DNA of 64,000 bases, taken from NCBI GenBank assembly GCA_004764695.1, contig SMSO01000031.1, positions 6,430,761 to 6,494,760 on the forward strand, read 5' to 3'. Within the stretch, counting starts at the first letter, position 1. Each line of letters opens with the position of its first letter. The notes under the pieces were generated by a model, which saw nothing but the letters and a program-made list of their open reading frames with translations, made no database searches and had not been told where the DNA came from. This DNA comes from Schizochytrium sp. TIO01. Lineage: Eukaryota > Protista > Bigyra: Labyrinthulomycetes. This document shows positions 1 through 64,000 of this stretch, piece by piece. Position numbers and translations under genes: made by a program.

Positions 1-488
1 GCATATTTCTAGTTATGTTCAGGCTAGAAGAATAAATTGTGGAGGAGGATTAAGAGGAATGGTGAGTACTTTTATGACTCTACTTCCTCATTCGTTTTGG
101 GGTTGTAATGGGACAATTTATGTGATCGAACCTAGATTTGCAAGGAGAAGTAGCTCTTCTGCTTGTGGCCGCGTCACCAAGATACAAACTCTATCAAAAA
201 CGATTTTCGATTGTTCATCAGTCAGAAAAAAAAAAAAATCCATTTCAATTATTATTTTTAGAAGTTTATCATTGCAAGTGTTGACTAGTATGCGAAACGT
301 TGATAATCCAGGCCTACATGTCAATCAAGCATTACATGGCTTTAGATAGATAAAAGAATGATTGCCCTTCAAAATATCTGAGGGAAGCACCAATTTCTTT
401 GTGTTAGGACCTTAAAAAACGTCTCTAAAGCGTTGGGGCAGTATTGACCGAAGATTTACAGAAAGATTTGTTGTGCGAAAGGGCAACA

Positions 489-1550
489 TCAGGCTACAAC
501 AGCGGTGTTGGCATCTGCAGGAACTGCCTCGTCAGATGCAAGAGGGAATGAACCGTGCTCAAGCTGACGGGCCATCTCAGCCTCAACGTTGGGAGGCTGC
601 CAGCCAGGAGGCTTGATAATTTTACCATCCTCACGGCGCAAGAATTCGCCAGTGCTTGGATCACGCTTGTTCATGTTCGCCTGGTGAACAACTGCAAAGA
701 GGCTGCTGATATTCATACCATGGCGTGCAGCAGAGTTCAGGGAGTAGTAGTATGAATCGACAAGAGCATCAGCTTGGTCAGCAATAAGCTGAGTCAGGTC
801 ATCCTGCTGGGTCTTGGGGATATCCTTGCTGTCGCGAATGAACCCCTTCAGATCACTCTTGGCTTGCTCAGGGCCCATGACCGTGGCCATAAACTCCATG
901 ATCTCATCAAGCATCATTTTAGCCAAGAAGAACAAGCCATCGTAAGAGAAAGCCTCAGGAATTTTTGGAATAGGGCTGCCAGCTGCCTCGGTGAATTCGC
1001 ATACCTGCTCAGCATCAGATTGAGGGGTGCTCCCCTCTGGCTTTTCACTTCGAGCCGAAAAGCCGCCCTCCTTGAGCTGACGGGCAATCTCACCTTCAAC
1101 GTTGGGAGGCTGCCAGCCCTTGGGCTTGATAATCTTTCCGTCCTCGCGTTTGAGAAACTTGCCTGTTTCCGGATCGCGCTTGTTCATGTTAGCCTGATGC
1201 ACAACCGCAAAAAGGCTGCTCAAGTTGATGCCTTGGCGAGCAGAGGCATTAAGGGAGTAGTAGTAAGCGTCCACGAGGGCATCAGCCTGGTCAGCCATGC
1301 GTTGGATTTCACCATTCTCCATCCCTTCGTAGTCCGGGAGCTCGAGGTTGCGGCTCTCGTCAATGAAACCGCAGAGCTTGTCCTTCGCCACAGCAGGTTC
1401 CTCAACGGTTGCTGTGAACTCCATCATCTCGTCCAGCATCATCTTTGCCAGAAACTGCACCTGCTCGACGCTCATGGCCTCCGGGTGCTCCGGGGCACGC
1501 TGTCCAGCGCCAACGGTGAACTCTCGAACATGGTATGCGTCTGTGGTCAT
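489..1550 (-). CDS. Tandem-duplicated MazG-like/DR2231-type (PRA-PH-like, all-alpha) nucleoside triphosphate pyrophosphohydrolase
   Basis: 353-aa ORF made of two ~165-aa copies, each with MLDE-x-MEF, QADALVD-x-YYY, VHQANMNKRDP and REDGKIIKP-x-GWQPP. These match the EExxE / DxxxD / VHxxNMxK / DGKxxKP signature of DR2231-like NTP-PPases. Confidence 0.8.
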   Translation of the reverse strand: MTTDAYHVREFTVGAGQRAPEHPEAMSVEQVQFLAKMMLDEMMEFTATVEEPAVAKDKLCGFIDESRNLELPDYEGMENGEIQRMADQADALVDAYYYSLNASARQGINLSSLFAVVHQANMNKRDPETGKFLKREDGKIIKPKGWQPPNVEGEIARQLKEGGFSARSEKPEGSTPQSDAEQVCEFTEAAGSPIPKIPEAFSYDGLFFLAKMMLDEIMEFMATVMGPEQAKSDLKGFIRDSKDIPKTQQDDLTQLIADQADALVDSYYYSLNSAARHGMNISSLFAVVHQANMNKRDPSTGEFLRREDGKIIKPPGWQPPNVEAEMARQLEHGSFPLASDEAVPADANTAVVA

Positions 1551-2219
1551 CTTTGTCTATTGCCTTGTCCTCCCGCTCAACACGCTACTCACCAGGAATC
1601 TATATAGAATCAAATGTCAGTTCTGGATTTGGTTTTGCTACCTACCTTCACAACATTCTCGAGACAATCTTGATTCCCAATTGATCGATCGACTCGGTCG
1701 TTAGGATGCTCACCTAACTACCCACTGTGGTAGAGTTTCCGCTAGCCCCCTTCGCTCTATCGCCTAGATCGCAGGAAACTCAGCAAACTTTTGCAGTGCG
1801 CGTTCACTCAAATACTCGCAGCCTGATAACTGAATGGACCTCGAAAGCAGCATTGCCAATCTATGAATGTCGCAAAGGATCATACGGAAACCCCCAGATG
1901 TGGCAAGCAATATCTAAGATCTCATGGTTTGCTGCAATCAATCGCTCGTCGTTAGACTAGGACACATTTAACCTGTCCATATGTGCAACAAAGAGGGAAA
2001 AAATATAATAGTAGATCTCAGTATTTTTAGTAAAAGGAAGAAGATGATGAAAGGAGAAGCGAAAGTTAGCAGGCCGAATCAAATCGTTTTGCAGGCGCTA
2101 GTGAAAGCGACTGTTGAAAGCGCTTGAAGCAGTGGTCCACGACCCAAGGCTCAGGTTTCTGTGAGACGGCGAAGAGTTTGAGGCCTTTGTTCGAGGTTTC
2201 GCCAGCTGCAGTGATTGCC

Positions 2220-4931
2220 ATGGCGGCCGACAATGGGATGGAAACTACGACGAACTGTGCTGAGGTGATGAAGAAGCAGCACCAGCAACAGAAGAGCACC
2301 GAGGACGATGACGATGCTGACCTGTTTGGCGAGGAGTCAGATGATGAAAGAAAGACAAAGAATCCCTCATGCGAATCCTCTTCTGGTCATCGAAAGAATT
2401 CAAAAGCTGAAGATGATCCTGGAAAAGACCAAGATGATGGTGACAGCGACGCAGACTTGCTGGACAGCCTTCTCAGCGACGACGAAGAGCAGAAAGAATC
2501 TGGGTCTGTAGGTCTCGGTGAATCCTCAAGCAAAATTTCAGATGACGGCAAGACGAGCGAGAACAAAGTTAACAAGGAAAAGCGGCTCTTGCTCGAGGAG
2601 CTTGCAATGGAGCAAGCTACAGACGTTTTCCTCAGAGAGAGGAAAGCTCGTGAGGAGAAGCTTGAGCGTTTAGAGCTCAACATGTCGGATGCAGAAGCCC
2701 AAGCAGCGGCAAAAGCCAAAGCTCAGCAGACTATGGATGAGCGTACTGAGAAGTTCTCGGGGCTTCGACTTAGAGAACGGTACATGCCGGTTGACGTGCT
2801 TGAACGCAATATGGCCGGACGGCAGTTCGTGAAGCTCGGAGAGCTTAATGAGTCTTTGCTCGCAAACATGGCAAACCGAGCTAAGAAGGACTGGGTTATT
2901 ATCGGCGTTCTTGTGAAGAAAACAGTCACGCCACCTGATCAGGCAAAGATTCGTAATATGCCACGATCTCGCTGGATCGTTTCGGACCTATCTGCGAAAC
3001 GCACGTTTATCACTTTGAGTCTTTATGATGATGCTCATTATAAGCACTTTGATCGTACTCCGCTGGGAACAGTGGTTCTTCTTTATGAACCCTCTGTAAA
3101 AGCTGCAAAGAGCACTACATCAAAGACTGCATTCTATCTCTCAGTGTCCCTTGAGTCGCACATCATGCAGCTGGGTACATCTTATGACTATGGTCTTTGC
3201 AATGGTGTAGGATATAATGGGGAATTATGTACAGAGGTGATCAACACACGCTCCACGCGATTTTGCCCCAAGCATGCAAGCTCTGAGCTCTCCAATATTC
3301 GCTCGAGCCGCATGATGTTGCACAGCTCAAGTGGTGTCAAGGTTTCTCAGCCTGTGCGTGGAGGCAACTCGCGTGATTTATCAAGTACGATGGATGATGA
3401 AAACAAAACCTCTGATAACCAGCAACGCTCTGGAAAACGCAAACTCAGTGTTGCTGAGCAACTTAGACAAGCAAGGGAAAAGAAGCTGGCGCAAGAAAAT
3501 AGTAAGCGCAAGGCCGGACCTGGTAATGCCGTTGTCCTCGCTGACGGCACTGTGAGTGTTCAGCACGATGACAGTAAAAACGGTGCGAAGAAAGCGAAGA
3601 AGGAGGGTCCCATCAGTGATCGTGCTAACGCTATTGTAAGTGCCTTGAACAGCAACCTCCGGAAACACGGAGCGAATCAGGTTACGCAACAAACCTCTAA
3701 AGGATTGCGCCGTGCTTATGCCGCCATCACCGGGACTGACATCCAGGCCCAAGGACGCACCGATGGCGCAATGCAGCAGCGGGAATATCAGCGCGCTATG
3801 AATGACCCTCTCAAGGCAGCTACTCTCGCTCAAAACCGGAACAAGAATTTAGCTTCTGTTGGTGCGATGACCTCTCGTGTTGGAGCTCTACATAGGCGAA
3901 CAGATGGCCCTAATGCTGTTCGTGAGGCTGCCGAACTGGCCAACTCTCTCGACCCAAAGTTACAGTCTAAGATTAAATCTTCGTCGCAGCAACCTATCGG
4001 TAGTCAATCTGGCCGATTTGGCGTCAATGAGGAGGTAGTACGTCGGCGAAATGCGGAGCAACGTGTTGTTGATGAGCGCGCGCGCATGCAATACAACAAA
4101 CAGCAACGCGCAGACCAAATGAAGAAGGCTGTCAATGATCAAAAGAAGGCTCATGTTATGAGCCTTTTGAAGAATTCGCAGAGCAATGCGCTCTCGTCAC
4201 ATGATATGAACTCCACCCGCCTGAGAGATATCAAACGAGTACAGGCACCCGCGCCTGCCAGTCGCGGTCGAGATGTGCTCTTGGGGCTCACTTCTCAGAA
4301 AGCGCGTATGCAAAGTCAGGCTCGCTCTGGAATCTCACGCCCTAACATGCCTGCTATGCCCTCCGCAAGTTCTTTCAAAACAGGATCTGCAAGTGCATCA
4401 CTCGGGTTGGGAAACCCACATGCAGGCAAGCCGGACATTGTCATCTCCCTTAAGCAATCCCTTGATTCAAAAAGCGCTCAAGAGGTTTTGCGCACTAAGT
4501 CCAAGTTTCAAGATGCAGGCAATCATGCGAAAGCAAATGCTTTACAGAATACTTTGCGTGGGCTTGCATCTGCTGAGGACACTTCGAATCGCAAGGCTCA
4601 ACTCATGGAGATGAAGGTCAAGGCATTCATTTGCCATGACTGCGGTCGCACTACGGAGGAAGTCTTGCCCCGCTGTAAGCTTGAAGAGCACGAAACAAGT
4701 GAGCTTACGGTGACCAAGCGTTTCTTCAAGTGTGCTAAGCCTGACTGCGGAGAGCGCACCTTTACCCTTGGTCCAAAGACCTGTAGACAACCTTGCCCTG
4801 GTTGTAGTGGAATCCGATGGGTACCGTGTAGTGCCTACTCCGATAAAACTCTCGGTATCCACCAACGTAAGGCAACCAAAGACAGTACTTATGAAGCACC
4901 CACTACAACCTTTAATCACCGCGGTGGCTAA
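2220..4931 (+). CDS. MCM10: DNA replication initiation factor Mcm10
   Basis: EKFSGLRL motif; OB-fold (DWVIIGVLVKK...WIVSDL...GTVVLLYEP); CCCH zinc finger (GLC-x9-C-x11-CPKH); C-terminal Zn module (CHDC...H...KRFFKC...C...CPGC). First in-frame ATG at 2220; the ORF track starts at TTG 2124. Confidence 0.9.
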   Translation: MAADNGMETTTNCAEVMKKQHQQQKSTEDDDDADLFGEESDDERKTKNPSCESSSGHRKNSKAEDDPGKDQDDGDSDADLLDSLLSDDEEQKESGSVGLGESSSKISDDGKTSENKVNKEKRLLLEELAMEQATDVFLRERKAREEKLERLELNMSDAEAQAAAKAKAQQTMDERTEKFSGLRLRERYMPVDVLERNMAGRQFVKLGELNESLLANMANRAKKDWVIIGVLVKKTVTPPDQAKIRNMPRSRWIVSDLSAKRTFITLSLYDDAHYKHFDRTPLGTVVLLYEPSVKAAKSTTSKTAFYLSVSLESHIMQLGTSYDYGLCNGVGYNGELCTEVINTRSTRFCPKHASSELSNIRSSRMMLHSSSGVKVSQPVRGGNSRDLSSTMDDENKTSDNQQRSGKRKLSVAEQLRQAREKKLAQENSKRKAGPGNAVVLADGTVSVQHDDSKNGAKKAKKEGPISDRANAIVSALNSNLRKHGANQVTQQTSKGLRRAYAAITGTDIQAQGRTDGAMQQREYQRAMNDPLKAATLAQNRNKNLASVGAMTSRVGALHRRTDGPNAVREAAELANSLDPKLQSKIKSSSQQPIGSQSGRFGVNEEVVRRRNAEQRVVDERARMQYNKQQRADQMKKAVNDQKKAHVMSLLKNSQSNALSSHDMNSTRLRDIKRVQAPAPASRGRDVLLGLTSQKARMQSQARSGISRPNMPAMPSASSFKTGSASASLGLGNPHAGKPDIVISLKQSLDSKSAQEVLRTKSKFQDAGNHAKANALQNTLRGLASAEDTSNRKAQLMEMKVKAFICHDCGRTTEEVLPRCKLEEHETSELTVTKRFFKCAKPDCGERTFTLGPKTCRQPCPGCSGIRWVPCSAYSDKTLGIHQRKATKDSTYEAPTTTFNHRGG

Positions 4932-5318
4932 ATTCTCTTTCTGTAGCAACCTATGCAATTGATCGTCTCGTGCACAAGTGAAAGCACAGAAACAAAGATC
5001 TTCTTGCATTTGGCGCCAATATTGCTGCCGAAAAGTAGAATGAGCAAGTATAGAGAAGGCGGAGGTAAAATAAATATGATGTCTTTGCCCTTGTATAAGA
5101 ACTATCTCATACTGGAACCTTCGTATATATTAGAGAAAATTAATAGAATAAAAAAGGTGTTACCATGTTATATTATTGGTTTTGAAAGATTTGAAGGAGT
5201 GTCGTACTTTCGCTTTTAGATATGCTTCCCTGTTTCGCCTCCTATGAAGGGATTGCACTGGTTCATAGTATTGTTTTTTGTTTGTTTTTTAAAGAAGAGT
5301 ATATAACCTTTTACCCTT

Positions 5319-7070
5319 TTACGGAGAAACGGGCGCCTCATCTTTTTTTGCCGGTTTCATTGCTGTGAGCATGCTCAACACTTTGCGCATATGGCCTCTT
5401 TTCATGCCAAATTCCTCCAAATAGTCTTCTTCTTCTAGTCTGAAAAGATCCGAGGTGTCACGAACGCCAAAAGATGCCATGGCATCATGATACTGATTTA
5501 AATTAGCCTCTGCAAGGAATTCCTTCAAGGGCACGACAGGCACGAATACCATTTTCTTTTTCCTCATGTCAACACACTCTCGTTTGAGAACTTGTACCTC
5601 TTTGCGTAGAGCATTGTTCTCCTGTTTAATCTCGAAAACCTCTCGTTTCAAGCTTCGCACCTTTGCTTTGTCTTCTTTACCAGGGTTTGTAATTTTTTCA
5701 ACAAGTCCTCTTTTCTGCTTCCGTCGAATATTCATAATCTGAACGAACTCAGCAAAACAAATCTCTCCAGAGTTGTCAACATCAACCTCCTTAATAAGCG
5801 CCAAAGCGGCGCTATGTGAAAGCTCGTCGCCGAGCGTACGAAGCGCTTCGGTTAACTCGTCTGTGTCCATTTCTCCACTACCGTCTTCATCAAAGCGCTC
5901 GAATTGCTCCTTGAAGTCGTGGAGTTGCTCTTCTGAAAATACCTCTGCTAGTTCTTCCGGTACAAACCACATAACCTCATCAGGAATCTTGTAGGTTTTT
6001 TCTAGCGTTACTTTGTTCACATAGTAGTCTCTGCGCCGCACCTCATCATATTTCTTGACCCAGTCCCCCATTCTAATTCTTGCTAGCATTCGCTGTTCGT
6101 GGATACGCTCTTGCTTCGCGTTTTCGCCTAGCCTCCCTTTGATTTTTGTGAACATTGCTCCAGCAGCATTTTTGACAGTGTTACCATTGACAAGCTTTTG
6201 AAATTGATCTTGCAGTGTTTCGCCGTAGCCGTTGCGCATTAAGTGCATCAGTGTGAGGAATTCATCGAACTCTACAGTTCCATTCCCATCTGAATCTACA
6301 AGTCGAATGAGGCGACGAATGCGAGGCCTCGAGATTGCAATATCCAGCTCCTTGAAGAGCTTTGCTAGCTCACCATCATCCAATTTGCCACTTTCGTCTT
6401 CATCGATTTCGCTAAAGCGGAGACGCATTTTAGCAATTTCCTTCCTCTGAAAGAGAGCCTTGTTCTCCTCAGATACTGCATATACATTATCTTTTGGACG
6501 AATCAGAGTGCGTTCATTTGTCTCTGCGTTAAAGTAGTAGCGTTGATTGTTAGCTTTGTCAAAGTGCTCAGTCCAGGGTTCAGGGAGTGGCTCAAAAGGC
6601 TCTACAACTTCTGACTCGGGGCTCTCCAGGCTCTTGATACCCTTCTTTGTTCTTGCTTGAACTGTGAATTTATACTTGCAACCATTCGTCAGAGGCGTCA
6701 CCGTCACAGACGTGGCTGGAAAATCAATTTCTGCTGCCTCTCCCTTATATTTCCATTCATTTCCATCCATGCGATACTTTCGCACTACATACGTATGCGT
6801 GGTACTGTAAAGAGGCTCGTCAGCACTCCCAGCTGTAGACCCTCTGCGATCGTCATTTTCGCTTCCGTCGGTCCACCAGACCGTGGCGCATCCATCACTT
6901 GCTCGGGCTTTGCAAATCCCGGGGCGTCTGGGTTCAATGCCACCGCCTATCGCAAGAGATGTTTTGCTAGGTGCCTTTGCCAAGCTCTCTGTATCATTTT
7001 CCTCGCGAACTTTGGCCTCAAATGACGTCTCTTTGCTCGTAACGAGCTCTGCTTCATCATCGCTGTCCAT
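5319..7070 (-). CDS. Multidomain Ca2+-binding protein: FN3 - WW - EF-hand pair - WW - EF-hand pair - coiled coil - SAM
   Basis: FN3 (LTNGCKYKFTVQART...SLESPES); WW-like LPEPWTEHFD...YYFN and WVKKYD...YYVN; EF loops DEDESGKLDDGE, DSDGNGTVEFDE, DEDGSGEMDTDE, DVDNSGEICFAE; SAM-like FLAEANLNQY...FGMKRGHMRKVL. Confidence 0.8.
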   Translation of the reverse strand: MDSDDEAELVTSKETSFEAKVREENDTESLAKAPSKTSLAIGGGIEPRRPGICKARASDGCATVWWTDGSENDDRRGSTAGSADEPLYSTTHTYVVRKYRMDGNEWKYKGEAAEIDFPATSVTVTPLTNGCKYKFTVQARTKKGIKSLESPESEVVEPFEPLPEPWTEHFDKANNQRYYFNAETNERTLIRPKDNVYAVSEENKALFQRKEIAKMRLRFSEIDEDESGKLDDGELAKLFKELDIAISRPRIRRLIRLVDSDGNGTVEFDEFLTLMHLMRNGYGETLQDQFQKLVNGNTVKNAAGAMFTKIKGRLGENAKQERIHEQRMLARIRMGDWVKKYDEVRRRDYYVNKVTLEKTYKIPDEVMWFVPEELAEVFSEEQLHDFKEQFERFDEDGSGEMDTDELTEALRTLGDELSHSAALALIKEVDVDNSGEICFAEFVQIMNIRRKQKRGLVEKITNPGKEDKAKVRSLKREVFEIKQENNALRKEVQVLKRECVDMRKKKMVFVPVVPLKEFLAEANLNQYHDAMASFGVRDTSDLFRLEEEDYLEEFGMKRGHMRKVLSMLTAMKPAKKDEAPVSP

Positions 7071-7781
7071 CGATTAGAGAACTCTGTTGCTCGTCCCCAC
7101 GTATCTAGCTAGGTACAGCGCCAGGACGCCCACAAATTCTCGGAACGCCTAGAGACTACAGCAGACCTAATCTGCAGCTCCTTTGTTCTTTGCACTGCTG
7201 TCCCGCTCGCGTAAGAACCACAATGTTCGCAATCCTTCAAGTTGTGTCAGGCACTAGATTCGTCCTCCCTTGGTGATATCACAATTCATGAGCTTCCAAA
7301 TCTTTCGTAACGCTTCGCGAAATCCAAAGACAATCCGTGTTTGCACCGTTCCTTAATCTGACGGCTCTTCCTCGCCAACGTTTTGCTCCCAGGCCATGTG
7401 GTGCAGCTCTCGCGCCGCTGCCCGCTTCCATTCCATGTACTCCCTCAGCACTTTGCAATCAGGTACACACCTCTTCTGCTACTTGTTCCGTCCAAAAACA
7501 CCCACGCAGACTTCTCGGCGTCCTAAAATCAGCACGTGGCGTCCTAAATTCCCGTTCTGTTCCAGCCACGCAAGTGCCGGTGGATACATATCCTTTACTC
7601 TAGGACGCATATAGCAGGCCGTTCCAAAGCGCCAACTTGGTCAAGACTCCAGTAGATTTCTGACTGAGTCTTGTTGGATTGGAGTACTTCATTCATTCAT
7701 TCATTCCTCACTCGGTCTTGGATCACTCTTCTCCGCGTGGACACCACCGTCAACCCTCACTCGTGCGGTGCCTGCATTGAC

Positions 7782-7817
7782 TCATTCATTCATTCATTCA
7801 TTCATTCATTCATTCAT
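7782..7817. repeat. (TCAT)n microsatellite
   Basis: Tetranucleotide run read directly; a shorter copy lies at ~7688-7705. Confidence 0.9.
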
Positions 7818-8157
7818 TTGCTCATTCGTTCACAATGATCTTGCTTTGGAAAGGGCGAAAGTGCTCGAGTTGTGTGTTGTTTAGTATCGATTTGTGTTTG
7901 CTATTTATTTACTCTTCGCAGTGTTTGTTGAGCTGTCACTTGTCTTGTCTTGACGCTCTCTCGCGTCTTCTTGCAAGGCGAGTCCCTCAGGCCTGGAAGG
8001 AGCCCACTCTTGAGGAGCAATCGACCTTCGCTGACCCCCGCACGCTGCACATTTGCTGGCGTCCGGAAGGGCTCTTGCCATGGTGCTTGCTTCGCCGCTC
8101 TCGATCGTTTGATTGCAATGGCACTTTGCAATCTCGAGAATTAATGCCCTTTTCATT

Positions 8158-8213
<56 letters not shown>
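8158..8213. repeat. (AATC)n microsatellite
   Basis: About 14 consecutive AATC units. Confidence 0.95.
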
Positions 8214-8215
<2 letters not shown>

Positions 8216-8326
8216 TCTTTCTAGGCCTCTGCAACTACTAGTGCGCAGTAGGTAGGTGCTAGTGGCCCTGTGCTGTTACCTCTCCATATTATTATTTATG
8301 CCGCTTCTTCATATATGAGTGCGAAC

Positions 8327-8570
8327 ATATATATATATATATATGTGTAAATTTATGCACACGTGTATATCAAATGTATGTTTGATGTATAATGTAGAAT
8401 GTATAATGTATAATGTGTTATGTAAAATGTAAAATGTAAAATGTATAATGTGTTATGTATTAATGTATAATGTATAATGTATAATGTAAAATGTAAAATG
8501 TAAAATGTATAATGTGTTATGTATTAATGTATAAGATAAACGAACGAATGAATGAATGAATGAATGAATG
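8327..8570. repeat. Compound simple-repeat block: (AT)n, AATGT/ATAATGT/AAAATGT tandem units, (GAAT)n
   Basis: Read directly; includes a duplicated aatgtaaaatgtaaaatgtataatgtgttatgtattaatgtataa higher-order unit. Confidence 0.85.
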
Positions 8571-9418
8571 AGTGCTTTGATGGAGGAGTGTGCAAGTGAG
8601 TAAGCACCTTCGCAGCCGCAGCTGATTCCTTGCTGACACGATGGTCGCTCGCAGAAGCAAAGCAAGGCGGTGCACGAGGACTCAAGAGCGTCCACCGATC
8701 ATGGACGAGGGTTGCTCAGAGTTTGCTTGCTTGGGTTTGCTAGTTTGCACAAGGAAGAAGAAGAAGAAGAGGAGACTGCGTCAACAGTCGAATCGATCTC
8801 TTTCCAAGACTTGACTAAGTAAGAATAATGGACTGCTAAGAAAAGCAAAACTTATGAGTGTAGAAAGAAAGAGAGAAAGAAAGAAAGAAAGAAAGAAAAA
8901 GATAAGTTTTAGAAATAAGTTAGGAATAAGTTGGAAATAGAAGGCAGCAGAGTAAACGCAAAAGGGAACCAACAGTCGGCCCCCTTCCATTAGCTGCCAT
9001 CAGCAATACCGCCCAACATCAGGAGAGGATCAAATGAATTTCAACTGGGCTTCATGACCCATCTATTTCTTAATTCGGCTTTACCTACTTTTCAAGGATT
9101 TCTTTATTGCTTTTTTTTTTTTTTTTTTTTTTTTTCTCTCACTTCTAATTAATAGGAGAAGTAGTGCTATAGAGAAAGTAAAAGTATTGAGGGCCTAGCG
9201 ATGGATAGGAGAGGGCTAGCGATTGGGTGTGAGCTAGTGGGGGGCTAGGTGGAGAGCTAGGAAGGGGAAAGGCTAGGCAAAGAGGTAGAGGACGACTAGG
9301 TGACGAGGGAAGCAAACCTCGAAAGGGCTTCGATCGCGAGGCTCGTTGAGGTTGGAGTTCGGGTAGAGAAGAAGCACGTTTGCTTGGTTGCTGGCGTGCT
9401 GCTGAGGAGGCGGACAAG

Positions 9419-11478
9419 ATGTGCAAGGCGAACTATGAGGTGGATGCAGATTACCTGCAAGACATTCACTCGTCGCAGCGCATGCGCTCGCGCACAAAGA
9501 GCATCTCGGACCTTGCTGAGCCTGCACAAAGTTCTATTGTGCAATTTAGCACGTATTTCATCTACGTCTGCGCAGTGCTGCTGGGACTCTGGTACGACCT
9601 CGTGGATCTGATTCTTCGCGTACGTTGGAAAGGATGGCAAACCTGGGAGAGAGAAAAGGACCTGGCGAGGGTGCACTGCTTCCTTGCTAGAGGGATATTC
9701 AATAAAATGTGCCAAGATTGGACAGTGGGCTAACTTAATTATATGAGAGGGTGTGCGTGCCACCTGGATTATGAATCTTGTACGGGGCTCGTCATAAATG
9801 TGGCGGTGCTCTCCTCTTGTTTTGTGCTTGAATAATACACAGCGGAATAGGCGCCGTGCTCCGGAAGGGTATGCCCCCGTGGTCAAGGGCTTTGATTCCT
9901 TCTATAGCAGACATCTGTACGTTATAAGTTGAATGAACATGTGAAAACCCTGTTACTACGCGCAAAGCCAAAGCGCTGGGGATTCTCATCTGAAGAACCG
10001 ATTTTACGCTCAAGTCATGAGTATATACGAAAAATCTAGCTAGTTGCTATTGCCCGACGATCAATTTTCAAGAATCGTTATGCACGAAAACGAAAGTAAA
10101 AAGAGGGGAGAAACATTCGACTGACTCGCTCACTCACTAACTCACTCACTGTATGATACATCATTTCACATGATCCACTGGTTGAATAACACACACACTT
10201 TTTATTTACCTCTGGAACAGTGCGAGCCGTCTGTGGAACTGCTTGAATAATGTTGTGTCAAGTACCCCTGGCGCAAGAATCGACGTTGTACAACGTCAAC
10301 GCCACCCGGACGGTCGTGTAGAACTCTTGGACTCAACGAAAAACTGCTTGAACCTTGGCTCATACAACTACCTCGGCTTTGCTGATGACTGGCAGAACAC
10401 CTGCCGTGACCGTGTCATGGATACCTTAGATGAGTTTGGTGTTACTGCCGCTGCATCTTTGTCTAGCGGCGGCTACACCTCTGTGCATAAGGAACTTGAG
10501 CAGCGCATTGCTGCTTTTGTTGGCAAAGAAGACGCGGTGTGCTTCAATATGGGTTACGGAACTAACCAGACTGCCATCCCTGCATTTTTTGGCAAAGGTT
10601 GTCTCCTCATCAGTGACACTCTGAACCACACTTCAATTGTAAATGGTTCGCGTGCCTCAGGTGCCACCATTCGTGTTTTCAAGCACAACAACGTTGAGCA
10701 CCTCGAAAGCGTACTGCGTACTGCCATTATTGAGGGCCAACCCATGACAAACCGCCCGTGGAAAAAGATTCTGGTTATGGTTGAAGGTGTGTATAGCATG
10801 GAAGGTGAGGTTTGTGAATTGGCCGGTATCGTGGCAATGGCCAAGAAGTACAAGGCCTATATGTATGTTGACGAGGCGCACTCAATTGGTGCTTTGGGTG
10901 CCACAGGCCGGGGTATCTGCGAATATGCTGGTGTAGACCCGGCTGATATTGACATTCTCATGGGTACTTTCACGAAGAGCTTCAGTGGTATGGGTGGATA
11001 TGTTGCGTCCAGCAAAGAGTTTATCGATTACATTCGGGCAAACAGCATGGGCACCGTTTTTGCTCAGTCCATGTCTCCTGTAGTTGCTCAGCAGATCATC
11101 ACTGCAATTCGCATCATCACTGGTGAGGACGGCACCGACCTTGGTCGCCAGAAGCTTCAGGATATCCGTGACAACTCAAACTACTTTCGCAAGGAGCTTA
11201 TTCGCATGGGACTTCAGGTTCTTGGTGATGAGGATTCTCCTGTTATTCCTGTCATGCTTTATATCCCGACGAAATTGAGCCTTTTCCACGCATTGTGCAT
11301 GGAGCGTGGATTGGCTGTCGTCTGTGTTGGCTTTCCTGCTGTCAGTCTCAACGGCAGCCGCGTTCGTTTCTGCATTTCTGCTGGTCACACACGGAAAGAC
11401 CTTGAGGACGCCGTTGAGAAGCTCCGCGAAGTTGCGGATATTCTTATGCTACACTACAACTACTCTGCACTTGGATGA
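9419..11478 (+). CDS. LCB2: Serine palmitoyltransferase catalytic subunit LCB2/SPT2; exons 9419-9619, 9843-9916, 10221-11478
   Basis: Splicing at GTACGT...CAG (9620-9842 and 9917-10220) restores GYAPVVKGFDSFYSRHLASRLWNCLNNVVSSTPGA, the conserved LCB2 N-terminal motif. Also NLGSYNYLGF, EGVYSMEG, DEAHSIGA and the PLP-lysine motif GTFTKSF. Confidence 0.93.
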
Positions 11479-11628
11479 ACACATTTTTTTCTACTCTTTT
11501 CTACACTATGGTACTCTTGCCTGTTGCAAGCAAAATCTTCCCCTCAAGGATTTTGGAACCACGCAATATCCTAATGATGAATCTTGTCGATTAAAAGCAA
11601 AAAGAGAAAATCTCGTTATTGTTGTAAT

Positions 11629-14049
11629 TTACATAAGTGCACAGGTATAAGCACGAAGTTTCTTGCGGCACTGATCTTGTGAGCTTTGGGAAGAAGGCTT
11701 TCGGCGGCTAGCAGATTTCTGAGTCTTGGTCGTCTTGTTTTTTTTGGAACTTGCGACCATTCTCAACATGTCATCAGGTGTATAATCATGATAAACCCCA
11801 GACCCAAGCTTATAATAAGAAGTAATGCACCCCTTTGACTTGTTGAGCTCTGACCCTGAAGGTATTCGGTGAACTTTAAGGAGCAGCTTCAGTGAGTTTC
11901 CCATTATTTGTTCCGGAATAAGACTGCGCACGAATACAGCATTGCCAAAAGCCATTGTACAAATGTAAGCACTCACCTCTGGCGGAATATAATTCCTTGT
12001 TTGCTTCATAAACCCTACAGAGATGGCGACATCTCTGGAGGAATGTTGCAGAAGCCGGCGCATTTGCGCACGTATTATCAGGAATTTGGATCGCCGTCGT
12101 ATAGTGGAGGAATCAATATTTACAGTTTTGGGATGGCGAAGTAAGTCTTCAAGAGCGAGGTTATTTGCAAGCTCCAAGGCACAAGGTTCGCCAGGCGGGG
12201 CTCGTACTGCTGATACTCGCGGGTCTAATAGTAGTTCTTGAAGCACGTCGCGCCTCATGTGTGCAATGTGTCGTCGCAGAAGCAAATTGTCGCATGCTGA
12301 TGGGTCGATTACCTTACTCCGAATGAGGGATAAAGGAAAAGCACCTCTTTCGACACCAATAGCAGCTTTGAAAACACTATCAGCAATTGGATATGCATCT
12401 ACGTCAGTTTGGGATACTATGTAATCGATACACGAGCAGTTTCTGCGATGGCATGCTTCAAGCAAAGCTCTCTGTAGAACTTGTTGGCGTGTCGATGAGC
12501 TCCACACGCCTTTCTTGCTTGGCAAAATTGTTTCTATAAGATATTGCAGCACGTCAACTTTTCCAAAACGAGCCGCAAGAACGATGGCATAGTAATTCCC
12601 CACAGCGGGATTTATCCGATTATCACTTAACAAAGCCTTGATTGGGCCCAGAGCTCCATCTGAAACTGCGTTAAAGAGTGGCAGGTGACTTTGAAATGTC
12701 GGGTCAACTCGTTTGTCTGTAAGGAGAACACGGACCACCTCCTCGGAGTACCGACTGCAGCTGCAGATTACACGCTGGTCAAAGGCACCGGGATCCACGT
12801 GCTGAATGAAAAATAGAATCAGAGATAGATCCCCAGAAGCACAGGCCTCAGCCAGTAGCGCATTCTGTTCCATGCCAGGGTCTAAGCGGCCTGACCTAAT
12901 GAGCCCCTTTATGAATGGTATGTGGCCACGCAAAGCCACACTCCCCTGAAGAGTACTCCACCTCAAGAGCTGTATCACAGCATGTACATCTTTGAGAAAA
13001 CGATAATCATTAACTAAGGGTTGGATACAATGAAGGTTCCCACGAGATAAAGCGATCGTCAACGCGTTTGCAGTTGTGTAAGCATGTGCATCTTCCCCGG
13101 ATGGGAATCTTCCCGTACGCGAACTTATCGTAGTTGGCGCTACCATTGGACTTATACTTGAGCTTGTTTGCAAAAGTAGCCGTATATGACCTACTAAATC
13201 ATGTGAGACGCATACTCGAAGTGCCTCGGATCTACGCGCTGACGAATCGATTCGGCCATCTGCTAAGAGAATTGAAAGTACAGGCAGAGAATACCGGTCT
13301 GCATGACGAATCACAAAATTGTCACATGCGCAAGGGTTTATCCCAGGTACATTAAGGAGTGCTTCTACAATAAGACTATTGTCCCTCGCTGCCTCACAAA
13401 CAGTCTGTATGAGTATGGCCATTGTAATATTGGTCTCCAGCGTGAGGTTCTTGAGTTGCTGAATGCCTTTGAGCAAAAGTAGGATGTCGGCCTTGGATGG
13501 AAACTCGCCTTCCATGGTGGGCATGAGAAGAATTCGCACTGCACGATCTATGACAACCCAGCTGGGTCGACCACGATGCCATTGCGATTTCGATTCTTTT
13601 ACAAGGATGTGCACCGTATCAAGATAGTAATTTGCGCATGATGCAGGGAGTGAATACGGAAGAGCTCGGCGTAGCTTCTTTCGAATTGAACCTGGCCCGC
13701 GCTCTCGATCCCAAATCGTTCGTGCAGGTAGTGAATCAGTGCCGCTATCGAGTTGCGCAGTAAGTACACGCTGAAGGCAGTCCCGTAGAAGCTCTTCATA
13801 AGAGCCGCGGCTAAAAAAGCTAGCCGTCTTTGGTGGTCTTACATATTTTAGGATCAGCTCTATGATTTTCTTTTGTCCGTATAAGCAAGCTGTGCGCAGA
13901 AAGAGGTGCCCCTGTGTATCTATGGCGATTCTCCATTTGTTCAGGTTATCCATAAAAGCAGAATGGTGCCCTTGTGTAAGTATATACAGTAGCTTTTTCC
14001 GCTTTTCACGCGCAGAGATGGACTCTGCGCGAGCAACTCGAATGATCAT
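11629..14049 (-). CDS. Ankyrin-repeat protein (D-x-R-V-D-P-S-A-type repeats); 5' end uncertain
   Basis: 806-aa ORF with repeated PGINPCACDNFVIRHA, DGRIDSSARRSEAL, SGRLDPGMEQNALL, DKRVDPTFQSHLPL, DNRINPAVGNYYAIVLAARFGKVDVLQYL. It may extend upstream through a +1 break at the C5 run (14066-14070). Confidence 0.75.
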   Translation of the reverse strand: MIIRVARAESISAREKRKKLLYILTQGHHSAFMDNLNKWRIAIDTQGHLFLRTACLYGQKKIIELILKYVRPPKTASFFSRGSYEELLRDCLQRVLTAQLDSGTDSLPARTIWDRERGPGSIRKKLRRALPYSLPASCANYYLDTVHILVKESKSQWHRGRPSWVVIDRAVRILLMPTMEGEFPSKADILLLLKGIQQLKNLTLETNITMAILIQTVCEAARDNSLIVEALLNVPGINPCACDNFVIRHADRYSLPVLSILLADGRIDSSARRSEALRVCVSHDLVGHIRLLLQTSSSISPMVAPTTISSRTGRFPSGEDAHAYTTANALTIALSRGNLHCIQPLVNDYRFLKDVHAVIQLLRWSTLQGSVALRGHIPFIKGLIRSGRLDPGMEQNALLAEACASGDLSLILFFIQHVDPGAFDQRVICSCSRYSEEVVRVLLTDKRVDPTFQSHLPLFNAVSDGALGPIKALLSDNRINPAVGNYYAIVLAARFGKVDVLQYLIETILPSKKGVWSSSTRQQVLQRALLEACHRRNCSCIDYIVSQTDVDAYPIADSVFKAAIGVERGAFPLSLIRSKVIDPSACDNLLLRRHIAHMRRDVLQELLLDPRVSAVRAPPGEPCALELANNLALEDLLRHPKTVNIDSSTIRRRSKFLIIRAQMRRLLQHSSRDVAISVGFMKQTRNYIPPEVSAYICTMAFGNAVFVRSLIPEQIMGNSLKLLLKVHRIPSGSELNKSKGCITSYYKLGSGVYHDYTPDDMLRMVASSKKNKTTKTQKSASRRKPSSQSSQDQCRKKLRAYTCALM

Positions 14050-14949
14050 GATCTCCCACTCGTCTCCCCCGCATGCAAAACCTTAGCTGCGTGGCTTTGA
14101 TCCTGGCCGCAGTGCAGGTGGAGCCAAAGAGCAGCAGCTGCTTTTGCAATCGTGGTTTGGGTATTCTCTTTGCAGCAGTGCTTTCCAATAAAGCTTCTGG
14201 GCATTCGTACTCGCTTTGAGCCTAGTTTGGTCCCGCTCAGCGCGACTTGAAGCTCGCAGGTTTCTTTGGGGCTTACGATCCCTGGGTGAAGTCTACTTCT
14301 GCCTGGCAATTACGGTCTGCAGCCCTCTCAGACCAAGTGAGTGCGCAGAATCTAAATCCCTCAAGATCGAAGAACGCGCAGTTCCAGGCTTTGAGTAGTT
14401 GTCAACGTTTTTGGGTCGTCCCTCGAGTCTGTTTGCTGGTGTAGTATCTTATAGCAGCTAGTGTTTCCGCGTTAGATTTCTCCTGCTCCAGGACCACTTG
14501 CGGGGTTACTACAACAAGTCGAACAGAAACAAATCGCGTCAGCGGGGCCGGTCTTCGCGTCAAGTTCTGATGCCGACGCGTCCAGTCTCCTCGATCCCTG
14601 GCCCAAGCCTCCTGCACCAGCGGTCTCTGCCTCGTTGCAAAGTTCTTTTTCTCTGGGAGTTCTTTTCGACGTCGATTCCATTCCTCGGTTCTTTCACTTT
14701 GACGCTGTATCCTTGGAAAAGCAATTTCTTCACCGGGTCAAGTGGGTCTGCGAACTCAGGGGCCCCAAAGTCACAAACGCCGAACTCAACTTCGATCATC
14801 ATTTGAGCCTTCGCGTAAGTTGTTGCAGCGCTATTGAGGTGCATTCTGGAGAGATTTTCAGGGCAATCTAAGAATGGATCTCGTTCTTGAAAGCTTCCTG
14901 TGCAGTGCACTTTTGACTGCGGATCTGTGATTTGGTGCAGAAAGGAACT

Positions 14950-15290
14950 GGGATGAGGTTTGTTATTTTACTTTTTATTTACATGATATTACTTTTTTCT
15001 TTCTTTTTTCTTTTTTTAATTTATAAAAAATAAATTGAAAATAAATTAAAATTAAAATTGAAGGTTTAAGTTCTATCTATTATAATTTATTTTATTTATT
15101 TTTTAAATAAAATTGCTTTGTTTTTTATCGTTTTATTTTATTTTATTTTATTTTATTTTATTTTATTTTATTTTATGGGTAAGCTTTATATAGCTATAAG
15201 TGTAAGTAGTAGTAGTTTTCAGTTTTTTTAGTTTTAAAATAAATTAGACTTTTATAAATAAATACTTTAGAAATAATTACTTGTGATATA
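14950..15290. repeat. Extremely AT-rich low-complexity tract including (TTTTA)n at ~15131-15175
   Basis: Read directly; lies between divergent genes. Confidence 0.85.
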
Positions 15291-15755
15291 TTGGGCGAAC
15301 CAATGTATGAATCTAGTCGAAGCGCGATTTATGGTTGTACGATTGCAGTGACTGACATTTCGAGTCATCTATTTTGTTGAGGACGTTTGATCATTTCCTG
15401 TCGCCACAAATATCTTACGATAATGACGTCTTCTGGAGACCGCGAACCCCTTCTACGAACCTACTGACGATTAACAGGGACTCTTATGGTTTATGGTAAA
15501 CGCATAATTTGCCTCGGCATGCGCTCATACATAAAAATAAGAGCTCAGAAAACCGAGACATCAAAACCACAATACCTGTATTGCCTCCACGTAGCCAATG
15601 TATACGGGGGGGGGAAGACAACTCGAGCAAAACTCCTCCAAGGCTTGCATATAGACCTTGACGTCATGTGTTGTCCTTGAGCGCATCAGGAGCACTGGTG
15701 GCAGTTTCTAATGTAATTTCTGCTTCCTTTCATTATGATTGGGTGAAAGTGAATA

Positions 15756-15791
15756 AATGAATGAATGAATGAATGAATGAATGAATGAATG
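15756..15791. repeat. (GAAT)n microsatellite
   Basis: Tetranucleotide run read directly. Confidence 0.9.
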
Positions 15792-15967
15792 AGAGATGCA
15801 CTATGCAACATATTCATCCATACCAAAATTGAAAGTGAGCTGAGAGCGACTTCGCCTTCTACTACTTGGAGATCCAGTGCAGGTGCAACATTGGCGGTGG
15901 CTGAGATCTCTCTGACACAAGGTGCTTTCTTGGAGAGAGGTCCTGTTATTTTAAAGTAGAGGGAACG

Positions 15968-16853
15968 ATGCTTCGTGGTTCGACGGCGGGGCTCAAGTAT
16001 AGCGCAGGCCAAGCTCTGCGTAAGTCTTGTGCAGAGCGTAGTGTTCGATTTTGCGAGCTGCATGCCGATGATGCAACCAAGCACTTTGTGGATACTGCTC
16101 CGGTGGCCACACCATCTCAATCTCTTGCCCACAGGTTTTTGGCAATGGTAATGAGCTACTATGATGCAAATGCAACCTTGGGAATATACCCTTTGCACTT
16201 GTTCTCGCGAGATCAATGGACTCAGCTCCTGCACGAGACCACCGATCGATCGAAATTCCCGCAAGGATTTCAACGTGCGCTTGACATTGGTGCGGGAGAT
16301 GGCAGCATGGCACAAACGCTTCTTATGCCAATTGCGCACGAGATTCATGCCACAGAGACGTCCAAAAAAATGGCAGCTCTTGCCCGTGAAAGGGGTGTAG
16401 ATTGCCACGATGTAGATCTTACTGCCGCGAATTTCCAATGAGAGCACCCTCAAGGGCCCCTTCGACCTCATTACCGTCTTCAATGTCCTAGACCGGACGA
16501 ACCGACCCCGCACGCTTCTCGAGAAGGTCTCAGGGTTGCTAGCATCTGATGGAATTTGCGTCATTGCATCGCCGCTTCCCATGCGCCAGGTTTGTTTCGA
16601 AGGCGCGAGACGGAAGAAACCCGAGGAAAGTCTCCCTCTTCCGGATACTAAATCGCCAGCTCTCGCCGCTTATGCAGGGGAAGATGTCTGGGATGCCTAC
16701 GCTTATTCGTTCATGTTCGAATTCCTAAAAGAGCAAGTCCCCGATCTTAAAATTGAGGGATTTACGCGGCTGCCTTATTTGTCGAGTGGAGACTTCTCGG
16801 AGCCCCTCGTCAAATACGATGACATTGCTGTTGTGCTCTCAAAAAGGAATTGA
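15968..16853 (+). CDS. METTL9: METTL9/DREV-family protein-histidine methyltransferase (~294 aa), interrupted by one +1 frame break near 16432-16436
   Basis: First frame: YDANATLG...HLFSRDQW, SAM motif I LDIGAGDG, ATETSKKM. The +1 frame continues FDLITVFNVLDRTNRPRTLL and ends with FTRLPYLSSGD...YDD, all typical of METTL9. Confidence 0.8.
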
Positions 16854-18477
16854 GCGGGCGTAATTTGTATGCACAAAATCTGCAAACTGTTGCTGCACGG
16901 ACACTGACTGACACTAACTGATCTCTTGACGGTGTGTATTGGTCTTTGTTTGTCGACTTGTCTTTTCTTTTTTCCTTTTGTTTTAAATGCACAAAGCATA
17001 GGCGGGCATTTGGCATTGGCTTTATCTGTGTGTTCTTTTTGCTCAAAGTACAGGGTATTGCACCTTCAGTCCAGCCCATCTTCATTTATTCGAGATAGAT
17101 GCTGAGCGAAACCTACATTGAACTTTGATGGATTTCCGCTTGTTGGCTTAATTGTTGTGCCTCATCACGCCTTTTACGTGGGTTCACTCGATATTTATCC
17201 TGAATGACCGAGGTGTCTTACAATGGCGGTGATGCTTAAGCACTGAAATGCATACCCTGGTCATTTCGACCCAACCAACCTGAAGATCCCACGGGCAAGC
17301 TTTATGCCTAAGAATTCACGACACTCATAATCCGCACTCGAGCACTGAAGAAGCTGGAGCGCCGCACCCTTTACTTGAGCATAGGTTTTGCGAAATAGCA
17401 AACCCCAAACCGCTCCATCATTCGCTATCGTAGTACCTCTATAGTACCTCTATTGGAGGTACATATGCCACACATACTTTCTTCGACGTCACCCAAAACC
17501 ACTCCTACAGTTTCCCTTATAAACTCCTATCAGCGCGCAATGGTCTCTAAATTCGCCTTTGGGCGGGAATCTCTGCGTGGTCCTGCATCTCATACAAGTA
17601 TTCGCTGGCGCCTTGGCTGGCCTATGTTTTAGAGTAGACGAGGGCCTAAAGGGCTGTGGAGCCCGTAGTTCTGGAGCCCGTTCTAAGCGACAGCGTCGGC
17701 GACTCGCAGGTTTGTTGTGATAGTTCTTCGATGATTCTCGAGAAGACAGAAGGTATCGAAGCGCGTGGCGAAGCAAAAGCCTCGAGGAGCTTCGCAAGAA
17801 CGTAAGCACCATGCAACGCATCTTGGTAAGTGGCTTAGGGCGCTGCGGTGCCCCGGCCAAGCGGCTTTCCATTGGCTCCACCCGTCGAAGTGAAGGACTT
17901 GGAGACAGAAGGAAACAAGAACAAGAACAAGAACGAACAGAACGAACAGAGAAAGAACAGAGAAAAGAACAGAGGAATAAGTTCCTCGCGATGGGAAAAA
18001 TCCGACTTCTTCACGCCCCAGTGCGGCCCAAGAGGAGAGCCGTAAACTTTAAGCAGAATCTTCCCCTCACACCCCCTCCTAGCGCGACTGACCCAACCCC
18101 CCCAACTTGGCTCGTTCCCTCACACCGCAGCCCCCTCCTGCGACCCCCCAGCTCGGCAACCTGCCCCCTCTCAACGCACAAGAGTACCCCCACACCTGCA
18201 GTGCCGTCCCCTCGCGCACTGCAACCTAGGCACGCCCAGTGGGGCTGAAGGGGAAGCAGCTCCGCCTGGCACAGAAGCTGCTCTGTTTGGGCCCCAGAGG
18301 CGGCCAGAGGCAGAGGGGGAGGAGCGGCCAAAGCTAACCCAACCCTAGTTAAACCTAACCCGAGCCACGAGAGCGCGTCGTTCCTGAGCGGCGCCTTTCT
18401 CCAATTTTCGCTCGCGCGGAGGCCGCTGGCGCGCGACCGGCTGCGCAAGAGTGGCACGGAGCCGCCACAGCGGCAGC

Positions 18478-21400
18478 ATGGACCCCCTCGCGGCGGCACC
18501 CGCCGCTGACACCCCCGCGGCCGCCCCTGCAGCGGCGGCGGAATCGGCGATGACCGCGAATCCAGGCCCGAACTGCCAGCAGGCCGCCCCCGCCAGCCCC
18601 GAGGCCGCTGCCGAGGGCGGCGCCGCGGGGGCCGGGGCGGCGCCCGGGGAGGCTGGCCAGGCTCCCGGCAAGCCTCCGGCCGCCCGCGCAGACAGCGGCG
18701 CAGGCAGCGGAGCGGCGCAGGACGGAGGAGCGGCGAGCGAGGGCCTCGCCGCGGGTCCTATAGATTCTGGTAGGGAGGATGCTAAGAGTGCTGCGATAAT
18801 GACAGAGGGTGCCACGAAGCAGGACGGGTTCCGCGACGGTTCTGCGGGAACCGGCGATGTGGAGGCTAAGGCGGAAGCAGAGGGTAAGGGAGAAGCAAGT
18901 GGAGACATGAATAATGCAGCAGCAGCAGCAGAGGGTGCTGAGCGGCAGGAGGGAGCAGGCGTGGTGGATGGTGATGAAGACGACGACGATGATGAGTTTG
19001 AGGAGTTCATGCCGGCGACGGTACCAGCGCACGCTCGCGTGGAGCTGCTGGTGAGGCTGTTTCCGGGTATTTCGTTCGTGCAGAGACTACAGCAGAGCCC
19101 GACGAAACGGAGACTGGTGGAGGCAATGCCACCGCATGAGTTTGAGAAGCTTGTGATGGTTGTGCAGTCTCGCACGCAAGGGTACAGGAAGAGGTGTGTG
19201 GAAATCCGCAGCCTCGCGCAGGTGGCGTCGCTCATCAAGTCGTCCAGACGCATCCTCGTGCTTACGGGGGCTGGAATCTCAACGAGTTGCGGAATTCCAG
19301 ACTTTAGATCCAGCCACGGAGTATACTCCATGCTCGACGGTTACAAGCTCAAGGACCCGCAGGACCTATTCTCCATCCACTATTTCCGCAGAAACACGAA
19401 GCCTTTCTACGACTTTGCGCGGAAACTCTGGCCTGGAACTCATGAACCAGCTCCCACCCATTACTTCATCAAGCGTTTGGAGACTCATGGGCACCTTCAC
19501 CGCAATTATACTCAGAATATCGATACCCTTGAGTGTGTTGCAGGTATTGAGCGTGTCTTGCAATGCCACGGCTCGTTTGCGACGGCTACATGTACACGCT
19601 GCAAATATCGATGCGAAGGAGACCGTATCAAGGATGATATCATGAACAAGCGGGCACCCGTCTGTCCACGCTGCGCTCAGAGCCCTCCCTCGTCCTTAAT
19701 GGAAGAAGTGGTCATGCGCGACCCAAGCATGCGTGCCTTTCGTTTCGGAGGTGGTCGCTCCAACTCTATCTCCAGCGAGAGCGATCTCGAGTCGGACTTA
19801 GGCCTTCGTGGATCTCCCAGTCACGCCGCACAAGCACGCGCCCAGGCTTCAGCCAGTGCTTCTAATCATCATAGCTTGTCTACTGCCCCGAACTCTGGGT
19901 CAACTCCTGAAGCAGAAGGCCAGCATGTTCCTCAGCCCGAGCCCTTTTCTGCCCCGGCCTCGATAGAAGAACGCAATAGCACGGTCTCATTGTCGGGCCC
20001 GATAGCTGGAACTCAGAACTCAACCTCTGCTGTTGATTCAGCTCATGTGTCAGAGGCACAGCCGAAAATACGGCCCACTGTGGCAGTGAGTACCTCTGCT
20101 GCCGCTGCACATCGCGCCATCGGAGGTAGCCATGGTCATGGAAGCTCCTTTGAGCCGGATTCCCCATTTGCCTCTTCTGCAAAGAAGGTGTTTGGCAATA
20201 ACGCTGGTCACCATCAGCCTTCTGGTCTGCAGCACAGCTCAGGCTCTTTGAACAAGCAACAAAATCAACAAGGTAAGGATCAATCGAAGCGCCCTGGAAT
20301 TAGGACAAACAGTCTGGCTTCTGATGGTGACCCGATGGTACCGCCAAGTCCAACCTTGTCCCAACTAAGTCGGTCTAACAGCCTCAGCTCTCTAGCAACG
20401 CCCCGCGCAAACGTTCTGTCTCGTAGCTACCATCGCTCTGCGGCAGAAGCAGCAGATAGTTCTTCCAAGCTGCAAACGCAGAGCGATGACTTTGATACTA
20501 TCAAGTCAGAGAAGGATGCTTCTTCCTTGGCTGCAGTGAAGGCCGAGGCAAGTTTGCTCCCCATGGACATGGCCCAGGATATGGCTAGTAAGGAGGCCTT
20601 GTCTACTGCCGACGAAAATGGTCACGTCGATGACGATAACACTAACAATAATAACCTCTTGCCCTCTGACGTTCAAGCTTTGTATGCTGCACATGGTAAT
20701 CAGGATGATGACCCAAAGGGAACGGGCCTTGACCCAATGCCTGTGCAAGCGACACCAGAGGAACATATGCCCCCTACAGAGATTACAACTGCAAGGCCAC
20801 ATGGAGGCGCTTCCGCAGATGTTTCTATGGGATCCTTTTCCTCTTCTGTTTCTTCTGCCGCTGCCATGCCTCCAGTGGCGCCACCCGCTAACGATAACGG
20901 ACCTACTGCCATGGAGATCTCCAAGCCTTCTCAATCCCAAGAGCACGAGCACGTAGATCGTGCTGAGGAAAGCCACCGGGAGAACAGCACGGATTCCCAT
21001 GCTGAATTTGATGTGGCCAAGGACGGCGACTTGTTAGAGGATGAACTTCCTTTCGTGGATGAAATGTTTGACAAGGGTATCATGAAGCCTGACATTGTCT
21101 TCTTTGGCGAATCCCTACCGAACGAATTCTTCGACTGTATCGAGGAAGACGTTCGACTTTGTGACATGGTTATCGTGCTCGGCACAAGTCTTAAGGTTGC
21201 ACCTGTGTCACGAATTATCGAAATGGTTGATCCTGAAATCCCGCAGATTCTCATCAATCGCGAGGTTGTTGCCCAGCCTCACCAGTTTGATGCAGAACTT
21301 CTTGGCAATTGTGATGCTGTGGTCGCAGCTCTTGCTCGGGAGCTCAACTGGGATCTGCCTGGTGTTGCGTCCCCGAGCAATGAATCAACAGGTGAAAATG

Positions 21401-21789
21401 ATGGCGAACCTGATGATGATGCAGTTGCTAATGAAGAAGGTGAAGATGTTACCGGAGAACCTACAGCTTACCGGCAACACGAAAATCGTCCGCATCGGTT
21501 CTTGTTCCAAGGTGCTTATGAAGACTCTGATGATGAAGAGGATTCCGACGAGGATGATTCTGATCTAGAGAATGGCGAAAATGATGCCTCAGATGAGTCA
21601 TCGTCTTCGGACGAGGAGAACAACGAGGCCCAAGAACTGGGACCCGATATGGTTGCCCGAGACCGTGCGGAAGGTTCAATGTCATCCATTGATCAAGAAC
21701 TTGGTGACAAACGCCCTCCCAAGGCTGGCTTGGAGGGCAGCCCAAAACGAGCTCGAATGAATGGTTCCTTCAGCAATACTATTGAGTGA
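18478..21789 (+). CDS. SIR2: Class I NAD-dependent deacetylase (Sir2/SIRT1-like) with large insertion in the Zn-binding domain
   Basis: GAGISTSCGIPDFRS, YTQNIDTLE, QCHGSF, CTRC...CPRC, then after ~467 aa GIMKPDIVFFGESLP, GTSLKVAPV, PQILINRE, LGNCD. First ATG at 18478. Confidence 0.92.
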   Translation: MDPLAAAPAADTPAAAPAAAAESAMTANPGPNCQQAAPASPEAAAEGGAAGAGAAPGEAGQAPGKPPAARADSGAGSGAAQDGGAASEGLAAGPIDSGREDAKSAAIMTEGATKQDGFRDGSAGTGDVEAKAEAEGKGEASGDMNNAAAAAEGAERQEGAGVVDGDEDDDDDEFEEFMPATVPAHARVELLVRLFPGISFVQRLQQSPTKRRLVEAMPPHEFEKLVMVVQSRTQGYRKRCVEIRSLAQVASLIKSSRRILVLTGAGISTSCGIPDFRSSHGVYSMLDGYKLKDPQDLFSIHYFRRNTKPFYDFARKLWPGTHEPAPTHYFIKRLETHGHLHRNYTQNIDTLECVAGIERVLQCHGSFATATCTRCKYRCEGDRIKDDIMNKRAPVCPRCAQSPPSSLMEEVVMRDPSMRAFRFGGGRSNSISSESDLESDLGLRGSPSHAAQARAQASASASNHHSLSTAPNSGSTPEAEGQHVPQPEPFSAPASIEERNSTVSLSGPIAGTQNSTSAVDSAHVSEAQPKIRPTVAVSTSAAAAHRAIGGSHGHGSSFEPDSPFASSAKKVFGNNAGHHQPSGLQHSSGSLNKQQNQQGKDQSKRPGIRTNSLASDGDPMVPPSPTLSQLSRSNSLSSLATPRANVLSRSYHRSAAEAADSSSKLQTQSDDFDTIKSEKDASSLAAVKAEASLLPMDMAQDMASKEALSTADENGHVDDDNTNNNNLLPSDVQALYAAHGNQDDDPKGTGLDPMPVQATPEEHMPPTEITTARPHGGASADVSMGSFSSSVSSAAAMPPVAPPANDNGPTAMEISKPSQSQEHEHVDRAEESHRENSTDSHAEFDVAKDGDLLEDELPFVDEMFDKGIMKPDIVFFGESLPNEFFDCIEEDVRLCDMVIVLGTSLKVAPVSRIIEMVDPEIPQILINREVVAQPHQFDAELLGNCDAVVAALARELNWDLPGVASPSNESTGENDGEPDDDAVANEEGEDVTGEPTAYRQHENRPHRFLFQGAYEDSDDEEDSDEDDSDLENGENDASDESSSSDEENNEAQELGPDMVARDRAEGSMSSIDQELGDKRPPKAGLEGSPKRARMNGSFSNTIE

Positions 21790-22633
21790 TAGATAGATGA
21801 ATTGACATGACATCGACCCCAGCATATGTGTTTACGTCGTTTCTTTTTAGAGGCAAGTAATGGAGATTTGGGAGCAAAATGATGTGCATGCTATAACATA
21901 GGTGATAGTTCTCGCTCTTGTTTTCTGCCCTCTCATTGAATGCATGTTTCCCGTTCAACTCTTGTCTCTAAACCTAACTTCTTTGTTTCTGTGTCCTACA
22001 ATGCTGCTCGTTTCGGTGCATTTATTCATGTGCTGAAGAGAGCGAGCGTGCATAAGTTTTGCCTTGACGGTTTTGGGAAGCTCGAGGGGCGTGAGGAGGA
22101 ACTGGCATACACCGTTACTGCAATGTCACTGCAAGGTGCAGTGTAAGTCTTGAGCAGTACAAAGATTACAGCAAAACCATCAACCTTTCTTAGCCAAATC
22201 ATCTGCACAATGGCACAAGAATTAAAAAACAAAACTAAAAATAATAAAATTAAAAAAAAAAATGTTCACCTGCAATTGAATATACAATACTGATGTATTT
22301 TCCGTGGCTTGACATGGCTTTCTCGATAGGGCTCGTAAAGAACATTTCTCAACTCTTGATTAAAAGGTTCTCGCGCTGCTGTTCCATATACCTACCTAGC
22401 AAAGTCAGATTATATTTTGTGTTGAAGGTCCGAGAGAAGCAAGGGTTATTTCTCACCATCACCATCAAGATCTGCATTGCAACATTCAAGCTTATTATAA
22501 GCCAAATGTAATAATTCTATAAACTTCATACTTTCATCAAACCTGATCTCGAACAGTCATATTTTAACCATGCACAACTCTACAGCAAACAAAAGCAGAT
22601 CAAAACTAACAGGATATAGTGATATTGACTTAT

Positions 22634-24550
22634 TTACTCTACAAAGATACCGATTGGATCGAGATCCTCGAGCAGTGACGCAGTATGGACGTCCATAAAC
22701 GTGGCCGTTCCATCAGTGCCCGCAAGGCTGGTAATTGCATGTTTGCCTCCAGGGTGGTTTTCAGCATAAGCTGTGAGGTCGTATACCTTTCCGTCGATGG
22801 CAACCCAGCAATCCTCAGGCTTGTTGTGCTTCTTGAGGTCAGCAAGAGATATGCTCATTTGCTGGACTTCAGTGCCATCATGAGCATCAGAAGAGCCGAT
22901 CCGTCCTTGGCCGGACGCCACGCGTTTTGTTTGTGTACGGACCGGAACATGGGACCCTACGTGAAGACCAAAGACAGCACATTCCGTAAGACCGTTACCG
23001 CCAAGACGGTTGTTGCCGTGAATTCCGCCCACAACCTCGCCAACAGCGTATAGCTTACCACCAGCAACAGGAACGCCCGCATCGCTCAAACAGCGACCTT
23101 GAGCATCAATCCGCAAACCGCCCATCGAATAGTGGACAGCTGGGGTAATGTAACCAACATAAAAGGGAAAGTCCTTCGCAATAGGAGCGTCGGGACACAC
23201 TGTTCTGTTGTAAGGGTCAGGGAATGACTGCATGTCACTGCAAGATTGATCAAATGCCTCCAACGTCTTTTGAACAACCCCAACATCAGCTCCAAGCTCC
23301 TTTGCTAAACTTTCCACAGAATCAATCTCCCACATCAAACCCTTTCTTTTGTACATGGGGATATGCTTTGGAGCCTGAGCAGCAACTTGCGCACTCAACA
23401 CCATGAGATATTCCGGTTGGGAATCCTTGTCCTCATTGTGTGCAATCATCTTTTCCGAAACATACTTGCGAGTACCTAGTTCATTTACAAAACGGTGGCC
23501 ACGGTGGTCCAGCATCACAGCACCAACACTGCGCAAAAGTTCCGCAGCCAAAGTCTTTGAAGGACTTAGGCGATCTTTTGGGTCTACAAAAGCTGTGGGA
23601 TGGACCTGAACCTGTTCAATATCGACAATATCCGATCCGATAGCCGTTGCAAGCTTAATGCCGTCACCCGTTGCGAATTTTCCGTTTGTTGTTCCGAACT
23701 TTGCAAGGTCCGGTCGGTGCTGCAACAAGAAGGAGTTTTCTCCTCGATGGTACCCGTACCCGCCTGTTGCAATTACAACAGTATGAGCTTCAATGTCAAA
23801 GGTGTGTTGGGATGAAGTGTCGGTGCAGCGAAGCCCGCTAATAGCATGGTTTTCAACTAAAATCTCCTCGACCTTAGTTTTGCGATAGAATTTCAGCTTC
23901 CCAGAGTCCTCGTATTCTTTAACAGCACGGTTGACAGCAACAATAAGTTCGGAACCAGCAAGGCCGGTGGAAGGACGCCATGTACGCGGCCTAGAGTGGC
24001 CACCCAGCTGGCTAACTTCGCCGAGTGACATGCCTACACGAGACCGAAGCCACTCAAGAGCCTCCACACTGCCTTGAGTAAGCACATCAACAAGCGGATT
24101 TGTAGCATATGAGGGGCGTTCACTGCCCTTTACCATATCTTCTTTGAATTGCGCCACTGAATCGTTGAACCTCGACATGCTAGTGCCGTCAATACCATTG
24201 ATTCCACTTGAGGCCTTTGCCGAGTTGCCACCAGGACCTCCTTCTTTGTCAATAAGAATTACAGAACCACCACGATCAAGGATTGAAAGTGCTGTTGTAA
24301 GGCCAGAAAGGCCGGCACCAATGATGACTGCATCTGGGGTCTGAGATCCTTCCCTCAATCCCGCAACAGCTCCAAGACGACGGAGGGCATGCCGAAGAAA
24401 AGAAGCATGGTGTCCCTCCATAGCAAAATTCTTGGCTAAAAGAATCAGTTCCTCATCACCATCCAACAAAGCATCCACGAGAATATCCTCAGAGTCTTCG
24501 TCAAGTGTGCCACTGCCTGCCGCAGAAGATACAATCCCGAGAGCGGTATC
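22634..24550 (-). CDS. Soluble FAD fumarate reductase (Osm1/flavocytochrome c type) + C-terminal cytochrome b5; no ATG start before the linker, probably fused to upstream Ero1
   Basis: IIGAGLSG, GGNSAKASSGING, LGGHS, ATGGY, TTNG...GDG, QVHPT, AELLR, RFVNELGTR, HYSMGG, HGNNRLGG (substrate and catalytic His/Glu/Arg positions present); b5 domain DCWVAIDGKVYD...HPGG...DVH. The frame is open upstream and overlaps the Ero1 tail. Confidence 0.9.
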   Translation of the reverse strand, partial: DTALGIVSSAAGSGTLDEDSEDILVDALLDGDEELILLAKNFAMEGHHASFLRHALRRLGAVAGLREGSQTPDAVIIGAGLSGLTTALSILDRGGSVILIDKEGGPGGNSAKASSGINGIDGTSMSRFNDSVAQFKEDMVKGSERPSYATNPLVDVLTQGSVEALEWLRSRVGMSLGEVSQLGGHSRPRTWRPSTGLAGSELIVAVNRAVKEYEDSGKLKFYRKTKVEEILVENHAISGLRCTDTSSQHTFDIEAHTVVIATGGYGYHRGENSFLLQHRPDLAKFGTTNGKFATGDGIKLATAIGSDIVDIEQVQVHPTAFVDPKDRLSPSKTLAAELLRSVGAVMLDHRGHRFVNELGTRKYVSEKMIAHNEDKDSQPEYLMVLSAQVAAQAPKHIPMYKRKGLMWEIDSVESLAKELGADVGVVQKTLEAFDQSCSDMQSFPDPYNRTVCPDAPIAKDFPFYVGYITPAVHYSMGGLRIDAQGRCLSDAGVPVAGGKLYAVGEVVGGIHGNNRLGGNGLTECAVFGLHVGSHVPVRTQTKRVASGQGRIGSSDAHDGTEVQQMSISLADLKKHNKPEDCWVAIDGKVYDLTAYAENHPGGKHAITSLAGTDGTATFMDVHTASLLEDLDPIGIFVE

Positions 24551-26012
24551 CTTTGATACCCTGTAGTCCCTCCTTGGTAGCCAATGGCATGCCGTTCATC
24601 TTTGAGACAGCTGGAGCAGCAGATGCGAACGAATTAGCTTGCCCGGAGAACATTGCATTTTTCATGTTCTCATGAATATCTATCGCCTCTGAAAACTTTG
24701 CAATGGTGTTGAAGAGTGCGACAACTTCCTCACGGGACAAGTTTTCCTTAATCAAGTTTTCAGGCAACAAAAGCATCTTTAAAGCGGTACCCATACCAAG
24801 AAGCTGCAACTTGCCGTGTAATTTGCAACGCTGGCAGCGGATGCAGTTGAAAATACTGCTAATGTTGTGAAAGATATCCTTAAATCGGCGTTTTAGGTTC
24901 GCCAAAGTAGATACCTTCGGGCCATTCTCATCAACAAACAAGAGGCTCTCATCGAATGCTTCAAACACAGTCTGGCATGATTGAAGCACAAATGAATCTA
25001 AAAACAAAGACACCAGCTTATTAGTGCGTTGGTCCTCGCGGGTATCTCCAGTGGCAAACTTAAACTCGCGAAGTACAGGTGTCGCCCTGCGTACTGCTCG
25101 CAGCAAAACGACAAAAGCAAACTCAAGGTTCTTGAATCTCTCGGGATTACTCTCAAATTGGCGTCGGAAGCGTTCTAAATCGCGTTCCCAACGATCCCGT
25201 TTGCCGGGCACAGGCGGTTTGTAGTGTTCTGAAATATGCAAGTTAATACTTGAATGCAAACCAGAGAGCATCCGGTAAAGGAACCTCTCCTCGTAGCACA
25301 TATCTGCTTCCTCAATTTCAAAGCAGTTTTCTCCATAGATTTCATTCCACACTGCACTACCATTATAACCCGTGTACATCTCAGGGTTTAACTGAAGGTT
25401 AATGTACTCCATTGTTGAATCGTTGAAGGGAAGTTTTGCACAAAGATTTGTCCAGAATGAAGGAAGTGACTCATCCTCGCAGTCCTCTTCTGCTTGGGAC
25501 ACAACATCGCCTTCATGCTGTGAAAGAGTCTTGTCGATTCCGACACCAGCACCATTACTTGGACCGCCAAATCCGCCAAATCCACTAGCACCAGGAGAAC
25601 CTCCAAAAAATGGACTACCTCCTGTGCTATCATCGCTCCCCTTCAACGAACACAAAGGCTCTGGAGCACTACCATCTGGTTCTGGGTCTTCATCTGAGCC
25701 GCAACTTGGCGCTTCTGGTTCCTCACCTTCGGCGTCAAGCGGGCACTCACCATCAAGTTGTACCCTAAAAAGTCTAAAGTAGGTTGTGTTTGTAAGCTCC
25801 TCTAACAGCCGGAGCAAGTAGTCTGAGTTCGCGGTCTTGATTGCCTCTGAATTGCAAACAAGCTCATCATCAAAAAGAACTTTGGCCCGGAGTGGTGGCT
25901 TTCCATCGCGACGACTATCCGCATTGGCAGCACCAGGAAGATCCGATAAGGCCACCACGAGGCAACAGAAAGCTGCGAGCAGCCATTTCCAAGATACTGT
26001 CTTTGATGACAT
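24501..26012 (-). CDS. ERO1: ER oxidoreductin Ero1 (N-terminal part of a probable Ero1-fumarate reductase-cytochrome b5 fusion)
   Basis: Signal peptide (WLLAAFCCLVVALS); YFRLFRVQL...CP; LQLNPEMYTGY; VWNEIYGENCF; LYRMLSGLHSSI; active site NISSIFNCIRCQRCKLHGKLQ (CxxCxxC); GTALK. Confidence 0.92.
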   Translation of the reverse strand: MSSKTVSWKWLLAAFCCLVVALSDLPGAANADSRRDGKPPLRAKVLFDDELVCNSEAIKTANSDYLLRLLEELTNTTYFRLFRVQLDGECPLDAEGEEPEAPSCGSDEDPEPDGSAPEPLCSLKGSDDSTGGSPFFGGSPGASGFGGFGGPSNGAGVGIDKTLSQHEGDVVSQAEEDCEDESLPSFWTNLCAKLPFNDSTMEYINLQLNPEMYTGYNGSAVWNEIYGENCFEIEEADMCYEERFLYRMLSGLHSSINLHISEHYKPPVPGKRDRWERDLERFRRQFESNPERFKNLEFAFVVLLRAVRRATPVLREFKFATGDTREDQRTNKLVSLFLDSFVLQSCQTVFEAFDESLLFVDENGPKVSTLANLKRRFKDIFHNISSIFNCIRCQRCKLHGKLQLLGMGTALKMLLLPENLIKENLSREEVVALFNTIAKFSEAIDIHENMKNAMFSGQANSFASAAPAVSKMNGMPLATKEGLQGIKGYRSRDCIFCGRQWHT

Positions 26013-26529
26013 TTGGACTTTAGAAAAAGCTTCACGTCACAACGCGTTTCGCAAGTTGATGGCAGATAACCCAAGCTAGCGAGTCGCCTTGCTCACAGAG
26101 ACCAAGCAGTTCAAATTGGTGGTAACGTTTCAAGTTCTTCTTTCTTGCAGAGTCTTTGACTAGGAGAGTCAACAACAATCAGGCAGTCCAGGAACGGCAA
26201 CTTGTTGCACGACTCCAACCCTGAAGTTGAGCCGCACAAGCTTTTCCAGTCCGGGCTTCCCCAGTTGCCTCCTCGAGGCGTTTTGTTTCCTGTCAGAACT
26301 GGTCGTCGATTCGGGTCTGGTGGCTCCCTTCGCGGGATCGCCCCCTTCGGTTTGCTCGAAACGTATTGTATTTTATTCGATTTTAGTACAACCGAGCTTC
26401 CACGCTGGCATTTTTGTACACTGGGACGAACGAAACATAGTTAAAAGGGGGTCCACTACACTGTGGCAAGTTCTGACACTGTCCTTCTACCAATGCTTGG
26501 AGAGGACAGATTTGACGATACATTGCTGG

Positions 26530-26584
26530 CGAAGTCACGTCGAAGGCACGTCAAAGTCACGTCGAAGTCACGTCGAAGGCACAC
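26530..26584. promoter_or_regulatory. Five tandem 11-bp units (C[G/A]AAG[T/G]CACGT) carrying ACGT/bZIP-type cores upstream of ERO1
   Basis: cgaagtcacgt-cgaaggcacgt-caaagtcacgt-cgaagtcacgt-cgaaggcacac read directly. The regulatory role is inferred. Confidence 0.5.
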
Positions 26585-27938
26585 TGGAATTGCAAATGGT
26601 GCGTTTCGTTAGTATACATACATCAGCAGGATAATCAACTTATGCGCCTTGTATTGAATAAAAGGAATAATTTTCTTTGCAAGTTTACTGTTAGGCATAG
26701 TAGTAGATGATATTTAGGGGATGCAATGTTTAAAAGATGTGTAGGGACTAAATTTGGGATAACAGACAATCTGAATTGGGCATTACGCAACTCAGCACGC
26801 AATGGTGGAATGCGGCAGCCCATTCAGTGTTTTTGCGAATGCCTCGTATGAATCTCTCGGGGGAAACCTGGACGCCACGTGGAGGCTTGCAACGCAAGTA
26901 ATGGCTAGAAAGTATTGCTCTACTTGGCCAAGATGAATCACAAGATAGCAAATTATCTGAATTGCGACAGCATACAAAACGCAAAGACAATAGAAAAACA
27001 GCTCCCTTGCCCTTGTGATTAATGGTTTATATGAAACCATATGAAGAAAAGCTGGACACCACCTGGAAGCCTGCATACAAAACTTCAACTTCGTATTTTT
27101 AAAAAATATAGAATCGAATGGATGGTGTCCAAATTTCGTTCTAAAGATGTGGCAATGCATCGAAGTGCAAGCACGGCACTGAAAAAATCTTTTAGCAATC
27201 TAGAACAGAGTGAAAAAAAAAAAATAGACACCAATCGACTCTGGTTTACATCTCACATTGCTGAAGCTTCGTCATTATTCGAAAGTTTCTTCATGTAGTT
27301 TCTTGTTATTTTCAATTTTGGAATTCGCAAATAGAACTATATAGCTAAAATAATATAAGCAAGTTGAATAGAATTATTTTTCATTGAGTGTTGTAGAAGA
27401 GTACCTCTGAAAGAAAATTGAAATAGTAAAATATTGCATGGATGAAAAAGTTGGAAAACACTAACTGTATTTTAAAAAGGATTTTCTAAAGAATGTGTTA
27501 TGATTAAACTTGTATAGAGGTGCACCGAGGCCATTCAAGGCCAGATACATATTTACTCAAAGGCTTGCAGCGCGTCAATGGGTATTTCTTCTTTTGTTGA
27601 TAATGTGAAGACATTCCTTCCGTGCTTTGAAGTGCAATTCTCTACATTGTTCCCCTTCATTCCCATAATTTGATCCGGTACAATAAGTTAGTATTTTGTT
27701 TTTGCTTTTCCTGACTACCTAATAATACTAAACTATGTTACTCAGGCTATACTTATACTAGATAATAGAAGAATAATGCGCTGCTTAGTAAGTCAACATA
27801 TTGACTTTAATTGTGTATAACCTTGAACGAGAACATAGAACAACAATCATTTCTTGTCATAGTATTAATTCTTGAAGCTATCGTTAAATCAGCAGCTCCA
27901 CTAGAGACGCTACGCATTCATGGGTGCATGGGAGGCTC

Positions 27939-30361
27939 ATGCGCCAATCAGGAGAGTGCAAACGACTAATACGAAGGCGACGCGTGCCGAAAGATGGGCG
28001 TTTGCAACCTCTACAAAGTTCTCAGTCGATGACCGCAATATCTGATAAGAGAGAAGATCGATTCAAGGACGTTCAGATACCCGAGACGAGGCGTCGCTTT
28101 TTGCCAGGATCATCATGGTTGCCTCGTAAGTTAGCCTTCAAAGAGGATCCACCTTATTCATGTGATATTGATCTTCGAGTAGAGAGTAATAAGAAACAAT
28201 ATCGACCTGAACACCAGCATGCAGCAACTACGATTCAAGCATGGCTTCGTGGAGAGGATGCAAGAGAACTTGTATGGGGTGATGGCGGTATTTATGAGAA
28301 TGCAAAAGCGTTGCACATTGAGAGGCTATATCGTGGCATGTGTGGAAGACGCCGTGCAAAGAAAGCTCGACACGAACGAGATACGCGTGCAGCTACACGG
28401 ATTCAATCTATTTGGCGACGCTACATCGCTCGAAAACTTTTCCAGCGTTTATTATGGGAACATTTGAATTATTCTGCAACATCGATACAGCGTGTTGTGA
28501 GAGGCTACTGGGGGCGTATCTTAGCAAAACAGCTTCGAAAAGAACTTGAAGAGCGATCCGCCCAGAGACTCCAGCGAGCTGTACGTTGTCATATTGCTCG
28601 CCGGGAACTCTATAAACGCAGGAAGAAAGAGGAGGAAAGAAAGTCAAAACACCATGTCTGGCAGACGTGCCTTTCTCAAATCCCGTTTCAATTCCACATT
28701 AAAGTAGGTCGTATTTCAGATCGTGAACTTCAAGAAGACTGGAAGTTATATGCGGTAACGCTGCGCGACTGCCTTCTTCTCTTTGCGTACAAGGATGAGC
28801 TAGAGACGATGATATCGGTTCTTACAAAGCTGATTCGTGTTAATCCTCAATGCCGTATCGCATACGAGGCAAAAGCTATCGCACTCCTTGCTTGGGGTGG
28901 TCTTCCAAGGCATCGCCATCAGCATGCATACTATTTTGCTGAGCAGGTTATGGACTTGCTAGCTCACTCGGTAGAGCCCGCCTGTCGACCAGGAAATCCC
29001 AGGAGCTGAAGACGCAGCTTGGAATATCGACAGCATTTTTGAACTATTTTATATCGCTGCAAGAGAGCGTGTACACGCATACGGTGGTTTTAAAGCACAA
29101 ATGAATTTGGCCCTATCGCTAGCTTGCCTTAGTGAAGAACCAGCAAGAGCACTTAAATATTATGCAAAGGCCTACGCGAGTCTTCAATACAAATCGCGTT
29201 ATCGCGCAGAGCTGTTAGCCCATCACCAAGCATGGCTTCAAAAGCTTCAGACAGGTCATGAAGACTTTTGGGGGGCCACGCCCAAAGAAATTATATTTCC
29301 GAAGCGCCCGCCACTTGATGTTTATTCCATGTGGAGGCGAGGAGACGCCCTAGTGATTTATAGGCCAAATGTAACACCTCTCATTGCTCCCTTTCGACAG
29401 GTACTGGCAATAATGAATCGAGCGAGTACAGCAAGCTTAGGAAGTATGAGGAGTGCAGATTTTGAGGCTATGATGAAAACCGAAGAAACTGAGACTTTAG
29501 AGGAGGACTCGCCCGACTTGAAGGTTAACGCAAGCAATGAGGTGAGCACTTGGACTTGCTTGGCTTTCTTGAAGAAAGTGAAGGTTGTAAATGTTCGTAT
29601 GAAATCTCAACCACGGCTACTCGTTCCAATGCTGGAGCGCCAGAGGTTTCTTGAAATTCAGAACGCAGCAAAAGATCGTGCTGCGATTCAAATACAGCGC
29701 ATAGTTCGGGGCGCATTCGGCAGAGCACGATGGCGTCGGTATTTCGCGCGCCGCCAAACAATTACTGGCCAGGAAGAGAGTTTGGTTCTCAAGCGGCTAG
29801 TTTTGTTGCGAGAACGGGAAAGAAAACGAAGAGCAGCAACTCGTATTCAAGCCTTAGTTCGAGGTCGTCAGCTAAGGACTGAAATTGCCTTTAAAACACC
29901 TATGCGCAATTCAAATTCAACGAGTTATAAGAGGTCGTCTTGGGCGCCTTCGGTTCATTGAGTACGAACGAAGGCAGCGTATGGGAGTGCTTGTAAATGA
30001 GGAGTTCCGAGGAGCAATGTCGATTCCTGTCTACAGCCCTGGAAAAGCAGATTCCTGGGGGGGCACTCAAGTTTTGTTGCAAATTCTTCGAGCTGGTTTT
30101 AACTACCTTGTCACTGGAACAGATCTCTGCACAAGTGAGCGTTATAAAGCTACATTTACAGAGCAACATATTCAGCGACTTTTAGTGAAAGCAAATCAAG
30201 GCCAGTCTAAGCTTGAGCAAATACGCCCGACCCAGTATGATCGAGTTTGCAAGTTAATTCGGGTTTCTTTACGACTATGTCCCCCAATCAAAGCAGTTGG
30301 AGATTTGATCTATAAGGAAGCAACGCTAACGTTTGTACTCGCTGGGATAGGAGCGACGTGA
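27939..30361 (+). CDS. IQ calmodulin-binding motif protein (~806 aa), interrupted by two +1 frame breaks (~28977 and ~29893)
   Basis: Many IQ motifs (IQAWLRG, IQSIWRR, IQRVVRG, IQRIVRG, IQALVRG, IQRVIRG) spread over three ORFs that join with one-base removals. Confidence 0.75.
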
Positions 30362-30443
30362 ATATTTACAAAATGAATATAATATAATTATAGTTTTTAT
30401 CGCAATTCACTTTCCAAATCGAATATATAAGTTCCCTCGGATG

Positions 30444-33400
30444 TTAAATTTCATCCCCTCCATCTGCAAGATTCATAGCGGAAACAGTAATTGTGCTCGG
30501 GCTTTCAACATTCTCTCTCTCACCTTCGTACTTGATCCAGCGCATCCAGTAGGCCAATGCAAGCAAAGCTCTTAAGAGACAGCCTACATTAGGAGGGTTT
30601 GATTTCTTATCATCCTCAAAGTCAGCCACTGAAGCCTCAATCTTCTCCTCCCGCTCCTCGATTGCATGATGTGTAGCTCGGAGGATGATCTGCGACAGAA
30701 TTGTTGTAAGCATTGCACCCATAACCAATAGACCGCAACCGGGTTCCAAACTTGATGAAATGTACAAACAGGTGGCATTTTCTTCAGTTATTAGACCAGC
30801 AGGGAGTAAGACATCCTCAATCAATGGCATAATATGGGTACATACGGGCTTGAGCAAGACGTAAGAGATATGACCAAGTTCCATAACGCCAACAATAAGA
30901 CCGACGACGAAAACATCTACGCATGACCATGCTGAAAAAACCTCTGTCACAAGGTACATCCACTTTTGACGGTGCAACGTCATTGGTTTTAGCCAAATAT
31001 ACAAAAGTCCTCCGAGAGTAAAAAGAGGGAAAAAAGCTGCGGTAAGAAGATAAGCAAAAGCGAGAAATAGAACGCCAATGATAAAGCCGACATTGTCATT
31101 CGTAGACTCAAAAGCTTGACGAACAGCAAAAGCGAAGGTGTCCAGGACAGAATATGGTTTCCAGGATTGTACTTCGTCTATGTCCATAAACATTCCAATT
31201 AAACCCAGAATTTCAAATCCAAAAGAGGGAATGCATAGCCCGACCAATACCAGAATCGAAGTCACACAAAGAAGTAAAGTGATAACGCGTTTTCCAAATG
31301 TCGTAAAACGAACAACTCGACCATCCGCCAATTTAAAATGATGATCGCATAGACATACAAGATCACTGGCAGACTCGCCATGTTCTAGCCATGTCGAAAA
31401 GCGGCGCCGGGCAGGCCTACTTCTTCCTTCCTCATCGCCTCCCATCGGATTTTGAGTCTTAAATCTTGACGCTTCGTAATCTGCAACTGCAGCAGCAAGT
31501 TCAGGATCTTGAAGAGCTTGGCGATCCGCATCAATTGCATTTCGATGATAGTAGACCAGTGTATTGTTTGTAAATAACGATAGCATTGCAGCTGCAGTGA
31601 ATGACACCAGTCCAATAGCCGGGTCAACAAACACCCTTGCTGCATAAAACCCCTCGGGTAAGATGTTCAGGTTCGGGTTTTCGATTTCGAGACCAAAAGC
31701 CACCATGATTAGCAAAAGAACATAGACATCAATCATTGACCATTTTCCGACAGTATCAAAACCATCCAAGATTTTGCCACGCCTAGTGGCTGACATGAAG
31801 CGAGTTGGCGTGAGCCAACAGGTTCCCATTGTTAGCACCTTAATATAAGGGAACGCTCCACTAAGACTGGCGAGAAGGAGAGCCAAAGGAATAATTCCAG
31901 AGTCCCATAGCTGCTTAATACTCTTCCCAATAGAGAACCCCTCTACATTATCCATAAGTATGTCATCTCCAAGGATTGTAAAGAGGACATTGATGTTCGC
32001 TGCAGTGATGACATGACCGATCGCAAAAAGGAAAGTATTAAGGAAAAGCATACCAAGGACCCCAAAGCTTGCGTACCATGGCACAGCAGGATGAAACCCT
32101 AAGCACGACTTACGTTGGGCGAGCAATTTAGCATCAACGTTCCCGTTTCTCGATGTGTCTCTCCTCTCGAATTGCGATGTCAAAGGCGGGGCACTGACTT
32201 CCAAACGATCTTCAATTACAATATCAGGAGGCTCAGATGCACTCGAAGAAAAGCGAAAGTAACGCTTAAAGCTATCAGAAAAACTCCGTGATTTTCCAAC
32301 CTCCTGCGTGGCATCGCCATTAACATTCTCGTCCTCTGAAATCACTGATGCGGCGTGATCTCTTGAAAGCCTCTGCGTGCTCTTGTCCTCGTTCTTCTTA
32401 CAGCATACTTGGCAGCAACAAGAAACGCTCATACAAACGTTGCAACAACCTCGCGTTCCGAACTTTAAGCAACAACCCAAAGTCATACCAAGGATCATTG
32501 TTGCGCCCATTCCTCCAATGATGCCGAAAATACTCAGCCTCGAGTTCGTCTCGGCTTCATATTCTGAGCTAGTAGTTTCTGACTTTGTCAAACCAGTGGC
32601 CTCACATTCCTCCCTAGCTTCTTCTATGGTAAGAGCGAGCTGCTCATGATCCATTTTCTCCCGAATTTTTCGCAAAATTGTGCTTATCCATTCATTGATC
32701 GTAGCTGTAAGCTCCTCTTGATATGCCTCATTCTTTACCTTCTCTTCCATTTCTAACATTCCAGGAGAGGTACAATTTATGCAACGAAGACCAACATGAA
32801 TCGCTTCAAATCCAGCCTCTAGAACTTGCAATTCGGCGTCATCTAAGCGAGACATCACACACGAAATATCAAGAATCTCTTCAATTGTAAGAAGGTCAAA
32901 GTCTGTGCGATTGAATTTCGCCAGAATATCTAACGTTGCATAGAACCCCTGAAATTCTGCCCAAAATTCAAACTTATTAACAAAATTTGTTGCATCCCCG
33001 GCAAAGTTCATTTCCAAAACCAAAGAAAAAATAACTGGTGGAAGTGTATCATTGCTGCTCGAACCCAGCATACGACGCCCTTCATCGTTACTCAATGCAC
33101 CGCCGAGTTTGAAGGAGTTATGAAGAACATAAGGCTCTGGAGATTCCATAAACTCAATGTCATACATTGAATCAAGACCGTTTAAGCTGACTTCTGCAGC
33201 ACTGATGCTGAAGGTCCCTACTGGAATGGTCAATTCTGTCATAGATGCATCCTCTTGAAGAATATATTTGCCATCTACACCACTTTGAGATCTACATGCA
33301 GGGGCAATATAGCCATCATTGATATCTGGAATAACATCCTCATCGACCATATCAACCAGATCACGAAAGTAAGAATCGCTGTTAAAGTCAAAAAACGGAT

Positions 33401-35027
33401 CATCCGTATACGGCGTTGGCTCAGGGCAGTCGCTGTTCTCAATGAGAGAACCAAAGCCTGAAGTTACGAGATCGGGACCTTTCTCGAGCATAAGACCCGG
33501 CAACGCGGCTAAGCCAGATGGACCATATACATGAAGTGCGGTTTCTAGAATACCTTGCATGAGCTGATTGACTTCGGGACTTATGAGTCCAGAAAGATCA
33601 GGAACTTCACTGAAGCTTTCAAGTTTGCCCCACACCCTCGAAGCCTGGAAGAAATCAAACGTGGTAAGTATACAATCAAAAGGGTTTTCTAGTACAGAGC
33701 CGAAACCAAGATTCCATGCATCAACGCTGTTGATTGCTAATGCTAGCGCGAGGCTCACGTCAAGCCTATCTAAGTCCAGGGCTAATTCAAAAACTTCATC
33801 CTGTATGTCGATACCCATATGTTCCAAGCGACGCCGAAACGAGGAAGGCATACCAGTAAGAATCTCCATGTTAAGGACAAGCTCAGCTTTACCACGGAGG
33901 TCCGCGAGGGAAATATTGCTTTCAATGGTATAAGGGCCGTAGACTTTTACTGGATCAAAACTTTGAACACTATCGAGACCAGAAAGGCTGACTTGAGAAA
34001 GATCGAGTTTCACAGCAAAGTAGTCCTTAAAGCTTAACTCAAGAAGGGTTACATTCCCGGCATTTATATCAAAGTTTCCTGTTCCTTGTGTAATAGCTCT
34101 CAAAAGATCTGCTGCAGATGAATTTGTGTTTGCGTAGCCTAGGTCCTCAAGAGTAAAGCCAGAGTTAAAAGCATCAAATGCCATTCCGAAGATATCGCTC
34201 GTTTGAAAATCAACCCAGTCTTCATTAATGTCAGAAATGGAGGCCTCAGCGTTAAGACGGTCCACGTACTGGTTCTCCATACCCTGATATTCTACGAGTA
34301 ATGCAGCAAAATCCTCCAGCGTTGGGGATAAGGCAGTTTCGATCACATCATCTAACATTTGACAGACAATGTTGTTTTCCTGGTCAAGCTGAAGAATATC
34401 ATTCAAAGCGCTGGCTGATACCTCTCTGATAGAATCTGCAAATTCTGTCTCAACATCTTCTATAAATGATGTAAGTGATTTTTTTGATGTATCAGCAGTA
34501 TCAGACGAAAAGTCTATGAAAAAAGAGAAGTCATTTGCCCAATCTACATCTATCGCGCATGAGTCCATACTAATATTTGTGGGTGGCTGAAGAGCAAAAT
34601 CATCGCTTCTAAATGTAAAACCAAGCTCAAACGCATCAATGGTAAAGTCTACCGAAAGAGTTGCTTCTCCAGTAGCAACTTTCACAAAATGGTAATAGTC
34701 AAATGTTGTGACCCATGCACAAGAAACGCTGATATTCCGCAAACCTGTGTCTACAGAACGCTCTGATAAACTTTGAGCAGTGGTAGAGTTAGGTTTAATC
34801 CAAAGCTTGTCAATACTGACGTCTTCGCATGTTAAATTACTCAATCCTACATTTAATGTGCTTCTGCCTGAAGAGACCTTGAAGGAAGTGCTAAAATTTG
34901 ACATTTTGAAAACTGCATCATCAAAGAGAGACTGATATCCACCTTCACCAATTTGAAAAAGGCAAGCAAGAACCCCAATCAGCAGCAGACGAAGTGTCAT
35001 TGCCTTGGAAACTTTCTTTGACGCCAT
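30444..35027 (-). CDS. Large membrane protein: signal peptide, ~800-aa luminal region with internal repeats, TM helix, then two PqiA/YebS(LetA)-like membrane domains
   Basis: PqiA signature GKWSMIDVYV and second copy SAWSCVDVFVV, each preceded by SI/SV...LW/FA and FPYIK/FPLFT helices; hydrophobic signal LLLIGVLACLFQIGEG. ATG at 35027. Confidence 0.75.
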   Translation of the reverse strand: MASKKVSKAMTLRLLLIGVLACLFQIGEGGYQSLFDDAVFKMSNFSTSFKVSSGRSTLNVGLSNLTCEDVSIDKLWIKPNSTTAQSLSERSVDTGLRNISVSCAWVTTFDYYHFVKVATGEATLSVDFTIDAFELGFTFRSDDFALQPPTNISMDSCAIDVDWANDFSFFIDFSSDTADTSKKSLTSFIEDVETEFADSIREVSASALNDILQLDQENNIVCQMLDDVIETALSPTLEDFAALLVEYQGMENQYVDRLNAEASISDINEDWVDFQTSDIFGMAFDAFNSGFTLEDLGYANTNSSAADLLRAITQGTGNFDINAGNVTLLELSFKDYFAVKLDLSQVSLSGLDSVQSFDPVKVYGPYTIESNISLADLRGKAELVLNMEILTGMPSSFRRRLEHMGIDIQDEVFELALDLDRLDVSLALALAINSVDAWNLGFGSVLENPFDCILTTFDFFQASRVWGKLESFSEVPDLSGLISPEVNQLMQGILETALHVYGPSGLAALPGLMLEKGPDLVTSGFGSLIENSDCPEPTPYTDDPFFDFNSDSYFRDLVDMVDEDVIPDINDGYIAPACRSQSGVDGKYILQEDASMTELTIPVGTFSISAAEVSLNGLDSMYDIEFMESPEPYVLHNSFKLGGALSNDEGRRMLGSSSNDTLPPVIFSLVLEMNFAGDATNFVNKFEFWAEFQGFYATLDILAKFNRTDFDLLTIEEILDISCVMSRLDDAELQVLEAGFEAIHVGLRCINCTSPGMLEMEEKVKNEAYQEELTATINEWISTILRKIREKMDHEQLALTIEEAREECEATGLTKSETTSSEYEAETNSRLSIFGIIGGMGATMILGMTLGCCLKFGTRGCCNVCMSVSCCCQVCCKKNEDKSTQRLSRDHAASVISEDENVNGDATQEVGKSRSFSDSFKRYFRFSSSASEPPDIVIEDRLEVSAPPLTSQFERRDTSRNGNVDAKLLAQRKSCLGFHPAVPWYASFGVLGMLFLNTFLFAIGHVITAANINVLFTILGDDILMDNVEGFSIGKSIKQLWDSGIIPLALLLASLSGAFPYIKVLTMGTCWLTPTRFMSATRRGKILDGFDTVGKWSMIDVYVLLLIMVAFGLEIENPNLNILPEGFYAARVFVDPAIGLVSFTAAAMLSLFTNNTLVYYHRNAIDADRQALQDPELAAAVADYEASRFKTQNPMGGDEEGRSRPARRRFSTWLEHGESASDLVCLCDHHFKLADGRVVRFTTFGKRVITLLLCVTSILVLVGLCIPSFGFEILGLIGMFMDIDEVQSWKPYSVLDTFAFAVRQAFESTNDNVGFIIGVLFLAFAYLLTAAFFPLFTLGGLLYIWLKPMTLHRQKWMYLVTEVFSAWSCVDVFVVGLIVGVMELGHISYVLLKPVCTHIMPLIEDVLLPAGLITEENATCLYISSSLEPGCGLLVMGAMLTTILSQIILRATHHAIEEREEKIEASVADFEDDKKSNPPNVGCLLRALLALAYWMRWIKYEGERENVESPSTITVSAMNLADGGDEI

Positions 35028-36188
35028 GACTACCTTTCTTTGGACAATAGTCTTTGCAAGAAAAACAACCTGGTTGAAGCGCACAATGGCACACTCCTGC
35101 TCTGAATGAGAGCAGACCCAGTGATATCTTATCTATGAATTGGTGTTGTTGAGGCTTCGTTTGGTTAAATCTATCCAGGTTCAGTCGAATAGCAAATTTA
35201 GCCGGGCTATATCGATTTATATTGAACGGTTCGGCGGTGACAGTACCAAGTCCAGGTAGATAAGTTTATTGCTCGAAAGAGGAATTTCTCATGAACATGT
35301 ACAGAAAGAGGGAAGCCGAACACCTCTTTTTGGATCTAGATGAACTTATAATTTGAACACTAACGCTGCAATGAGCGTTGAACTCTAACGTCAATATTTT
35401 CTCTTGAATATGCGTATTGTGTATTTTAGTATCTTCCTTTAAAATTAAAACAATGTGCGGGTCTACGATCGGTACGTCTGCATAATGAGAGGAACCTGCG
35501 TACCCTCTCATAGTACCTACCAGACCAACGCATACCAAAGCTTCTCATTAATTATCTTATTCTGTAGTTAATTATAGCTGGGGTATTAAGGATACAAAGA
35601 GTTAAGAGGACAGAATTTATGTGTCCACCCTCTATATTTCGTTATGTATCCGTTGCACTTCACTGCCGCTAATCCAGTCGCTCGGTTGCAACGGATATTA
35701 TGCATTTTTTTGACGGTCAGTGTGCACCGCGACCCTCAGCAAAGCCACGGTCATAAATGGAAAAGACTTATTGCATATACATTTGCGCACGTTGCTGAGA
35801 CCGTTGTAAATGGCCTGTAACCGTGAATTGTAAGTAGGCTCAAATTTTATATTCAGTTCTGCGTATGGATGAAACAAGTTGAGATAGGAGCTAGGAATAG
35901 GAAGCGGCTAATTCTTTTTCCCTATTAGATTGAGCATCTGATGCCACAAGAATTTAAACAGTGCTTGACCTCGTGAATCCATCAGCAAGGTGGACCTTTG
36001 GTAAATTAAATTGAATTTACTGGAGAGACATTCTGTTGTAAGTATCACTACAAGTAGTTTTCTTGCCTGTGTGCGGGCGTGCTCAGGACAATTTATCTTG
36101 CAAGGACAAAGATCCTGCTTATGAATGGCGCAGCTAGCTGCCTACGGCAAGCAGTTAGCAAAAAGCAAATCTTCTCAAGGGTCACCAA

Positions 36189-39100
36189 ATGTCTGAAGCT
36201 TTGCTTGAACAGGAGGAACTCGATGCAGAGCAACTCCAATCAAGACTCGCAGAGCTAGCTGGCGATCTGCAGGATGAAGATTGGCTACGTGAACTTGCAA
36301 GGAGTGACCTCATTCAAGAGGTTCAACGAGAGCTCGAAAGATGTAAAGGAACAGCTATGGACAGTGGCAGGGCACTTCTAGCACAGGATTGCAGTAAAGA
36401 TGGGGAGGAAGCTGATAAATTTAAGGCTTGCAAGAAGGTATTTGATTTGGTTGGACCTCGTCTATTAGCAAGGTTATTGAGCGGACAAGATGCTTGTCTT
36501 CTTGTACTATCTGGGGTAGATCAAGAAAATGCAAACATACGCGCGACAGATTTGTGGGGAAGCCATGTTGAAGCGAGCTTGGATCGCTTTTACACAAGGG
36601 CAGAAGATTCAATCGAGCAAATGCTAGGGCCTCCCTCTAGACATGGCATTCCAAGCCTTCGTGGCATCCTACCCCGACTTCTTGATGGTCTCTTTGAAAT
36701 GCACACAAGCGTTGAGCTGTGGTGCGAGGATCACTGGCAACGGGTCAAAAATGTTGAACATGCATTTTTGTTACGGTCCACTTCTCAGCTGGACTTGGAT
36801 TGTCCACGAATGGAACTTTTGCGCATCACGAATGGAGATCATTACAGTCATGCTGTATGTATTCAAACCCCTGGGACTTTTGCACAAGAGTCTGAGTTAA
36901 AAGCTCTTGAATGCTTCTCACAATTACTTGGTATAACATTTCCCGAGCACGACTCTTGCCCACCAGTTGCCAGATGCGGCGAGGCATTTTGTCGCATATC
37001 TGGGACCCAGATTATAGCAGCAAACGAGCATCTTTATTTCACAGCAATTGATATGCTTCAGAAGGCGGAACAATGTGGAAAGCGGCTCGAAAGGGTTGGG
37101 TTAGAAGGGATCAAACGCATGGAGTCTAAACACCGTAATAGCTTTAGACGTATTCGAAGAAATTCATTCACATTTTGCGTTGACAATATAGCTTCTACTC
37201 AAGCGACTAGCACATATGCAAGTCCGACCCGACCGCAATTTCGCGATAACCTAGACTCATCACCTGCATCTCCTGCTCAAATAATGGCACCAGTTTTAGT
37301 CACAAGTTACATATCCCAGGGTATGGATGCGGTTCATGCCAAACGTCGAGAAGAAGCGCTGCGGCATGTTTGGTCAGATGTTGCCCACCGTAATTTGGAC
37401 GAATATACAAATTCCCGACGCGCCATTGATCGATTGCAACACACCAATAAAGTTCTACGCACACAACGAGACGACGCCTTGCACAGCTTAAAGGATGCAA
37501 AGGTACAGTTACACAAAGTTTATGACAATATAAACGAAGGAAAAGAAGCATTTCAAATAAAAGAAGCAGAGTGCCTGCGACTTACGACTCAGCTTCAATC
37601 CGCTAGAAAGGATATTACAGCTCTCCAGAGAGAATTAGATGAAAATCTTCAAAAACCCAAGTCTGCCGACTCTTCGTTTGTTGAAGGCCAGCCTAACTCA
37701 AGCAATAGTCACAAGACCCCAACAACACCACAGCACTCGAACATGGGTAATCTCGTAGTAGAAACCAATGCTCAGTGTAATGAGCCAGAGGTTGTATCAG
37801 ATGAAGATGAGGACTCTGAGAGAAACGCAACTACGACGCAGTCAGAAATCCAGGCTGTTGTGAAAGTTTCGAGTTCTCAAACTCCATTGCATTCTCCTTT
37901 GAGTGGTAACTCACCGCGTATGCAGCTTGAGGATGCTCTGAATGCACTGTCCGCAAAATACTCAACGCTTTCTCCAAAATCGCCCCTGTGGAAAGATGAT
38001 TACCCTGTGCCCCAATGGATGCAGGCGCCGCAAGCTATCGCACCTATATTAAACCCAACGGAGAATTACGAAGTTAAGCAGGAAGACATCATGTCAGCGT
38101 CATTTGAAGCCCCACCCCAAGAACCGAGCTATGAAGCGCTCGACTCGTCTTCTGTCGAGTCCGAAAAGGGTTCTCGAAGTAGTAAAAGCAAGGTTTCCTG
38201 TCATGAATGCAAAGAAGTACAGAAAAATTCAATGGAAAAACTGGAAGTACTTAATACCGAGATGAGCTGCCTTCAAAGTCAGCTTAAACTCTTTCAGAGA
38301 AGTAACCAACAGCAAAAAGGAGTGATTCTTGAGCAAAGGCGGAGAATTGCGATTATGCAAAGCCAGTTTCAGTCATTTCGCACAGCAGTGGCTCGTTTCG
38401 CAGAAGAACACAAGCAATTCTCTGGAGTAGACCCAGATTGCATGGATTTCTCAGCGTTCGATGATGCAATTGTATTGAATTCTACACAGAACTTTGGTGC
38501 ATCACCATCATTTTACGAACATGAGTTCTTGCCAAACGAAGGCATCTCCATGAATTCAATCGTTGTTAGTCCAAAACATGGGCACGTTGCTTCTGAAACT
38601 TCAGGCTATGAAGAAGAACTAGCGAAAGTGCAACAAGAGCATCAGGAAGGGATGGCTTTTGTTGAAAAGAATTATAAGCAACAAATTCAGAGTCTACAAA
38701 GTATGATGAAAAAAGCACTAAGGGCGGCTCACGAACGGCAAAAGGTTGCTAACACTTCTGAGGAAACAACTGCCGCTACTCGTGTACAAGTTCTCGAAGA
38801 GGAGCTCGAATGGGCGAGAAAGCAGAACATTCAACTTGAAGATCAGTTGCAAACCATGCATGCCCAGCAATGTGAGCACGCGTGCTCACTTGATGAGAAG
38901 GTGGCGGTTTTGCAGGCGAAGGATCAACTTTTGCACGCATATGAAGCGAAAATCAAGCTCTTACGTGCTGCGGCTCCACAACTTCGACATCGCCTACATA
39001 TAGAACTTATGGGCAAGCTACTGTCTCGAGCTCAGAAAGCAGGGAACACAGCGCAATTAGAGAATCAGCTTCACTCAGTGACACATCAACTAAATTCTAT

Positions 39101-40385
39101 TTCAGAAAGCAAGGACACCGTAATAAGTGGCCTTCGACACCAGCTAGAGTCCCAAGCGGCAGCCACATTTGATGCTCGACGTGCAAAGCAAGATGCTCTT
39201 GTGAATGTACAGGTTAGTAAGACCACAATAGAATCTCTCCGGGCAGAGCTGGAGAAGGAGCAACTTGCGCATGCAGGCACCAAATCATTACTTGAAGATG
39301 CAGAGGCGTGTATCCGTTCTCAAATTCAGAGTTATCGAAAAAATTCATCCAAAAGCCATTCTACATCAATGGCTGCATATAATTCAGACTGTGATAGTCC
39401 AATGTCCGCGGCTTTACCTTCCCCTCCAGCACAATATTCGCCGACCATAGTAAATGTATCCAACCAGCGCCCCACACTGCATGTGCAAACCTTGAAACTC
39501 TTGCCTGTTGTTTCCGAACTTTGTACAGGAAGATCGCGTTCGCCTGGAGCTTCTCCGCAGATTTTTGAAATAACTTCCGAACATCTTCAGGAACAGCGCT
39601 CAGCGGTGTCAAATACATCGAGTCGGACTTCGGCTAGTTTCGCACCTGCCTTTGAGCATATTGAGCGTCTTGAGGAGGCATTTCGGTCCCAGCGTGCCCA
39701 GTTGAGGGTGCTTCAAAAGTTAGCAGATTCCTCTCGTGTTCTAGTAGATCATGAGGTACTCCGTATAAGAGTTGTTGCATCTGCTATTCATGCCAGCCGG
39801 GAAGCAATGCGCCGCTTACACAGAATGGAGAGAAACAAGCTTGGAATCCGCATTTGTGATTTGGAAGAGCAAATTAAGCATGCGAACTTTGATTTGAGAC
39901 AACGAATGAAAGAAAGCAATTTAATGGAGGAGAAATTACAAAATATGAAAGACCGACTTATTTATGCAGACTCTCAAGAAGTTCGAGATGCTGTGAGCCA
40001 AATTGTGAAACTACGTGAGCGGCTGCAATTTGAGACTGATATTTTCGCACAGGAGGAGGTCAAAGAAGGGGAAGCACTTCATTCATCACTTCTTGAGGCC
40101 CAATCTCAGATACAAGTTCTGCAATTAGCGAGCGAACGTCAACGTTTAAAGCACGATGAAGCTCTCGCAGAGGCTGCTGCAGAGATCGAGCACCACAGAA
40201 GTTGTCGTGACAATCTCCAAGCAAGATGTGCAGCACTCCGACCTATGAGTGCTTTCGAGCTTTTCGACAGTTTTAAGGTTCCTGATGACGTTGAAGCTGC
40301 AAAGCGAATTCGCATCGAGCGCATTTTAGAGGATCTCAGGGTTACTCTAGCTTCTCTAGAGCCATATCTTATTCGTGATGTATAA
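36189..40385 (+). CDS. Long coiled-coil protein with possible degenerate kinesin-motor-like N-terminus
   Basis: 1398-aa uninterrupted ORF with extensive heptad E/Q/L-rich segments; VFDLVGPRLLARLLSGQDACLLVLSG...GILPRLLDGLF resembles the kinesin alpha1-beta3-alpha2 region. Confidence 0.6.
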   Translation: MSEALLEQEELDAEQLQSRLAELAGDLQDEDWLRELARSDLIQEVQRELERCKGTAMDSGRALLAQDCSKDGEEADKFKACKKVFDLVGPRLLARLLSGQDACLLVLSGVDQENANIRATDLWGSHVEASLDRFYTRAEDSIEQMLGPPSRHGIPSLRGILPRLLDGLFEMHTSVELWCEDHWQRVKNVEHAFLLRSTSQLDLDCPRMELLRITNGDHYSHAVCIQTPGTFAQESELKALECFSQLLGITFPEHDSCPPVARCGEAFCRISGTQIIAANEHLYFTAIDMLQKAEQCGKRLERVGLEGIKRMESKHRNSFRRIRRNSFTFCVDNIASTQATSTYASPTRPQFRDNLDSSPASPAQIMAPVLVTSYISQGMDAVHAKRREEALRHVWSDVAHRNLDEYTNSRRAIDRLQHTNKVLRTQRDDALHSLKDAKVQLHKVYDNINEGKEAFQIKEAECLRLTTQLQSARKDITALQRELDENLQKPKSADSSFVEGQPNSSNSHKTPTTPQHSNMGNLVVETNAQCNEPEVVSDEDEDSERNATTTQSEIQAVVKVSSSQTPLHSPLSGNSPRMQLEDALNALSAKYSTLSPKSPLWKDDYPVPQWMQAPQAIAPILNPTENYEVKQEDIMSASFEAPPQEPSYEALDSSSVESEKGSRSSKSKVSCHECKEVQKNSMEKLEVLNTEMSCLQSQLKLFQRSNQQQKGVILEQRRRIAIMQSQFQSFRTAVARFAEEHKQFSGVDPDCMDFSAFDDAIVLNSTQNFGASPSFYEHEFLPNEGISMNSIVVSPKHGHVASETSGYEEELAKVQQEHQEGMAFVEKNYKQQIQSLQSMMKKALRAAHERQKVANTSEETTAATRVQVLEEELEWARKQNIQLEDQLQTMHAQQCEHACSLDEKVAVLQAKDQLLHAYEAKIKLLRAAAPQLRHRLHIELMGKLLSRAQKAGNTAQLENQLHSVTHQLNSISESKDTVISGLRHQLESQAAATFDARRAKQDALVNVQVSKTTIESLRAELEKEQLAHAGTKSLLEDAEACIRSQIQSYRKNSSKSHSTSMAAYNSDCDSPMSAALPSPPAQYSPTIVNVSNQRPTLHVQTLKLLPVVSELCTGRSRSPGASPQIFEITSEHLQEQRSAVSNTSSRTSASFAPAFEHIERLEEAFRSQRAQLRVLQKLADSSRVLVDHEVLRIRVVASAIHASREAMRRLHRMERNKLGIRICDLEEQIKHANFDLRQRMKESNLMEEKLQNMKDRLIYADSQEVRDAVSQIVKLRERLQFETDIFAQEEVKEGEALHSSLLEAQSQIQVLQLASERQRLKHDEALAEAAAEIEHHRSCRDNLQARCAALRPMSAFELFDSFKVPDDVEAAKRIRIERILEDLRVTLASLEPYLIRDV

Positions 40386-41863
40386 TTTCTATTCGACTAT
40401 CTGTGTATATACATTCCCATTTGTTGTAATTCTTGTTTACACGGTTTTGTGTTTGTTAAAATTGCGGGGCCTTTGAAAATTCGCTATACCCTTGACACTC
40501 GAACAGCCCCTGCTGATGGCCAGCAATTTACCCTGTATCCTCCACGCTGTAATTACCCGCTCAAAAAATACATGTCAATCTTAGATAATCGAAATGCACG
40601 CTTCAGTTCTGGTCCTAAACTACAATAGTCTTGCGCCTCTTGCGCTGTCCAAGTTTGGTGCAGAGTACTTCAAAGAGTATCTTTCAGCAAGCAATGCGAC
40701 CTTGTTCGGATCCTCCTATTCTGCAATATGCTTCCAGTCAAGTTACAACAGCACGCACCATCTTCATGTCTTCGTAAGCCCTCTTTTCCAGCGCTTCCAA
40801 GTTGTTCTAAGCGAAGCTCGAATTGCGAATTGCCCTTTAACAGTACCTACGAAGCTACTAGCAATACCAAGAGGTTCATGATATCCTCGCTTATCGAGTT
40901 ATCGAGGCCGTTGCCTTTCGAGTTTACCGTAGCTGTCCCTACTGCACTCTTACTCCCGCCTTGGTCTTCAGAGAACACGAAGAAGAATGGAAAAAACCGC
41001 GAAGGTGGCTAAAACTGTGTACGTGCGTGCCGAGGCATTTGTTTATGCGTGCCCTTCCGAGTCGGTTGTCTGTACCTTTGGTTGGTCTGACCGTCGTGGC
41101 AGAGCTCTGGGGACGCCAGCCTCTGCTTCTTTGGCTCTTGCAGGCCTCCTGCGAAGCTTTCTGTTGATTGCCCTTTGCTTTGTGGGTCCCTTCTTACGAC
41201 TAAATAGATAATTGGGGCCGATTAAAATACGCCCTTCTTCTGCTTTCTTCTCCTTTCTGGTCCGTCTTAAAATCGCAGAGCGTCCACTCCTACTGCAGTC
41301 TTACCCGCTACTACTAGCTAGGCAATAAAATACGCGGCCATGCCAGCACTAGTAGCTCAGCGTAGCAGATAGTGGTAGCTGACGTTCCATTGATTTTTCC
41401 CAGAAGAAAGAGAGAAAGAGAGGAATGGCTGAATAAAATACTGAAGGCATGGAGGAATAAAATACCGAATAAAATACGTACGAAGCGAGAAGAAAGAGGG
41501 CATGCAATCCTCGATCTCCGCCCGCCTGACCCCGGCCGCGGCCCAGCCCCGTGCCCTAGCGCTGCTGAGCAGCTTAGGTGCCGCCAGAAGACCCTTACTT
41601 ATTGCTAAGCCTTCGCGCCTTCGCCTCTGAGCCTTGAAGTGGCCTTTTCTTCTCGTCTTGAGCCAGTCTTCAGACTCTGGCAAGATCGTCGCGCTGCTTC
41701 ATACTCACTCCTCTCTACTCAGGCGCATTCCCAGCCTGCTCTAGAGCTTGATAACCGAACACTTCCAGGAAGGTCTTGTTCATTCTCTGCTGCTGCTCAG
41801 CACTAAAGTTTTACATCCACAGGTCTCTCGATAGTAGACTTAAACTTCATCTCTTGTTTCATC

Positions 41864-42719
41864 ATGAGCTCATCCCCGCCAGTTGCCGCTCCGGCCTCAA
41901 CTTCGGATGCCGCAGAATCTGCTGCACCTGCTGCACCTGCTGTTTCTGAGGCACCTGCTGCTCCAGCTACTCCTGCCGCCCCTGCTGCTCCTGCTGCTCC
42001 TACGCCTGCTCCTAGCGCCTCAGGCGCCTCAGGTGCGTCTCGATCCGGAGCAGCTTCGAGTTCGACATCCTCTGTGGCGACTCTGACCGCTTCGAAGCAA
42101 CGCCTTATGTCGGATCTTCGCGAGATGCACAACGAGCCTCCTGAAGGCTGCAGTGCCGCGCCTGCCAATGAGACTAACTTGTACGTGTGGAATGCGTCCA
42201 TCATTGGACCTGACGAGAGCCCTTGGGAAGGTGGCATCTACGGACTCCGTCTCCACTTCCCCGAGCAGTATCCTAGCAAGCCACCAAAGGTTCGCTTCAC
42301 TTGTGAGGTAAGTTCGAGAATAATATCGGTTCAAACCATACTTTGAAGACATTGTCAGGGATTATGTCATTGTCAGTGACTGTTTTGAGGATTGTCTCGA
42401 GGCTAACATCCTGCATTGTGTGTTGCACATGGCACTGCTTTTTTTGTTTTTTTTGTTTTTTTTGCATTGTTGCTTCCTAACTGTACAGCTTTTCCACCCG
42501 AACGTATACTCGGATGGAACCTTGTGTCTCGATATCATTCAAGATCAATGGTCACCTATCTACACAACCAGCACAATTCTCACCTCGATCCAGTCTCTGC
42601 TGACTGATCCTAACCCAAACTCGCCTGCAAACCCAGAAGCTGCTAAACTATTCGTCAGCGAACCGAAGGAGTACAAAAAGCGCGTCAGGAGAATTGCTGC
42701 AAAGTCTTTGGATGGCTAA
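41864..42719 (+). CDS. RAD6: Ubiquitin-conjugating enzyme E2, Rad6/UBC2 class; exons 41864-42307 and 42489-42719
   Basis: [34 protein letters not shown] | [47 protein letters not shown]...CAG intron at 42308-42488, phase 0. Confidence 0.92.
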
Positions 42720-43898
42720 GCGCATGTGAAAGCGCCCTTTCTCTCCCCCCCTCTCGTTATCACGCCTTCCTCTCTGAATTATTCCTTCCTGCTTTCCCAC
42801 GCTACCTCACTGTGTCTCACTGTGTGGGACCACTTTATTTTATACCCTGCGAAAGTCCTAGGTACCTATCTATCTATCTTATCTGCAGCTTTTTATAGAA
42901 CCAGTGTATCTAGTTAGCTTAATAAGGGATAGGACCAGTTCTTGCCCTTATTGCTTGCCAAACTGTCTGGACAGCTCGCTGGCTGATTAGCTCACTTCGG
43001 GAGTCAAAGCTTACTAGTTCGGACAGATTGACCACTGTAGGAATAAGTTGTTATACAACGACCAATTAGCAACTAACCATGTTATTCAGGGAGTAGCAAA
43101 GAGGAGATTGTTGTGGAGGAAGTGCGCCGATGTCATTTCTTCCAACTGAAGATATGTAGCCAACCTTATAGGTGCAAGCAAGCCAAGTTACGACTTCACG
43201 CACCAGTGTCACGCTGTGTCAGTGCTTACGATGCTTTTCTCTCTCAAACTATGGCAAAGAATACGTGCATGAAAACAAAACATTAGAAAATTACATAAAA
43301 AATGACAAAATCGAACAAGTAATATGATGAACCTTCCGAAGCGGTTTGCTTTCTCTTTTTCTTTCTTTTTAGACTGTTTGGCATGCACTGCTTTGCCTTC
43401 TGCGCTGAATTTTATGTCTGGATATATGTCTGCGCCTCCTAGTACGACCTCAAACTTTGATTTTCATGAAGCACCGCCAAATCGGCATTGATCTTAGCCA
43501 ACCGCATTAAGGTCAGAATGGGCGCCGGGGATGCGGCGACTTGTCTAAAGCGAAGAGAGAACCTCTTGATCCTTCCGGTGACGATGATACGAAGAGACAG
43601 TGTTTAAACATTTCCAAAGCGATACTGGCGCATATTGAGAACATAGCAAATACCCCTCATCCCTAAAAAAAATAAAATTAAAAAATTGAAAATTCTAAGC
43701 TTTATTTTGTACATCTATCAATGTGTGCGTGTGAGGGTATTATTTTTTCTTTTTACGCTTGGAGGGTCGCCAAATAGAATCCCACACCTCCTTGTTAAAA
43801 TTCTGTACCTGTTTAAAGTATTCTCGCATATTCGGAGGCCGATGAGCGAACGCACCGCGTGATTTGTACTTACCCATCAACATCAGTATCTAATTGTG

Positions 43899-44949
43899 CT
43901 AATTGGCACTATCCAGGATGTTCACGTATATGGGTGCAAATTTGCAAAATAGTTTTAGGATCAATGGATTCTTTAAATTGGTCATTCGCGCATCGAGTTC
44001 TGTTGCTTTTCTTAAAGCGTCAGCTTTCAAGCCTCGTTGATAAAGAGCCTGTACATGCACAAGGTTAGCTTCAAGGCCTAGATCAAGCGATAGATAGATT
44101 TGGTGCATTTCGTAATATACTTCAGCAAGAAGTACCGCTTCTTCAGCATTGTCATAAGAGCTGGTCAGAATCCATGATGAGGCGAGGCAATTCAACGTAA
44201 TCATTGTGTCATTGTATTCCTGCCGGAGGACTCTCTTATGGCTTTCTCGAATACGTTTTTCGCTAATGAGCCATCTGGGTAGATTGGCGACGCACATACG
44301 CGAATGTGGGTCGATGAGTAGTTTCATCACCCCCTTGCATGTAGACTCAAAAATGTTACCTGCGAGAGTGCGGAATTGGCCATGCATCATAGCATCCATG
44401 CCCACATTACTGATAAAATCAATGGCGCGTGTTAGCACATGAGGATATTTTGCCATTTAAGTGTAATGGGCATCGTTTATTCTTACGGGTGTGATAGTTG
44501 CAATGGTTTGCATCCAATCAGAGAAGGGTGGTACCATGGAGGGAGTTTTTCGAGAGGTGTCTGATTCCCTATAAGCTCTTGCATCTTACTACGAAATTGA
44601 GATTTAAAGTTGAAAAATAGACGTATGATACGATTGGTTTGGCCATACTTGATACCAATGCCCATTGTAGCGATAATAAAAGCCATCACTAGAGGCGACG
44701 CGGGCTTTTTTTCAAAGCCTTCGAAGGCGCGGGAGAGCTCTTCGTTCATTCTTGGTGATAATTCTGAATTATTATCGACGGCCCTGGGCTGCTGGTCAAC
44801 GGCCTCCGTTTTTGAGTTCCCTGGGCATCACTTCCATATTCTACCTTGATGTGCACCAGTGGAGGCGCTAGCATCTCGCCGTAGTCTCTCTTGAGGACAG
44901 GCGGTAGCGGCGCCTCATCAAAACGATCTTTTGAATTGGAAGAACTCAT
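43899..44949 (-). pseudogene. Fragmented coding-like sequence (three consecutive ORFs, helical/TPR-like C-terminal part)
   Basis: ORFs 44746-44949, 44483-44749 and 43899-44456 lie head to tail in different frames with stops; no family recognised. Confidence 0.35.
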
Positions 44950-45185
44950 TGATTAGGGTTTTGGATGAGGGTTAACACTCCACAACCCAAAGGCTTGCGT
45001 TTACATATATGCAATACACTAGGGATCACGGCGCTAACACATCCCTGAAATATTAAGACTCAAAACAAATTCAACGTTTTTAATTTTTCTTAACCACCCT
45101 GTTATTCTGCGTCGCTTATTGTGCCAAATGGATAAATCGATGGTCCCCCCAAAAAGTGCCCGCAAGATTATCATGACCATCATCA

Positions 45186-46390
45186 ATGGCAAAAAAATGG
45201 CATGGACTTCGTAGAGAAGTGTATGTGTTTTACTATGGACTAAATAATTCTGAAGAAGTAGCAAGTAGAATTCCTGGTCAAGAGCACGGCAGAGACTTGT
45301 TGAAGACGGTGCTTGGCAACCTGGAGAAAATCATTGAGCCTTCAAAAGTGTCTGAGGGGCTCCACGGGGCCTGCAGCTACATTCGAACACTCCAAAAGTA
45401 ATTCACCTAACTCGCATCGCGCGAAATTGCTCTTTTGTTGGAGTTCTTGCTCAGACTAGGAATGATAAGGCGCGGAGCGCGCAATTTTGTGAATATTGAG
45501 GTTTTACAGGCCTTGCTGAGCACCCGGGCAGCCTGTAATGAAAATAGATGCTGGTAAATAGACTTCCTCAATTTTTCGCCCATAACATGAGTGGACGAGC
45601 TACCATTCCAGGCGAAGGAATGAGTGAGCGCACTGTCCCTCTGCATGGAGTACACGCCTGGATGAATGAGCGCCAGCAAATCGGATCCTTTGTTGGTACA
45701 AGGTCGACTACAACTCAGGAGCGCAATGCTGTGGCACAGGAGATGAAAGAGAGATTCGAAGAACGAGGCGAAAAGCTTGTTATTGCTTGTTTAGATAAAT
45801 GTTGTAAAGATAGTTTGTGGATCCTTCAACATTTTCCTGATGTCACTCCGATTCTTGACAATGCGCACCTTATAAGTCGATACTTCAAGCCACTCAAAAA
45901 TAAGCCTGAAATGACCGAGGCTATTGAGAAATTTGAAGGGACCTTTCCAAAGCTATAACAGGTACTTCTCAAAGGCAAAAAGGTGTCGAAATTTATTTTT
46001 AAAAAAATCGAAAAAGTCATCGATGACCTCGAGACGATGGTGGATGTTTCACTTGATAAACGGATAGTCACAGAGGATTTACTGAAGGCTCACAGTGATC
46101 AATGATGCCACAATACTTAGTCTAGTGGATAAACCCCAGTGGCTAACCAAGCACTACGTTGTTTATTAGAACGGCCCTAGCGAAGATAGATATCCTGATA
46201 ATTAGCACGTATTCTAAGCCTGGAAAAGAAAGAACCCAACGCCAAAGATAAGATAAAAATGGAAATGATACGCTTAAAATTTAATCGTACAGAGCGACGG
46301 GAACTCATGGGCGGTCTCGACGCTGACTGGGTCGAGGCCCTCCAGGACGCTCGCTTACAACTATGCATCGATGTCTATTTTCATCGCGTC
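45186..46390 (+). mobile_element. Degenerate DNA transposase remnant ((C/D)xxH-type)
   Basis: 45548-45958 encodes WMNERQQIGSFVGT...CLDKCC...HFPDVTPILDNAHLISRY, resembling the FP...D-x-x-H core of ISL3/Mutator-related transposases. Flanking frames are broken by stops and shifts; no TIRs identified. Confidence 0.5.
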
Positions 46391-46779
46391 GATCAAGACA
46401 TACATACCCAGGAAAAATTAAAACAAAAGATAAAGTAAACCAAATAGAAAAAAAACATATTAAAAAAAACCAAAAAAATCGATCAACAAACCCTTAATGG
46501 TGAAGCCAACAAAACAAAATGAATGGCCTCCCTTTGTTTTTCGAGGGGGAGATAGCGCCTTCGTTTGACCCCATAGTGTTTTAAGCAAAGGTCGAGTCCC
46601 AAGTATTTCTCATGATAGACAACGATTACCAAGCTCATATAATCGTATCTTTCAGTAGCCAAGATGAGTGAAACTCGACTTATTTACTCGACACCGATCT
46701 ATTTGCGATTTCGATCGCAAATCCGCTCAAAAATTACAATACAAAGATATGTTTGACTCATTAAACCAAATAGAACTGT

Positions 46780-49700
46780 TTACATTGTCTTGCGAATTGA
46801 CTTGTCCAAGAATTCCTTTGTCTTACTTTGAGCCATTTTACGCGAAAGCTGTCCAACTGGGTGCGACGTTGCATCCCCACCAACAGCGCCACTTGCTGCT
46901 ACTCCAGATTTTCCCTGGGCACCCGCGGTACCACCCCCTTGAGAGGCAGTAAAACGCTGAAAATCTTCTTGGTCCTCCTGCGGTAACAATTTAACTGCAT
47001 TCGATGCCAAATGGCCCACTGTAAGAGCAGCTTTGTATTGGAGTTCCTCATCCGTAGATCGAGCTCGGGCCAGACGCAAAAGAGCCTGGATGCCTCCTTC
47101 GCTTGCAATTTTGATGTGATTCTCATAATTGTCGGCGAGTTTGAGAAGCGCCAGACCAGCATAATGGCGCGGTTCTGCCTGCGTTGACATCATGGCCACC
47201 AGTGGACGTAAGGCACCAGCATCAACCAACTTGACCTGCAAGTCTCGGTTAGAAGAAAGGTGGGCAAGGGAAAATGCAGCATACTCTTGAACCTCCACGT
47301 CTTCAATGGAAGCATACTCAATGATAACATCCATTGCGCCATCACGAACAAGATCGTCATGGTACACCATATTTTCAGCCAATAATGCAAAGACGTAGGC
47401 ACAATTGCGTTTAATTTCAATGTCGCCATTAGCCGCTTGTGAAAGAACTGTGACAAGTCCTCCTTGCTCCATAATGCGAGCTTTAACTTCATCAGTTTCA
47501 CAACAGCAACCTACACAATAAAGAGCGGTGCGAACACACATGATATCACGAGAATTTGCTACCATGGAGAGGATAGGCATGATGCCCTTCTCCTGGGCAA
47601 TCGACATTTTCGTGACTGCATGCTTACCAAGAGCCAAAGCAGTAAGCCCAAGTATAGCGGAGCGCTGGACTTGCACATCAGGAAACCGAACAAGATCAAC
47701 CAAGGGGCTAACTGCACCTTCTTCCACCAAGCGAATTTTATTATCGCCATGGTCTCCCAGACCAAGCCCAGCAATTGCCAAGGCTGCGTAACGTTGTACT
47801 TCTGCATCGGGGAATCTCGCCAAAAAAAGAAGCGGCCGTGCCGCGCCTTGCTCAACAATCTCAACCTTGTCATCTCCAGCAGCCAAGTTACATAATGCCA
47901 AAGTCGCAAAGCGTTGCGTTGCAATATCAAGAGAGCGAGCCATTGCAAACAACGTAGGTAAAGCTCCCTTCTTTATGAGTAGTGGCTTGAGCTCCCCTGG
48001 TACAGATATGCAAGCAAGAGCACGTGCACAGTCACGCTGTACACGCGCATCCTCGCCTAGTCCAACTTCAGAGAGCACCTCAATACCACCCTCGCGTGCA
48101 ATGTCGACGTGGTATTCTGGTGAGTCTGCAATGTTTGCCATTGCAAATGCACAGTCTCTTTGAACTTCCAGATCTTTAAATTGCATGCAAGCTAAGATTT
48201 GTCCAAGACCTCCTTCTCTAACAAGTTTTGTTTTGTTCTCCTCGTTAAGTGAGAAACTTGCGAGAGCAGCAGATGCAGTGCGCTGATAGTCAAGAAGAGG
48301 AGATTGTGCCAATGCCAGAAAAGGTTTGAGTAAGCCTTCTTTGACAATAAATACACGAATCTGCGCGTTTGTAGAGAGAAATCGTAAGCCCATAGCTGCG
48401 TACCGCTGGCAAACAGTATCAGAAGAGTTCGTCAGCTTAATCAATGCTCGTAGAGCTCCTTGTTTGTAAGCCTTGATATTGTTTTCTTCATTGCTCGTCA
48501 AATTTGCGAAGCATCGAGCGACATCTTGTTGCATTTCGTCATTGTTCACATGAGCTAACTCAACAAGATGAGGAACAGCACCATCTTCTACAATAATGAC
48601 TTGATTCTCTAAATCTTCACTCAGATTTGCAAGTAACCCAGCACATTGAAGTCTGAGATTGAGGTTAAGTGATCCACAGCAACGCAAGACTGGTGGAAGA
48701 CCTCCTTCCTGAATTATCATCTTCTTGATTAGCTTATGCTGCGAAAGATGACGCAGCGAGGCTACAGCTAGAGTACGTAACTCTAATGAATCATCTCGCG
48801 CAAGTTTGATGAGCGCATGAACACCACCTTCCTCAGCATACTTTTGCCTATGATCTGGGTTAGCAGCAAGATCACGCATAGCTGTTGCAGCTTGACGCTG
48901 AATCTTGATATCTTGCACCTGAGTGAGGTAAAAGAGTGACTGTAAACCACCCTTGTTGATGATGTTGGCGTGTGACTCTATATTTGGAGCAAGTTTTCGA
49001 AATGCCAGAGCAGAGTTATATAAGCACTCTGTATCCTGTGACAATGCTAAGTGCACAAGTCCTGTAATGCCACTTTGAATGATGCTATTGTGGTTATCAA
49101 ACGAGGTAAGCAAGTTTGCAATAGCACGAGATGCCTCCCGGTGGACGCTAATGCTAACATGATGCATCAAACCAATCATAAACTCGCCACCGCCACGCTC
49201 GGCAATGTATTTATGAGTATCAGTATCTTCTGCAATGTTAGCAATGGCACCGCAAGCCTGCCGAGCAATTTCTTCATCTGGAGATTGTGCAAGTTTGATC
49301 ATGACAGGTAGGACTTCGCTAGCAGCAATTGCTGGTTTGTTTTCGTCAGATAACGAAAGGTTACTCAGCGTTGCCGCTACCTCCCTTTGGATTTCAATTG
49401 GGCACTCATCTCCCTTTGCATTAACAGCCGCTGCCAAGGGTCCCAAGACACGGTTTTTCACTAATAAACCTCGATTGGCTGCGTTGGTGGCAAGCCGCCG
49501 CAAGGCCGCAAGAGCTAAGCATCTGGCGTTTTCATCCTCCGAGTGAGCAAGAGCAATAAGAGGAGGAATCGCTCCACATTTGCCAAGCTTATCATGCACC
49601 TCGGCGTTGGAGGACATATTTGCTAACGCAAATGCTGCATACTGTACAACATCATCGTCGCCACACTTTGTCAATGCCACGAGACGATCTAAGCAGCCTT

Positions 49701-52700
49701 TACTTAACAGGATACTGTGATTCTCCTCGTTTGCACTAATATTGGTCAGGGCCATGGCTGCGTACCGAAGTATATCGACGTCAACAATCTCGATAGAATC
49801 ATCGTCCCCAATATTTTCCTCACTAGCTTTGGCCTTAGCAATGCCTGCTTCTGTACCACGGATGATAGGTCCTAATCCGCCATGAACAATCACTTGTACC
49901 TGGGTGCCACGGTCGCATGCAAGGTTGCAAAGACCAATCAGTCCATACCGCTTGCAATCCATATCCTCATCTTTAGCTACTAAAACCATGGCCTGAAGTC
50001 CACCGCCCTTTGTTGCGTCAGCTCTCGTTTTGGCATTGGCAGCCAAATTACACAAAGTCATTGCAGCGTAACGGCGGCAGTCTACATCTTGGCTTTGGGC
50101 GAGCTGCACCAATGGCATTGTACCTCGGTTTTTGATGATCATTTCATGGTTTGATTGAACACATGAAAGATTGTACATTGCAAGAGCTGAACTTCTTTGG
50201 CACTCGAGTCGCGAAGAGTTGGCTAATTGTACTAAAGGTTGGAGCCCCCCAGCTTCAACAATTCGACGTCTATTCGCACTATGTACACTGAGGTTGCACA
50301 AACACATCCCACAGTAACGCTGTGTTTCGAGATCTGAAGTTGCCGTACTCCGAATGCCGTCAATAAGAGGGCCAAGTGCGCCTACATCAGCAATTAAGGC
50401 CTGGTTATCAGGATTCTCTGCAAGATTACAAAGAGTCATGGCTGCATATCGCTTACTTTGTGTAGATCCATCACGTAGAACGGCAACCAATGGGCCTAGA
50501 CCATTTGCGTTCACAATAATACCTTGATTTTGTAGATCACTAGCCAAGTTACACAGCGCCATGCAGGCAGAGACCCGGCAATCATCCAGTTGTTCAGCCC
50601 CAAGTAGACCAATCAAAGCAGGGACGCCATTCGCATCGGTGATTCGGCCTTGGTTTTCTGTTGCAGCTGCCAAACGATAAAGTGCTCTTGCTGCATAGTG
50701 CCGACAATCAAGATTTACACTAGAACACAAGTGGACTAAGGGCGGAATTCCACCACACTTGGCAATAGTAGCTTGGTTTTGGTGGTTGATTGCTAAATTT
50801 CCAACTGCCATGGATGCATACCGAGCTGTTTCATCGGAGGAAGACCAACAGAGCTGCAGGAGACTCTTAATGTCGTCTTTAATGTACACATCCGCCTGGT
50901 TGTGTGCATTAGCAGTAAGACTGGCATGCGCACGCGCTGCCCCTTCTCGAACACCTTCGTTCTGAGACCTACTCATATGCAGTAAAGCTAGCAAACCATC
51001 CTCTTCCACAATACTGAGCTGGTTGTCGGGGTTTTCAGCCATGTTTGCCAACGTCTCAGCAATTTGGGTCATGAGATCAATATTTTTTGCCATGCGCGCA
51101 GATTCAACAAGTGCAACGAGCCCTCCCATTTCGGTAATTTGACGCTTGATTCTGTCGTTCAGAGACATATGTCTTAATGCAGCAGTTGCAAGACATGATA
51201 ATTCTACTGCAAAGAGATTCTTTGACACACCTTCATCGTTTACTTCGCGGGGGATTTCAGGGTCATCTTTGAGGCTCTTCTCTCGATGCTTTTCTTGATC
51301 AAATCGCATCTTTACAATAACTTCATTGGCTTGGACCAGCGCGTCGATCATAATCTTGAGCCCACCTTCGCGAAAAAGAGTCCATTTTAAATCAGGATTT
51401 GTGGCCACGTCTCGAAGGGCAGACATTGCGTGCATTTTGATGATAGGCTCTTCAGCATTCAGAATCAGATTGAATAGAGGTTTCAATCCCGCAGAGGTAC
51501 AAATTTCCATGTGAGTACGAACATTGGGGGTAAGTTTTCGATAACAGAGAGCTGCATGGAGCTGACACTGTAAATCTTCCGATCTGGCAACTCGAAAAAC
51601 GGAAGGCAAGCCATCCTCATCTAAAAAGGTCTTGTGCGTAATGTCCATAGAGCCTAGCAAATTACCAATCGCACGGGATGCTTCACGATATACTTCTACT
51701 TTTCGTGACCGCATAAGTACAGAAAGAAAATGAATGCCTTGTTCCTCAGTCATGACTGAATGCGTCTCAGGGTCCTCCAAAATGTTCGCAAGAGCACCAC
51801 ATGCTTGGCGAGATACTTCAACATCGATGCTCTGTGCTAGAGTAAGAAGGGCCCGCAAACAATCCAAGTTAGAACGTTTAGTTCGCAATCCAGAGAGAGC
51901 AAGTTTTGCGTCATCGGAGACACTAAGGTTACAAAGCGCAGCCGCAACTTCTCGTTGAATCTCGATATCGGTACTTCCACCTGCTTCTGCAAAAGCAGGG
52001 AATAAGCGCGATTTCAATTCGAGAGCCTCCTCTCGATTTCTATCATCGTTGAGAATTCGTCGAAGAGCTGAGATTGCCTGACAGCGTGCTTGACCAGAAG
52101 GTGCCTTTTGAGCAATCGTAATGAGCGGAGCCATAGCTCCTGCACGGCCAATTGTCTCGAGCAACGCATCATTCTTGGCAAGTTTGCCAATAGCGAAGGC
52201 GGCATTGAAATGTGTTTCTGGGTCATCAACTACACCCGGTCGCCCTAAAGCAACTACCAGAGGTGCTAATGCTTCGCATTCTAGTATGTGCTCGTGGTTT
52301 ATTGGATTCGCAGCAAGATTACCGAGTGCTAGCGTTGCATATCTGCGCGCTTCCATATCATCACGCTCCGTATCAACACGGCCTAGCTCATCGACAGAAA
52401 TACATACTAAGGCAGTCAATGCCCGAATGGCACCGCCGTGTTCCGGGCTGCCCTCTTCACCTACTTCTCGCTCAACCACTTGGTCATGGAATTTAGGCCG
52501 AGTGGTAAGATTCATAATACCAAGAGCACCAAGACGCTGCGTTACCACGTCACTGTCATGGCACATGGCTCTAACAAAGGCGAAGTGAGCCCCGTCCTTA
52601 ATAAGCTGCTCTTGCATCTGGAAGTCCGCTGCAAGGTTAGCTAAGGCACGGGTGGCTTCACGATGTACTCCAGACATTTTCACAGCTCGCCGTGATGTCA

Positions 52701-55700
52701 AAGCGCACAAGAATCCCACACCCTCCAGTGTTACAATCAATTCATGTGTTGTGTTATTTTCGGCCATATTTGCAATGCATCCACAACAATAGCGAACTAC
52801 ATCTTCCTCACCTGATTTGCATAGGCGAATGAGCTCTGGCAAGAGCTCGTTTTGCGCAATGTCAAGTTTAGTCGTCTCGTTCATAGCTAAATTAAATGCA
52901 CAAGCTGCAAGCTCGCGCCAGATGATGAGGTCCTTTGTGCGGGCGCCCATCAATAAAGCTTCCAGGCCTCCTTCTTGCACAATACGCTCGCGTGAATCTG
53001 GAGAGGCAGCCAATCCACGTAAGGTAGCGATAGCTGCTCGCATGTCGTCAATATCTTCTGAACAAGCCAACGCAATTAAAGGAGGCAAACCACCTTCTGC
53101 AACTACAGCAGGCCGGTTCTCTTCTTTGGAGGCAAGGTTGCACAAAGCATAACCAATTGCGCGCTGAGTTTCTAAATCTGCAGAGTTTGAAACTGTAATC
53201 AAAGGAGCTAATGCACCTTGCTGCATCATACTATCATGGTGCTCTTCTGCGCTTGCAATATTACCCAAAGCTACTGCTCCAAATAAACGATATGTAGTAT
53301 CTGCAGAACAGAGAAATGAAACCAAGCCTGCCACATTGAGCGCTCTTGCTACTGTTGCATGCTGGTCACCAATGCATCCAGAAAGAGAAAGATTGCAGAG
53401 ACATGCTAAAACTTCGTGCTGCACAGCGACATTTTCAGACTTGGCAAGTTCAAGAAGCGGATCAAGCCCCCCTTCTTCAATAATCATGTTGCGAATTATA
53501 GGATCACATGCTAATCCACGTAACGCAGCTGTGGATCTTAGCTGAGCTTCTGCGTCCTCAACACCAAGCAAGAAAACAAGAGGCTCAATTACGCTTTCTT
53601 CCATAAGAAGCTGGTGGTTTTCTGCAGACGCTGCAAAGTTTGCAATACCAAAGGCGGCTGCATTACGAACCTCAACATCATCATGCTCCATCAACTCTGT
53701 TAACAATGGCAGAACCCCTCTTTGAATAAGCGGTGGATGGTTGCTTCGCGTACAAGACAAATTACAAAGGCCAAACACAGCATACCGCTGACATTCCAAA
53801 TCACCGTTTCCAAAGCCTGCGAGGTGGAACCATAGAGTCGAGACCGCCTTCTTGAAGAATGCGCGGCTGATTTGCAACGTGCGTCGCCAAGTTAGAAATA
53901 CCCATGGCTGCGTATCTTTGACTCATAACATCAGGTGAAGCTAGTGCAGCTGTGAGAGGAGGAAGTGCACCACCCGAGGCGATTTCGGAGGTGTGAGCAT
54001 ATTCTGCTGAAAGGTTAGCAATTGCACGGGCTGCTTCGCGCTGGACAGCAATAGATTTAGAACGAAGCACAAATTTCAGATGCTGCAAAACACCAGCTTC
54101 TACCATCGAACCTTGGTTTTCGGTGACTTCTGCAAGATTGGCAAGTACACCACAGGCTTGATGAGCAACTTCCATGTCTCCTGAATGCCCAAAGGTAACA
54201 AGCACTGACAATACACCGGCTCGAACAATACTTAGCTTATTTTCCTCAGAAAGGGAAAGATTTCGTAATGCAGCTGCGACCTCTCGAAGCACCTCAACGT
54301 TTGCGGTGGATCCAAGCTTTATGAGTGGTACAAGGGCTCCCAGTGCAACCAGTTTGACACGATTGGCTGCATTGAGAGCAAGGTGTCGCATTGCAATGAC
54401 CGCGTGCAGATGGGTATCTGCATCTTCTTGCATTGCTAGGCTAACAAGAGGCTGCACTAGTCCAACACGTTCGCCAATGACGTGCGACGCCTCATTGGCG
54501 CACAAACATTCAAGTGCAAACGCTACACACCTGCGGGTTTCAACATCCTCAGATTGTGCGACGTTTACAAGAGCAGGGAGAGTTCCATGTTCGATAAGAT
54601 CGACATGGTTTGAGTGTTGAATAGCGAGATTTGACAGTCCTAGCGCACCATATCTCTGACACTTCATATCCTTACTTCTAACGAAAGCCATGATTTGAGC
54701 AAGTCCGCCACAGGCAATGACATCACGCTGTGAATCCTGATTTGAGGTAAATAATGCAATGCAACGAGCTACCTCGCGACGAATCTCTGCCAGTTCTGAA
54801 CCTGCAACTTTCATCAAGGCTGCCAAAACTCCTTCATCGATCATTGTGCGTTGGGTTCGACCTTCCACCATCTCTGCAATGTTTCCGATTGCAATTAAAG
54901 CATAGCGTTCTCTCTCGCGATCTCCAGATTGCACAAGCTGAATCAACGCTGGCAAACAGCCAGATCGACCAACAGCAATCTTATTTTCCTCGTTTAAAGT
55001 GAGGTTACATAGTGCGGCTGCAGCCTCGCGCTGGGTCTCAATATTATCCGCTTGAGCGGCAAGAATCAAAGGTTCTACTCCTCCATTTCGGACAATGGCT
55101 AATCGCACATCAGCATTCACAGCAAGGCCTCGAAGGGTAGCCACAGCTTGAAACTGAACATTTTCATCTCCAGGAAATGCAAAGGAAATGATAGGCTTAA
55201 GGCATCCTCCTGCAACAATAGTGTCAAGGTTGGCCGGACTAGAAGCAAAATTGCCTAAAGCGTATATGGCATGCTGACGGCATACCACATCGCGGGACTT
55301 GCTAAAACCGACGACAAGGTCAAGTGTTCCGGAATTGATGAGATAATCGTGATTTTCTGGTGAAACTGCCAGATTTGCAAGACAAAGTAACGCATAGCGC
55401 TCCGTCTCAGAATCAGATGTACTATTAGGATCAAGTCCCTTACTTGCCATATTAATCATTGGTTCAACGATCTCCATATGTACTAGCTTTGGCTGCAGTT
55501 TAACGTTGGTAGAGAGATTAGCAAGAGCCATAGAAGCCATCCGCTGACACCCGATGTCATCATGCCGGAGCATAAGTACCAGACAATCGACTACACCTCC
55601 TCGAAACATTTCCTCGCCATACTCGCAATTTGCTGCTAGGTTACCAAGGCACCGGGCTGCCTCACGGTTAGTCTGAGGCGCATCGATCTGAAGCGCACGG

Positions 55701-58210
55701 ATTAATGGAGCAATAGCCCCTTTGTTGATAATCAGCGCTTGGTTCTCTACTTCCTCCGCAAGATTTGCCAAGGTACAGCATGCCTGTCGCGAAACTTCAT
55801 GATCTTCAGAAACATCGCACAACGCAATAAGTGGTTCAAGACCTCCATGGCGACAAATTTCCATTTTATTTGCATCAGCAAATGAGAGCGTGCACAGAGC
55901 AGGTAGAACCTCACAATGGATTTCAGCATCGTTGGTTCTGGCAAGGAAAAGTACCGGCTCTAATCCACCCTCGTCTGTGATCTTTTTTCGAATTTCAGCA
56001 TTATGTGCCATTCGAACTAAGGCAAACGCAGCATATTGACGAACTTCCGGGTCCGGAGAGCTGGACAGGGAGATAAGCAGTGGCAGAGCTCCCTCTTCCA
56101 CGAGTTGGACATGGTTATCCACACAAGATGCTAAGTTAGCAGTTGCCAATACAGCAAAGCGTTGAATCTCCAATTCTAGATCTTCTGAACGGGATAGTGA
56201 CATTAGAGGCTCGAGAGCGCCAGACTGCATGAGAACCTTCCGGTGATTCTCGCTTGTTGACAAGTTACCGATACCCATTGCGCCCACACGTTGTGATGCT
56301 GTATCTGGCGACAAAAGATATGAGATAAGAACCTGGTGACCACCGCCCTCGATGATACGATCCTGGTTATCGCTGTTTGCTGCAAGGTTAGCTACTGCAC
56401 GTCCTGCCTCACGTTGTACTTCTACATATGGTGAGCGCAGGGCTTGGATCAGCTTCTCAACAGCATTTTCATGACCTAGTTTAACTTGGTTCTCTGGGAT
56501 TTCGGCTACATTTGCAAGAGCAGCACAAGCCTGACGGGAGACTTCCATATCTTCATTGAGAGCCAATTGAATAAGAGGGGGCAAAGCACCACTTTTTGCC
56601 ATTTCAAATTTGGTTTCGTCTGATATACTTAAATTACACAGAGCTGCAACAACCTCTCTGAGAACCTCCACATCACGTGATTTCATCAACAAAACTAAAG
56701 GTTCAAGGCCTCCTTCCTGAACAACCTTCATTTTGTTTGTATCATTCACAGACAAACCCCGGATGGCTGCTGCCGCTTGATGATGTACATCAGGGTCTCG
56801 AGAGTAGCAAAGAGTGATGAGAGGCTGCAAACCACCCATCTCTACAATAACTTCATGGTTTCGTGAATTTGATGATAAGTTGGCTAACGCATAAGCCACG
56901 TAGTATTGGCTCATAACATCAGCAGCATTTGAAAGTGAGTATAAAGCGGCGAGAACGCCTTCTTGTAGAAGAGCTGGATGGTTGCTGATTGTAGCTGCCA
57001 GATTTGCAATACATAGCACAGAGTACCGACGTGCTTCGATCTCACGGTCTGGACTACCGGCAAGTTCTATCAGGGGAGCCACAGCACCTTCTTGAACGAT
57101 TTTCACCTGGTATGCCACATTCGTTGCTAAATTGGCAAGGCCGAGCGCACCAAAGCGCTGACAACTGATATCTTTAAAAGTCAATGCATCAATGAGCGGT
57201 CGCATGCCACCCTCACGCATAATTTGCTGTTGAATATCTCTATTGGCTGCCAGATTTGCAATAGCTCGGCAAGCTTCACCTTTGGTTGCAATATCATCAG
57301 ACACCGCAAGAGCAATCAAAGGAGGGAGGCCTGATTCGTCCAAAATCTTATCGTGTAATTCAACCATTTCTAGAAGATTTGCCATCGTGCAAACGGCTTG
57401 TTTCTCAACTTCTGCATCACCTGATAATGCTAAAGAAATGATTGTGGAAATGGCACGATCAGCAATTTCAGATTTATTCTCATCTAGCGAAGAAAGTGAG
57501 TTTAATGCAGCTCCGACTTCACGCTGGATGGCCACATCATCAGATCGTGCCATTAGAACAAGAGGGTCGAGAACGCCTTCCTTGACAATTAAGGAACGAT
57601 TTTCAGGCGATATTGCAAGCCCACGAAGAGCCGAAAGAGCTTGGCGTTGAACATTGGAGTCATCAGAGCATGCTAATTCTACCAAAGGTGCTATCGCGCC
57701 TTCTTCTACAATCTGTGCTCGATGCTTTTCGTTTGATGCCAAATTACTGATTGCAAATGCAGCATACCGACCGCATTGTATATCTTCAGCTCGCAGTAGC
57801 ATTATGAGCGCCTCTATTGCATTTAACTGAACAATTTCCTCGTGGTTAGCCGTATTAGCCGCTAAATTCCCCAACGCAAGAGCAGAGTATTGTCTTCCTA
57901 TAGTATCTCCTGCTTCATTTCCTATATATGCTATAAGAGGGCGGCAGACGCCTGCATGCACCATTTTCACCCGATTCTCCGCCGTCGAAGCCATGTTACC
58001 CAGAGCTAAGGCTGCAAATCGTTGAGTCTCCAGGTCTGCAGACTTCTCCATCAATTGGATGAGAGATGCACATCCTCCCTTCTGCACCATCCGCGTGTGG
58101 ATGTCAGGATGGGTGGACAAGTCAGCGAGTCCAAAGGCCACTTCACGCTGCTCCCGAGGTCGGCGCACTCGCCGACCTCGGGCAATCAACGTCTCAAGCA
58201 CCTTTGCCAT
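46780..58210 (-). CDS. Giant armadillo-repeat protein (Vac8-like, ~3,809 aa), split by one +1 frame break near 53826
   Basis: Dozens of ~41-aa ARM repeats (GGLxPLxxL...QRxAAxALxNL) in ORFs 53801-58210 and 46780-53877. Removing one base joins GGLDSMV|HLAGFGNGDLECQRYAVFGLCNLS into an intact repeat. Confidence 0.88.
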
Positions 58211-58699
58211 TTTATTCTCGGCCGTAGCAAAGGCTTGCTTGCGGCTCTAGTTCCGATTGCCAATGCGTGTCTCCACACGCTGGCTTTGCTGGAATTCCCT
58301 CTTGGGCCGAGCAGTGTTTACTTCGTCTCTAAACCAAATGCTACCGGTGCTTGCCAAACGTCTCCTTTATAACAAACAATCAGTGAGGGCGTCAATGAGT
58401 CCTAAGGCAGCTTACTTCAGGAAATATATAAGTTACGGAATACTTCCTTCTCTAGAATAGTAGGGCTTGCAGTTTAAGCAAGGCGATGGAGTCCTGCTAC
58501 TATAGAGGAACGCCACCTTCAAGTATCTGGCAAGCTGTCGTAGTGAATTGATCGAATTGGGTAAACAAGTCTTAGTTTTGACTGTGTTGTACCTATTCTA
58601 GTTTTTTTTGCTATATTGTTAAAACTCAACCAACATAGTTCCGAGACGGACCCAGGATGTCCCTACATAATATGATTAAGAGGTACTATGGGTTGTGCA

Positions 58700-58713
58700 G
58701 TCCGTTAACGGAC
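58700..58713. promoter_or_regulatory. Perfect 14-bp palindrome GTCCGTTAACGGAC at the centre of a divergent promoter
   Basis: Self-complementary sequence seen directly, midway between the ATGs at 58210 and 59193; contains two YAACGG Myb-like half sites. Function is inferred. Confidence 0.4.
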
Positions 58714-59192
58714 ACATTCAGAGTAATATCTGAAGGAAGGTAGCGGTGCTTAAGAGCGCAGGAACAAAAGTTTTTGATTGTTATGGTTGAAAAGAATAAT
58801 CTATTAAGAGGAGTGTGCGAAGCTTATATGAATGCTACTTTGTTGTGCATAAAGAGGCCAGCTCCGAAGCGACAAAGTTGCAATTGATCAAGGTAAAGGT
58901 GGTCGCGCCAGGTGCCAGAGGTTCATCGCACTCTCGGCTAATATTAGTGCCTGGGAATCTTGAACAAAGCTTTAGAGAATACAACTATAGAGCGTGTGAA
59001 AGTCCTTAGGAAGAATTGGCAAATCAACATCTTTGCAGGTACGCAAATTAGTTGAAAGCCGAGCGAAAACCTTTCGACAGAAAGACAGTTTGCCAGTTTG
59101 CTGGTTCCTTCGCATTCAAATATACCAAGCTATTTAAGAGCAACCCTTAAGAATCAGAAGATTTCGAGTAAGGAATTGCATACTTTGCCAGG

Positions 59193-61886
59193 ATGCAGTC
59201 TGCATACGACGACTATCGCGAATCGCCAAAGTACTTGAAGCGGAAGGTAAAATCAGGCCATGTTACTGCAGACTATGACAAGCGTGATTTGATTCTCACC
59301 TATGAGGTCGAGGCTACAGTTGTTGGTGATACAGGAAAAGCCATGCAAACCGAGCGAAAGACCCATCGCAAAGCAATGAACGTCAAGCTAGATGCGCATA
59401 CTGATGTTCGACTTTATGCAGAGCAGCTTGTGCATCAGAGTGATCTGATCCCGAATAATAAGGTAGATCACGTGGAAAGTCTCTTGCAAGAACTGAAGGA
59501 TATGACTGTCGAGGACCGATATTGTGCTGATTCTATCAAGAAAGTCAAGCGCGATTCCGAACGAAAGCGTAAAGAAGAAAAGCGCAGGCAAAAGATGGAG
59601 CAGAAGCGCCTTCGTGAACAAGAAATGGCAAACGAAGAACTGGCTAAAGCAGATATTGAGGACCTCAATGAGTATCTTGAGAAGCTCTATGATGATGACA
59701 TGGCAACAAAAGTGCAGGGCACCAGCATGATTCTACAACTTGCGCGAAATGCGGGCAATCTTGAAGATCTGTCCGAGAACGAAGCGCTTATTGGAGCACT
59801 GTCACGGATGCTCCGAGAGGACGCCAAGCGAAAAATGGAGCTTGCGCTTAATATTATGAATACCTTTTGTGCATTCTCAACCTTTTCTCAATTTCACCAC
59901 TTCCTCCACAGCTATCAAGTTGGAAATAATACAATGCGAACCATCAAGTGGGAACTGGAGCGTCATGCCGCCCGCAAAGAGGAGATTGCCTTGCTTGAGA
60001 AGGTAGCTGCAGCGCAAGCTCGAGGAGAAAAACCAACGTTTGATCCGCGAAAGGAGAAAAAGCGTCATGAGCCTGTTGACATGAAGCTTGAACATGCTAA
60101 AACGCGTGCAATGGAGCGCAAACAAGACAAGCTTTTGACAGCGTGCTTGCATGTGCTTATTAATTTGGCAGAGGATGATCGGGTCGAGAAGAAAATGGCA
60201 AAACGTGATCTCGCCAAGGATCTAGTACAAGTGCTTGCTTCGCGAAACTCAACCAACGCTGACCTCTTGGTGCTTGTCTGTACATTTATTCAAAAGCTGG
60301 CTGTGACGAGAGAGAATAAAGATGAATTTCGCGACTTTGAGGTTGTGGAGCACCTTGCTCGTTTTATCCCTTGCTCTAACGAGAGGTTAATGAAAGCTGC
60401 TTTATCAGCACTATTTAATCTCTCTTTTGATTCTGCTGTACGGGAGCAAATGATCAAGTGCTCGGCAATTCCCAAACTTGTGGATTTGCTACAGGAGAAA
60501 GAGTTTCGCGCCGCTTCACTTCGACTTTTGTATCACCTCTCTATTGATGATCAATGCAAGTCAATGTTTACATACACGGAGTTGATCCCATATATGATGC
60601 GAATGATCGTTGATTTTCCGGCCCAGCATGTTGGCAAAGAGCTCGCTGCTTTGGCTATTAATTTAAGCCTTAACGAGCGAAATTGCAGTTTTATGTGTCA
60701 AGGAAACAACTTCAAAAACCTCATTGAGCGAGCAATTAAACGTCAAGATCCGTTGTTGCTAAAGGTAGTGCGGAACATTGCTCGTTGGACACTCTCCCTT
60801 CAAGAAGCATTGCCAGACCCAGCTCCTGCTTCTACTAGTGCTCCTTCAGAAAAGGATGAACGAGTTGAAGCTTTGTGCCGAAGCGACAGCCGTAGCGATG
60901 ATTCTGAAGAAAAACGTAAGAAGCCACAAAGTAATCGTGCTCCTACTTACAAGTGCAAGCGTATGTGGAGCCCTTACGTTAAGGATTTAATTATGCTGAT
61001 GAAGATGACAGACAATTCCAGTGTTCTTGTGGAAACAATGGGAACTATTGCTTGCCTAACGCCTGCAGATTTGTCAAAGTCAGATTCCTTCGGTCATATT
61101 ATTCTTGAGCATGATTTAATTGAGTTCCTCCATAAGCACCTACTGCCTGGATTCTCTGAAGATGATGTTCTTTTGGAGGTTATTATCCTGGTCGGCCAAC
61201 TCTGTCTTGATGATGATGCTGCTCGGCTACTGTGCAGTTCCCCGCTTGTCAAACTAATATATGATGTCTTGCATGAAAAGCAAGATGATAGTGAGATAGT
61301 ACTACAGATTCTCTACAGTTTCCATCGCCTGCTTCGCCACCCAGGGACAGGTCATGCACTTTTGTATGAGACTCAGATGCCCCGTGACGTTTGCGAGTTA
61401 TTGGAGCACGAGAATGCTGTGGTGCGGGTCATGGCTGATAACTTGCTTGATCTTGTCGTTGACCATGATGAAGCAAACGAGAAAACAATGGATATCAATC
61501 GGCGTCTTGCTCGGCGGGCCATTTCTGGAACTCGTGGTGAGCATAAAGGTCAGAATCGAGGTCTCGAAGAAAGCTTTGGCGAGGATGAGGACGGAACTAG
61601 CCCTGAGGTTGACCAGAATGCCTATTGTGAGCTTAAGGGTAGCTTGAGTAAAATGATTCGGGCAAAGCGTTTCTCTCTTCACAACAGAGAGTGGATTGAA
61701 ATGGTTACTCAAGAAGAACTTGACGACTTAGAGGAGCATGACGATGATGAAACAGATTCTGACATTCATCCCAGTCGCGCCTCAGCCTACCGGCATCGCT
61801 CGATGGACGACTACGGTCCAGCAAGCCCATTGTCACCTGACTCATTCATGGAGGATGACGGATTTTCCTTGAGCGAAGCATACTGA
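59193..61886 (+). CDS. KAP3: Kinesin-associated protein 3 (kinesin-II/IFT accessory subunit)
   Basis: N-terminus YLKRKVKSG...YEVEATVVGDTG; YLEKLYDD...GTSMILQLARNAGNLE; LSRMLRED; FSTFSQFH; LFNLSFD; EDDVLLE; DDSEIVLQ; RFSLHNREW. Confidence 0.95.
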   Translation: MQSAYDDYRESPKYLKRKVKSGHVTADYDKRDLILTYEVEATVVGDTGKAMQTERKTHRKAMNVKLDAHTDVRLYAEQLVHQSDLIPNNKVDHVESLLQELKDMTVEDRYCADSIKKVKRDSERKRKEEKRRQKMEQKRLREQEMANEELAKADIEDLNEYLEKLYDDDMATKVQGTSMILQLARNAGNLEDLSENEALIGALSRMLREDAKRKMELALNIMNTFCAFSTFSQFHHFLHSYQVGNNTMRTIKWELERHAARKEEIALLEKVAAAQARGEKPTFDPRKEKKRHEPVDMKLEHAKTRAMERKQDKLLTACLHVLINLAEDDRVEKKMAKRDLAKDLVQVLASRNSTNADLLVLVCTFIQKLAVTRENKDEFRDFEVVEHLARFIPCSNERLMKAALSALFNLSFDSAVREQMIKCSAIPKLVDLLQEKEFRAASLRLLYHLSIDDQCKSMFTYTELIPYMMRMIVDFPAQHVGKELAALAINLSLNERNCSFMCQGNNFKNLIERAIKRQDPLLLKVVRNIARWTLSLQEALPDPAPASTSAPSEKDERVEALCRSDSRSDDSEEKRKKPQSNRAPTYKCKRMWSPYVKDLIMLMKMTDNSSVLVETMGTIACLTPADLSKSDSFGHIILEHDLIEFLHKHLLPGFSEDDVLLEVIILVGQLCLDDDAARLLCSSPLVKLIYDVLHEKQDDSEIVLQILYSFHRLLRHPGTGHALLYETQMPRDVCELLEHENAVVRVMADNLLDLVVDHDEANEKTMDINRRLARRAISGTRGEHKGQNRGLEESFGEDEDGTSPEVDQNAYCELKGSLSKMIRAKRFSLHNREWIEMVTQEELDDLEEHDDDETDSDIHPSRASAYRHRSMDDYGPASPLSPDSFMEDDGFSLSEAY

Positions 61887-62331
61887 AATTTCCGCCTTGA
61901 ACGTTGACTTCGAAAAACTAAACTAGATGATAGAAATTGTACCCCTAAAAAGAAAAAGAAATATAAATGACTCCCACTTTGCTCCAGATCCTCATCATAT
62001 CTGTTGGTGTCTGTGTCGTCTCTCTCTTCTTAGCTGTTTATTTTTGGGGAAAGTCTGTCTGCATTACTTGCCCCATTCCCATAAATAGTATTCATTTGTT
62101 ATGTAACGGATATTGACTGCGCGCTTAAGCGTCGCTCAAATACCAGAGACGTTGAAAATAAAAATAAAAATATTGGAACGAGTCCCATCGTTTCTCAACC
62201 AATATAAAACTCCAAACTTGCTTGGAGGGTCAAGTTGCGAGGTGGCAACAACACGTATTGAGGCTCGCTGTAAAATCACGACACTGAAGATATTACTAGC
62301 TAACTTCTCGATTGCGCAAAAGTGAGGAAGT

Positions 62332-64000
62332 ATGTCGCGCGCTCAAACTGCGTGGGCTGAGATGCTCGCAAGCGATGCCAAAACTGCGGAACAACACAAA
62401 GAAAACAATGCAAAGTCTTCTGTGCAGCAGCAGTTTGCAGATGATGAGCTATTGCGCTTGCTCATGAGGCCAGATAAGAAAAATAAGAAGAAGAAGAAGA
62501 AGACGATTACGATAAAATCGTCAGCGTCTGCTTCGAAGCTTGACAATCCGTCAACTGAGGCAAAACTTAGGGAAAAGGACGTCTCTGAAGCAGTCACTGA
62601 TGAGAGGTGCGAGCAGGACCAGCAAAGCCACTTGAGCCCTACGCCTGCAGCTTTGCCATCAACTGCAGTGTTGACAGATCCCGCGATGGTGCTTCGTATG
62701 TTGCAACGTGACATGAATTTATTAAGCGACTCTGCTGAGGCACGTTCACGAATTAACGCTGCAGAGCGATTGCTGAAGGTTCTCTTTCCCGAACATGGCG
62801 AAGATCTTGAAGAAGCTATTCTTAGTGAGGTTTTTGCAGAATTACAAAAGCCTTTGCTTCGCCGGCTTAGCGACAGTGCTGAAAAATGCCGGGAGCTGTC
62901 AATTATTCTGCTCACAAGGTTTTTAAGTAGGTGCGAAGATCTTGGACCAGTGCTGCCTTATATGTTCCCTGCTGTGATGGACCGCAATTCAGACACATTT
63001 GTTTTTGATGTGCAAAACAACGAGATGGTTCGTGATCTGGATGCTCACGAAGCAAAACAGCGAGGTAAAGCAATCCCTTTGGCCGATGGGGGTACTACTT
63101 TTAAACACAGTGTACGCGAGCCTTCGGAAGAGGTTCGACTACTGCTTTGCCAAATGCTTGGTACCCTCATGAATTCATTCACCTCTCGAGGCCTGCACTC
63201 CATGCTCGGCCCGTACTTTCACGACCTTGTCATGTTCTTTCACGCTTGTGCTGTTGACCCATATCCAACTCTTCGTTGTGAAGGTTTGAAAATGTTGCAG
63301 ACCCTTGCGCAAGAACCATCTTTCGAAAACACAATGCATCATTACTGTACCGCTTTGGTAAGGTCGGTCATGCCTAGCTTACGCCATCGGAGGTCGGCTG
63401 TAAAAATTGCAGCTATTCGTTGCATTGGGGCACTTGTTGCTTGTCCATATCGAAATAAGTGTAAAGGTGGCGGAACTGATGCAATCGTGGATTTAGTTGG
63501 TTTTCGAGAAGACAATGTGATTCCTGTAGTTGCGTTCTACCACGGCGAAACTCGCTTGAACTATTTAGGGTGTCTCGTTACAGATGAAAATTCAAATGTG
63601 CGCGTGGAGCTGTACAAAATGCTTGGGATGTGGTTGACTACTCTGCTCGATCGCTGGGATCATGCGGCACGTCTTTTGCCCTTCTTGCTTAGCGCTTTGT
63701 CGGATCAGTGCGAACAGGCACAGAACGCTGCATTGGGAACTCTCGATGAGCTTGGCAAACAATATGAAGAAGAGCATCATGAAGAGATACTCGAAAAGCG
63801 CCAATATGGCGTCGATGGCGCCCAAGGCAGAGCTAATTACGCCAAGCCCTTACCAGCGCCCTGGAAAGGTCGACCTCGGATGGGGACGCGACTTTATGTG
63901 CGCCAGCATTGCCGCCGGTTTCTTCACACAGTTCTACGTGAACTGCAAGATTGGAAGTCAACAACGCGGAGTCATGCTGCAGGTCTTTTGCGTACCATGC
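62332..64000 (+). CDS. DNAAF5: Dynein axonemal assembly factor 5 (HEATR2), 5' part; runs off the window end
   Basis: Open frame from ATG 62332 with no stop in the window, so it is absent from the ORF track. LQRDMNLLSD, KPLLRRLSDSAEKCRELS, EPSEEVRL, WLTTLLDRWDHAARLLPFLLSALSD, RPRMGTRLYVR...ELQDW. Confidence 0.85.
   Translation, partial: MSRAQTAWAEMLASDAKTAEQHKENNAKSSVQQQFADDELLRLLMRPDKKNKKKKKKTITIKSSASASKLDNPSTEAKLREKDVSEAVTDERCEQDQQSHLSPTPAALPSTAVLTDPAMVLRMLQRDMNLLSDSAEARSRINAAERLLKVLFPEHGEDLEEAILSEVFAELQKPLLRRLSDSAEKCRELSIILLTRFLSRCEDLGPVLPYMFPAVMDRNSDTFVFDVQNNEMVRDLDAHEAKQRGKAIPLADGGTTFKHSVREPSEEVRLLLCQMLGTLMNSFTSRGLHSMLGPYFHDLVMFFHACAVDPYPTLRCEGLKMLQTLAQEPSFENTMHHYCTALVRSVMPSLRHRRSAVKIAAIRCIGALVACPYRNKCKGGGTDAIVDLVGFREDNVIPVVAFYHGETRLNYLGCLVTDENSNVRVELYKMLGMWLTTLLDRWDHAARLLPFLLSALSDQCEQAQNAALGTLDELGKQYEEEHHEEILEKRQYGVDGAQGRANYAKPLPAPWKGRPRMGTRLYVRQHCRRFLHTVLRELQDWKSTTRSHAAGLLRTM

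What the first reader, a model, noticed from the sequence alone, without database searches (positions are those of the whole stretch)
22634..26012. Ero1 - fumarate reductase - cytochrome b5 fusion: a candidate single-chain, oxygen-independent disulfide-forming enzyme of the ER
Seen: Ero1 (signal peptide, CxxCxxC) is followed on the same strand by an Osm1/flavocytochrome-c-type fumarate reductase with intact catalytic motifs and a HPGG cytochrome b5. The reductase frame is open through the Ero1 tail. Deleting one base in ATCAAAGGAT (24550-24554) gives a continuous ...LQGIKDTALGIVSSAAGSGTLDEDSEDILVDALLDGDEELILLAKNF... and one ~1,125-aa protein. A 43-nt GT..AG segment (24559-24517, minus strand) would also restore the frame, so conditional splicing could give Ero1-only versus fused forms. 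Known: Ero1 normally passes electrons from PDI via FAD to O2, making H2O2; in yeast the separate enzyme Osm1 reoxidises flavin using fumarate to support anaerobic disulfide formation. Inference: this is a Rosetta-stone fusion wiring PDI to Ero1-FAD, possibly through the b5 haem, to reductase-FAD and fumarate in the ER lumen. That would allow oxidative folding under hypoxia without H2O2. I know of no characterised protein with this architecture but cannot run a search.
Basis: partly seen in the sequence, partly recalled or inferred. Interest (0 to 1): 0.9.

Follow-up and report, generated by a model that had tools for sequence, protein, structure and literature searches.

The report
Ero1–fumarate reductase–cytochrome b5 fusion gene
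This is one gene for a 1,125-residue secretory-pathway protein that joins the disulfide-forming enzyme Ero1 to a yeast-Osm1-like fumarate reductase and a cytochrome b5; the apparent break between the halves is one extra G in this assembly, and the same uncharacterised fusion occurs in many marine protist lineages.

Summary
On the minus strand, an Ero1 ORF (24501-26012) is followed by a fumarate reductase + cytochrome b5 ORF (22634-24478), and the two are out of frame by one base.

The break is an extra G at 24550/24551.
- Two independent transcript-like contigs (3,678 nt each) lack that base and show no splice.
- None of 20 public runs holds the window's version.
- The 43-nt intron idea is not supported.

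This is the only Ero1 locus in the 64-Mb genome, probably Aurantiochytrium.

The architecture is not unique. At least 104 of the fetched proteins are Ero1–linker–FRD–b5. They come from labyrinthulomycetes, diatoms, dinoflagellates, Amoebophrya, Chromera, prasinophytes and diplonemids. Their Ero1 domains lie on one side of a strongly supported branch, apart from canonical Ero1.

All six Osm1/Fcc3 catalytic residues, the Ero1 CxxCxxC and both b5 haem histidines are conserved.

A second fusion family, FRD–b5–Erv/ALR, also exists in other protists.

Seven literature searches found no description of either fusion.

Electron flow from thiols to fumarate is inferred, not shown.

The parts
22634..26012 (-). 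Whole coding region of the Ero1–linker–FRD–cytochrome b5 gene. It encodes 1,125 aa once the spurious G is disregarded; the stop codon is at 22634-22636.
   Evidence: The two window pieces match P0001/P0267 with 1-2 substitutions.
22607..26315 (-). Extent of the transcript-like contigs. One 3,678-nt contig in each of two runs spans both halves without a joint.
   Evidence: table 8. Depth is 33-57 against 344-354 for the neighbouring contig. There is no cover at 26316-26600, where a DNA run does have cover.
24550..24551 (-). GG where other data have a single G. The extra base causes the apparent frameshift and the Ero1 'stop' at 24501-24503.
   Evidence: table 4 (1 base left out at 24550 in X4 and X17). 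All 20 holder runs share at most 0.96 of the words.
25920..26012 (-). N-terminal signal-peptide-like segment (aa 1-31).
   Evidence: It is the only hydrophobic 19-mer apart from the Rossmann beta1-alphaA. Most homologues have the same feature.
24678..25811 (-). Ero1 domain (aa 68-445).
   Evidence: PF04137, 281 bits. (human Ero1-alpha 3AHQ/3AHR, yeast Ero1p 1RP4).
25650..25703 (-). Outer (presumed shuttle) cysteine pair C104...C121 in a disordered acidic loop. The spacing is 16 residues here rather than Cx4C.
   Evidence: C104 is present in 46 of 48 sequences and C121 in 48 of 48. The loop is 12-42 residues across the 48 homologues.
24825..24845 (-). Ero1 active-site CxxCxxC (C390, C393, C396).
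   Evidence: Invariant in 48 of 48 sequences. It aligns with the human Ero1-alpha C391/C394/C397 region.
24377..24575 (-). Conserved helical linker module (aa 480-545). It spans the frameshift site.
   Evidence: AF2 predicts four helices at pLDDT about 83-92. An HMM of this region hits the fused proteins but not the free FRD-b5 proteins.
22988..24334 (-). Soluble fumarate reductase flavoprotein domain (aa 560-1008). Catalytic residues are H804, E824, R827, R848, H960 and R1002.
   Evidence: PF00890. (Osm1 5GLG, E 1e-76; all six residues aligned). (TM 0.90, rmsd 2.4 Å to Osm1). (coordinates).
22679..22846 (-). Cytochrome b5 domain, with HPGG (H1086, at 22745-22756) and the second haem histidine H1109 (22685-22687).
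   Evidence: PF00173, 5e-21. (both histidines at least 90% conserved)..

Best explanation
One intronless gene on the minus strand encodes a secretory-pathway protein with this order of parts: signal peptide, Ero1, a conserved four-helix linker, an Osm1/Fcc3-type soluble fumarate reductase, and cytochrome b5. The frameshift in the window is a single extra G. It is most likely a consensus error of the long-read assembly; less likely it is a strain variant.

Proposed mechanism (inferred). Reduced PDI passes two electrons to the outer cysteine pair (C104/C121), then to the C393-C396 disulfide beside the Ero1 flavin. Instead of, or in addition to, reducing O2 to H2O2, the Ero1 flavin is re-oxidised within the same chain by the FRD-b5 cassette, probably through the b5 haem. 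The FRD flavin then reduces fumarate to succinate, using R848 as proton donor. The protein would therefore be a thiol:fumarate oxidoreductase, a covalent version of the yeast Ero1/Osm1 relay.

Because it is the only Ero1 of an aerobic organism, it must also support routine oxidative folding.

Sub-confidences: single fused gene about 0.93; electrons flow from thiol to fumarate within the chain about 0.55; the route passes through the b5 haem about 0.4.
For: The gene is continuous.
- Contigs from two runs cover both halves with one base left out at 24550 and no joints.
- MMETSP transcripts P0262 and P0266 and Logan proteins P0001 and P0267 have the uninterrupted 1,125-aa ORF.
- No run holds the window's version.
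- The assembly is 64 Mb in 37 contigs.
- The first ATG of the reductase frame lies only about 80 nt after the Ero1 stop and has no signal peptide.

The fusion is conserved.
- Dozens of proteins of 1,000-1,200 aa carry PF04137 + PF00890 + PF00173.
- Most of the best Ero1 matches in 1.8 billion representative proteins are long.
- 104 of the 315 fetched proteins are ERO-LINK-FRD-B5.
- Fused Ero1 domains sit on one side of a branch with 100% local support: 132 rows, of which 112 are fused, against 58 canonical rows.
- Named taxa span stramenopiles, alveolates, green algae and diplonemids.

The catalytic parts are intact.
- All six Osm1/Fcc3 catalytic residues are present, and Osm1 is the best solved relative.
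- CxxCxxC and the outer cysteines are invariant or nearly so, and both b5 histidines are conserved.
- There is no internal transmembrane segment, so all modules share one compartment.

The functional link has precedent.
- ero1-1 and delta-osm1 are synthetically lethal, as cited in PMC5638582.
- A second sulfhydryl oxidase class (Erv/ALR) is fused to the same FRD-b5 cassette in other protists.
Against: - No biochemical data exist for any member, and no paper on the fusion was found.
- The complex test of the Ero1 module against FRD-b5 gave no verdict.
- The aromatic second-flavin pocket through which yeast Osm1 takes electrons is not conserved (W295→S, F297→T, P162 deleted, F362→M). The yeast mechanism therefore cannot simply be transferred.
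- The outer cysteine pair lacks the canonical Cx4C spacing.
- There is no KDEL/HDEL-type C-terminus.
- A source of fumarate in the ER lumen is unknown, even in yeast.
- The hosts are aerobes or oxygenic phototrophs, so 'anaerobic folding' cannot be the whole rationale.
- The runs laid were contigs labelled RNA only by a guess. Raw reads of the assembled strain were not seen.
Confidence: 0.6

Rival explanations
1. The fusion is real, but the FRD-b5 cassette is not wired to the Ero1 flavin. It would be a co-delivered luminal fumarate reductase that re-oxidises free flavins, or takes electrons through b5 from another donor. The fusion would then serve only co-localisation or stoichiometry, and Ero1 would still use O2.
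For: - Yeast Osm1 can work through free FAD without touching Ero1.
- Free FRD-b5 proteins exist in the same lineages and in this genome, for example at contig C3:1452256-1454136.
- The docking test did not reach its mark.
- pTM is only 0.57.
Against: - The architecture, with a dedicated conserved linker module, is maintained across four supergroups.
- An independent Erv/ALR–FRD-b5 fusion exists.
- The free-flavin pocket of Osm1 is not conserved here.
Confidence: 0.27
2. The window is correct as assembled. This strain would carry a real frameshift, making a 503-aa Ero1 alone. The reductase-b5 would then be untranslated, or made from an internal start without a signal peptide.
For: - The window sequence itself.
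- Raw reads of the assembled strain were not available, and X1, the likely source sample, laid no contigs.
Against: - All 20 holder runs from 8 studies, including the best DNA holders, hold at most 0.96 of the words. That is the value expected if each lacks the extra G.
- Two contigs and several database proteins lack it.
- The downstream 638 codons stay open and differ from those proteins at only one or two residues (V1024I, plus N1063D against P0262), so there is no decay.
- It is the only Ero1 locus.
Confidence: 0.07
3. A 43-nt intron (24559-24517) is conditionally spliced, giving Ero1-only and fused isoforms.
For: A GT..AG pair of the right length modulo 3 exists.
Against: - It is one of 22 such pairs nearby, as chance would give.
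- There are no joints in the contigs.
- The transcripts keep these 42 bases, and they encode ...GIKDTALGIVSSAAGSG....
- Once the extra G is removed, no splice is needed.
Confidence: 0.02

Closest known systems
Yeast Ero1p with Osm1/Frd1 (anaerobic disulfide relay; Kim et al. 2018, PMC6242907; Neal et al. 2017, PMC5638582)
   Same: The same two enzyme families are proposed to act in the same compartment. Osm1 (5GLG/5ZYN) is the best solved relative of the reductase part (E 1e-76, TM 0.90). All six catalytic residues are conserved.
   Different: Here the two are one polypeptide with a conserved helical linker and a C-terminal cytochrome b5, whereas yeast Osm1 lacks any haem domain. The Osm1 second-flavin pocket residues are mostly replaced. 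The host is aerobic and has no separate Ero1.
Canonical Ero1 (human Ero1-alpha 3AHQ, yeast Ero1p 1RP4)
   Same: The Pfam ERO1 match is full length. CxxCxxC is present. The motifs around W222 and H253 align with human Ero1-alpha.
   Different: It belongs to a separate, well-supported clade. The outer cysteines are separated by 12-42 residues rather than Cx4C. It has a C-terminal extension of about 640 residues.
Shewanella flavocytochrome c3 (Fcc3, 1QJD) and flavocytochrome b2
   Same: A haem domain is fused to a flavin dehydrogenase/reductase and passes single electrons to or from the flavin. The FRD catalytic machinery is the same as in Fcc3.
   Different: The haem here is a single b5 domain at the C-terminus, not an N-terminal tetrahaem c domain. 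The proposed electron source is a thiol oxidase in the same chain.
FRD–b5–Erv/ALR fusion proteins of other protists (e.g. Triparma laevis TL16_g04186, P0328)
   Same: They have a signal peptide and the same FRD-b5 cassette, joined to a flavin-dependent sulfhydryl oxidase.
   Different: The oxidase family is different (Erv/ALR, QSOX-related) and it is placed C-terminal to b5. This fusion is not present in this genome.

Membership tests
ERO1 (PF04137) | Full-length match to the family profile above the curated cut-off | tested here: met
   281 bits against a cut-off of 27, covering profile positions 4-352 of 354.
ERO1 (PF04137) | Active-site CxxC next to the flavin, within CxxCxxC | tested here: met
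   C390, C393 and C396 are invariant in 48 of 48 sequences and align with the human Ero1-alpha active site.
ERO1 (PF04137) | Outer shuttle disulfide with Cx4C spacing on a flexible loop (spacing recalled from yeast C100/C105 and human C94/C99) | tested here: not met
   Two conserved cysteines (C104, C121) lie on a disordered loop, but they are 12-42 residues apart across homologues. A shuttle role is still plausible but unproven.
ERO1 (PF04137) | Entry into the secretory pathway | tested here: inconclusive
   There is a hydrophobic N-terminal segment here and in most homologues, and no other transmembrane-like segment. No dedicated signal-peptide predictor was available. There is no KDEL/HDEL.
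Soluble fumarate reductase, Osm1/Fcc3 class (PF00890) | Catalytic His-Glu-Arg-Arg-His-Arg set (Osm1 H281, E301, R304, R326, H435, R477) | tested here: met
   The equivalents are H804, E824, R827, R848, H960 and R1002 in the alignment to 5GLG. H804, E824, R827, R848 and H960 are invariant and R1002 is at least 90% conserved in the fusion family.
Soluble fumarate reductase, Osm1/Fcc3 class (PF00890) | Fold of the flavin and clamp domains | tested here: met
   Foldseek gives TM 0.89-0.90 and rmsd 2.4-2.5 Å to Osm1.
Yeast Osm1 specifically | Second flavin-binding pocket (S78, P162, W295, F297, L298, F362, Y363) | tested here: not met
   W295→S, F297→T, P162 falls in a gap and F362→M. S78, L298 and Y363 are kept (read from the alignment, using the residue list).
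Cytochrome b5 (PF00173) | Profile match and two axial histidines (the HPGG His and a second His) | tested here: met
   74.9 bits against a cut-off of 23.7. H1086 and H1109 are at least 90% conserved.
Thiol:fumarate oxidoreductase activity (proposed) | Fumarate-dependent, O2-independent oxidation of PDI or other dithiols by the single chain | not testable with these tools
   This needs enzymology.

The most novel reading that the evidence does not exclude
Ero1–linker–FRD–b5 may be an old, monophyletic form of Ero1, and in many marine protists (here for certain) the only one. It would couple oxidative protein folding directly to fumarate reduction through an internal haem wire, making disulfide formation independent of O2 and free of H2O2. 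Together with the parallel FRD–b5–Erv/ALR fusions, this would show that fumarate is a general terminal acceptor for eukaryotic disulfide formation. It would also give natural Rosetta-stone proof of the contested yeast Ero1/Erv1–Osm1 relay.
Probability: 0.45. Interest if true: 0.8.

Novelty: new variant of a known kind. Interest (0 to 1): 0.66.

Why it matters
What re-oxidises Ero1 when O2 is scarce, and how cells limit the H2O2 made by oxidative folding, are open questions. The only proposed enzymatic answer is yeast Osm1. It rests on weak binding (Kd about 200 µM) and on free FAD as a mediator.

A conserved natural fusion of the two enzymes, found across several eukaryotic supergroups and mirrored by an Erv/ALR–FRD fusion, is strong comparative evidence that the link is physiological. 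It also provides a single polypeptide on which the electron path can be measured directly.

It further implies that ecologically dominant plankton (diatoms, prasinophytes, dinoflagellates) may tie ER folding capacity to the supply of a TCA-cycle intermediate.

On the practical side, the gene model in this assembly needs a one-base correction. Several public annotations, for example those of Symbiodinium, split the gene into separate 'ero1' and 'osm1' pieces.

Tried and rejected
The genomic context of homologues, including P0118, could therefore not be inspected.
- Read laying offered only Logan contigs, not raw reads. X1, the likely source sample, laid nothing, so the extra G could not be checked in the assembly's own reads.
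- Complex prediction of Ero1 (45-455) against FRD-b5 (545-1125) scored 0.00 with no verdict. This is no evidence either way, and the tool did not use my alignment.
- The AF2 model coordinates were not exposed to scripts, so no flavin–haem distances were measured.
- The 43-nt intron is rejected.
- Seven literature searches found no paper on a natural Ero1–FRD or Erv–FRD fusion. Subscription journals are not covered.
- The MMETSP header TAXON_ID 87120 resolves to a fungus. I take it for a slip for 87102, Aurantiochytrium limacinum. Assigning MMETSP0961 to that species is from memory.
Full-length analyses used the natural database protein P0001, and the window was compared with it in two pieces.
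- A reverse role, with succinate as electron donor, was considered. It was dropped on thermodynamic grounds from general knowledge: the fumarate/succinate couple lies near +30 mV.
Full report
**What is in the sequence**

Two long minus-strand ORFs lie head to tail. ORF 24501-26012 (503 aa) matches Pfam ERO1 over its whole profile (E 1.6e-83). ORF 22634-24478 (614 aa) matches FAD_binding_2 (E 8.6e-75) and Cyt-b5 (E 5e-21).

The reductase frame stays open upstream to 24595, well inside the Ero1 tail. The Ero1 frame runs in codons to 24552 and the reductase frame resumes at 24550. One G of the GG at 24550/24551 is therefore all that separates the frames. The first ATG in the reductase frame lies about 80 nt past the Ero1 stop and has no targeting sequence. 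That already argues against two genes.

**The break is one extra base, not an intron**

A search with the open reductase frame returned P0001 at 100% identity.

Its cluster holds MMETSP transcriptome ORFs of 1,125 and 1,119 aa (P0262, P0266) with the same junction. Translated in two pieces, the window differs from P0267 at one residue and from P0001 at two.

Twenty public runs from eight studies hold the stretch. None holds more than 0.96 of the sampled words, which is what one indel would cost.

Four runs were laid on 22000-26600.
- Runs X4 and X17 each gave a single 3,678-nt contig, covering 22607-26285 and 22637-26315.
- Both contigs have one base left out at 24550 and no joints.
- Their depth (33-57) is tenfold lower than that of the neighbouring contig (344-354).
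- Neither covers the upstream intergenic stretch, where a DNA run does have cover. They therefore behave as transcripts.

The proposed 43-nt GT..AG is one of 22 frame-restoring pairs nearby and is retained in the transcripts.

The genome is 64 Mb in 37 contigs, the look of a long-read assembly. A consensus indel is therefore the likeliest cause. Raw reads of the isolate were not available, so a real strain variant keeps about 7%.

**Organism and gene copies**

The closest named relatives are labyrinthulomycetes: Mucochytrium at 51% and Aplanochytrium at 44%. The identical MMETSP cluster points to Aurantiochytrium limacinum. That rests on my memory of MMETSP0961, and the header's taxid looks like a digit slip.

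A six-frame Pfam search of the whole genome finds exactly one ERO1 locus, this one. Two further FRD paralogues and five Erv/ALR loci lie on other contigs.

**The architecture is widespread and forms one clade**

- In one search, dozens of proteins of 1,000-1,140 aa carry all three Pfam families.
- In an exhaustive HMMER search with the Ero1 part alone, most of the best matches are 1,000-1,650 aa long with Ero1 at the N-terminus.
- HMMs built from my alignment classify 104 of the 315 fetched proteins as ERO–LINK–FRD–B5. Many of the rest are truncated versions.
- Named members:
  - diatoms: Fistulifera solaris, Leptocylindrus and a Bacillariaceae MAG;
  - alveolates: Symbiodinium, Amoebophrya and Chromera velia;
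  - green algae: Prasinococcus and an Ostreococcus-containing cluster;
  - diplonemids: Namystynia and Diplonema;
  - one Batrachochytrium record, which may be contamination.
- A FastTree of 190 Ero1 domains puts 132 rows on one side of a branch with 100% local support. Of these, 112 are fused and most of the rest are evident fragments. The other side holds 58 canonical Ero1-only proteins.

Caveats: this is FastTree only, the tree is unrooted, and the sample is enriched for fusions by the way it was gathered.

**Are the parts functional?**

- *Reductase.* The best solved relative is yeast Osm1 (5GLG/5ZYN, E 1e-76; Foldseek TM 0.90, rmsd 2.4 Å). All six residues shown by mutagenesis to be needed in Osm1/Fcc3 are present, as H804, E824, R827, R848, H960 and R1002. 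Five are invariant and R1002 is at least 90% conserved in the family.
- *Ero1.* C390, C393 and C396 are invariant. C90, C104, C121, C178, C191, C230, C239 and C346 are conserved. The outer pair C104/C121 sits on a disordered loop and is 12-42 residues apart across homologues, not Cx4C.
- *b5.* The HPGG histidine and the second histidine are conserved.
- *Topology.* Apart from the N-terminal signal-like segment, the only hydrophobic stretch is the Rossmann motif. All modules therefore share one compartment.
- *Linker.* Residues 480-545 are predicted as four confident helices and are conserved only in the fused proteins.

**Mechanism**

[quoted passage not shown] In addition, ero1-1 is synthetically lethal with delta-osm1.

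Inferred here: the fusion makes that relay intramolecular. The aromatic second-flavin pocket of Osm1 is largely replaced (W295→S, F297→T, P162 deleted, F362→M), and a b5 domain always follows the reductase. I therefore favour Ero1-FAD → b5 haem → FRD-FAD → fumarate. This is analogous to Erv1 → cytochrome c and to the haem → FAD step of Fcc3, both recalled from general knowledge.

The host is aerobic and has no other Ero1. The enzyme must therefore serve everyday folding, and limiting H2O2, or bridging hypoxic or dark periods, is a more likely benefit than strict anaerobiosis.

None of this is measured. The docking test gave no verdict, and cofactor distances could not be taken from the model.

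**Independent support from a second fusion**

Following one odd hit (P0118) revealed about 18 clusters with this order of parts: signal peptide, FRD, b5, Erv/ALR. They include Triparma laevis and an MMETSP transcript. Their nearest non-FRD relatives are thioredoxin–Erv (QSOX-like) oxidases. Two unrelated families of disulfide-generating flavoenzymes joined to the same FRD-b5 cassette is hard to explain unless the cassette is their electron sink.

**Novelty and verdict**

The sequences are public, with automatic names such as 'fumarate reductase (NADH)', 'cytochrome b5 heme-binding domain-containing protein', or split 'ero1a'/'osm1' models. Seven full-text searches and the two key yeast papers gave no description of a natural fusion. 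Subscription-only literature was not covered.

I class it as a new variant of a known kind, the Ero1/Osm1 relay. It is a real gene that needs a one-base correction in this assembly. Its biochemical meaning is interesting but untested.

Noticed in passing
Not in the window: proteins P0118, P0316-P0332 (e.g. P0328 Triparma laevis, P0329 MMETSP): A second fusion family with this order of parts: signal peptide, fumarate reductase, cytochrome b5 (HPGG), Erv1/ALR sulfhydryl oxidase (CKLC and CGEC). Members are 870-990 aa in about 18 clusters. Their nearest non-FRD relatives are thioredoxin–Erv (QSOX-like) proteins.
   Followed up: partly
G000:C3:1452256-1454136 (L005/L006) and G000:C34:1965287-1966744 (L004): Two further soluble FRD paralogues in the same genome: an unfused FRD-b5 (649-aa open frame) and an FRD domain inside a 1,217-aa open frame. 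Both are about 38% identical to the fused one. Their targeting and partners are unknown.
   Followed up: no
window 22000-22631 (+ strand side): The neighbouring transcript-like contig ends at about 22631 with tenfold higher depth (344-354). It overlaps the 3' end of the fusion transcript by about 25 nt. The two look like convergent genes with abutting or overlapping 3' ends. X4 also shows a 3-base deletion at 22492.
   Followed up: no
window 18451-21789 (+): An 1,112-aa ORF with a sirtuin-like core, split by a long low-complexity insert and flanked by acidic tails. Local GC is 0.62 against about 0.46 elsewhere in the window.
   Followed up: no
MMETSP proteins P0264/P0265 (same gene as window 22634-26012): A second MMETSP transcript of this gene is split into a 142-aa and a 999-aa ORF by an indel in the Gly-rich loop (around aa 135-140). 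This is either an assembly artefact or allelic length variation in the disordered Ero1 loop.
   Followed up: no
Public annotations of homologues: Symbiodinium records model this gene in pieces named 'ero1a', 'ero-1' and 'osm1, partial', although 1,136-aa full-length versions exist in the same cluster. A Batrachochytrium salamandrivorans record (KAH9253608.1) also carries the fusion and groups with protist sequences, so it may be contamination.
   Followed up: no
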